Part shown: positions 1-27,629 of the stretch, piece after piece
How positions within the stretch are numbered: the stretch's first letter is position 1
Layout of the letters: every line of letters begins with the position of its first letter
Origin: Desulfobacterales bacterium
GTDB taxonomy: Bacteria > Desulfobacterota > Desulfobacteria > Desulfobacterales > Desulfosalsimonadaceae
Reading direction: 5' to 3'
Assembly: GCA_007127175.1 (NCBI GenBank)
Contig: SKZX01000203.1
Span: forward strand, 1 to 27,629
DNA length: 27,629 bases
Position numbers and translations under genes: made by a program
The notes under the pieces: generated by a model
The model's input: the letters and a program-made list of their open reading frames with translations, nothing else
What the model was told of the DNA's origin: nothing
The model's database searches: none

Positions 1-72
1 AGGCTGACGGCCGTAAAAAAAACCAGGAAAAAAAGAAATATGCCTGTTATTTCCTTTCGCATGAAGCGGCTT

Positions 73-1722
73 TCAAACTTCAAGGATAAACGGCAGGATC
101 ACCGGCCGCCGTTTAATGGTGAAATTGAAATATTCACGCAGCGCTCCGGGCAGGCGCCTCCTGAGCAATTCCGCCTTGTGCGGCATATCGGATATATCTT
201 CAATGATTTCTAGTATAATACATTTTGAGTCTTCCAGGATATGCCCCTTTTCGACCTCAAATACAAACCCCTTTGAAACGATTTCCGGGCCGAAGATCAC
301 AAACCCGGTTTCCTCGTCAATAATCAGGTTGATAACGACCAACCCCTCTTCCGACAGAATGCGCCGTTCCTTGAGCACCGAGCGCCCCACGTCGCCGACG
401 CCCTTGCCGTCAACAAGCACGCGGCTGGTGGGCACCCTACCCCCAATGGCTGCTTTTCCTTTTGAAAACTCTATGATATCACCGTCTTCTGCCAGCAACA
501 CGTTCTCCCTGCCGATGCCCGCGGATTCGGCCAGACGTGCATGATGGACCAGGTGCCGATACTCGCCATGAATCGGTATAAAAAAGTCAGGCCGGGTCAT
601 TTCCATCATCATGACCAGCTCTTCCTTGAAGGCATGACCGGACACATGGATGTCTGAGATCTTTTCGTAGACGACATTGGCCCCTTTTCGGAACAGGTTG
701 TTGATAATTTTGGCAATGGCCTTTTCATTGCCGGGAATGAACTTGGACGACAGGATCACCGTGTCGTTCTGCCGGGCCCGGATCTGCTTGTGCATGCCCG
801 TGGACATCCGGGCAAGCGCCGACATGGGCTCTCCCTGGCTGCCGGTGGTCATGATCAGGATCTGATCGTCGGGGTAATCGTCTATTTCATCGATGGGGAT
901 TTCGATCTCAGGCGGGATTTTCAGCAGATTCAGGGATTTTGCGATGCGGACGCTCAACTCGATGCTCCGCCCGTTGAAAATAATCCTGCGATTCCCCAAT
1001 CCGATGATGTTGACGATCTGCTGAATCCGGGACACGTTGGACGCGAAAAGGGCGATAATGACGCGTCCCGGGCTGTCCCGGATAATCGTTTCCAGCGTTT
1101 TGCTCACCTGTTCATCCGACGGTGTGCGCCCTTCCTTTTCCACGTTCGTCGAATCCGACATGAGGGCAAGAACCCCCTGGTCCCCGCATCGGATAAACGC
1201 CTCGGTGTCCGTCTGCATCCCCTCGATGGTGGAATCGGATATCTTGAAATCCCCGGAGTGGACAATCAGCCCTTCAGGGGTATGAATGGCAATGCCGACA
1301 CCGTCGATCACGCTGTGGTTGACCCGTATAAACTCGAAAACAAAGGGGTCGATGGCCAGCCGGTCCCCCGGGTGAATCGTTTGCAGCAGGCCCGCGGATG
1401 CGGAAATGCCGTGCTCTTCAAATTTACTGCCCGCGATGCCAAGGGTGAAGGGTGTCCCGTATACCGGAACGCTGACTTCCTTGAGCAGATAAGGCAGGGC
1501 GCCTATATGGTCCTCGTGGGCATGGGTGAGGACAATCGCCTTGAGCCGGGACTTGTTCTGCACAATATACCCCATGTCCGGGATCACGCAGTCGACACCG
1601 AGCATGTAGTCTTCAGGAAACATCAGCCCCGCGTCGATGACGACCATCGTGCCCGCACAATCGAGCACCATCATGTTCAGGCCGATTTCGCCAAGCCCGC
1701 CCAGGGGTATGATTTTTAACAC
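73..1722 (-). CDS. rnj: Ribonuclease J (metallo-beta-lactamase/beta-CASP), 549 aa
   Basis: N-terminal IIPLGGLGEIGLNM, HAHEDH (HxHxDH), DFK, MSDSTN, GSQGEPMSAL and HVSGH motifs. GTG start with a GGAGG SD just upstream. Confidence 0.95.
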   Translation of the reverse strand: MLKIIPLGGLGEIGLNMMVLDCAGTMVVIDAGLMFPEDYMLGVDCVIPDMGYIVQNKSRLKAIVLTHAHEDHIGALPYLLKEVSVPVYGTPFTLGIAGSKFEEHGISASAGLLQTIHPGDRLAIDPFVFEFIRVNHSVIDGVGIAIHTPEGLIVHSGDFKISDSTIEGMQTDTEAFIRCGDQGVLALMSDSTNVEKEGRTPSDEQVSKTLETIIRDSPGRVIIALFASNVSRIQQIVNIIGLGNRRIIFNGRSIELSVRIAKSLNLLKIPPEIEIPIDEIDDYPDDQILIMTTGSQGEPMSALARMSTGMHKQIRARQNDTVILSSKFIPGNEKAIAKIINNLFRKGANVVYEKISDIHVSGHAFKEELVMMMEMTRPDFFIPIHGEYRHLVHHARLAESAGIGRENVLLAEDGDIIEFSKGKAAIGGRVPTSRVLVDGKGVGDVGRSVLKERRILSEEGLVVINLIIDEETGFVIFGPEIVSKGFVFEVEKGHILEDSKCIILEIIEDISDMPHKAELLRRRLPGALREYFNFTIKRRPVILPFILEV

Positions 1723-1829
1723 GGAAAACCTCCGATAGTTTCATCCTTCAGGCGGTTTGCGATCAAAACCGTGCAGATTTTTAAACACATGCCACTTTTC
1801 CCATTTTTAACCGGCATAAGGCCTTTGTT

Positions 1830-2162
1830 TCAAGAAATGATGGAAAGCCGCTCAAAAATGGCGTCCACCGAGTCGATCAACCAGTTTCTTTGCTCAATGC
1901 CGGCATTGGCGATGCATTCGCAGCGGATCCGGTTGTCGGTGCGTACCAGCAGTTCGCAGCAGAGTGCGTCCAGCTTCAATTCAAGGGCAAAATAAAAGGG
2001 ATGGCAGTCCGCATGGGATTTCTGGGCCTGTGAATAAAGCGCCGGTTCCAGCGGTATCCGGTAGACGCCGCCCAGCCTGGCCGGGCCGTAATGCGCATCC
2101 AGGTATTCTTTCAACACCTTGAAATCACCAGGTCTTATTTCATCGATCACGTATTGTTTCAT
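1830..2162 (-). CDS. Hypothetical protein, ~110 aa, with Cys/His clusters
   Basis: ORF fills the ogt-rnj gap co-directionally. Start is ATG 2162 (MKQYVIDEIRP) or 2180. Contains HADCHP, LCCELLVR and RCEC. No family recognised. Confidence 0.7.
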   Translation of the reverse strand: MKQYVIDEIRPGDFKVLKEYLDAHYGPARLGGVYRIPLEPALYSQAQKSHADCHPFYFALELKLDALCCELLVRTDNRIRCECIANAGIEQRNWLIDSVDAIFERLSIIS

Positions 2163-2206
2163 AATCTGATAAAATACCATAACGCGCGGGATTACGCAAG
2201 AAATGG

Positions 2207-2725
2207 TTATACTGCGCAGCCTTCAAATGCCAACAGCTTTTTCTTCATACCCAGACCGCTGCCGAACCCGCCGAGACCGCCGTCCTTGCGAATGACCCGG
2301 TGACAGGGAATAATGATGGGAAAGGGGTTCTTTGCGAGGGCGTTCCCGACGAAACGGGACGCCCCCGGTCGCCCTATGGCTTTGGCGACAGCGCTGTAGG
2401 CGGCGGTCTCGCCAAAAGCGATTGCTGCGGTTTTATCGTATACCAGGCGCTCAAGGGAAGAAAAACCGTCAATCTGCAACAGCGTCCACGGTGGATGGAC
2501 AGGACGACGGTCAAAATAAGCGCTGAAAAAGCGGTCAATGCGTTTAACCGCTTCTGTTTCAGGCGGGCGGGGAGCCACATCCGGGATTGGGACAATGTTT
2601 CCGCCGTCTTTCCCTGGAAGGATCACGCGGGTCAAAACGAACGGATCAGGCGCGTACGTCACGGAAATAACGCCGACAGGCGAATTGAACGAATAAACAA
2701 AGGCGTCAAAAATGGTGTTTTCCAT
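2207..2725 (-). CDS. ogt: Methylated-DNA--protein-cysteine methyltransferase
   Basis: IPCHRV active-site motif; AFGETAAYSAVAKAIGRPGASRFVGNALAKNP HTH region; GGLGGFGSGLGMKKKLLAFEG C-terminus. Confidence 0.93.
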   Translation of the reverse strand: MENTIFDAFVYSFNSPVGVISVTYAPDPFVLTRVILPGKDGGNIVPIPDVAPRPPETEAVKRIDRFFSAYFDRRPVHPPWTLLQIDGFSSLERLVYDKTAAIAFGETAAYSAVAKAIGRPGASRFVGNALAKNPFPIIIPCHRVIRKDGGLGGFGSGLGMKKKLLAFEGCAV

Positions 2726-2790
2726 AAGGCCATGCCGGCGGTGATAAGCGTTTCAGGCGGGAGAAGCGTACAGGCCGCACAATCGGGCCC

Positions 2791-2826
2791 AAAAAAAACA
2801 TCCCCGGCCCGATGACGGGCCGGGGA
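2791..2826 (-). terminator. Intrinsic terminator of the ferredoxin gene
   Basis: Perfect 10-bp stem TCCCCGGCCC (2801-2810) / GGGCCGGGGA (2817-2826) with a 6-nt loop. On the minus strand it is followed by TG and a T8 run, just after the ferredoxin stop. Confidence 0.85.
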
Positions 2827-2841
2827 AAAAACGGACTGAGT

Positions 2842-3030
2842 TTAGGTTTCCTCAACGGTTATCGCACCGGGCTCGCAAACCTCTATGCAGCTATCACATC
2901 CAAGGCATTCATCTGCATTGACCGGAACGGCTTTGCCGTCCTGAAGTTCAAAGACTTCTGTCGGGCACACATCCACACACTCTTCACAACCTTCACACTT
3001 TTCGGCATCTACCGTTGGAATAAAAGCCAT
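2842..3030 (-). CDS. 2[4Fe-4S] ferredoxin, 62 aa
   Basis: Two CxxCxxCxxxC motifs (CEGCEECVDVCP and CLGCDSCIEVCE); acidic; AAGGAG SD upstream. Confidence 0.95.
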   Translation of the reverse strand: MAFIPTVDAEKCEGCEECVDVCPTEVFELQDGKAVPVNADECLGCDSCIEVCEPGAITVEET

Positions 3031-3043
3031 CTTGCATCTCCTT

Positions 3044-3078
3044 TTAATTGATTTTTACAAATTAATTGATTTTTACAA
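3044..3078. repeat. Perfect 17-bp direct repeat (TTAATTGATTTTTACAA x2, 1-nt spacer)
   Basis: Copies at 3044-3060 and 3062-3078, directly upstream of the ferredoxin SD. Confidence 0.9.
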
Positions 3079-3122
3079 AGCAGGCCGTTGGTTAGTCTGT
3101 TCATGTTTACCAAGATTTCTGC

Positions 3123-3149
3123 CATATACCAAATAAACAGCTAAGTCAA
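3123..3149 (-). promoter_or_regulatory. Possible sigma70 promoter for the ferredoxin gene
   Basis: The minus strand reads TTGACT-N15-TATATG with a TGn extended -10. The spacer is short, so the call is tentative. Confidence 0.3.
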
Positions 3150-3232
3150 GGAAACATATACCACATTTGCTATTTTCCCTTCATGGCCGGAAAATCGAGT
3201 ATCAATTCCTTTGGCTGCCGGTTTTCTGCCGG

Positions 3233-3401
3233 CTAAGTGGTCGAGGGCATAAATACAGTGACGCACCGAGATGGTCGAGGCGCCCGTCCCGCAAGGCGCG
3301 AGAAGCGAGAATAACGGGCGTATTTGAGCGCCGAGCAGCGCCGCCGGGACGGGATGCATCGACCATCGAATGCCGCTGTATTTATGTCCTCGACCACTAA
3401 G
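3233..3401. mobile_element. MITE-like nested-palindrome element (159 bp) flanked by a CTAAG direct repeat
   Basis: 21-bp terminal inverted repeats (3238-3258 and 3376-3396, 20/21 match); inner inverted repeat (3270-3291 and 3345-3367); CTAAG at 3233-3237 and 3397-3401. Confidence 0.65.
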
Positions 3402-4374
3402 CACCGGCCCTGGCGATCAGGCAGAAAAAAGCATGCCTGGACCCGCCCTTTACGGCCTCTTCCCGAAAGGGTGCATCCGTCAATGATTCAATCACTTTGG
3501 CAGGAGAACAATCCGGAATGGCGAACACCTCGAGCATATAGCCGTCATCGGCCAAACGATCAAGATATGAAAACACCCGGGCGGCTTCACCGGTGCCCTG
3601 CCACGGACTGCCGGCAACCGGCGGCAGTCCGGTTGAAAGCGCATCGGCCGCCAAAACCGGTTCGCAGGTCTTGTCCGTCTGCAGCAGGCGGACAAGGGCC
3701 GGCAAGCGTTCGGTCAACGCATCCATGACAGCACGGCTGTCGGTAACAAACAAATCCGGCGGCGACGTATCGTTTCTGGCGAGCAGCGCCCAGGCGGCAA
3801 TGCGCGACTCCGTCATGACGGCGCATGGATCATCGGATGCGGCAGGGTCACCGGAACCAAAGCTTTCCTCAGTATTCAGCCCCTCCCCCCTGAGCTGTTC
3901 AAACAGCTCTTTTGATGCGCTTTCCGCATTTTCAAGGCTCAGCCGGATTTCCCATTCATTGAGGTCGAACTCCTGGGCCAGCTGCAGAAACATCCTTGCA
4001 TTGATCATGGGATCGGCCTTCAGGCCGGCTTCAGGCTCAACGCCGTTTTTCCGTTTCAACACCTCTGTTCTGATCTCAGCGGCGAAGTCCTGGTTGTAAA
4101 ACCCGGAGCCCGCCAACTGGCTGAGCCTGAGGGCGTCTTTCTGGTGAATACGCCCCCAGCGGTCATATGCCCGGCACAATTCCAGAAGATACGTCTCGTT
4201 GCCGATGACCGGGTGCCTGAGCTCAATCGCAGCGGTTTCACCGAGGTGGGCCAGCATGCGGGGTGCCTGATCCATTATCGGCTGATACAGGGCAAAGCGC
4301 CCAAGGCGGCGGTTGACAGCCAATACTGTCCGCTGCGTGACAAATGTGGCCGGGAAAAAAAATTTTTTAATCAT
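3397..4374 (-). CDS. Hypothetical protein, 325 aa
   Basis: Long ORF whose ATG overlaps the TGA of the upstream fusion gene (ATGA, 4371-4374). No recognisable domain. Confidence 0.8.
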   Translation of the reverse strand: MIKKFFFPATFVTQRTVLAVNRRLGRFALYQPIMDQAPRMLAHLGETAAIELRHPVIGNETYLLELCRAYDRWGRIHQKDALRLSQLAGSGFYNQDFAAEIRTEVLKRKNGVEPEAGLKADPMINARMFLQLAQEFDLNEWEIRLSLENAESASKELFEQLRGEGLNTEESFGSGDPAASDDPCAVMTESRIAAWALLARNDTSPPDLFVTDSRAVMDALTERLPALVRLLQTDKTCEPVLAADALSTGLPPVAGSPWQGTGEAARVFSYLDRLADDGYMLEVFAIPDCSPAKVIESLTDAPFREEAVKGGSRHAFFCLIARAGA

Positions 4375-6662
4375 TTGTGGTTACTTACCTTTTCAGTGTC
4401 TTGAACGTTGATACCCATCTTCAGCAGCTGTTCGCGGATGCTGTCCGCCCGCTGAAAATCACGCGCTTTTCTCGCGGCATCGCGTTCTTCAATGAGTTTT
4501 TTCGCTTCCAGGGAATAAGACGCCTGCTGAAAGTCGAATATCGCGAGGACCGAATCGATGCCCAGGATGGTTTTACTTATTTTTTCGGCATCCGCTTTGC
4601 CGATCCGGTTCTCGTCAATCAGGCGGTTGATGCGCTTGATCATATCGAAAAGGGCGGCAATGGCGCGCGGCATGTTCAGGTCGTCATCCATTGCCGACAC
4701 AAAGCCCTGCCTCAGGTCATAGAGCAACTGATCGATTTCCGGGTAGCCCTGGTCCCCCGCGACCTGACCGAGGCTCTTCACAAAAGCGTCAAGCCGTTTA
4801 AGGGTGCTTTTTGACTGCCGAAGCCGATCCACTGAAAAACTGACCGGTTTACGGTAATGGGCCACAACCAGCCAGTAACGGATTTCGCGGGGATCATATC
4901 CTTTTTCCATCAGGGTTTCAAGGGTCGGCAGCGCATTTGCCACCGTTTCTCCTTCTTCTTCCCCCAAAACACGCTCGCAATGAACCCAGCAGCGGGCAAG
5001 GGGCTTGCCGGTAACGGCACGGGCAATGGCGCGCTCGTTTTCATGGTGCGGAAAAACGAGTTCACGGCTGCTGGCATGGATATCAAACGTTTCCCCCAGG
5101 TATTTCATCGCCATTGCAGCACACTGGATATGCCAGGACGGCCGGACATTGCCCCATGGGGTCTTGACGTAAAAGCCCCGTTTCAGCTCGGCAAGGCGTG
5201 CACGCTTCAGCAGGGTAAAATCCCTTGGGTTGTTCTTTTCGTATTCATCCAGGTCCACCGTGGCACCGAGCCTGATTTTATCGAGATCGATGCCGGAGAG
5301 CTGACCGTAATCCTCAAAGGCGCTGATATTGAAATACAGGGATCGCAATTTTTCATAGGCATATCCCTTTTCATAGAGTTTCCGGGCGATGTCCACCATG
5401 TCGTCCACATGTTCGCCGGCACGCGGGTAATGGTCGGCCGGCCGGATATTCAATGCAGCCATATCGGATTTGAAAAAGTCGATGTATTGGTTTGTGAACG
5501 CCTCAAGGGATGTGCCGGCCGCCTCGGATGCCGCTATGGTCTTGTCGTCGATATCGGTGATGTTCATGGCATGGTTCACACGGATGCCCCGGTATTCGAG
5601 GTACCGGCACAGAAGGTCGGAAAAGACGAACCGCCTGCACTCCCCCAGGTTGATGCGCCTGTAGACAGTGGGCCCGCAGGTGTAGACCGTTGCGCTGCCG
5701 TCTCTCAACGGCTCAAAAGGGACCTTTGAGCGGCTCAAGGCGTTGTAAAGGTGTATGTCGGCCTTCTTCTTTTCAGCAAACAGCGTCGTGCTCAAGTATC
5801 TTTCGCCGCTGTCACAAAAGATCACCACGATGGTGCCTTTCTCCATCTTTTCGGCCTCCCTCGCGGCGATCAGCATGGCCGCCCCGCTGCTCATCCCCAC
5901 GAACAGCCCTTCTTCCCGGCTCAGGCGCCGGGTCATCTCAAACGCCTCTTCATCATCGACGTTTATCTTTTCATCCAGGAGGCTTTTGTCATAGAGCTCC
6001 GGCCGGTATGCCTCCTTCATGTTCTTGAGCCCCTGGAGCTTGTGCCCGAGATAGGGCTCCACACCGACGACACGGATTGCCCGGTCATATTCCCGGAACC
6101 GCCGGGAACATCCCATGAGCGTGCCGGTGGTTCCCATGGTGGCCACGAAGGTGTCGATATTGCCGCCAGTCTGCTCGATGATTTCCCTTGCGGTGGTGTT
6201 GTAATGGGCCATCCAGTTTGCGGGGTTGTTGTACTGGTCGGTCATGAAATAGCGGTCAGGAGACTCCCTTACAAGGTTGTAGACCTCCTCGATGGCCCCG
6301 TCGGTCCCCAGATGACCGGGCGTCAGCATGATCTCCGCGCCCCTGGCCGCGAGTATCTTGCGGCGCTCCATGGAAACCGCCTCGGACATGGCCAGAAGCA
6401 GGCGATAGCCCTTTATGCTGCATATCATTGCCAGCCCGATGCCTGTATTCCCGGATGTGGCCTCGATCACGGTTTTTCCCGGGGTCAGCTGCCCGGACTG
6501 CTCGCCGGCTTCGATCATGGCCAATGCCGGGCGGTCTTTTACGGACCCGCCGGGATTGAGATATTCAATCTTGGCGAATATTTTTACGTTCGGGTTCGGG
6601 TTCAGCCGCCTGATTTCCACAAGCGGCGTATTGCCGATGGCGTCCAGTATGGAATGGGTCAT
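4371..6662 (-). CDS. Cysteine synthase (PLP, CysM-like)::cysteinyl-tRNA-synthetase-like fusion, 763 aa
   Basis: N-half (~5775-6662): IGNTPLV, NPGGSVKDR (PLP Lys), EATSGNTGIG, GTTGT. C-half (~4374-5756): CGPTVY, NITDIDDK, WHIQC, FPHHENE, DALR-like helices and an RADSIREQL anticodon domain. The likely start is ATG 6662 (MTHSILDAIG); the ORF-track start at 6734 lies inside the repeat element. Confidence 0.93.
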   Translation of the reverse strand: MTHSILDAIGNTPLVEIRRLNPNPNVKIFAKIEYLNPGGSVKDRPALAMIEAGEQSGQLTPGKTVIEATSGNTGIGLAMICSIKGYRLLLAMSEAVSMERRKILAARGAEIMLTPGHLGTDGAIEEVYNLVRESPDRYFMTDQYNNPANWMAHYNTTAREIIEQTGGNIDTFVATMGTTGTLMGCSRRFREYDRAIRVVGVEPYLGHKLQGLKNMKEAYRPELYDKSLLDEKINVDDEEAFEMTRRLSREEGLFVGMSSGAAMLIAAREAEKMEKGTIVVIFCDSGERYLSTTLFAEKKKADIHLYNALSRSKVPFEPLRDGSATVYTCGPTVYRRINLGECRRFVFSDLLCRYLEYRGIRVNHAMNITDIDDKTIAASEAAGTSLEAFTNQYIDFFKSDMAALNIRPADHYPRAGEHVDDMVDIARKLYEKGYAYEKLRSLYFNISAFEDYGQLSGIDLDKIRLGATVDLDEYEKNNPRDFTLLKRARLAELKRGFYVKTPWGNVRPSWHIQCAAMAMKYLGETFDIHASSRELVFPHHENERAIARAVTGKPLARCWVHCERVLGEEEGETVANALPTLETLMEKGYDPREIRYWLVVAHYRKPVSFSVDRLRQSKSTLKRLDAFVKSLGQVAGDQGYPEIDQLLYDLRQGFVSAMDDDLNMPRAIAALFDMIKRINRLIDENRIGKADAEKISKTILGIDSVLAIFDFQQASYSLEAKKLIEERDAARKARDFQRADSIREQLLKMGINVQDTEKVSNHK

Positions 6663-6694
6663 TGTATGCCCCGCTTTTATGAACGGTAATAGTT

Positions 6695-6818
6695 GACGAC
6701 TTCGAGAAAATCTCAACATCTGCGTTATGCGCAATTCCTCAGAATTTTATGTACGCTAAGTACCCTGCATTCTTCGAAATTGCGCAAGCCTTGATCTTAG
6801 ACTGTTTATAAAGTCGTC
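6695..6818 (-). repeat. ~125-bp palindromic REP/MITE-like element, copy 1
   Basis: GACGACTT...AAGTCGTC termini and internal TGCGCAATT/AATTGCGCA arms. Its reverse complement shares a perfect 34-bp block (6765-6798) with 11042-11075. Confidence 0.85.
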
Positions 6819-6884
6819 TGATCGCGTTTTTTACGGATTCATCCATGGTTAATAAAAAAATATGCAAACCTGCCGGTTTACGCT

Positions 6885-7532
6885 TCAAGGCATACGTTTT
6901 TCGCCTGAAATCGCTTTCAACTGTTCCAGCAAGGCCGCCTTCACATCCCCAGGGGATGCAGAAGCGTCAATGATGCGTATCCGCTCCGGCTCCGCTTCAG
7001 CCAGCGCCAGGTAGCCCTGCCTGACCTTTTCATGAAACACGATCTTCTCCCGCTCGAACCGGCTCTGGGACGTATCCCGGGCGCCCGCATCGATGGCCCG
7101 CCAGGCACGGGACAAACCGATCTCAGATGGCAGATCGAGCAAAAACGTGATATCCGGCCATATGCCCTTCAGCACCAGCCGGTTGATTGACGTAACCGTA
7201 TCGGGGCCGATTCCCCTGGCCGCCCCCTGGTACGCGATGGTCGAATCCAGAAACCGGTCGCATATGACAATGTTCCCCTTGTCAAGCGCCGGCTTGATGA
7301 TTTCGCTGACGTGCTGTGCGCGGTCGGCGGTATACAAGAGCAGTTCAGCCATGGCGTCAAGCATGTCATGGTCACGGTCCAGAAGGATGCGTCGAATCTT
7401 TTCACCGATTTTCGTCCCCCCGGGCTCCCGGGTCACAACGCATTCATACCCTTTTTGATGAAAATAAGCTGCTATATGCGCAATCTGGGTGCTTTTGCCC
7501 GACCCTTCGATCCCCTCCATGGTTATCAGCAT
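6885..7532 (-). CDS. tmk: Thymidylate kinase, 215 aa
   Basis: MLITMEGIEGSGKSTQ P-loop, TREPGGT, ELLLYTADRAQH, CDRFLDST, PDITFLLD. Start moved to ATG 7532, 8 nt after the upstream stop. Confidence 0.95.
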   Translation of the reverse strand: MLITMEGIEGSGKSTQIAHIAAYFHQKGYECVVTREPGGTKIGEKIRRILLDRDHDMLDAMAELLLYTADRAQHVSEIIKPALDKGNIVICDRFLDSTIAYQGAARGIGPDTVTSINRLVLKGIWPDITFLLDLPSEIGLSRAWRAIDAGARDTSQSRFEREKIVFHEKVRQGYLALAEAEPERIRIIDASASPGDVKAALLEQLKAISGEKRMP

Positions 7533-7539
7533 ACGGTTT

Positions 7540-8508
7540 CTATTCCTTTGCGCCGCCGCCGATTCCGGGGCCGGCCTTGTAAAAAAACCGCGCCATGGGG
7601 GCATGAAAACCGGTCCAGTCGGCACCCGGGTCCTGGCTGCGCATAAAATCCCTTATGCCGTTTATCTTTGAATCGATTTCATCCAGGTAATTGAGCAAAA
7701 CGGCTTCCAGCGTCTTGGGGGGTTCCGGCGACCCGAACTCCCGGCTGCCGTGATGACTGACGACCAGGTGTTTGAGCATCAGGGCGGTTTTGGCTGGAAA
7801 ATCCGGGATTCCGGCTATTTTTTCCTCGATCATGCCGATACCGATCACAATGTGGTTCACAAGGCGCCCCTCGTCTGTATAGTCAATCCGGGTGTCGTAT
7901 TCAAACTCCCGGATTTTGCCGATATCGTGCAGCACGCATCCTGCCAGGAGCATATCCCGGTCAATGCCGTCATAATGATCCGCCACCCGGTCACACAGCA
8001 GCGCCATGGACAGCGTGTGCTCGAGCAGGCCGCCGATATAGGCATGGTGCATCATCTTGGCAGCAGGCGCTTTTATAAACGATGAAACAAAATCCTTGTC
8101 CGCCCAGAAAAGTCCGAACAACCTGCGAAGGCTCCCGTTTTTGATCGTTTCCGTAATGGATTGAAGCCGTGCAAGCATCTGCAAGGGGTCCCGCGAGGTG
8201 ACGGGCAGAAAATCAGACGGGTCAATACCCGCGCTGACCTTTTCAATCCGCTTGACCACGATCTGGGGGTTCCCCTTGTATTCGGAAACGCTTCCCGCCA
8301 CGCGGATGATATCGCCGGCTGCACACAGGCCGGACAACTGATCCGCGTTGTCCCACGCAACACCCTTTATGCGGCCGGTTTTATCGGCAATGGTCAGGCT
8401 CAGGTATGCCTCCCCGTTCCGCTTTACGCCCCGCACCTTTTCGGCCAGGGCAAAAAGGTCGTCAACCGCATCTCCGGCTTTCAATTGATTGACATACCTG
8501 CTTTTCAT
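7540..8508 (-). CDS. yhaM: YhaM/Cbf1-family 3'-5' exoribonuclease (OB-fold + HD)
   Basis: N-terminal OB-fold (YLSLTIADKTGRIKGVAW); HHAYIGGLLEHT, LHDIGK, SHHG and DEID HD motifs. Confidence 0.85.
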   Translation of the reverse strand: MKSRYVNQLKAGDAVDDLFALAEKVRGVKRNGEAYLSLTIADKTGRIKGVAWDNADQLSGLCAAGDIIRVAGSVSEYKGNPQIVVKRIEKVSAGIDPSDFLPVTSRDPLQMLARLQSITETIKNGSLRRLFGLFWADKDFVSSFIKAPAAKMMHHAYIGGLLEHTLSMALLCDRVADHYDGIDRDMLLAGCVLHDIGKIREFEYDTRIDYTDEGRLVNHIVIGIGMIEEKIAGIPDFPAKTALMLKHLVVSHHGSREFGSPEPPKTLEAVLLNYLDEIDSKINGIRDFMRSQDPGADWTGFHAPMARFFYKAGPGIGGGAKE

Positions 8509-8680
8509 TTCTCCGCCTTGCCCCGTATCCGGTACGGGTCGGTGTTATTGCCTTGACATTTTTAAGATTTCGGTTTTTTATACTCAAAATTTCCTGCGCC
8601 ATCAAGGATATTAATCAGAAATTAACATTTTACGGCATCACCGGCCCCTGTCCCCCTCAAAATGGCATAACGGTAACACA

Positions 8681-10936
8681 ATGATGCATTATCGCCTGAA
8701 CGGACATTTGGCACTCCTGGTGAAAACTGTCTCCGTAGCCGTGCTTTTTTTACTTTTGACGGCATATTCGTTCCGGACGGAAGCAGCCGCGCCGGAAGCG
8801 GATGCGGGCAGCCGCCCCTATCGGATACAGGCGGACAGGATCACTTACAATCCTGTTGAAAAAGCGTATACAGCAGAAGGGGATGTGGTCGTCACACACC
8901 TTGAAAGCCGGCTCAGGGCCGACCGGGTGCAGGTAAACACTGACGATATGGTTGTCCGCGCATCAGGGGGCGTTTTTTTCACCACGGGAGAAGACACCCT
9001 CGAAGGCGACCGCCTCATCATGAACCTGGCCGAACAGACCGGTACCCTTTATTCCGGCCGTATTTTCATCGAGGAAAGCAACTTCCATATCAAGGGCGAA
9101 CGGATCATGAAAACCGGGAAGGACACCTATGCCATCAACGGTGCCTGCCTGACCACCTGTGACCCGGAAAACCCTGACTGGAGCATAACCAGCGCCCATG
9201 TCAACGTGACGATCGACGGGTATGGCACACTGCGGCACGGGGCTTTCAGAGTCAGAAACATCCCGGTTTTCTATACGCCCTATCTTTTCTTTCCGGCTAA
9301 AACCAAGCGGCAGTCCGGCCTTCTCTTTCCGCACCTGGAGTACTCGTCAAGAAACGGCATCATATTTATACAGCCCTATTTCTGGGCCATCAGCGATCAT
9401 ATGGATGCGACGTTTTATTATCATCATATTCAGCAGCGGGGTGAAAAAGCAGGCATCGAATATCGGTACATGGCCGGAGAGGCCTCAAAAGGAACGGTCA
9501 TGCTCGACGGGTTCAAGGACCGCAGGGTGGATGACGACCCGGATGACCCTGAACGGAAATGGGGCTATACCGACGACCGGTTCCTGCGGCCCAATTCCGA
9601 TCGCTACTGGTTTCGGATGAAGGCCGACCAGGCGCTGCCGGCCGATTTTTCGGCCCGGCTCGACCTTGACGTTGTCAGCGACCAGGACTACCTGCGCGAT
9701 TTTCGCGGCGGCTATACCGGGCACGGACACACCGAAAACGTTTTCCAATCCGAATTCGACAGGGGAATAGACGACCGGAACGACCGGGTTCGTGAAAACC
9801 GGCTGAACCTGAACCGAACATGGCCGACAGCTTCCCTGAATGCCGACGCGGTATGGCACGACGACGTGGTGGCCCGCCGGCAGATGGATACCAACCCAAC
9901 GCTTCAGCGCCTGCCGATGATCAGCTACAGCATGCTGAAACAGCCGGTTTTTCACAACCGCCTGTACGGCGCCATGAACACCGAGTATGCGTATTTCTTC
10001 CGGGAAGACGGGGTTACCGGCCACCGTGCGGATCTTCACCCGCGCATCTTTTTCCCCTTATACCCTGCCGGGCGCTTCATGCTTGAACCCTACGCAGGAT
10101 TTCGCCAGACCGTATGGTACACCGACGCGGCCAGAGATGATATTGCCGCCGACAACCGGCTTGACCCTGACCTGCAGCGCTATACCCAAAGGGGCATCTA
10201 TGATTTGGGGGCGGACCTGACCACGGATTTTCACCGGGTATTTCCGGTATCCGCATTCGGCATTGAAAAGGTCCGGCATGGCGTCCTGCCCCGCATACGG
10301 TATTCATACATTCCGGATGTCCGGCAATCCGAATACCCGGATTTCGATGAAATCGACCGCATCGATGAGGAAAACCAGGTATCTTTTTCCATGACCCACT
10401 TTTTTACCTCCAGGCATACGGTCACACGCCCAGGGGCAGATCCCGAGGCCTCATACAATATGTTCGCCCGTTTCATGGTCGAACAGCCCTACGATTTTAA
10501 TCATGAAGAAAGCGCTGACGCGTTCCTTCCCCTTTATGCCGAGCTCGACATCACACCGGCCCGCCTGTTTGCGCTTCATGCCGACGCCCGCTACAGCCAC
10601 CAGGAAGACGCTTTTACCCGGAGCAACACCTCCCTGAGGTTCAGAGACATGCTGGGCAGCCGTTTTCGTGTGGATTACCGGTACACCAGGGATGCCAGCA
10701 AAACATTGAAACTGGGCCTTGAAGTGCCCGTCCGGGAATGGCTGACGATCTACGGCGATTTCGAAAGAAGCCTCATCGATCATACAACCGTTGAATCCGG
10801 TATTGGCTTCCTGTATCAGACGGACTGCTGGAGCGCCGATTTTTCGTACCGGGCTCTGGAGGACCTGGATGGTTCAAGGGATGAGCGCTATTACCTGCTC
10901 ATACGCCTTTTCGGCATCGGCGAATTCGGGAATTAG
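8681..10936 (+). CDS. lptD: LPS-assembly outer-membrane protein LptD
   Basis: Signal-like N-terminus; OstA-like domain (IQADRITY); TTCDPENPDWSI; PYLFFP...RQSGLLFP; aromatic-rich beta-barrel strands; 751 aa. Confidence 0.9.
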   Translation: MMHYRLNGHLALLVKTVSVAVLFLLLTAYSFRTEAAAPEADAGSRPYRIQADRITYNPVEKAYTAEGDVVVTHLESRLRADRVQVNTDDMVVRASGGVFFTTGEDTLEGDRLIMNLAEQTGTLYSGRIFIEESNFHIKGERIMKTGKDTYAINGACLTTCDPENPDWSITSAHVNVTIDGYGTLRHGAFRVRNIPVFYTPYLFFPAKTKRQSGLLFPHLEYSSRNGIIFIQPYFWAISDHMDATFYYHHIQQRGEKAGIEYRYMAGEASKGTVMLDGFKDRRVDDDPDDPERKWGYTDDRFLRPNSDRYWFRMKADQALPADFSARLDLDVVSDQDYLRDFRGGYTGHGHTENVFQSEFDRGIDDRNDRVRENRLNLNRTWPTASLNADAVWHDDVVARRQMDTNPTLQRLPMISYSMLKQPVFHNRLYGAMNTEYAYFFREDGVTGHRADLHPRIFFPLYPAGRFMLEPYAGFRQTVWYTDAARDDIAADNRLDPDLQRYTQRGIYDLGADLTTDFHRVFPVSAFGIEKVRHGVLPRIRYSYIPDVRQSEYPDFDEIDRIDEENQVSFSMTHFFTSRHTVTRPGADPEASYNMFARFMVEQPYDFNHEESADAFLPLYAELDITPARLFALHADARYSHQEDAFTRSNTSLRFRDMLGSRFRVDYRYTRDASKTLKLGLEVPVREWLTIYGDFERSLIDHTTVESGIGFLYQTDCWSADFSYRALEDLDGSRDERYYLLIRLFGIGEFGN

Positions 10937-10953
10937 GCCCCGGCTTTAACCGC

Positions 10954-10980
10954 TTGACTTTCTATAAATTTACGTATATT
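10954..10980 (+). promoter_or_regulatory. Possible sigma70 promoter for the ihfB-holB-ricT-metG unit
   Basis: TTGACT (10954-10959) and TATATT (10975-10980), 15-nt spacer, in an AT-rich gap. Confidence 0.3.
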
Positions 10981-11021
10981 TAGGGATATATTTGTGATGC
11001 CCACGTAACAAGTCGCGATCA

Positions 11022-11146
11022 GACGGCTGTGAAAAAAAACCAAGATCAAGGCTTGCGCAATTTCGAAGAATGCAGAATACTCAGCTTACGAAAAATTCTG
11101 AGGAAGTTGGACATAACGCAGATATTGGACTTTTTTCACAACCGTC
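11022..11146 (+). repeat. ~125-bp palindromic REP/MITE-like element, copy 2 (inverted relative to copy 1)
   Basis: Terminal stem GACGGCTGTGAAAAAA...TTTTTTCACAACCGTC. Shares 34-, 14- and 12-bp identical blocks with copy 1. Confidence 0.85.
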
Positions 11147-11191
11147 AATTATATATAATTACCGGTATTCTCAGGTTCAACAGGAGGAACA

Positions 11192-11467
11192 ATGAATAAA
11201 CTTGAAATGATCTCTGCGCTTAACAAAGAAGCCAATATATCCAAATCTGAAGCCGCCAGAGTGGTCCAGATCTTTTTCGATTCCATGGCCGACGCCCTTG
11301 CCCAGGAGGAACGTATTGAAATCCGAGGGCTTTGCAGCTTTTTTATAAAAAACTACAAGAGCTATACCGGCAGGAATCCCAAAACCGGCGACAAGGTCCA
11401 GATTCAACCCAAGAAACTCCCCTTCTTCAAGTGCGGCAAAGAACTGAGAGAACGTGTCAACAGCTAA
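11192..11467 (+). CDS. ihfB: HU/IHF-family DNA-binding protein (IHF-beta-like)
   Basis: RIEIRG..SF, GRNPKTG, PFFKCGKELRERV; AGGAGG SD at 11182-11187. Confidence 0.85.
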   Translation: MNKLEMISALNKEANISKSEAARVVQIFFDSMADALAQEERIEIRGLCSFFIKNYKSYTGRNPKTGDKVQIQPKKLPFFKCGKELRERVNS

Positions 11468-12497
11468 CGGCAACCGGTCCGATAATTGCGCTAAGGGTTT
11501 TGATGCGATAATCGGCCAGCAGCGGCAAATACACATGCTTGCCGCAGCGTTGCAGAAAAATGAAGTGCCGCATGCCATGCTTTTTACGGGCGAGGCGGGC
11601 GTCGGGAAAAAAACAACAGCCATCAATTTTTCAAAGGCCTGCAACTGCGAACGCCCAATGCCCCTGGCAGGCGGCGCCGCTTTTTCCGGACGCCTGAACC
11701 CGTGCGGTACCTGCCGGCCATGCAGAAAAATCGATTCCTTCAGCCATCCGGATTTTCATTATATCAAACCCCCCGGTGCAACCATCAGGATAGAACAGAT
11801 ACGTGCCCTTTGCAGCGCCCTTGCATTAAGGCCCAATGAAGCGTCGCTTCGCATCGTAGTGATCTCGGACGCACACCTGTTGAATGCGGAAGCCGGAAAC
11901 GCGCTTCTCAAAATTCTTGAGGAACCGCCGGATAAAACGGTTATGATCCTGACCGCCCCGGAGGCCGCCGATTTGCTGCCGACAATTGTTTCACGGTGCA
12001 GGCATTTCCGCTTCAACCCGATTCCCGAAGACCGTCTGGAGGCATACCTGATTGAAACGCGGGGCATACCGGGTGAAAAAGCTATGGTCATCGCTTCCCT
12101 GGCGGGGGGAAGTATCGGCCGCGCCCTTTCCATGGAAGGTGACACGTCGATTATGGACCTGCGCAGGCGCGTCATCGAATGGATGGAAATCCTTTTCAAA
12201 AACCCCTCAGGGAACGATTTATACTTTTCTGAAGCGATTGCAGCAGATAAAATAACCCTTGGCCTTTCCCTGGATATTATGAAATCATGGGTGCGCGATC
12301 TGGCCATCGCAAAACACACCCCGGAAAAAATATACAACCGGGATTACAGGGAGAGGCTTTTGGCCTTGTCGGAACAAGCGGACCCGGACGGCCTTATTGA
12401 AAAGGCGGACGCCGTGTGGCAGGCCGAACGCGCGTTAAAGACCAACGCAAACCCCCGGCTTGCGGTCGAGGCGATGGTGATGAAATTCTCGGGTTAA
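11454..12497 (+). CDS. holB: DNA polymerase III subunit delta'
   Basis: IIGQ; HAMLFTGEAGVGKKTTA; CGTCRPC Zn site; HPDF; AGNALLKILEEPP; LLPTIVSRC. Confidence 0.93.
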   Translation: MSTANGNRSDNCAKGFDAIIGQQRQIHMLAAALQKNEVPHAMLFTGEAGVGKKTTAINFSKACNCERPMPLAGGAAFSGRLNPCGTCRPCRKIDSFSHPDFHYIKPPGATIRIEQIRALCSALALRPNEASLRIVVISDAHLLNAEAGNALLKILEEPPDKTVMILTAPEAADLLPTIVSRCRHFRFNPIPEDRLEAYLIETRGIPGEKAMVIASLAGGSIGRALSMEGDTSIMDLRRRVIEWMEILFKNPSGNDLYFSEAIAADKITLGLSLDIMKSWVRDLAIAKHTPEKIYNRDYRERLLALSEQADPDGLIEKADAVWQAERALKTNANPRLAVEAMVMKFSG

Positions 12498-12558
12498 CCG
12501 ATGCCGCCGCAACCCGCTGTTTTTGTATAACTATTTCAAATGATATGATATAAAAAAC

Positions 12559-13311
12559 ATGATGAAAATAATCGGCATCCGGTTCAAACCGGCCGGAAAA
12601 ATATACCATTTCAATTGCGGCGCTTACGTTTTGAAAGTGGGCGACAAGGTGCTCGTGGAAACCGAGCACGGCCTGGGGTTCGGCATTGTGACAACGCCGC
12701 CCGTTGTCATTGATCCGGACCAGTCCAAGCAGCCCCTGAAGAAGATCTATCGCCCGGCGACGGAAGATGATTTAAAGCAGCTTGAAGCCAATACAACAGC
12801 TGAAAACCAGGCATATCAATTCTGCAGCGAAAGCATAAAGTCCCTTGACCTGGAGATGAACCTGTTTGCGGTGGAAAGCAATTTCGAAGGCAGCAAGCTG
12901 ACCTTTTTTTTCACCGCCGACGGCCGGGTCGATTTCAGGAAACTGGTCAAGCTGCTGGTCAAGCAGTTTCGAAGCAAAATTGAAATGCGGCAGGTGGGCA
13001 TCCGGAACCAGGCCAAGATGTGCGGGGGAATCGGGCGCTGCGGCCGCCAGCTCTGCTGCTCCTGCTTTTTGACCAAATTCGACCCCGTAACGATCAAAAT
13101 GGCAAAAAAACAGGGCTTATCCCTGAACCCCACAAAAATTTCAGGTGTTTGTGGCCGGCTCATGTGCTGCCTGACCTTTGAATATGATTATTACGACAAG
13201 GCCAGCGGCACCCATCCGGGAAAGGCGGCTGCGACGGATGAGAAAGCAATGCCGGGGACAAAAAACCACAGGCCTGCGAATCAAAAACAGAAAACGGAAA
13301 AAACAAAATGA
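12559..13311 (+). CDS. ricT: PSP1-domain protein (RicT/YaaT family)
   Basis: FFFTADGRVDFRKLVK, IEMRQVGIR, GGIGRCGRQLCC, LSLNPTKISGVCGRLMCCL. Sits in the classic holB-yaaT-metG order. Confidence 0.9.
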   Translation: MMKIIGIRFKPAGKIYHFNCGAYVLKVGDKVLVETEHGLGFGIVTTPPVVIDPDQSKQPLKKIYRPATEDDLKQLEANTTAENQAYQFCSESIKSLDLEMNLFAVESNFEGSKLTFFFTADGRVDFRKLVKLLVKQFRSKIEMRQVGIRNQAKMCGGIGRCGRQLCCSCFLTKFDPVTIKMAKKQGLSLNPTKISGVCGRLMCCLTFEYDYYDKASGTHPGKAAATDEKAMPGTKNHRPANQKQKTEKTK

Positions 13312-15230
13312 CCGCTCCTTTTTACATAACAACGCCGATCTATTACGTAAACGCCAAGCCCCACCTTGGGCACACCTATACGACCATCGCAACTGATGTG
13401 GCCCGCCGCTACCATGACATGCTGGGCGCGGAAACCTTCATGCTGACCGGAACGGACGAACACGGCGACAAGATTGTCAAGGCCGCGGAAAAAAACGGGC
13501 AAAGCCCCAGGGAATATGCGGACAGGATCAGCCGCCTGTTTGCAGAACTGTGGCCCGAACTCAACATCCACTGCGATCATTTCATACGGACGACGGATGC
13601 GTCCCATATTGCGGTTGTCATCGATATCCTTCAGAAAATCTACGACAAAGGTGATATTTATTACAGCGAATACGAAGGTTTATACTGTTTCGGGTGCGAA
13701 CGCTTCTTCAACGAACGGGAACTCGTTGACGGCAAATGCCCCGATCACGGCACGCCCCCGGATGTCATCAAGGAATCCAACTATTTTTTCAAAATGAGCC
13801 GCTACCAGCAATGGCTGATCGATTCCCTCACGGACAACCCCGACCTGATACGGCCTGCGCGCTACCGGAACGAGGTGCTGTCATTTCTGAAGGAACCCCT
13901 TGAAGACCTGTGCATTTCAAGGCCCAAAAGCCGTCTTCAATGGGGCATCACCCTTCCTTTTGACGACCGTTATGTCACCTACGTCTGGTTTGACGCCCTC
14001 ATCAACTATGTATCCGCGCTTGGCTACCCGGACGGCGAACATTTCAAGAAATTCTGGCCGCACGTTCATCACGTCGTGGCCAAAGACATCCTCAAGCCGC
14101 ACGGCATCTACTGGCCGACCATGCTGAAGGCCGCCGGCATAGACGCTTACAAGCACCTGATGGTGCACGGCTACTGGAACGTTGAAGATTCAAAAATGTC
14201 TAAAAGCCTGGGCAACGTGGTAGACCCCATCTACCTGAAAGAAACCTATTCCACGGATGCCATACGCTACTTTCTCATGCGCGAAATGGTCTTTGGCCTG
14301 GATTCGAGTTTCTCGGAGACATCCATCATCAACCGGATCAATTCGGACCTGGCCAACGATTTGGGCAACCTGTTTTCCAGGGTCCTGGGAATGTTTCACA
14401 AATACTTCAAATCAACGGTGCCGGAATTCGATCCCGACGCAAAAAGCGATTTCCAGCTGGATTTGAAGTCGGATGCCCAAACAGCCATCTCCGATTTCTG
14501 CAAGGCCATGGACAATTTTGAATTCCACAAGGCGCTGGTGGCTGTCTGGGAGTATATCGGGAAAATGAACAAATACGTTGATGTTACGGCCCCCTGGGAG
14601 CTGGCCAAAAAAAAGGAGGCGAAAAAACAGCTCGACACAGTCATCGGCAACCTTCTGGAAGGCTTGCGGGTGGTATCCGGGCTCATTTACCCCGTAATGC
14701 CTGAAACGGCTGCAACCATGCAGAAACACCTTGGCATGGATGCCGAAAAGCCCTTTTACCGGATCCGGGAAATCCGCGAATGGCCGCAAATACCGCCAAA
14801 CCAGGTTTTGCCCAAGGCGGTGAGCCTGTTTCCCAGGATCGACCCGGAAACCATTCTCGGGCCGGCGGCTTCCGGCGAAACGCATGAACCGGCAGCGCCT
14901 ATCGAACCGGAAATCGGATTTGAAGAATTTTCCAGGATCGATTTGCGGGCCGCAACGGTTTTGAAGGCCGAAAAAATACCAAAGGCCGACAAACTGCTCA
15001 AGCTCGAGATAGACCTCGGGAACCACACCCGGACCATCGTGGCCGGCATTGCCAAGTTCTACACCCCGGATGAGCTCATCGGAAAAAGCATTGTCGTCCT
15101 GGCCAACCTGAAACCGGCAAAGCTCATGGGGGTTGAGTCAAAGGGCATGCTGCTGGCCGCCGTGGAAAAAAACGCCTGTTCCGTTGCCGTGCTGGACCGT
15201 GAAATGCCCGCCGGCGCACGGTTGAAGTAA
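13308..15230 (+). CDS. metG: Methionyl-tRNA synthetase with C-terminal tRNA-binding (Trbp111-like) domain
   Basis: TTPIYYVNAKPHLGH (HIGH), GTDEHG, CFGC...CPDH knuckle, YVWFDAL, KMSKSLGN, C-terminal LANLKPAKLMGVESKGMLL. Confidence 0.97.
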   Translation: MTAPFYITTPIYYVNAKPHLGHTYTTIATDVARRYHDMLGAETFMLTGTDEHGDKIVKAAEKNGQSPREYADRISRLFAELWPELNIHCDHFIRTTDASHIAVVIDILQKIYDKGDIYYSEYEGLYCFGCERFFNERELVDGKCPDHGTPPDVIKESNYFFKMSRYQQWLIDSLTDNPDLIRPARYRNEVLSFLKEPLEDLCISRPKSRLQWGITLPFDDRYVTYVWFDALINYVSALGYPDGEHFKKFWPHVHHVVAKDILKPHGIYWPTMLKAAGIDAYKHLMVHGYWNVEDSKMSKSLGNVVDPIYLKETYSTDAIRYFLMREMVFGLDSSFSETSIINRINSDLANDLGNLFSRVLGMFHKYFKSTVPEFDPDAKSDFQLDLKSDAQTAISDFCKAMDNFEFHKALVAVWEYIGKMNKYVDVTAPWELAKKKEAKKQLDTVIGNLLEGLRVVSGLIYPVMPETAATMQKHLGMDAEKPFYRIREIREWPQIPPNQVLPKAVSLFPRIDPETILGPAASGETHEPAAPIEPEIGFEEFSRIDLRAATVLKAEKIPKADKLLKLEIDLGNHTRTIVAGIAKFYTPDELIGKSIVVLANLKPAKLMGVESKGMLLAAVEKNACSVAVLDREMPAGARLK

Positions 15231-15309
15231 CCGGCCAAACCGATGTCCGGACGGGAAAACAGCCTCATTTCAAAGAAACATAAACGATAATCAATTACCA
15301 CGGTAAAGT

Positions 15310-16722
15310 ATGTTCAAGCGAAAGAAAAAACCCGGTGGTTATCGGTTTCAAAACATGGCCACGCCTGCTGCAAAATGGCGCGGCTACCAGAACACCATAC
15401 GGATTCATGATGAAAGAAGACAGGCGCTTCGCCGGATGCCCTGGTATTTCGTTGTGCTGCTGGTTTCTGCCGCGCTGATCCAGGGCGGGTTTTATGTACT
15501 CGATCATCGGATGGCCGCCGCACCCAAAGCGCCGGCATCCCTCTACCCGCCTGACGTGGAGCCCCTTGACCGGGAAGGGATTCGCAAAATCCTCACACCA
15601 GACCGTTTTCTCAACATGGCTGAAAAAAATATTGAAATCCGGACCGGTGGAACCCATTACCAGATTTACACGAGCATCGACCCGGACCTCCAGAATGCCA
15701 TTATCCGGTCTCTTGACACCCGGCATGCCAACAGGATCGGCATTGTCGCCATCGAGGCGGATACCGGCCGGGTTCTGGCACTGGTTTCGCACAACGATGA
15801 CGACCCGGATCAGAACGCCTGCCTGGCGGCCGATCTTCCCGCCGCAAGCTTATTCAAGATTGTCACGGCCGCAGCAGCCATGGAAGCCGGCGGGTTTGAG
15901 CACCAGAGCCGGATGGCCTTCAACGGGGGAAAATTTACCTTGTACAGGCGGCAGCTGACTGACCAGGAAAACCGGTACACCAATTATTCGAACCTGAAAG
16001 CCGCCTTTGCCGAATCGATCAACCCGGTTTTTGGAAAGCTCGGGAAAAACGAACTGGGCAAAGATATCCTCACCGACTATGGCCTGGCGTATTATTTCAA
16101 CCAGGGTATTGATTTTGACCTGCCCGTGGACCAAAGCACCTTGAAAATATCCGATACACCTTACAATTGGGCGGAAATCGCCTCCGGCTTCAACCGGACC
16201 ACAACCATATCGCCCCTGCATGCCGCCCTGATCGCCGCCTCCGTTGTAAACGGCGGGCGCATCATGGAGCCGTCCATTGTCGATGTGGCGGCCAGGGAAA
16301 ACCGGACGGTTTACCGGCGGCGGCCTGCAATGGCAGCACGCACGGTTGAACCCGGAACACTGGAAGGCCTGGACACGCTCATGAATGCCACCATCACCCG
16401 GGGCACCGCAAGAAGTCTGTTTGCAGGGTCTTCAAGGGACCCGGTCCTGTCGAAGCTCCGCATGGGCGGAAAGACAGGCGCACTCAACAACAATGCCAGA
16501 CAGATCCGTTATGACTGGTTTACCGGGTATGCCCTGGACCCTGAAGGCTCGGGAAAAATCGCCATCGGTGTCATCGTTGCCCACAAGGAATACATCGGTA
16601 AACGGGCTGCCACATATTTCAGGCAGGCGGTGGCCGCCTATTTCAGAGACCGGCTTTCGCAAACGGAAAACATGCAAAGGACAGACAATATTGCCGGTGA
16701 AAACAATAAAAAACCTGCATGA
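15310..16722 (+). CDS. Membrane-anchored penicillin-binding protein (transpeptidase domain), 470 aa
   Basis: N-terminal TM helix; SLFK (SxxK), SIN (SxN) and KTG motifs, in order. Confidence 0.88.
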   Translation: MFKRKKKPGGYRFQNMATPAAKWRGYQNTIRIHDERRQALRRMPWYFVVLLVSAALIQGGFYVLDHRMAAAPKAPASLYPPDVEPLDREGIRKILTPDRFLNMAEKNIEIRTGGTHYQIYTSIDPDLQNAIIRSLDTRHANRIGIVAIEADTGRVLALVSHNDDDPDQNACLAADLPAASLFKIVTAAAAMEAGGFEHQSRMAFNGGKFTLYRRQLTDQENRYTNYSNLKAAFAESINPVFGKLGKNELGKDILTDYGLAYYFNQGIDFDLPVDQSTLKISDTPYNWAEIASGFNRTTTISPLHAALIAASVVNGGRIMEPSIVDVAARENRTVYRRRPAMAARTVEPGTLEGLDTLMNATITRGTARSLFAGSSRDPVLSKLRMGGKTGALNNNARQIRYDWFTGYALDPEGSGKIAIGVIVAHKEYIGKRAATYFRQAVAAYFRDRLSQTENMQRTDNIAGENNKKPA

Positions 16723-16726
16723 GCAG

Positions 16727-19700
16727 ATGCGCGCCGTAGCGACAACAATTATTCGCGTTGCAAGGAAGCTGAACCAAACCGTTTTTTTCGGGCGCAGTCT
16801 CCAGACTATACCGGAAAACGCCCTTGTATTGTTTCCTTTCCACACCAACCGTCTTTCCTGCGGTTTCACAGGGCTAATCGCATTCAACACAGCCGGAAAA
16901 CCGGCTCCATCGGTCAACCCAGCGGATTTTCACGCCCGCCTCGACCGATCCGCTGAAAATGGTTTTACAGCTTGCAGCAACCTTTCTGCGGATGATTTCA
17001 TCGCCGCCTATCTTTGTGGCGACGATCATGTGTCCAACCTACAGGAATCCATACAAAAACTGAAACAAAACCATTTTTTCCACCGTATCTACAACGGCGC
17101 GGACCTTTTTGAGGCGTTGTCCGGCTTCACCGCACGGCTCGAAACCGTGTTGCAGGCTGAATCCGGACATCTGGCCACCCAGATGGGCGTCCTTCCCTCA
17201 CAGCAATTTGACGCCATGTCCACGCGCATCGAAAAACTCAAAGATGCCCAATGGTGCCTGAAAACGGAAATACTCGACAATGTCCTGCGGGTCAGGGCCC
17301 TTGCCGGCGACGAATCAAACCGCATGAACGCCACAGGCGTTTCCGCCGCAAGACAGATCAATGCCGTATTGAACAGCATTGACCGCCTGGAAGTCCGCGG
17401 CCGGGATTCAGCCGGCATTTCCCTGATGTTTGTTGTTGATGACAGCCATTACAAGATTTTTTTGGATGAAATCGCCGCAGCAGGCCTCTCGGGGGAATTT
17501 ACCAAACGCACGAACCAGGGTGTTTTAACCAACAAGGGAATTTCCACGAACAGGGAAAACGGCCGCACCGCCATTGCCATGACCTACAAGGTGGCGGCAG
17601 AAATCGGCTCCCTGGGCGACAATGTTCGTTTCATAAGGGATCAGATTCGGCAGGACCCCCTCTTCACCGCCCTTATTACACTGCCCCGGGTTTATTTCAC
17701 GGTCTCGGCCCATACCCGCTGGGCCTCGGTCGGCGCGATCACCGAGGCCAACTGCCATCCCGTTGACAACCGGATCATGACCCCGGTTGCCGGGCGGCCT
17801 GGCATCATCCATGTCTGCTTAAACGGCGATATCGACAACTACCAGGCATTGAAGGCGGACCATGAAAAAAGGGGGCTGCGCTTTTTCGAGGATATCACCT
17901 GCGACACCAAGATCATCCCCGTGCACATCGAGCACTACTACAGGCAGGGACATGTCGTGGAAGAAGCGTTCCGCCTCGCGGTCAATGATTTTGAAGGCGC
18001 CCATGCCATTGCCATGCACACCGACCTAGCCCCGGGGAAATTTTTCCTGGCTCTCAGGGGAAGCGGCCAGGCCATATTCATCGGCCTTGCCCCGGACCAC
18101 TACATCCCCACCTCCGAAGTGTACGGCTTTGTCGAAGAAACAACACGCTTTCTGAAAATGGACGGGGAGGCCGTCAGCCCGTCTGCCCATGGAAAAGGCA
18201 TTACCGGACAGATATTTGTCATCGACCAGGCCGGTAAAGGCGGTCTGGACGGGATCAATGCCATGTTTTACTGCGGTTCCCCCATACCGCTGAGCGACGG
18301 AGACATTCGCACAACCCAGCTGGTTTCCAGGGACATCGACCGCCAGGACTTCAACCACTATTTTCTGAAGGAAATTTCAGAAGCACCGGCATCGGTTCGA
18401 AAAACCATGGCCAACCGCTGGAAGATCTCACAGAACGAAGACGGCCGCTACTATGAAGTCCACCTGGATGATTCATGCATGCCCGTATCCGTCAGGTCGG
18501 CGCTCCTGGAAAACAAAATCCGTCGGATCGCCTTTATCGGGCAGGGAACCGCAGGGGTGGCCGCCCTGGTCTGCGCCAACCAGCTGCGCCATTACCTGGG
18601 AGACGGCGACATCCGGATTGAAGCCATGAAGTCATCGGAGCTCAGCGGGTTCATGATGGATGACAGCCGAACCGCCGGCATGGAGGGCACTCTCCTGATA
18701 CCCATCAGCCAGTCCGGCACCACCACCGATACCAACCGAACCGTGGACATGGTTGCAAAGAAAGGCGGCAGCATCATCTGCATTGTCAACCGGCGCGACT
18801 CGGATTTGACGTTCAAAAGCCACGGGGTGATTTACACGAGCTCGGGCAGGGACATCGAAATGTCGGTGGCCTCCACCAAGGCATTCTATTCCCAGATCAT
18901 CGCCGGCGCCCTGCTCGGGCTGCACATAGCCGGGTTGACAGGCAAGCGGGGTCGCCATTTTATCTCAAACGAGATCAAAGAAATGATCGGGATACCCGGT
19001 ATGATGGAAACCGTGCTTTCCACGACCGATGCGATCCGGGCATCCGCCAACAGGCTGGCATTGCAGCGGACTTACTGGGCGGTGGTGGGAAGCGGGCCCA
19101 ACAAGGCGGCCGCCGACGAAATCCGGATCAAACTGAGCGAATTGTGCTACAAAACCATATCCTCGGATTTCGTGGAGGACAAGAAGCACATCGATCTTTC
19201 CAGCGAGCCGTTGATCATTGTCTGTGCGGCGGGCACAAGGCGGCGCGTGCTGGGGGACATCGTCAAGGACACGGCGATTTTCAAGTCCCACAAGGCCCTT
19301 CCCGTGGTCATCTGCGATATGCACGAGGACCGGTTTGACCCCTATGCCGAAGATGTCTTCCGCGTCCCTCAGGTCAGCGAGCACTTTGCGCCCATATTGA
19401 ACACGCTGGTCGGGCACATCTGGGGCTACTACGCAGCACTGGCCATCAATGAAGGGTCCCGGTTCCTCTATGATTTCCGGGAGGATATCCAGTCCATGAT
19501 CCGGGCTTACACCGCCGAAAACCTCGACATATTCGAAATCGCCCTCGAGGAAACCTTCCGGGAAAAAATCCTGCGATTTTACCGGGATTTTCGAAAAAAG
19601 CAGCAGGAAAACCACCTGCCCGCCACCATGGGGCTCAAAGAAGCGACCAACCTGACACTGCTGCTCAAGTATCTCGCCGGCCGCCTGCCGATCAATGATT

Positions 19701-20458
19701 TTGAGTTTGATTTCGGCGTCAAGGGGACGGCCAAGAACATGTTCGCCCTGTTTTTTGATGCACTGGGGGAAGCCATCAACGTCATGGCCCGCCCGGTGGA
19801 CGCCATCAAGCACCAGGCGAAAACCGTGACGGTGGGCACTAGCCGGATCGAAGAAAGGGCCGAGGGGCTCCTGTTCGATATCCTGGCGGAAAAAGGCTTC
19901 GGCGTCGAGCATCTCACGATTATAAACGTGATGGTTTTGCGCAATATCCAGAAAATCCTATCCGGCATCAAGGGACTCACCCTTTACCGGGTATCGGGCG
20001 TGAACCTCCTGGGGGAGCCCACCGACCAAACCACCATCTCCGTTATTGAGAAAAAGGGTACGTCCGCATCCATCGCCTCGCGCAGCGAAACCGATCAAAG
20101 CCTCAAGGGCTCCAAGCGGATAATCGTCCGCCAGGGCAATATCTACCTTGGAAAGGGGCGCAAGGATGGCCGGTCCGTCCTGATCATACCCGTCATCTCG
20201 GGTGACCCGGCGCAGCCCAACATGATCGAGTACCTGCTTTTGCTTGAAGTCGCCTTTAAAACCGACGTGGACCTGTCAACCCGTGTCAAGGCATTGGGCG
20301 GCAAGCACGAGCACATCAAGAACATCGTCCAGGAAAATTCCGTCCCATGGAAGGACGAATACCTGGACATGGTCCCCATGGATGAACTCTTTGGCCTTTC
20401 GGCGGAAAAAGTCGCAGAAATGATCGTTGAAAAAACGGGAAAAAAGGAATGGCCCTAA
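16727..20458 (+). CDS. glmS: Giant glutamine--fructose-6-phosphate aminotransferase-like protein (~1243 aa)
   Basis: CGFTG, LEVRGRDSAG, HTRWA, NCHP, LNGDIDNY, YFLKEISEAP, ISQSGTTTDT, SVASTKAF, KLSELCY, HQAKTVTV. The first plausible start is ATG 16727, 4 nt after the PBP stop; 16385 overlaps the PBP gene. Confidence 0.88.
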   Translation: MRAVATTIIRVARKLNQTVFFGRSLQTIPENALVLFPFHTNRLSCGFTGLIAFNTAGKPAPSVNPADFHARLDRSAENGFTACSNLSADDFIAAYLCGDDHVSNLQESIQKLKQNHFFHRIYNGADLFEALSGFTARLETVLQAESGHLATQMGVLPSQQFDAMSTRIEKLKDAQWCLKTEILDNVLRVRALAGDESNRMNATGVSAARQINAVLNSIDRLEVRGRDSAGISLMFVVDDSHYKIFLDEIAAAGLSGEFTKRTNQGVLTNKGISTNRENGRTAIAMTYKVAAEIGSLGDNVRFIRDQIRQDPLFTALITLPRVYFTVSAHTRWASVGAITEANCHPVDNRIMTPVAGRPGIIHVCLNGDIDNYQALKADHEKRGLRFFEDITCDTKIIPVHIEHYYRQGHVVEEAFRLAVNDFEGAHAIAMHTDLAPGKFFLALRGSGQAIFIGLAPDHYIPTSEVYGFVEETTRFLKMDGEAVSPSAHGKGITGQIFVIDQAGKGGLDGINAMFYCGSPIPLSDGDIRTTQLVSRDIDRQDFNHYFLKEISEAPASVRKTMANRWKISQNEDGRYYEVHLDDSCMPVSVRSALLENKIRRIAFIGQGTAGVAALVCANQLRHYLGDGDIRIEAMKSSELSGFMMDDSRTAGMEGTLLIPISQSGTTTDTNRTVDMVAKKGGSIICIVNRRDSDLTFKSHGVIYTSSGRDIEMSVASTKAFYSQIIAGALLGLHIAGLTGKRGRHFISNEIKEMIGIPGMMETVLSTTDAIRASANRLALQRTYWAVVGSGPNKAAADEIRIKLSELCYKTISSDFVEDKKHIDLSSEPLIIVCAAGTRRRVLGDIVKDTAIFKSHKALPVVICDMHEDRFDPYAEDVFRVPQVSEHFAPILNTLVGHIWGYYAALAINEGSRFLYDFREDIQSMIRAYTAENLDIFEIALEETFREKILRFYRDFRKKQQENHLPATMGLKEATNLTLLLKYLAGRLPINDFEFDFGVKGTAKNMFALFFDALGEAINVMARPVDAIKHQAKTVTVGTSRIEERAEGLLFDILAEKGFGVEHLTIINVMVLRNIQKILSGIKGLTLYRVSGVNLLGEPTDQTTISVIEKKGTSASIASRSETDQSLKGSKRIIVRQGNIYLGKGRKDGRSVLIIPVISGDPAQPNMIEYLLLLEVAFKTDVDLSTRVKALGGKHEHIKNIVQENSVPWKDEYLDMVPMDELFGLSAEKVAEMIVEKTGKKEWP

Positions 20459-20991
20459 ACAAAACACATCTGCTCATCGGCGCTGCAATCGCGGTCGTCC
20501 TGGCCGTGACAATCGGATGGGCCGTGTTTCATTTCATGATCCGTGAAACACGGGTCATTGATTATGCGGACGAAGCATACACATGGAATGCCCTTGCGGG
20601 AACCAGTCGCGGCGACTTGCTGGTCCGGGGTGAAAAGGTCGATGAAATACGCGATGACGTCGAAAAATTGATACACGCCCTGAACCGGTCGGACAAGGAC
20701 CCGGAAGGCTTCCGGGTCCCCGAAGGGAAAGAACCGGCAGACCTCCCTAAACTGAAACTGCTGGACAGTCAAAAAGGACGGGTTACGGTCGAAGTGATCA
20801 ATGCGGAGATCCTGACCCAGCGAATGGGCTCAACAGGCGCCAGTGCTTTCCTTGCGGTAGCCACCTTTACACTCACGGAGCATGCGGATATCGACGCGGT
20901 TAAATTTGTTTTCAAGGAAGGCGACCACGCCATACCGGGGATATACCAAAGGGAAATGTTCAGGCGGTACTGGAGAATTGACGCCCGTTAG
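20449..20991 (+). CDS. Membrane-anchored protein with a GerMN-like C-terminal domain, 180 aa
   Basis: N-terminal TM helix. MGSTGASAFLAVATFTLTE...IDAVKFVFKEG resembles the GerMN GS..E....NTLTE..I..V pattern. Overlaps the glmS stop by 10 nt. Confidence 0.6.
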   Translation: MALNKTHLLIGAAIAVVLAVTIGWAVFHFMIRETRVIDYADEAYTWNALAGTSRGDLLVRGEKVDEIRDDVEKLIHALNRSDKDPEGFRVPEGKEPADLPKLKLLDSQKGRVTVEVINAEILTQRMGSTGASAFLAVATFTLTEHADIDAVKFVFKEGDHAIPGIYQREMFRRYWRIDAR

Positions 20992-21032
20992 AAAATGAAG
21001 GCGGGGAAGGGAAGGCCGACGGGCCGGGTTGT

Positions 21033-21078
21033 TTTGTGGACTTTGTGGACTTTGTGGACCCAGTGGACCCAGTGGACC
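21033..21078. repeat. 9-bp tandem repeat with GTGGAC core (5 units)
   Basis: GTGGAC at 21036, 21045, 21054, 21063 and 21072. Confidence 0.9.
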
Positions 21079-21097
21079 TGGCCCGCAAAATAGAATG

Positions 21098-21134
21098 AAA
21101 AAGCCCGGCACCATCACTGCCGAACCGCTTTTTT
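21098..21134. terminator. Possible bidirectional terminator between convergent genes
   Basis: AAAAAGC..CGGCA-ccatcac-TGCCG....GCTTTTTT; an interrupted stem. Confidence 0.35.
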
Positions 21135-21155
21135 GCAGAAGGCCCCCACACCCCA

Positions 21156-22184
21156 CTATGACCGGCCATGCATCGCTGCTGGTTGTTCATACAGATGGCA
21201 GGTTACCTTGCGCCCATCCCGATCCAGCTCTGCCGGCGGCACCCTGCGGCATACCGCCATCACCTCGGGGCAGCGCGGGTGAAAACGGCACCCCTCCGGC
21301 GGTGACGCAGGCGATGGGGCCTCCCCCCGCACGACGTTGTCTTCAATTTTTTTCCCGCCGGCTACCGGTACAGCGGCGATCAGTGCCCGGGTGTAGGGAT
21401 GAAGCGGGTTTTGGACGATATCCGACGTTTTCCCGATCTCCACGATCTGCCCGAGATACATGACCGCCACCCGGTCCGCAATATTGCTCACAACGCTCAG
21501 GTCGTGGGAAATGAACAGGTAGGAAAGCCGGTGGCCTTTCTGGAGCCCCAGGAGCAGATTGATCACCTGCGCCTGGACGGACACGTCCAGGGCGCTGACG
21601 GCCTCGTCGCATATGATCAAATCCGGCTTCAAAGACAGGGCGCGGGCAATGCTGATGCGCTGCCGCTGCCCCCCGGAAAACTCGTGGGGATAGCGGAAAA
21701 CGGCATCCGGGCTCATCCCGACCTCACCCAGCAGCCTTGCGGCATGTTCCTGCTTGGACCCCTCGATCATACCAAACTGCTCCAACCCCTCGGTGATGAT
21801 ATCCATGACGTTCATCCGCGGGTTCAATGATGACATGGGGTCCTGGAAGACCACCTGGATGTGGCGCCTGAGACGGTTCATCTGCCGCCGGCCCAGGGTT
21901 GAAATGGATGTGCCGTCAAACAGGATGTCCCCCGCGGTTGCCCGCTCCAGGCCCAGAAGCGTCCGGCCCAGGGTCGTCTTTCCGCACCCGGACTCGCCCA
22001 CAAGGCCCAGGGTTTCGTTGCGGGAAATTATGAAAGACACATCGTCCACCGCACGCACGTGGCCTGCCGTCATGGAAAACAGGCCCCGCTTGATGGGAAA
22101 CCAGGTTTTCAGGTTCCTGACGGCCAGAAGCGGCGTTTCGGCGCTATGCGGATTCACCCGGCTGTTTTCAGATTTCGGCTTCAT
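21156..22184 (-). CDS. oppF: Peptide ABC transporter ATP-binding subunit (OppF/DppF-like)
   Basis: GLVGESGCGKTT, FSGGQRQRISIARAL, ICDEAVSALDVSVQ, GCRFHPRC C-terminal Cys motif. Start set at ATG 22184, overlapping the oppD stop. Confidence 0.92.
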   Translation of the reverse strand: MKPKSENSRVNPHSAETPLLAVRNLKTWFPIKRGLFSMTAGHVRAVDDVSFIISRNETLGLVGESGCGKTTLGRTLLGLERATAGDILFDGTSISTLGRRQMNRLRRHIQVVFQDPMSSLNPRMNVMDIITEGLEQFGMIEGSKQEHAARLLGEVGMSPDAVFRYPHEFSGGQRQRISIARALSLKPDLIICDEAVSALDVSVQAQVINLLLGLQKGHRLSYLFISHDLSVVSNIADRVAVMYLGQIVEIGKTSDIVQNPLHPYTRALIAAVPVAGGKKIEDNVVRGEAPSPASPPEGCRFHPRCPEVMAVCRRVPPAELDRDGRKVTCHLYEQPAAMHGRS

Positions 22185-23241
22185 TTCTTTCTTGTCCCTG
22201 ATCCGGCAAGTGCGGTTTTCCGTTGCATGCCGAGATGTTGTCGCCATGGAGGAAGCATGCTGCAAAATGCCCGCCTGCGATTTCACAGAGGGCCGGCTTG
22301 TTCTTCCGGCAGATGTCCATCACATGCGTACACCGGTCCTGGAAATGGCAGCCCTCCGGGTACCCATACGGGGACGGCACCTGACCGGGAATTGAATTCA
22401 AATGCGCCTTTTGAACAGAAAGCCTTGGAATGGCCCCGAGCAGCCCGATCGTGTAAGGGTGTGCGGGTTTGAAAAAAATATCGTTCAAAGAACCGGTTTC
22501 CACGATCCTTGAAGCATACATCACCGCCACGCGGTCGCACATCTCCCACACCACGCCCATGTCGTGAGTGATGAGCAACAAGGATGTGTCGTTCTGCTTC
22601 ATCTCCCGTATGAGCGAAAAAATCTGCGCCTGCGTGGTGACGTCCAGGGCGGTTGTGGGCTCATCCGCGATAACCAGCGACGGCGACAGCATAAGGGCCA
22701 TGGCAATCATGATCCGTTGCTGCATACCCCCGGACAGCTGAAACGGATAGGCATGCATGCGCTCCGCCACATCCGGAATACCGACCCTGGAAAGCCACGT
22801 TCGGGCATAGGCCCTGGCCTCTTTTTTGGATATGTTTCGGTGAAAACGGATGCCTTCCACCATCTGCCGGCCGATCCGGTGCAGCGGCGAAAGGGCGGAG
22901 AGGGGTTCCTGGAATATCATGGAGATCTCCGCCCCGCGAATCCGCCTGAGTCTCTGGGACTTTAAACCGAGAAGGTCTTCTCCATTAAAAAAGACCCGAC
23001 CCGCATCGATATACCCCGGCGGTGAAGGGATCAGACGGGTGAGCGCAAGCGCGGTCACCGACTTTCCGCATCCCGATTCCCCTACCAACCCCACGGACTC
23101 TCCCCGGTCAATGGAAAAGGTCACATCATCAACCGCCTTGAACGAACCGTCATCCGTGTCGAATCGAACGGAAAGCCCCTGAATGTCCAGCAGCGGCTGT
23201 TTTTTGTCCTCTTTCAATCGTGTATCCCGTCTGTTTGCCAA
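22168..23241 (-). CDS. oppD: Peptide ABC transporter ATP-binding subunit (OppD/DppD-like)
   Basis: GLVGESGCGKS, LSGGMQQRIMIA, IADEPTTALD, GCHFQDRC. The start is TTG 23241, or TTG 23217 which has the better SD. Confidence 0.92.
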   Translation of the reverse strand: MANRRDTRLKEDKKQPLLDIQGLSVRFDTDDGSFKAVDDVTFSIDRGESVGLVGESGCGKSVTALALTRLIPSPPGYIDAGRVFFNGEDLLGLKSQRLRRIRGAEISMIFQEPLSALSPLHRIGRQMVEGIRFHRNISKKEARAYARTWLSRVGIPDVAERMHAYPFQLSGGMQQRIMIAMALMLSPSLVIADEPTTALDVTTQAQIFSLIREMKQNDTSLLLITHDMGVVWEMCDRVAVMYASRIVETGSLNDIFFKPAHPYTIGLLGAIPRLSVQKAHLNSIPGQVPSPYGYPEGCHFQDRCTHVMDICRKNKPALCEIAGGHFAACFLHGDNISACNGKPHLPDQGQERNEAEI

Positions 23242-23265
23242 AAAAAGTGCGAATTCGCCGCAGCC

Positions 23266-24855
23266 CTACGCCAGGCGGCTGTATTGCTTCGGATCGTATG
23301 CGTTTCTGACCCCCTCGCCGATAAACACGCCAAGGAGCATCACCGTAAACAGCGCCATTGAAGGATAAAGGATGAGCCACCAGGCCCACCGGTACTGCTG
23401 CGCCTGGAAAATCATCTCCCCCCAGGAAGGTGTTGGCGGGGGAAGCCCGAACCCCAGGTAATCCAGGGCTGCAAGGGCCCCTATGGCGCCGACCAGCGAA
23501 AAAGGGAAAAAGGTGATCACCGGCACAAGGGCATTGGGCAGAATATGCTTGAATATGATTTTACGCGTCGGGACCCCCATGCACTTTGCGGCTTCCACGA
23601 ACGGCCGGCTGCGAAGGTTCAAAAATTCCGCCCGCATGTAATACGAAATACCAATCCAGTTGAAAAGGCCGTATATGATCAGGAGCAGCGCAAAGCTCCG
23701 GCCGTATATCGATCCCATGAGAATCATGACGTAGAGGAACGGAAGGGCGCTCCAGATCTCAATCATTCGCTGGGCTGTAATATCGATCTTACCGCCGTAA
23801 TAGCCCTGCAGCGCCCCGGTAAGGATGCCCAGCAGCATGGAGCACCCCACCAGAAGGAAACCGAACGCCAGGGAAATGCGAAGGCCGTGGACAATCCGGG
23901 AAAGGACATCCCTGCCCGCGGCATCGATCCCCATGGGATGCCCCGCCACCGGCGGGAAAGGGAAGCGGACATCCGTCTTCAGAAAACTCACCTGGTACTG
24001 GCGGTCACCGGCAACGAGGCGCTGATCATCCACAGGGCCTGAAAACCGTTCCAGTACGAGGCTCTTGAGAAGGCTGCGGTCCTCCTCGTCAATTTTTTCC
24101 CACAAAACGGGAAGGGGTATGACAGACGTCAGGCTTTCATCAAAAACCGCTTCATGTTTTTCCGAATGATCGTCTATGGGTGCTTCCCTGAAAATCAACC
24201 GCAGCGTTTCGGGCGGCTCCGGTCTCGGGGTATAGGTAGACAATGACACGTCAAATTCCTTTGCCCCCCGCGACAGGCGGAATTCCGCATGGGATGCGGC
24301 CTGGTTGCCAAAACGCGTTTCAAGGCCCTTTACCAACTGCTCGGGAAAATCAAAATATGAAGAAATATCAGCAGCCCCGCTCCCGCTTCCATCGTCATCC
24401 ATAAAAAAATCGAAAAAGCGGGAACGCACCTTTCTGAATTCAGACGTTATATCAACCGTTCCGACCCTCAGCACCGGCGTAAACCGGAGGGTCACCTCGT
24501 CATCGAGTGCGATTGCATCCGCGCGGATGGTTTCATAGGGACCATACGGATGAGGCGGGAATATCATGTAGTTTTGAGGATTTCCAGAGAATACAGCGTC
24601 CTGCTGAAGCATCTTGTAGTTAGGCCGTGTCTGCTGCCCGTCCTCGAGGAAAGCCGCTTCCGGGTAATACCTGAAAAGGGGGAAATACGACTTGCCGTCG
24701 AAACGGACATACAGCGGAATGCCGTTGCAGAGCAACTCGGCGGCAAGGCTCAGGATAAAAAGACATAACAGTATCCAAAAGGCGTAATACGCCCGCCTGT
24801 TTTCCCTGAAACGGGCCACGCGTTTTCTGGTTACCGGGTTTTTAATAAAAGGCAT
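23266..24855 (-). CDS. Peptide ABC transporter permease (YejE/OppC-like) with a ~185-aa insertion, 529 aa
   Basis: RFRENRRAYYAF N-terminus as in YejE; HPMGIDAAGRDVLSR; YYMRAEFL..R...FVEAAK (EAA motif); LDYLGFGLPPPTPSWG. Confidence 0.9.
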   Translation of the reverse strand: MPFIKNPVTRKRVARFRENRRAYYAFWILLCLFILSLAAELLCNGIPLYVRFDGKSYFPLFRYYPEAAFLEDGQQTRPNYKMLQQDAVFSGNPQNYMIFPPHPYGPYETIRADAIALDDEVTLRFTPVLRVGTVDITSEFRKVRSRFFDFFMDDDGSGSGAADISSYFDFPEQLVKGLETRFGNQAASHAEFRLSRGAKEFDVSLSTYTPRPEPPETLRLIFREAPIDDHSEKHEAVFDESLTSVIPLPVLWEKIDEEDRSLLKSLVLERFSGPVDDQRLVAGDRQYQVSFLKTDVRFPFPPVAGHPMGIDAAGRDVLSRIVHGLRISLAFGFLLVGCSMLLGILTGALQGYYGGKIDITAQRMIEIWSALPFLYVMILMGSIYGRSFALLLIIYGLFNWIGISYYMRAEFLNLRSRPFVEAAKCMGVPTRKIIFKHILPNALVPVITFFPFSLVGAIGALAALDYLGFGLPPPTPSWGEMIFQAQQYRWAWWLILYPSMALFTVMLLGVFIGEGVRNAYDPKQYSRLA

Positions 24856-24858
24856 TAG

Positions 24859-24942
24859 AAGTTGTAAGTTGTAGGTTGTAAGTTGTAGGTTGTAGGTTGT
24901 AGGTTGTAGGTTGTAGGTTGGAGTTTGCAGGCTGCAGGTTTC
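24859..24942. repeat. 7-bp VNTR A(A/G)GTTGT, 8 perfect plus ~4 degenerate units
   Basis: Eight perfect units at 24859-24914, then AGGTTGG, AGTTTGC, AGGCTGC, AGGTTTC. Confidence 0.92.
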
Positions 24943-24993
24943 AGCATAAAGCTTGCAGGCCGCAGGTATTAAGGCCTGCGCTTACAAGCTTCT

Positions 24994-25051
24994 GTCCACC
25001 AGGTCCACCAAGTCCATTAAGTCCACCCGTCCATTTGTCCACCCAGTCCAC
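24994..25051. repeat. 8-9-bp tandem repeat with GTCCA(C/T) core (7 units)
   Basis: Cores at 24994, 25003, 25012, 25021, 25029, 25037 and 25046. This is the reverse complement of the core at 21033-21078. Confidence 0.85.
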
Positions 25052-25157
25052 CCCTGAAATCTCCAACCGTCCAACTCTATCCACCACCCTCCCCGCAATT
25101 TCCGCCGGATTTTCTCTGCCACATCCTTTAAGGCCAACCTTCTTTGCCGCCCTCACC

Positions 25158-26201
25158 CTACTGCCGCTGAAAATTGATCCGGGGATCAATCAAAACATAG
25201 CACAGGTCAGACAAAATATTGCCCAGCAACCCAAGGATCGAAGTCAAGGCCAGTATACCCATGAAAACCGGGTAATCACGCCCCACGATGGCCTCCAGGC
25301 TCAAGCGCCCCATGCCGGGTATTTCAAAAACCTGCTCGATAATAACGGACCCCGCGAACATGACGGTTAAAATGGCCCCGATACCCGTTGCAATGGGAAT
25401 AAGCGAATTTCTGACCGCATGGCCCCAGATTGCCCTGGAATAGGACCCGCCCTTGGCCAGTACGGTCCGGACGTAATCCCGGCTGATCTGCTCGATGAGT
25501 GAATTTTTCATCAAGAGGGTCAGTATGGCGAAATTGCCGATGACATAGCACAGGACAGGCAGAAACATGTGCATGAAAATATCATGCAGCCGGCCCAGGG
25601 GTCCCAGTTCGGCATAATCATCGGAATGGAACCCCGCCGTGGGGAATATGTCCCACAGGCCGTCTACCGTTCCGCCAAAAAGCATCTTCAGGATCATTCC
25701 CAGGGCAAAGGGTGGAATGGCATACCCCACAAACACGATGATGCTCGATGCGACGTCGAACGCGCTGTTATGCCTGAGCGCTTTCATGATGCCCAGGGGG
25801 ATGCAGATGAGGTAGGACAGGAGCAGCCCGGTCACCCCAAAAACCATGGACACTCTGAAGCGGTCACGGATCAACTCCCATGCGCTCCGGTCAGGGTACC
25901 GATAGGACGCCATCTGCATGCCGATCCGGTCATCGACAAGCCATTTTTTGTACCGCACATGAAACGGCTGGTCAAAACCATAGTAGGCCTCGATTTCCAT
26001 TCTCTGCCGCTCTGTGATGGTGTCTGCCGTGCCGCCGGCGGCGCGGTACTCCCCCTCACCAATGCCCCTTATGTTCATGATGGCCTGTTCAACGGGGCCG
26101 CCCGGCACAAACTGGATCATTCCGAAGCAAAGCAGTGTGATGCCGATAAATGTCGGGAATACAAGCAGAATACGCTTTATGAAATAGTCGATTCGTTCCA
26201 T
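25158..26201 (-). CDS. Peptide ABC transporter permease (YejB/OppB-like)
   Basis: YFIKRILLVFPTFIGIT, FVPGGPVEQ, YYGFDQP, LGIMKALRHNSAFD, DYVRTVLAKG (EAA region), GSVIIEQVF, LIDPRINF. Confidence 0.92.
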   Translation of the reverse strand: MERIDYFIKRILLVFPTFIGITLLCFGMIQFVPGGPVEQAIMNIRGIGEGEYRAAGGTADTITERQRMEIEAYYGFDQPFHVRYKKWLVDDRIGMQMASYRYPDRSAWELIRDRFRVSMVFGVTGLLLSYLICIPLGIMKALRHNSAFDVASSIIVFVGYAIPPFALGMILKMLFGGTVDGLWDIFPTAGFHSDDYAELGPLGRLHDIFMHMFLPVLCYVIGNFAILTLLMKNSLIEQISRDYVRTVLAKGGSYSRAIWGHAVRNSLIPIATGIGAILTVMFAGSVIIEQVFEIPGMGRLSLEAIVGRDYPVFMGILALTSILGLLGNILSDLCYVLIDPRINFQRQ

Positions 26202-26273
26202 GGTCAGCGGAAATCAAGATCGTAAACGGTTCAAAGCCTTTGCCTGTGGGCGGTTTCAAAAGTTCGGGTAGTC

Positions 26274-26303
26274 ATTATTAACGAATCGGGGGGGGCATTT
26301 CAA
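26274..26303 (-). promoter_or_regulatory. Candidate sigma70 promoter of the ABC operon, with a C8 tract in the spacer
   Basis: The minus strand reads TTGAAA-N18-AATAAT; G8 at 26288-26295 on the plus strand. Confidence 0.4.
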
Positions 26304-26387
26304 GACAATTCAGTCATTACTGAAATATGGGTATTATTCATACCATATTTTGCTAAAATTTCGCATATTATGATCATTTTTTTATTA

Positions 26388-26416
26388 TTGACAAACCGTA
26401 TTTTGTATATCATTAT
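26388..26416 (+). promoter_or_regulatory. Candidate sigma70 promoter of the PAS sensor gene
   Basis: TTGACA (26388-26393)-N17-CATTAT (26411-26416) in an AT-rich intergenic region. Confidence 0.45.
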
Positions 26417-26509
26417 TAAACTTTATTGGTAGCCATTAATCCTTTAATGGGTTGCCGCTGCCATGCAAAACATAACCGATTCCATCCTGTAAAAACCAGA
26501 CCGACCAAC

Positions 26510-27629
26510 GTGAAAAAAAACCATCCATCACAGCAGCGGCCTTCATGGTTTAAAAAAAAGAAGCCGCCAAAATACCGGCCGCTTATCAGGGCGCCCCGGA
26601 CACTGTTGCTGCTGCGTATCAGCTTTGTGATAATCGGCGCCTTTTATTTCATATTCCACGCTGATGCTGCGCCGGTGGCTTCTCTCCAAACCATCGTGGC
26701 CATTGCCCTGCTGCTTTGCCTGACCTACCTGCTGCTGTATTTTATTGCGGGCCGGGAAAAAACGAGCGCCGAATACATCATCGTTCCCTTCTGGCTGGAT
26801 ATCGGCGGCAGCCTTTTTGTCTGGCTCAATGACCCGCTCAGCCCCTCCCCGATGCTGCTTTATATTTTTGTTGCGGCCCTTATCAACGGTGTGCACAACG
26901 GATTTTCCGCTTTTCGCAATGTTTTAAGGATAACGGCGATGGCCGCACCCATTGTCTTCACGGCCCGCAGCATGATGCACGGTTTTTTCACGACAGAGCT
27001 CGTCCTGCTGGCCATCGGCACCTTTATCATGCTCTATCTCTACCTGGTGATCACCGAAATCAACACCCTCCAGGACAAGACCCGGGAAAAAACCGCGGAC
27101 ATGGTTCAAACCAACAAGGAACTGCAGAAAACCGGCCGGGCGCTCCAGGAAAGTGAAGCCCGATACCGCGCGATGTTTGAAGAAAGCGGCGCGGCAACGG
27201 TGCTGGCGGAAGAAAGAACGACGCTCATCACCCTGGCCAACTCAAAGTTTGAGCAATTGACCAAGTACAAAAAAAGTGAACTTTGCAACACCATCCGGCT
27301 CTCCGATTTGATCTGGGCCGATGACATGGAAAGGATGCGGCGCGCTCATCACGGCCGGCGGATGAGGCCGGAGGGTAAAACCCATCCCGACGAATTTGAG
27401 TGCCGCCTGACGGACAAAAAAGGCAATATCCGTTTTGTCGTCCTCCGGTTCGGGCTGAATATCTGGCATGAGAGGCTCATTGTTACCATGGTCGATATTA
27501 CGGCGGCCCGAAAATCAAAGATCGCTTTTCAGAAATACAGCGCCCACCTCCTTGAGTTAACGAAAAAGCTTCAGGAAAGCGGGCTCCACTACAGGAACCT
27601 GTTTGAAAACACCGGAACAGCAACCATAC
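26510..27629 (+). CDS. Membrane-bound PAS-domain sensor (partial; runs off the window end)
   Basis: Translated by hand; absent from the ORF track. The frame is open from GTG 26510 (or ATG 26447) to the window end. It has several hydrophobic helices, a coiled coil, then ESEARYRAMFEESGAATV...ANSKFEQLT...VDIT (PAS) and the start of a second PAS (YRNLFENTGTATI). Confidence 0.85.
   Translation, partial: MKKNHPSQQRPSWFKKKKPPKYRPLIRAPRTLLLLRISFVIIGAFYFIFHADAAPVASLQTIVAIALLLCLTYLLLYFIAGREKTSAEYIIVPFWLDIGGSLFVWLNDPLSPSPMLLYIFVAALINGVHNGFSAFRNVLRITAMAAPIVFTARSMMHGFFTTELVLLAIGTFIMLYLYLVITEINTLQDKTREKTADMVQTNKELQKTGRALQESEARYRAMFEESGAATVLAEERTTLITLANSKFEQLTKYKKSELCNTIRLSDLIWADDMERMRRAHHGRRMRPEGKTHPDEFECRLTDKKGNIRFVVLRFGLNIWHERLIVTMVDITAARKSKIAFQKYSAHLLELTKKLQESGLHYRNLFENTGTATI

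Follow-up and report, generated by a model that had tools for sequence, protein, structure and literature searches.

A gene from a Desulfobacterales bacterium raises the question of why a putative cysteine synthase should be fused to a protein that resembles CysRS, and whether the CysRS-like portion can still charge tRNA. The gene resides on a 27,629-nucleotide stretch of DNA (the window, which here means the whole stretch that was analyzed). Its product matches the Pfam families PALP (250 bits), tRNA-synt_1e (270 bits), DALR_2 and CysS_C. Because the protein scores 381 bits against TIGR00435 (cysS), where the cut-off is 340, public records label it as a cysteine--tRNA ligase. Residue numbers below refer to P0001, the 787-amino acid frame that opens at TTG 6734 (ORF 4371..6734, minus strand). 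However, the true start is likely the ATG at 6660-6662 (M25), which agrees with homologues of 763 amino acids; homologues range from 753 to 783 amino acids and begin at a Met equivalent to M25. The features discussed below are collected in Table 1.

Table 1. Locations of the fusion gene, its domains and motifs, and nearby genes within the window.
Feature	Position	Strand	Details
Fusion gene (CysM-like cysteine synthase + CysRS-like pseudo-synthetase)	4371..6662	-	763 aa from ATG 6662; stop 4371-4373
PLP (CysK/CysM-family) domain	5778..6662	-	Catalytic signatures intact
Short interdomain linker, about 11 residues	5763..5795	-	AF2 pLDDT <50 at residues 290-300 of the 763-aa protein
CysRS-like Rossmann/CP domain, degenerate ATP site	4809..5753	-	Pfam tRNA-synt_1e residues 340-642; alignments to 8qhp, 3tqo, 1li5
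Zn/cysteine pocket span	5034..5678	-	C353 (5676-5678), T393 (TDIDDK), W534/C538 (WHIQC), H563/E567 (PHHENE)
HIGH-equivalent, NLGE (N362-L-G-E365)	5640..5651	-	Alignment
HGGG..D-equivalent, HASSRE (H553-A-S-S-R-E558)	5061..5078	-	Alignment
KMSKS-equivalent loop, WVHCERVLGEEEGETVANALPTL	4920..4988	-	KMSKS absent; acidic stretch GEEEGETVAN instead
Helical (DALR_2) and C-terminal anticodon-binding domain	4374..4703	-	Pfam DALR_2, CysS_C
325-aa partner gene, no assigned fold	3397..4374	-	Start overlaps the fusion stop (ATGA)
62-aa 2x[4Fe-4S] ferredoxin	2842..3030	-	Syntenic, downstream of the partner gene

The first-pass annotation of this DNA had claimed that the CysRS-like half lacks the HIGH and KMSKS signatures and has an altered HGGG..D loop, and all three losses were confirmed (Table 1). 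MetG, encoded at 13308-15230 in the window, carries HLGH and KMSKS, as had been pointed out by way of contrast. When HIGH and KMSKS are taken as the criteria for a functional CysS, the fusion fails both. Alignments indicate that this is not a chance event but one that recurs family-wide, in 120 of 120 full-length database homologues and in 42 genomic copies from across the phylum. Among these 42 fusions, the second His of HIGH is kept in 10%, versus at least 95% of 31 canonical CysRS proteins, and the residue in its place varies across the family (E, N, Q, L, V, P or M). The second Lys of KMSKS is kept in 2%, and 0-7% retain G237 and G238 (numbered as in the canonical CysRS of the source genome). 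Erosion of the ATP site is graded, having gone further in the order to which the source genome belongs, whereas HxGx and a KMSRS relic are found elsewhere. Of the phylum-wide copies, 59% still have the first His of HIGH, and a KMS(R/Q)(S/A) relic persists in several other orders. Weak ATP chemistry is not excluded in relatives that have HxGx and a KMSRS-like loop.

The fusion is not the housekeeping cysteine-charging enzyme of its genome. A search for a second cysS yielded an intact canonical gene (C423:1861-3309, 589 bits) with HIGH, HGGG and KMSKS, and a separate canonical cysS is present in every fusion genome examined. In a phylogenetic tree, the fusions form a single clade apart from canonical CysRS proteins (support 100/100, branch length 1.16). 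Of 401 genomes sampled from the phylum, 158 carry the fusion; they represent 98 genera, and the fusion remains full length in them. Decay under relaxed selection had been named earlier as an outcome that would refute the idea of a functional pseudo-synthetase. However, the CysRS-like half is under strong purifying selection, with dN/dS values of 0.03-0.17 that match the range seen in the PLP half (0.03-0.15), and it is not decaying. The fusions keep 59 of the 132 columns conserved in canonical CysRS, and new residues have become fixed across the family (such as T in place of R180 in 100% and K in place of S312 in 90%). The intact second cysS, the shared motif loss and the purifying selection support the original inference of a pseudo-synthetase, although both the loss of adenylation and the retention of binding remain inferred.

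The Zn and thiol ligands and the DIDDK motif, which had been described as retained, are all in place: CGPT at 5667-5678, TDIDDK at 5541-5558, WHIQC at 5121-5135 and PHHENE at 5034-5051. The E. coli pocket residues C28, C209, H234, E238, W205 and T68 correspond to C353, C538, H563, E567, W534 and T393 of the fusion, which meets the criterion for a preserved pocket. Across the 42 fusions, the equivalents of C28, C209 and H234 are kept in at least 90%, whereas only 63% retain Glu238, the fourth Zn ligand. Moreover, three sampled fusions (L081, L082 and L088), located at two positions in the tree, have lost Zn-site residues. Given these pocket-less members and the Glu238 figure, a pure cysteine-sensor model cannot hold for the whole family.

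The C-terminal anticodon-binding helix, RDAARKARDFQRADSIR (4434-4484), was also correctly recognized as retained. It carries R751, R755, F760, D764 and R767, which align with R423, R427, W432, D436 and R439, all five of the residues through which E. coli CysRS contacts G34 (PMC12684709, PMC13449415). The pattern R, R (or K), aromatic (F/W/Y), D, R is kept in 157 of 157 fusions, and thus the anticodon contact residues appear from the alignment to be the universally kept feature of the family. Because the pocket has been lost in the three exceptions noted above, a role as a tRNA binder is better supported than one as a cysteine binder, albeit without binding data. The tRNA-Cys of the source genome is ordinary, with a GCA anticodon, U73 and G1:C72. 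We therefore rejected the possibility of a dedicated, unusual tRNA-Cys: this is the one tRNA-Cys(GCA), and an odd 99-nucleotide call annotated as 'tRNA-Ser(tga)' folds poorly. No tRNA gene or Rfam match was found in the window.

The PLP half has the signatures of a working enzyme, including the Lys of SVKDR (6531-6545), the Asn loop TSGNTG (6441-6458) and GTTGT (6120-6134), all of which are invariant (alignments A1 and A2). It scores 365.7 bits against TIGR01136 (CysK/CysM), for which the membership cut-off is 344, and the closest match of known structure is E. coli/Salmonella CysM (2bhs, 257 bits). In 7 of 10 closed genomes that carry the fusion, it is the sole gene of the CysK/CysM/CBS family, and cysE was not found there. 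In contrast, stand-alone cysK/M is present in 5 of 5 closed fusion-negative genomes and cysE in 4 of 5. Among families f1-f30, 22 of 56 genomes from fusion-bearing families have no cysE match versus 13 of 73 elsewhere. Because those seven genomes have no other CysK/M-family gene, the PLP half must supply free cysteine in them, although this evidence is indirect and cysteine-synthase activity is inferred. The source genome also carries a classical cysE-cysK operon, and thus any argument that a sensor replaces CysE feedback is not directly applicable to it.

In 10 of the fetched loci, all from the order-level clade of the source genome, the partner gene immediately follows the fusion. A profile search finds the partner only in this clade, and we therefore rejected it as a universal companion of the fusion. 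In another family, the downstream gene encodes DUF3786, which is unrelated to the partner by hhalign. The partner protein has no Pfam match and no Foldseek match to the PDB with E <= 0.001, and its matches in AFDB are to uncharacterised clusters only. VIA-align gave a best Z of 4.6 and values of 3.3-4.2 to nucleotidyltransferase-like Rossmann cores, which are below the noise level of the tool. Ferredoxin copies at the same position are 77-87% identical in L009, L015, L018, L020 and L025, and 56% identical in L017. The neighbors of the fusion are tmk and a gene of unknown function. Contigs from a soda-lake metatranscriptome cover the fusion and partner genes (0-1 mismatches). For the adjacent MGMT gene, depth is zero in this metatranscriptome but normal in the DNA run from the same sample.

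We tentatively favor, at somewhat less than an even chance, a model in which a non-charging module that senses tRNA-Cys or cysteine is carried by a working cysteine synthase. The C-terminal two thirds of the protein would be a catalytically dead CysRS paralogue that forms no cysteinyl-adenylate and charges no tRNA, but whose anticodon-binding domain still docks tRNA-Cys. In the source lineage, the retained zinc pocket would accommodate either cysteine or the cysteinyl terminus of Cys-tRNA-Cys. The short linker would join this module to a CysM-type synthase that produces free cysteine, and the presence of charged or uncharged tRNA-Cys and/or cysteine on the dead synthetase would alter the activity of the PLP domain. 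Such a built-in sensor would couple cysteine synthesis to demand, and control of this kind would be needed where CysE, the usual step for cysteine feedback, is missing. We have established the anatomy, conservation pattern, paralogy and genomic context of the fusion, whereas tRNA binding, cysteine binding, and allosteric coupling and its direction are inferred only. In the AF2 model, the individual domains are confidently predicted and the linker is disordered. Because a pTM of 0.59 leaves undefined how the domains face each other, no path of interdomain communication can be demonstrated, and we do not claim a channel or interface. A more specific proposal is that charged or uncharged tRNA-Cys docks by its anticodon while its 3' end probes the zinc pocket, making the protein a charging-state sensor for one specific tRNA that switches the fused cysteine synthase, which in many sulfate reducers is the sole one, on or off. 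This remains doubtful.

Several other explanations deserve consideration. An unlikely one is that the dead CysRS is a scaffold that presents tRNA-Cys to the PLP domain, whose substrate would then be the amino acid esterified to A76. By the logic of SepCysS or SelA, the reaction might yield Cys-tRNA-Cys by a tRNA-dependent pathway, or might modify Cys-tRNA-Cys by persulfidation or a different beta-replacement. The invariant anticodon contacts, the CP-domain motifs WGNVRPS and DFTLLKR, the short linker, and a Zn pocket that would suit cysteinyl-A76 are all consistent with this function. However, neither SepRS nor another known pre-charging enzyme was found. Cysteine synthesis on tRNA that begins with SepRS was rejected, since neither the source genome nor five closed relatives have a match to TIGR00470 above noise. 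A complete canonical CysRS, which needs free cysteine, is always present, and the scaffold option is weakened because free cysteine must come from the PLP half in the seven closed genomes where it is the only CysK/M-family member. In addition, the Asn loop that binds a free carboxylate is invariant, whereas an ester substrate would not need it. We give little credence to a residual or re-routed ligase that activates cysteine by non-canonical means, perhaps aided by the partner, and transfers it to tRNA or to another acceptor in the manner of MshC. Active class I enzymes with a variant HIGH do exist, such as TrpRS with TIGN, and HxGx and KMSRS-like motifs persist in other orders. The weak matches of the partner core are repeatedly to HUP-type nucleotidyltransferases (NadD, PanC, ATP sulfurylase), but these scores fall below noise and the partner has no HxGH motif. 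Furthermore, all three ATP-site elements are gone together in the source protein, the free variation in place of the second His suggests no constraint, and MshC shows the opposite pattern in that it uses no tRNA and keeps its ATP motifs.

It is also improbable that the fusion serves for hand-off or buffering without allostery, wherein the pocket captures newly made cysteine while the domain tethers tRNA-Cys, either to keep toxic free cysteine low or to deliver it locally to translation. A source of cysteine and a highly specific cysteine pocket do share one chain, and cells that dwell in sulfide could over-produce cysteine. However, one binding site on each enzyme is too few to buffer a pool of metabolite, the fusion would vie with canonical CysRS for the same anticodon surface so that the two could not share one tRNA, and the pocket is lost in some lineages. 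These same pocket-less lineages, along with the obligatory fusion to cysteine synthase, would be left unexplained if the protein were a trans-acting deacylase or proofreader that clears a wrong amino acid, such as selenocysteine, from tRNA-Cys. The elements for binding tRNA and its aminoacyl end are kept without a synthetic site, and the source genome has selenocysteine machinery (tRNA-Sec), but CysRS lacks an editing site and the domain shows no evident hydrolytic residues, leaving us with very low expectations for this function. Finally, the catalytic motifs are eroded, more so in the order of the source genome than elsewhere, as would be expected of a functionless remnant of a former bifunctional enzyme. 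We find this hardly tenable in light of the low dN/dS values, the full-length retention in 98 genera, the invariant anticodon contacts and the new residues fixed family-wide.

In full-text searches, we found no published description of a CysK/CysM-CysRS fusion. The new observations are its status as the sole CysK/M-family gene in 7 of 10 closed genomes, the graded erosion of the ATP site, and the loss of the pocket in members that keep the anticodon contacts. As a consequence of annotation, fusion genomes appear to carry two CysRS enzymes, and metabolic reconstructions miss the fusion as what is often the only cysteine synthase. The findings suggest that many sulfate reducers and their relatives make cysteine by a route that does not depend on CysE and that has an unusual candidate control element.

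The fusion shares its fold and domain order with canonical CysS (EC 6.1.1.16; TIGR00435; E. coli 1LI5/1U0B; closest solved structure 8QHP), including the Rossmann/CP, helical DALR_2 and anticodon domains, the Zn/cysteine ligands and the G34 contacts. It differs by its degenerate HIGH, HGGG and KMSKS elements, its N-terminal cysteine synthase and its placement in a separate clade. The PLP domain resembles CysM and O-phosphoserine sulfhydrylases (E. coli 2BHS, 257 bits; M. tuberculosis 3DKI, 226 bits) and has all the PLP-site motifs. Like M. tuberculosis CysM, the fusion often occurs in the absence of CysE. However, these enzymes lack the added pseudo-synthetase, and the substrate of the fusion (O-acetylserine, O-phosphoserine or serine) has not been determined.

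The known paralogues of CysRS are MshC and CysRS*. MshC participates in mycothiol synthesis in actinobacteria, keeps its ATP motifs and has no anticodon domain. It works without tRNA (PMC2922099), and we rejected it as the identity of the fusion, which scores 191 bits against TIGR03447 (cut-off 485), has lost the ATP motifs and has an anticodon domain. CysRS*, which is found downstream of selC*/selB* in some Desulfobacterales, is without an anticodon-binding domain and has been proposed to charge an opal-suppressor tRNA-Cys (Mukai et al., PMC5389517). Like the fusion, it is an additional CysRS paralogue within this bacterial group, but this identity was also rejected: the fusion keeps its anticodon domain, has no selC*/selB* neighbors and has lost its ATP motifs.

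HisZ is a separate subunit without an anticodon-binding domain and is not known to bind tRNA. It is an aaRS paralogue that does not aminoacylate and is attached to an enzyme of cognate amino acid biosynthesis (PMC9437257, Table 1). Just as this inactive HisRS paralogue is the regulatory subunit of the short-form HisG ATP phosphoribosyltransferase, the fusion meets the description of a motif-less aaRS paralogue physically joined to its cognate biosynthetic enzyme, and the amino acid pocket survives in most members. However, the module of the fusion is attached in cis, none of its features is as well conserved as the anticodon contacts, and allostery has not been shown for the fusion. If the proposal is true, a dead CysRS that retains specific anticodon readout and is joined to the enzyme producing its amino acid would add a new example of an aaRS domain co-opted to sense tRNA or amino acid. 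The eIF2-alpha kinase GCN2 carries a dead HisRS-like domain fused to an effector enzyme, and senses uncharged tRNA. This domain is the closest match to the logic proposed for the fusion, although GCN2 is a eukaryotic kinase that responds to many tRNAs, whereas the fusion is a bacterial metabolic enzyme that is apparently specific for tRNA-Cys. A charging-state sensor of this type, if it exists, would give bacteria a protein-level equivalent of GCN2 or the T-box in place of feedback through CysE.

The gene for the fusion, which joins a CysM-like PLP cysteine synthase to a CysRS-like pseudo-synthetase, most likely occupies 4371-6662. Its start was predicted at M25 (ATG 6660-6662) because database homologues (753-783 amino acids) begin at the corresponding Met. 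The protein passes the curated NCBIfam cut-offs for both cysS (381 versus 340 bits) and cysKM (366 versus 344 bits). Alignments to the solved CysRS structures 8qhp, 3tqo and E. coli 1li5, checked against exact coordinates, bear out the first-pass annotation, which had proposed that both ATP-binding signatures are lost whereas the cysteine/Zn site and the anticodon-binding domain persist. The HIGH position reads NLGE, the HGGG..D position reads HASSRE, and no KMSKS is present in the corresponding loop (WVHCERVLGEEEGETVANALPTL). CGPT, TDIDDK, WHIQC and PHHENE are all found, as is the C-terminal anticodon-binding helix (RDAARKARDFQRADSIR), and MetG of the same window retains HLGH and KMSKS. E. 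coli residues R423, R427, W432, D436 and R439, reported to contact G34 of tRNA-Cys (PMC12684709) and also targeted in a further study (PMC13449415), align with R751, R755, F760, D764 and R767 of the fusion. In an AlphaFold model each domain is confidently predicted (mean pLDDT 87.6), whereas their relative placement is not (pTM 0.59), and therefore the structure offers no argument for coupling.

Features of the fusion and its surroundings (window coordinates, or residues of the 787-codon frame)
Feature	Position	Strand	Remark
Fusion frame	4371..6734	-	open 787 codons from TTG
PALP	residues 29-308		fusion; Pfam
tRNA-synt_1e	residues 340-642		fusion; Pfam
DALR_2	residues 678-732		fusion; Pfam
CysS_C	residues 742-782		fusion; Pfam
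HIGH position	5640-5651		fusion
HGGG..D position	5061-5078		fusion
Loop without KMSKS	4920-4988		fusion
Partner gene	3397-4374	-	325 aa
Flanking intergenic repeats	6695-6830 and 3230-3400		
Inverted repeat copy	11042-11123		
Long ORF	16385-20458	+	1357 aa

The source genome (G000; 2.5 Mb in 434 contigs, 84% complete) carries a second, intact cysS adjoining ispF on contig C423 (589 bits; CHIGHARS, HGGGKD and KMSKS), as the pseudo-synthetase proposal anticipated, and a classical cysE-cysK pair on contig C407. Thus, each half of the fusion has a stand-alone counterpart, and the fusion is a CysRS paralogue, not this genome's own CysRS. The sole tRNA-Cys found is ordinary (GCA anticodon, U73, G1:C72), and no SepRS was found in the 84% of the genome that is available. 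ARAGORN also called a 99-nt tRNA-Ser(tga) at C128:2883-2981; many of its stem pairs are mismatched, and it is probably a false positive, not an allo-tRNA.

The protein collection yielded more than 120 full-length fusions; MAGs of Desulfobacterales, Desulfosalsimonas and Thermodesulfobacteriota contain many that carry the label 'cysteine--tRNA ligase' or 'cysteine synthase'. Within a phylum sample of 401 genomes, 158 carry a full-length fusion (98 of 255 genera), and its presence is mostly all-or-none per family. When cysS-model matches are counted at E <= 1e-80, most fusion genomes have two, including all twelve closed ones, and most fusion-free genomes have one. A separate canonical cysS was confirmed in all five odd fusion genomes resolved one by one. 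The single, canonical-range match (E ~1e-154 to 1e-181) in families f50, f85 and part of f99, whose genomes were not resolved individually, presumably arises because the fusion's own domain falls under the threshold. A maximum-likelihood tree, rooted only at its midpoint, separates 41 fusion CysRS-like domains from 31 canonical CysRS by one branch of length 1.16 (support 100/100).

The possibility of relaxed selection, which would have undermined the first-pass annotation, is not supported, because pairwise dN/dS of the CysRS-like half (0.03-0.17) lies in the same range as that of the PLP half (0.03-0.15). Of the 132 canonical CysRS columns with >=95% conservation, 59 hold an unchanged residue in >=90% of 42 fusions sampled across the phylum. 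Several altered positions are newly fixed in these fusions: R180 to T in 100%, I87 to T in 95%, T128 to S in 93% and S312 to K in 90%. Simple decay of the CysRS-like half is contradicted.

A phylum-wide alignment shows that loss of the ATP motifs is common to homologues and not confined to this copy, although to a graded degree. Of the 42 fusions, 10% retain the second His of HIGH (elsewhere E, N, Q, L, V, P or M) and 59% the first; the two middle HGGG glycines persist in 0-7%, and the second Lys of KMSKS in 2%. In the order-level clade of the window the KMSKS loop is wholly erased. The Zn ligands C28, C209 and H234 (E. coli numbering) are kept in >=90% of fusions, but Glu238 in only 63%. Three of the sampled fusions, which fall at two positions in the tree, have lost Zn-site residues. 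L081 and L082, a divergent high-GC clade, lack both Cys ligands; L088 lacks H234 and has its first Cys displaced, but retains the C209 position. L088 comes from a closed genome (G112) whose sole cysteine synthase is the fusion. The five G34-contact positions are R, R (K in two), F/W/Y, D and R in 157/157 fusions, the same pattern as in canonical CysRS. Thus, anticodon reading, as inferred from sequence, is the trait of the dead domain that varies least.

Two loci carry broken frames. An apparent frameshift divides the canonical cysS of G041 between two overlapping frames (L077/L083, G041:C2:129281-130649); the fusion in this genome belongs to the most divergent type, which lacks the pocket. 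In closed genome G016, the fusion frame (L084, G016:C1:2735500-2741500) breaks near position 3030 of L084, with the C-terminal third in another frame, through a frameshift or sequencing error. This copy is nearer to canonical, with NLAH at HIGH and RKMAAEAGN at KMSKS.

A survey of cysteine metabolism covered ten closed fusion genomes, drawn from nine families. The fusion is the only CysK/CysM/CBS-family gene, with no cysE match, in seven (G112, G030, G104, G039, G106, G383 and G016, whose fusion reading frame is itself interrupted). The other three (G264, G017, G394) have an extra cysK together with cysE. Closed fusion-free genomes have a stand-alone cysK/M in 5/5 cases and cysE in 4/5. Across families f1-f30, no cysE match was found in 22/56 genomes of fusion-bearing families versus 13/73 of fusion-free families. 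Therefore, a large minority of lineages have the fusion in place of the CysE/CysK pathway; in the remainder, the source genome among them, the two coexist.

The cultured Desulfosalsimonas propionicica, which has a homologue of the fusion (P0040), shares the gene order tmk, fusion, an unknown gene overlapping the fusion stop (the partner) and a 62-aa ferredoxin, followed at some distance by MGMT and RNase J. A profile search confines the partner to the window's order-level clade, the same range in which the KMSKS loop is completely erased. The partner has no Pfam match, no convincing relative by structure comparison and no HxGH motif (AF2 model pLDDT 79, pTM 0.78). In VIA-align its model repeatedly, but only weakly, matches cores of the HUP nucleotidyltransferase type (NadD, NadR, PanC, ATP sulfurylase, PAPS reductase), at Z 3.3-4.2, which is under the noise level of the tool. 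In family f40, the gene overlapping or following the fusion end encodes a DUF3786 protein (L028:3798-4433, L036:821-1783, L039:830-1495), which is unrelated to the partner by hhalign. A 1357-aa ORF of unusual length lies where a GlmS-like gene was expected.

Soda-lake metatranscriptome contigs with 0-1 mismatches cover 3374-6787, and one of them runs from the partner into the fusion. Neighbouring MGMT has zero depth in this metatranscriptome, yet DNA reads from that sample cover it. These data are consistent with transcription of fusion and partner in situ, but contigs are weak evidence, and the library may hold some DNA. Short intergenic repeats flank the pair, with copies across many contigs of the genome (BLAST matched the upstream element 25 times and the downstream element 13 times, query copy counted) and one inverted copy elsewhere in the window. 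At both repeats depth spikes from ~8-14x nearby to as much as ~590x (DNA run) and ~1200x (RNA run).

Because canonical CysRS needs free cysteine, the PLP domain must make it wherever the fusion is the sole enzyme of its kind. In those lineages it must work from an as yet undetermined substrate, with no O-acetylserine supplied by a classical CysE. Among solved structures the PLP domain is closest to E. coli/Salmonella CysM, with the M. tuberculosis O-phosphoserine sulfhydrylase CysM somewhat more distant. Its PLP lysine, carboxylate-binding Asn loop and phosphate loop do not vary in fusion alignments. The PLP domain might instead act on aminoacyl-tRNA, for which a retained anticodon reader would be suited. 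However, the intact carboxylate loop, the requirement for free cysteine and the lack of a pre-charging enzyme in the genomes searched make this clearly less likely than a sensor. A residual or re-routed ligase remains possible, though we give it little weight. KMSRS or KMS(R/Q)(S/A) survives in several other orders (e.g., L024, L087, L089, L091, L036), so weak ATP chemistry in those relatives is not excluded. Cysteine hand-off or buffering by the fusion is possible at a similarly low level, and a deacylase function of the CysRS-like domain is the faintest of these possibilities.

Two CysRS paralogues are known, MshC and the selC*-linked CysRS* (PMC9437257, PMC5389517), and the fusion matches neither. 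A full-text literature search found no description of a CysK/CysM-CysRS fusion. Our analysis adds the sole-cysteine-synthase context, the graded erosion of motifs, and a dispensable pocket set against invariant anticodon readers. The evidence accords with a CysRS paralogue that no longer charges tRNA-Cys yet still docks it, and that is welded to a synthase making free cysteine, with binding and activity both inferred. We tentatively rank first a role of the CysRS-like domain as sensor or regulator of the fused cysteine synthase. The dead domain would dock tRNA-Cys and, in most lineages, also cysteine or the cysteinyl end, and in lineages without cysE such a sensor would replace the missing CysE feedback. 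The same logic is seen in HisZ and in the HisRS-like domain of GCN2.

Follow-up and report, generated by a model that had tools for sequence, protein, structure and literature searches.

A CysM-type PLP synthase joined in one frame to a CysRS-like body without its ATP signature motifs: a candidate cysteine- and tRNA-Cys-sensing enzyme

One open reading frame of a Desulfobacterales bacterium joins a CysM-type PLP sulfhydrylase to a CysRS-like body in which HIGH and KMSKS, the two ATP signature motifs, are gone. We propose, with belief and doubt about evenly matched, that the product is a serine acetyltransferase (SAT)-independent CysM-type synthase with a built-in pseudo-synthetase that senses cysteine and tRNA-Cys. 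The substrate, ligand binding and allosteric coupling in this proposal are inferred only. The fusion is widespread, is labelled as an ordinary tRNA ligase and is undescribed in the literature that we searched. The window referred to below is the whole stretch of DNA that was analysed, 27,629 nucleotides (GCA_007127175.1 SKZX01000203.1:1-27629).

Architecture and genomic setting of the fusion

The fusion is encoded on the minus strand as a single uninterrupted frame of 763 aa, from an ATG at 6662 to a stop at 4371–4373. The plus-strand reading of 4371–6662 was ruled out, as it has stops throughout. The single-ORF fusion described in the initial annotation is borne out by Pfam, NCBIfam and the bridging contigs, in the minus-strand orientation. 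The features are as follows.

4371–6662, minus strand: complete fusion ORF, CysM domain plus CysRS-like body, 763 aa (Pfam, NCBIfam, bridging contigs, orthologues)
5778–6662, minus strand: CysM-type PLP sulfhydrylase domain, residues 1–295 (PALP 3e-74)
5757–5777, minus strand: linker AEKKKAD, residues 296–302 (bridged by contigs from four runs)
4809–5756, minus strand: CysRS-like Rossmann/CP body, residues 303–618 (tRNA-synt_1e 3e-80; alignments to 8QHP and 3TQO)
5640–5651, minus strand: HIGH-equivalent position, NLGE, residues 338–341 (aligned against the HIGH of the canonical CysRS of the same genome)
4944–4958, minus strand: KMSKS-equivalent position, EEGET, residues 569–573, an unconserved acidic loop (alignment)
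4389–4703, minus strand: anticodon-binding region, DALR_2 plus CysS_C, residues 654–758 (Pfam)
3397–4374, minus strand: companion gene, 325 aa, function not assigned (overlaps the fusion stop by ATGA)

The Pfam domains follow in the order PALP (residues 5–284), tRNA-synt_1e (316–618), DALR_2 (654–708) and CysS_C (718–758). The linker AEKKKAD, first put at about seven residues, is exactly seven residues long, and this length is constant over 80 orthologues. In the structure model (pTM 0.63), the linker is of low confidence (pLDDT <50 at residues 293–299), and the relative placement of the PLP and CysRS-like domains is not fixed.

The initial annotation had allowed for a stop or an assembly chimera at the junction, and the contigs of four runs show neither. 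These are the DNA runs X1 (2012), X6 (2019) and X7 (2022), three independent runs from soda or salt lakes, and the RNA-library run X5. The bridging contigs have zero indels, no joint and zero base differences at the junction itself. Together with more than 120 genomes that have the same frame, they rule out a chimera or a concealed stop.

A junction-spanning probe, run on 301 sampled genomes of the phylum, identified the fusion as the same single frame in 122. At least 80 named species genomes contain the frame, and the complete chromosome of Desulfonema magnum is one of them. Annotated relatives had been guessed at earlier, and they do exist, under the labels ‘cysteine--tRNA ligase’ or ‘cysteine synthase’; our literature searches found no paper describing the fusion. 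The two halves belong together: in a split form, P0138, the coding sequence follows a 308-aa PALP gene at a distance of 4 nt, and P0125 is a second, independent fusion that falls inside the canonical CysRS clade.

The neighbours in the window are tmk, a yhaM-like HD/OB protein, the 325-aa gene and an ogt-like gene; sulfur-carrier or JAMM protease genes (CysO/Mec+ type) are not among them. The 325-aa companion lies directly downstream of the fusion in 70 of 80 orthologous loci, with the same 4-nt overlap in about 24 of the 70. It has no Pfam match, and the protein atlas returned nothing for it. Its structure model is confident; no solved fold in the PDB matched it, and the AlphaFold DB matches are uncharacterised clusters only. 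The companion is restricted to the order and one other family; in most of the phylum's remaining families it was not found next to the fusion. We found no phylum-wide conserved operon partner next to the fusion, kinase or synthetase included. No riboswitch or T-box leader was found upstream of the fusion: Rfam gave no match at the gathering score anywhere in the window, and over 6600–6950 there was none at E ≤ 1.

The synthase half and serine acetyltransferase

The N-domain matches PF00291 and contains the Schiff-base lysine in S-x-K-D-R (Lys42), the Asn loop TSGNTG (residues 69–74), GTTGT (177–181), the loop GHKLQGLKN (206–214) and SSG (258–260). All the motifs quoted in the initial annotation (GGSVKDR with Lys42, TSGNTG, GTTGT and HKLQGLKNM) are thus accounted for. 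Lys42, the Asn loop, GTTGT and SSG are unchanged throughout 45 aligned fusions. The domain scores 366 bits against NCBIfam TIGR01136 cysKM (cut-off 344) and 356 bits against the TIGR01138 cysM equivalog (cut-off 394). By these scores it is assigned to the CysK/M family, outside the E. coli-type cysM equivalog.

The CysM-like character that had been proposed agrees with the closest structures. Over the whole N-domain the best solved relatives are the E. coli and Salmonella CysM, and over the loop of residues 196–240 the nearest is CysM from M. tuberculosis, an O-phosphoserine sulfhydrylase. The fusion shares the PLP fold and the catalytic residues with M. tuberculosis CysM (3DKI/3DWG) and E. 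coli CysM (2BHS). It differs from both in having Lys for Arg in the loop, in a 460-aa CysRS-like extension, and in that CysO/Mec+ genes were not seen. The lysine in question, Lys213, is invariant in the fusions and aligns with the loop Arg of 3DKI/3DWG, Arg220 of mycobacterial CysM, which we take to be the phosphate-binding position. Because Lys and not Arg occupies it, we read the loop as a hint that O-phosphoserine may be the substrate of the fused synthase.

The distribution of cysE divides the carriers in two. With absence called at thresholds of E ≤ 1e-20 for cysE and E ≤ 1e-50 for CysK/M, 60 of the 122 carriers have cysE, and a second CysK/M is present in 57 of these 60; the remaining 62 are without cysE, and 57 of them have no CysK/M homologue other than the fusion (the counts are descriptive only, related genomes being non-independent samples). 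Four complete genomes show the same cysE/CysK pattern. Carriers of the sole-synthase, cysE-less kind include Thermodesulfobacterium sp. TA1, Ca. Desulfofervidus auxilii and many Desulfobacterota. These carriers suggest that the fused synthase would work independently of serine acetyltransferase and O-acetylserine. We infer this from the relatives; the source genome itself has another cysteine route, a cysE-like gene beside a canonical cysK on contig C407. The earlier remark that no serine acetyltransferase gene is nearby holds for the window.

The CysRS-like half

The second half resembles canonical CysRS (E. coli, 1LI5/1U0B; nearest solved structure, 8QHP) in its full fold, the zinc ligands, the Trp by the cysteine site, the CP-domain motifs, the DALR domain and the C-terminal anticodon domain, and its score of 381 bits against NCBIfam cysS (TIGR00435) is above the cut-off of 340. 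Unlike canonical CysRS, it has neither HIGH nor KMSKS, lies in the tree outside the canonical clade (99/97 support for that clade) and is accompanied by a true CysRS. In the source genome this is a separate canonical cysS on contig C423 (589 bits, with HIGH). There, as in each of the 10 other carrier genomes tested, a canonical CysRS is present that scores higher than the fusion.

The description of this half as a dead CysRS stands. HIGH is replaced by NLGE in the window protein, where both histidines are substituted; most of the 80 orthologues have H-x-G-E. EEGET takes the place of KMSKS, a motif that is absent in most of the 80, and the model has pLDDT <50 at residues 570–575 of this loop. 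Within the domain, conservation among the orthologues is lowest in the HIGH- and KMSKS-equivalent regions. The KIIK equivalent reads DDKTIAAS, with the first lysine alone kept. The motif tabulation, from which the rows G017fus, G041fus and G208can were left out, also contains family members with H-L-G-x and KMSRS, as well as one independent fusion that has retained HIGN and KMSKS.

The elements for binding cysteine and tRNA are the better preserved ones by comparison with these motifs. The window protein retains the zinc ligands Cys329, Cys514, His539 and Glu543 together with Trp510, all conserved within the order; the matching E. coli CysRS residues are presumably C28, C209, H234, E238 and Trp205. 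Zinc ligands are missing in some lineages (G112, G208, P0127, P0132 and P0133), so cysteine sensing cannot be what the module does in every lineage. The anticodon-binding region matches PF09190 (DALR, 1.5e-12) and PF23493 (C-terminal domain, 2.3e-6). Arg727, Asp740, Gly750 and Asp755 within it are invariant in 45 of 45 aligned fusions, the most degenerate included, and the same alignment shows that acceptor-side core motifs are also retained. A cysteine, Cys342, directly follows the HIGH equivalent in most orthologues; in some it is Ala, Ser, Gly, Trp, Tyr or Ile.

Across 10 genomes, pairwise identity averages 62% in the N-domain and 44% in the fused C-domain, compared with 51% in canonical CysRS. 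The fused C-domain is under purifying selection and diverges slightly faster than the housekeeping CysRS.

Proposed function and alternatives

In the proposed mechanism, the PLP domain would make cysteine, probably from O-phosphoserine and sulfide, with no need for serine acetyltransferase. With both ATP signature motifs lost, the C-terminal CysRS would be catalytically retired and unable to form Cys-AMP. It would keep a zinc/thiolate cysteine pocket and a predicted tRNA-Cys anticodon-binding domain, and the binding of free cysteine and/or tRNA-Cys may tune the adjacent PLP domain to cysteine demand. Such a sensor would replace the feedback control that is normally exerted on serine acetyltransferase. 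Among the functions put forward in the initial annotation, tuning to cysteine or tRNA-Cys is the best fit: the pocket and the anticodon domain are under selection and the ATP motifs are gone, which is what was seen; the regulation itself we can only suggest.

A precedent exists for histidine. HisZ, an inactive paralogue of HisRS, both activates HisG and mediates inhibition by histidine (PMC9734150). In both systems a synthetase paralogue without its catalytic motifs is physically joined to the cognate amino-acid biosynthetic enzyme. HisZ is a class II HisRS paralogue, a separate subunit and has no anticodon-binding function, whereas the fusion carries a class I CysRS body in cis (it is split in a few relatives), keeps its anticodon domain and would be regulatory by analogy.

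A more specific version seems to us possible, if doubtful: the synthase may be gated by tRNA-Cys, with uncharged tRNA-Cys switching on what would be the bacteria's only cysteine synthase, or templated by it, with the PLP domain acting on a residue esterified to tRNA-Cys while the dead synthetase holds that tRNA. The HisRS-like domain of GCN2 is a pseudo-synthetase fused to a kinase; it binds uncharged tRNA and reports amino-acid shortage. GCN2 differs in being eukaryotic, in its kinase effector and in binding many tRNAs; the effector in the fusion is a biosynthetic enzyme, and the module is specific to the CysRS family. If the gated reading were true, the fusion would be a one-polypeptide bacterial analogue of GCN2 logic that acts directly on metabolism. 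If the templated reading were true, it would represent a second tRNA-dependent way of making cysteine, one that evolved independently.

We think it rather unlikely that the retired CysRS is a passive scaffold that stabilizes or oligomerizes the synthase, or a tether that holds it near tRNA-Cys or the translation apparatus, with no ligand sensing; as a tether, it would let cysteine be made where the real CysRS uses it. A scaffold would explain why several lineages dispense with the zinc ligands yet keep the fold and the motif of the anticodon domain, why the linker has a short, fixed length, and why the genes of the split form are still adjacent. However, the four zinc ligands and Trp510 are kept across most of the family, and the module evolves almost as slowly as an essential synthetase; neither is expected of a pure scaffold.

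tRNA-dependent chemistry appears improbable. Here the CysRS body would clamp phosphoseryl- or seryl-tRNA-Cys, and the PLP domain would convert the residue to cysteine or modify Cys-tRNA-Cys, making the fusion a fold-type-II analogue of SepCysS. The retained anticodon domain and acceptor-side motifs, the likeness of the PLP domain to O-phosphoserine sulfhydrylase, and the short linker that places both sites on one polypeptide agree with this. SepRS/SepCysS is similar in that cysteine is made from a phosphoserine precursor by a PLP enzyme working together with a protein that binds tRNA-Cys; SepCysS, however, is of fold-type I and requires SepRS. Neither was found in the source genome (84% complete), where the best scores of 19 and 27 bits are far under the cut-offs, and the conversion of an O-activated Ser-tRNA-Cys, as first suggested, thus lacks its supplier. 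The tRNA-Cys biology of Deltaproteobacteria is indeed unusual, with selC* tRNA-Cys and CysRS*, an extra CysRS paralogue in Desulfobacterales (PMC5389517). CysRS* is, like the fusion, an additional CysRS paralogue in the same bacterial groups, but it has no anticodon-binding domain, is unfused and is presumed to act on a special tRNA (PMC5389517); the fusion has kept the anticodon domain and lost the ATP motifs. In the incomplete source genome we found no special selC*-type tRNA-Cys; one ordinary tRNA-Cys (GCA, U73) and a normal tRNA-Sec (G73) are the ones present. A canonical CysRS in every carrier tested, and the lack of a conserved kinase or synthetase partner adjoining the fusion across the phylum, also speak against such chemistry.

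A role in handling sulfur species is very unlikely in our view. The zinc-thiolate pocket would bind a sulfur donor or a modified product, for example persulfide or S-sulfocysteine, and the fusion would make or pass on reactive sulfur instead of sensing cysteine. CysM enzymes take larger sulfur nucleophiles, the habitats of the carriers are sulfidic, and most orthologues have Cys342; that residue is nevertheless substituted in some orthologues, and no sulfur-carrier genes lie near the fusion. Persulfide synthesis by CysRS, which had also been considered, is reported to depend on the lysines of the KIIK and KMSKS motifs, and these are mostly gone, as the first KIIK lysine alone remains and KMSKS is absent.

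We give least credence to a bifunctional enzyme whose C-terminal half, by weak or unconventional activation, charges tRNA-Cys with fresh cysteine: despite the cysS score above the cut-off, the members with H-L-G-x and KMSRS or HIGN and KMSKS, and the precedent of certain ArgRS, class I enzymes that function without a canonical KMSKS, the substituted histidines of NLGE, the acidic loop, the poor conservation of both regions and a separate canonical CysRS in every carrier tested make it, and the channelling of cysteine into charging that was first envisaged, unlikely.

An inactive synthetase paralogue that controls the synthesis of its own amino acid is known for histidine (HisZ). In the literature searched, we found no such case for cysteine, nor a module of this kind fused to a biosynthetic enzyme with the anticodon reader kept. 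As the fusion is the sole recognizable synthase, without serine acetyltransferase, in about half of the carriers, it probably has a central part in the sulfur assimilation of major lineages of sulfate reducers and syntrophs. With the label ‘cysteine--tRNA ligase’ in hundreds of genomes, synthetases are overcounted and the true cysteine pathway is concealed when metabolism is reconstructed.

The fusion gene, its junction and its neighbours

The initial annotation described a single 763-aa ORF joining a cysteine synthase to a CysRS fold. One uninterrupted frame does run through both parts, and it is read on the minus strand; stops occur throughout the plus strand across 4371–6662. The features of the locus are as follows.

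4371–6662, minus strand: fusion ORF, 763 aa, ATG at 6662, stop at 4371–4373
Residues 5–284, minus strand: PALP domain (Pfam)
Residues 296–302 (nt 5757–5777), minus strand: linker AEKKKAD
Residues 316–618, minus strand: class I CysRS catalytic domain (Pfam)
Residues 654–708, minus strand: DALR_2 (Pfam)
Residues 718–758, minus strand: CysS_C (Pfam)
3397–4374, minus strand: 325-aa companion gene, coupled in translation to the fusion, whose stop it overlaps by ATGA

The protein exceeds the NCBIfam cut-offs for both cysKM (366 vs. 344) and cysS (381 vs. 340) and falls below that of the E. coli-type cysM equivalog (356 vs. 394). In the predicted structure the domains are confident (mean pLDDT 86), but the inter-domain geometry is unreliable (pTM 0.63). 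Database entries for it carry the name 'cysteine--tRNA ligase' or 'cysteine synthase'. Full-text searches turned up no description of the fusion; it is undescribed in a review of 2022 on prokaryotic cysteine-encoding systems and in the paper on CysRS* and selC* tRNA-Cys of Deltaproteobacteria (PMC5389517).

A stop or an assembly chimera at the junction had been named as what could undo the fusion. The stretch recurs nearly letter for letter in metagenomes of soda and salt lakes (2012, 2019 and 2022) and in one metatranscriptome library, where its presence is no proof of transcription. Contigs of all four runs bridge the junction (X1 of 2012, 3374–5952; X6 of 2019, 5296–6780; X7 of 2022, 5555–5814; RNA library X5, 4879–5952), and none of them carries an indel or a joint there. 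The frame is genuine, and the junction is not an assembly product.

Relatives of the Desulfobacterales type share the gene order yhaM-like, tmk, fusion, 325-aa gene. The companion lies directly downstream of the fusion in 70 of 80 orthologous loci, and the ATGA overlap is also seen in about two dozen. Outside the order, a single further family was found to have it beside the fusion, there upstream; it is therefore a lineage-restricted partner and not part of a core unit. The companion has no Pfam match. Its confident predicted model (pLDDT 87) matched only uncharacterised clusters in the AlphaFold DB and no solved structure.

Palindromic intergenic elements at 6673–6823 and 3200–3400 bracket the two-gene unit. 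Summed contig depth rises from about 10–20 to 2000–4700 at 6673–6823 in three of the four runs, and to 65–300 at 3200–3350. Contigs break at both elements into many different flanks. Given these depth jumps and breaks, the elements are high-copy repeats of the community, probably REP-like.

The synthase and CysRS-like domains

The N-terminal half looks like a functional enzyme. An alignment of 45 fusions, down to 40 % identity, shows no variation in the Schiff-base Lys42, the Asn loop, the GTTGT loop or the SSG motif. Overall, this half is nearest to CysM of E. coli and Salmonella, and the loop at 196–240 is nearest to the O-phosphoserine sulfhydrylase CysM of M. tuberculosis (3DKI/3DWG). The CysM-like character first read from the sequence is thus borne out. 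Invariant Lys213 aligns with a loop arginine of the M. tuberculosis enzyme, which we take to be the phosphate-binding Arg220.

The C-terminal body is complete, but aligned with the canonical CysRS of the same genome (G000), HIGH has become NLGE and KMSKS has become EEGET. The CysRS fold was rightly called dead, and it cannot plausibly make Cys-AMP. Across 80 orthologues, conservation of the domain is lowest in the two corresponding regions. Retained are the zinc ligands Cys329, Cys514, His539 and Glu543, as well as Trp510, the motifs of the CP domain and that of the C-terminal anticodon domain, in which Arg727, Asp740, Gly750 and Asp755 stay unchanged in even the most degenerate members. The family shows several states. 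H-L-G-x with KMSRS is found in genomes G106 and G039 and protein P0124; the Desulfobacterales form has mostly H-x-G-E at the HIGH site and no KMSKS; and the zinc ligands are additionally lost in genomes G112 and G208 and proteins P0127, P0132 and P0133. A rival reading is that the body has residual synthetase activity.

Among ten genomes having both the fusion and a housekeeping CysRS, the synthase domain has a mean pairwise identity of 62 %, the housekeeping enzyme one of 51 % and the fused CysRS-like domain one of 44 %. The CysRS-like domain is under purifying selection and is no relic in decay. As a paralogue it comes in addition to the canonical CysRS: the canonical cysS of G000 lies on contig C423 (589 bits, HIGH intact), and a separate, higher-scoring cysS was present in 10 of 10 further carrier genomes tested, all of them complete or nearly so.

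In a maximum-likelihood tree, canonical CysRS forms one clade (support 99/97), and the Desulfobacterota fusion domains fall outside it with a few stand-alone relatives. Two loci show the pairing in other forms.

L140:251–2588 (JGI metagenome contig): 308-aa PALP gene, 4 nt, then a 468-aa CysRS-like gene (P0138; H-I-G-L, KMSRS) of the fusion clade
L137:4001–6307 (GCA_048628415.1): P0125, a 768-aa CysM-CysRS fusion, HIGN and KMSKS intact

With its 4-nt spacing, the first is a split version of the pair. The CysRS half of P0125 lies inside the canonical clade with its motifs intact; P0125 therefore marks an independent fusion event and may be a truly bifunctional enzyme. The origin or survival of the pairing in several forms speaks for a functional link between CysM and the CysRS body. 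The stand-alone CysRS of Desulfococcus multivorans (locus L101, genome G264) is unusually divergent (432 bits, HIGN, KMAKS), forming the longest branch of the canonical clade at about 40 % identity to its relatives' canonical CysRS.

Occurrence and the serine acetyltransferase pathway

The same single frame occurs in at least 80 named species genomes, including the complete Desulfonema magnum chromosome. A 186-residue probe spanning the junction hit a single frame of about 760–800 aa in 122 of 301 genomes evenly sampled from the phylum. Carriers identified by exact look-up are Desulfococcus multivorans (annotated 'CysS1'), Thermodesulfobacterium sp. TA1, Ca. Desulfofervidus auxilii, Desulfacinum hydrothermale, Dissulfuribacter thermophilus and Desulfobulbus oralis (split in two). 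RefSeq divides the D. oralis chromosomal locus (L127) into a 602-aa 'cysteine synthase' and a 191-aa 'DALR domain-containing protein'; in close relatives known from metagenomes it is a single protein of 828 aa, which suggests a frameshift or sequencing error in that genome. The frame in genome G170 (L129:5884–9948) measures 1354 aa, with PALP starting only at residue 572 and no Pfam domain found in the first 570 residues; the extra 5′ part may be a true N-terminal extension or merely a long upstream open frame.

With serine acetyltransferase called by TIGR01172 (E ≤ 1e-20) and CysK/M matches at E ≤ 1e-50, 60 of the 301 genomes had both fusion and acetyltransferase, 62 the fusion only, 140 the acetyltransferase only and 39 neither, counts that are descriptive as related genomes are not independent. 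The fusion was the sole CysK/M match in 57 of the 62 carriers lacking the acetyltransferase, a pattern seen directly in four complete genomes; a second CysK/M was present in 57 of the 60 carriers with it. G000 belongs to the latter group: its canonical cysK adjoins a 335-aa cysE-like gene (C407:2863–4386) whose score of 164 bits falls short of the TIGR01172 cut-off (211). Across the phylum, genes of this long, low-scoring type are the usual candidates for serine acetyltransferase. The picture is clear-cut, with the cysE-cysK pair as an optional addition to a fusion that stands alone. In many carriers the fusion is the chief or sole cysteine synthase, and as it is the sole CysK/M in most carriers lacking the acetyltransferase, the fused synthase probably does without O-acetylserine. 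O-phosphoserine would be the obvious alternative substrate and fits the mycobacterial-type loop.

A possible sensor on the synthase

A short linker of fixed length joins the intact PLP sulfhydrylase to a CysRS body whose cysteine/zinc pocket and anticodon reader are under purifying selection. We infer that this body would bind cysteine and/or tRNA-Cys and tune the adjoining synthase. The nearest precedent for tRNA sensing is GCN2. For the inactive synthetase module it is HisZ, a HisRS paralogue that is itself inactive, activates HisG and mediates inhibition by histidine (PMC9734150). Rival readings of the same architecture are that the body is a passive scaffold or tether, or that the fusion handles sulfur species. 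Chemistry on aminoacyl-tRNA-Cys would lack a supplier, since no SepRS or SepCysS, and only ordinary tRNA-Cys and tRNA-Sec, were found in the 84 %-complete genome G000.

If the proposed sensor has one universal ligand, tRNA-Cys is the likelier candidate, because the zinc ligands are lost in some lineages and the anticodon-domain motif in none. A sensor on the synthase would be physiologically sensible, since a route around serine acetyltransferase skips the usual point of feedback as well.

Follow-up and report, generated by a model that had tools for sequence, protein, structure and literature searches.

A putative propeptide ahead of the catalytic cysteine in a double-length GlmS of Desulfobacterales

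Glucosamine-6-phosphate synthase (GlmS) catalyzes the committed step in the supply of amino sugars for peptidoglycan and LPS. It is a textbook Ntn amidotransferase, with a chemistry that requires a free alpha-amine on the first cysteine of the working chain (Cys1). Bacteria elsewhere control it by the glmS ribozyme or by the small RNAs GlmY and GlmZ. Propeptides are known in Ntn amidotransferases: the leader of Bacillus subtilis PurF has 11 residues, and maturation of PurF is linked to the Fe-S cluster of the enzyme; the mature chain of the glutamate synthase large subunit (GltB, Fd-GOGAT) starts at Cys1 once a presequence some dozens of residues long has been removed. We know of no propeptide in any characterized GlmS or GFAT, and to our knowledge each of these enzymes exposes Cys1 by loss of the initiator methionine alone. 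PurF enzymes of the B. subtilis type, like their relatives in eukaryotes, shed the propeptide by autocatalytic cleavage (PMC7056826), and N-terminal additions interfere with GFAT activity (PMC7000685). Literature searches on a GlmS propeptide and on GlmS in Desulfobacter-type bacteria returned nothing relevant, and the long form of the enzyme that is described below was absent from the literature searched.

The DNA analyzed here is a contig of 27,629 nt from a Desulfobacterales bacterium ("the window"). It carries a gene for a GlmS-like protein of double length in which the counterpart of Cys1 is residue 57. Four points about this protein are established here: the structural identity of Cys57 with Cys1, a distribution that is exclusive with respect to canonical glmS, constraint on the leader at the codon level, and repeated, exact losses of the leader without compensation.

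The long form and its relationship to canonical GlmS

A reading of the DNA from sequence alone had taken the gene for an ordinary glmS. This was not borne out. The gene is not a canonical glmS but encodes a double-length form of about 1250 amino acids, here 1255, and the glmS profiles score it at about half their cut-offs. In the NCBIfam profile search the scores fell below the family cut-offs for both TIGR01135 (208.7 bits against 418.05) and NF001484 (228.3 bits against 381), and the alignments of the glmS profiles with the long form start only at profile position 65-70. Pfam recognizes one SIS domain and a weak match to GATase_6. At E <= 0.001 the long form has more than 6000 matches in the database, to proteins of about 1250 amino acids, and the best 120 of these matches are all full-length relatives. 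Most of the database relatives are unnamed or bear the label "SIS domain-containing protein".

Residues 68-590 of the long form align with E. coli GlmS (PDB 1xff, 1jxa, 2j6h, 4amv; EC 2.6.1.16; TIGR01135), and the motifs HTRW, N-G, D-T, SQSG.T.DT, VASTKAF, K-L-S-E and K-K-H are common to the two. Both proteins have two SIS domains and the residues of the glutamine and sugar sites, and the isomerase residues align. The fructose-6-phosphate site of the SIS domains (S347-Q348-S349, T352, K485, E488 and H504 in E. coli) is kept as SQSGTTTDT, KLSE and KKH, which are nearly invariant across an alignment of 97 sequences. S303 of the E. coli enzyme is an alanine in the long form, and T76/H77 are also replaced.

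The long form differs from GlmS in being twice its length, in scoring under the family cut-off, and in the position of the catalytic cysteine, which is residue 2 in GlmS. Three modules make up the extra length: one that is helical and inserted behind strand beta-1, one inserted ahead of the AKTVTV motif, and a C-terminal domain. In an AlphaFold model the helical insertion (residues 77-233, positions 16919..17389 on the forward strand, as are all features below) lies between strand beta-1 and the RGRDSAG motif, and by structural alignment it is absent from canonical GlmS. The long form does not end at the A-K-S-V-T-V-E tail that carries K603 in E. coli GlmS. It has a conserved HQAKTVTVG motif that resembles this tail, preceded by the further insertion and followed by about 230 residues.

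Long and canonical forms exclude each other. Of 40 relatives with genomes at least 90% complete, a set that spans 17 families within the order, 39 have the long form without a canonical glmS, and the remaining one has a canonical glmS (845 bits) and lacks the long form. A sample of 150 genomes from the phylum contained canonical glmS in 132, the long form only in about a dozen, and both in none. The source genome has no canonical glmS either; because it is 84% complete, this absence is weak evidence alone, which cannot be said of the pattern among relatives. A search for nagB in five genomes (the source genome and four high-quality carriers, one of them closed) found none. Cultured bacteria with an orthologue of the gene include Desulfocicer vacuolatum DSM 3385 (L065) and Desulfamplus magnetovallimortis (L094). 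This distribution supports the view that the long form serves as the cell's glucosamine-6-phosphate synthase, being the sole GlmS candidate in these genomes.

It is very improbable that the long form acts as an amidotransferase or isomerase on some other substrate while glucosamine 6-phosphate comes from elsewhere. The TIGR01135 score, the three large extra modules and the replacement of S303 and T76/H77 would all suit a new substrate, but they have to be set against the retention of the sugar site (S347-T352, K485, E488, H504) and of the AKTVTV tail motif, the failure of the two forms to occur together in the sampled genomes, the lack of nagB in the five genomes searched, and a housekeeping gene context. 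That context includes, directly upstream, a gene for a 470-amino-acid protein with a transpeptidase domain resembling penicillin-binding proteins (Pfam PF00905, 15310..16722), the 3' end of which overlaps the start of the leader. By tblastn this PBP-like gene was found in 55 of 91 related loci, and metG in 49.

The catalytic cysteine, the start codon and the leader

The codons TCC-TGC-GGT-TTC-ACA-GGG encode S-C-G-F-T-G, with the TGC at 16859..16861 and a serine codon just before it. The sequence-only reading was thus correct that this cysteine is preceded by Ser and not by Met. To place the residue in a fold, a model of residues 1-557 was built with AlphaFold on the 97-sequence alignment (mean pLDDT 93.6, pTM 0.87). 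In the VIA-align superposition, residues 57..545 of the model fall on the E. coli GlmS glutaminase (1xff, residues 1..239) with a Z score of 30.2 and an rmsd of 1.7 A, 237 of 239 residues being aligned. The model shows the alpha-beta-beta-alpha arrangement of class-II Ntn enzymes, with the nucleophilic cysteine opening the first central strand. Residue 1 or 2 of PurF, GltS, AsnB and EgtC aligns to model residue 57, and nearly all of the class-II amidotransferases listed have a residue between 1 and 3 at this place. Cys57, which is invariant (97/97) and aligned in structure to Cys1 of 1xff, 2j6h, PurF, GltS and AsnB, is by the model the true Cys1 equivalent.

The glutamine site around it is complete. 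None of the 97 sequences departs from C57, G58, R236-G237-R238-D239-S240, H341, R343, W344, N378, G379 or D405. The alignment with E. coli GlmS pairs H-T-R-W (residues 341-344, 17711..17722) with the region of R73 and W74, N378-G379 (17822..17827) with the oxyanion hole N98-G99, and D405 (17903..17905) with D123, which binds the alpha-amine of glutamine; R343 is the counterpart of R73. R-G-R-D-S (residues 236-240, 17396..17410), corresponding to the region of E. coli R26, was matched by a weak local alignment to E. coli RLEYRGYDSAG. The glutaminase motifs that had been reported as intact (RG.D, HTRW, NG, DT) are therefore present and also invariant in the family. An ammonia-dependent enzyme, which had been offered as an alternative, is disfavored by this invariance, since an enzyme that uses only ammonia has no need for such residues.

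Four in-frame start codons precede the TGC at 16859: TTG 16829 (10 codons upstream), ATG 16727 (44), GTG 16697 (54) and TTG 16691 (56). The sequence-only reading had named the first two and overlooked the others. TTG 16691 is probably the true start, because a Shine-Dalgarno-like AAAGGA (16676..16681) lies 9 nt before it, because the closest homologues begin at the equivalent position, with M-(L/F)-P-A-K-T, and because the database entry for the same protein (P0002, 1255 amino acids) starts there. ATG 16727 has no Shine-Dalgarno site comparable to this one. The gene then spans 16691..20458 and has 1255 codons (1243 from ATG 16727), and the catalytic cysteine becomes residue 57 by this numbering. 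The frame is open back to 16385, and that extra stretch lies inside the upstream gene, which stops at TGA 16720-16722 and overlaps a gene starting at TTG 16691 by 32 nt. A leader before the cysteine had been predicted at about 44 codons; the leader exists, with a probable length of 56 residues. The internal start at TTG 16829 was rejected: 10 residues would still precede the cysteine, and few relatives start at -10.

The leader, a putative propeptide (residues 1-56, 16691..16858), is conserved across its clade and has no counterpart in solved class-II amidotransferases; no solved structure aligned to these residues of the model. It is predicted to begin with a basic amphipathic helix (residues 3-26, 16697..16768; pLDDT 84-89) of poorly conserved sequence, with a mean pairwise identity of 12% over positions -40 to -27. 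Next comes a conserved core (16778..16837; pLDDT 83-89), in which a predicted strand at residues 30-33, the VYFG motif, and another at 44-47 are followed by F48-P49. When 115 homologues were anchored on the cysteine the core read (V/I)-(Y/F)-F-G-(R/K)-x-P-x-x-V-P-x-x-S-(I/L)-(I/V)-F-F-P-(Y/C/L)-x-x-N-x-L-x-Cys, with Gly at -23 in 101 of 110 sequences, Pro at -16 in 95 of 113, Phe at -9 in 103 of 114 and Pro at -8 in 111 of 114. The core is kept across Desulfobacterales. Its mean pairwise identity is 35%, compared with 31% for the helical insert and 57-68% for the catalytic parts. Residues 53-55 (N-R-L, 16847..16855), the sole segment with pLDDT below 50, end close to the putative scissile bond Ser56-Cys57, two residues before it. 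Position -1 is variable (C/S/N/G/Q/F/A, of which C, S, N, G and Q are the commonest), so a strict cleavage motif is not evident.

Several lines of evidence bear on whether the leader is a real part of the protein. The conserved leader sites use all of their synonymous codons (for Pro-8, CCC 27, CCG 19, CCT 13 and CCA 13; for Phe-9, TTT 34 and TTC 31), and therefore the constraint acts on the protein. Related loci were also read directly from DNA, independently of gene calls and mostly in other genomes. The frame was open for at least 16 codons 5' of the cysteine in 73 of the 78 anchored loci; 72 of the 73 are bounded by a stop and have at least 42 open codons, and one is cut by the end of its contig. 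In these 73 loci codon -1 varies and is not a start; it is TCC here, and TGC, AAC, GCC, TCA and others occur across the 78 loci. On these sequence comparisons the leader is translated and conserved as protein. An artifact in which the true start lies directly 5' of the cysteine, hidden by an error in sequencing or by the use of an uncommon initiation codon, would have the existence of relatives that start with Met-Cys in its favor and nothing else; against the varied codon -1, the protein-level conservation with synonymous variation and the open frames, we regard it as virtually out of the question. A sequencing error or mis-called start is refuted by the DNA reading of the 78 loci together with the codon usage of the leader.

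Gain and loss of the leader

The long family is wider than the clade that carries the leader. Among 1.8 billion cluster representatives searched, about 30 distant long-form subfamilies, 1130-1190 amino acids in length, begin M-C-G-I. One Met-Cys-Gly subfamily is from Planctomycetota, and the source organism is on record for a minority. The deeper branches of the family thus start with Met-Cys. In trees built solely from columns after the cysteine, all leader-bearing sequences lie to one side of a branch that has full support.

Within the leader clade, five of the 78 loci have an ATG-TGC start, with an in-frame stop 2-16 codons upstream. All five carry a Shine-Dalgarno site of their own, and no frame retains a trace resembling the leader. 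Four of them (L051, L077, L089 and L096) were taken into the tree, L048 being too short to place. Three of these four form one clade (support 99) nested among leader-bearing sequences, with support of 95 and 99 for the enclosing sets, and the fourth branches elsewhere in the tree. P0157, a Met-Cys protein from Planctomycetota, was also placed within the leader clade, its lack of a leader being read solely from its called start. From the placement of the leaderless loci we infer a single gain of the leader and at least two losses on DNA evidence (three if the called start of P0157 is right), each ending exactly at the cysteine. The leader is dispensable in natural relatives, and four of the five genomes with a leaderless locus have no other GlmS-like gene.

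The sequence-only reading had held that an ATG directly before the cysteine in homologues could betray a sequence error in this locus. A minority of homologues does have such an ATG, but they belong to separate lineages with their own Shine-Dalgarno sites and upstream stops, and nothing points to an error here. Long forms that begin with Met-Cys (for example P0173, P0199 and P0222, and L051, L077, L089 and L096) share the double-length architecture and the invariant residues of the protein studied here. They differ in starting directly at Met-Cys, so that removal of the methionine suffices.

Leaderless lineages have 5-14 changes at conserved positions of the mature part and leader-bearing controls 2-12, which is no excess. 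No convergent substitutions were found at these positions in the leader-loss lineages at a 93% threshold of conservation, and nothing convincing at 80%. In a search for the place where the leader docks, mutual information with APC correction (169 sequences) ranked 14 pairs that link leader and mature part among the 500 highest overall, compared with 26 expected, and the highest-ranking of these pairs lie in columns of the helical insert that evolve fast.

Proposed removal of the leader and its possible role

We consider it fairly likely that the long form is made as a proenzyme, and that its leader is a propeptide cleaved before glutamine is used, most likely by self-cleavage as in PurF. A propeptide before Cys1 had been proposed from the sequence alone, and it is now the best-supported reading: Cys57 is Cys1 in structural terms, the glutamine site does not vary, the leader is both translated and conserved, and leaderless relatives start with Met-Cys. 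Translation would yield a leader of about 56 residues in which the variable basic helix leads into the two-strand core ending in F-F-P, and then through a short, poorly defined linker to Cys57. Because Cys57 is internal and Ntn chemistry requires its free alpha-amine, this primary product should be inactive as a glutaminase, and would be unable to hydrolyze glutamine until the Ser56-Cys57 bond is cut. Leaderless relatives evidently work with an N-terminal cysteine, and the active site of the leader-bearing enzymes is identical, so removal of the leader is the simplest reading.

The likeliest route would be self-cleavage, in which Cys57 attacks the preceding peptide bond in an N-to-S acyl shift, a mechanism shared by PurF of the B. 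subtilis type and further Ntn hydrolases. As in self-processing Ntn precursors, the leader lies immediately before the nucleophile in the translated product, where the cysteine is not N-terminal. Autocatalytic removal that depends on the nucleophile is suggested by the leaderless relatives, which start exactly at Met-Cys. B. subtilis-type PurF (PDB 1gph, 1ao0; Arabidopsis GPRAT2, 6lbp) is likewise a class-II Ntn amidotransferase with a leader before the cysteine, and the PurF of this same genome has a leader of 19 residues. The two enzymes differ in synthase domain and pathway. PurF leaders are short and poorly conserved, whereas that of the long form has a conserved, structured core within about 56 residues, and no link to an Fe-S cluster was seen for the long form. 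The PurF leader is cut autocatalytically to expose Cys1 (PMC7056826), and for the long form we suppose the same. GltB/Fd-GOGAT (PDB 1ea0, 1ofd) also has a class-II amidotransferase domain with its Cys1 aligned to residue 57, in an unrelated enzyme and domain context; no similarity of sequence to the leader of the long form was detected.

A separate cellular protease could take the place of self-cleavage. Position -1 is variable with no recognizable autoprocessing motif, and the conserved core could be a recognition element for such a protease. We judge this unlikely, in that no conserved neighboring protease was found (the conserved neighbors are metG and the PBP-like transpeptidase), a downstream ORF of 180 amino acids had no match in the 91 related loci, and Ntn enzymes with leaders, notably PurF, process themselves (PMC7056826). 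The gene context is also unchanged in the leaderless locus L077, where the PBP-like gene again lies directly upstream; its position was checked in this locus alone.

Quite unlikely, in our estimation, is a leader retained as a permanent structural or regulatory module, in an enzyme that either uses only ammonia or employs Cys57 without a free alpha-amine. The conservation of the core and its modeled pLDDT of 83-89 speak for retention, but the glutamine-binding and oxyanion residues are invariant across the 66 leader-bearing sequences, the leader-loss lineages start exactly at Met-Cys with no compensating changes, and GFAT activity is disturbed by N-terminal additions (PMC7000685).

If the proenzyme reading is true, activation that depends on a propeptide extends from PurF and GltS to GlmS, and the whole order Desulfobacterales, which are environmentally important sulfate reducers, relies on a double-length GlmS with an additional step of maturation. 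It would also correct the annotation of proteins mostly labeled as "SIS domain-containing protein", a label under which genome-based pathway calls may score their carriers as lacking glmS. Because this enzyme exists in nature both with and without the leader, it would also be a tractable system in which to ask why certain Ntn amidotransferases have one.

Capping of the cysteine does not by itself account for the conservation of the leader core, which may serve folding, an assembly checkpoint, or the timing of activation. A stronger version, tentative and unlikely in our view, casts the leader as a genuine zymogen switch, with the structured core holding the cell's sole GlmS inactive until a signal triggers self-cleavage, or with the cut leader remaining attached as a small subunit that regulates the enzyme. 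The signal might be oligomer assembly, the binding of fructose 6-phosphate, or a cue sensed by the extra modules. Such a switch would be an irreversible post-translational checkpoint on amino-sugar supply, replacing the ribozyme or small RNAs used elsewhere. The window had no Rfam match, hence no glmS ribozyme, and no promoter-like site was found between the PBP-like gene and the long-form gene, which adjoin without a gap.

Two observations weigh against removal of the leader. The conservation of its core exceeds what a peptide destined to be discarded would require, and the core could stay in the mature enzyme. The pLDDT of the leader in the AlphaFold model (83-89) is fair, and is compatible with a stably docked segment.

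Gene order around the long GlmS

The order metG, a transpeptidase-only PBP-like gene (470 aa) and the long, double-length GlmS gene recurs in the Desulfobacterales; in the window the three genes together occupy positions 13308-20458. Among 91 related loci, the PBP gene was seen in 55 and metG in 49. Here the start of the long GlmS lies inside the PBP gene and shares 32 nt with the end of that gene, stop codon included, an arrangement which suggests that a cell-wall enzyme and the supplier of amino sugars are translated together. At the other end, the long GlmS gene has its last 10 nt in common with the beginning of a 180-aa ORF on the forward strand (20449-20991), which carries a hydrophobic helix at its N-terminus. 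This ORF had no match in Pfam and none by tblastn against the 91 related loci, and may be lineage-specific or not a gene.

Leader loss may have been accompanied by changes of gene order in some lineages. Upstream of the Met-Cys start, L051 and L089, two independently leaderless loci, share a gene that is not the PBP gene and whose product ends in R-I-R-(E/A)-L-Y-Q-(R/K)-M; a third leaderless locus, L077, retains the PBP gene.

Features of the GlmS tail and of PurF

In canonical GlmS the sugar site is closed by the free C-terminus, whereas in the long GlmS the C-terminal tail motif A-K-T-V-T-V is internal (residues ~1005-1015 of P0001, approximately positions 19790-19830 of the window) and is followed by ~230 more conserved residues.

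The PurF of the window's genome (480 aa; L002:576-2018, on contig C107) carries a 19-residue leader, ending in H-R-E-A, before C-G-V-F-G, and resembles B. subtilis-type PurF in having a pre-Cys leader. Together with the long GlmS, this brings the organism's Ntn amidotransferases that are made with leaders to at least two.

Partial matches to GlmU

Of the glmU model, only the uridyltransferase part (profile 2-240) found matches. These were ORFs of ~255-286 aa in the window's genome (G000:C166:4576-5301) and their equivalents in G023, G016, G036 and G142, and they scored below the family cut-off. The acetyltransferase half must have its coding sequence at another place, or a different protein must supply it.
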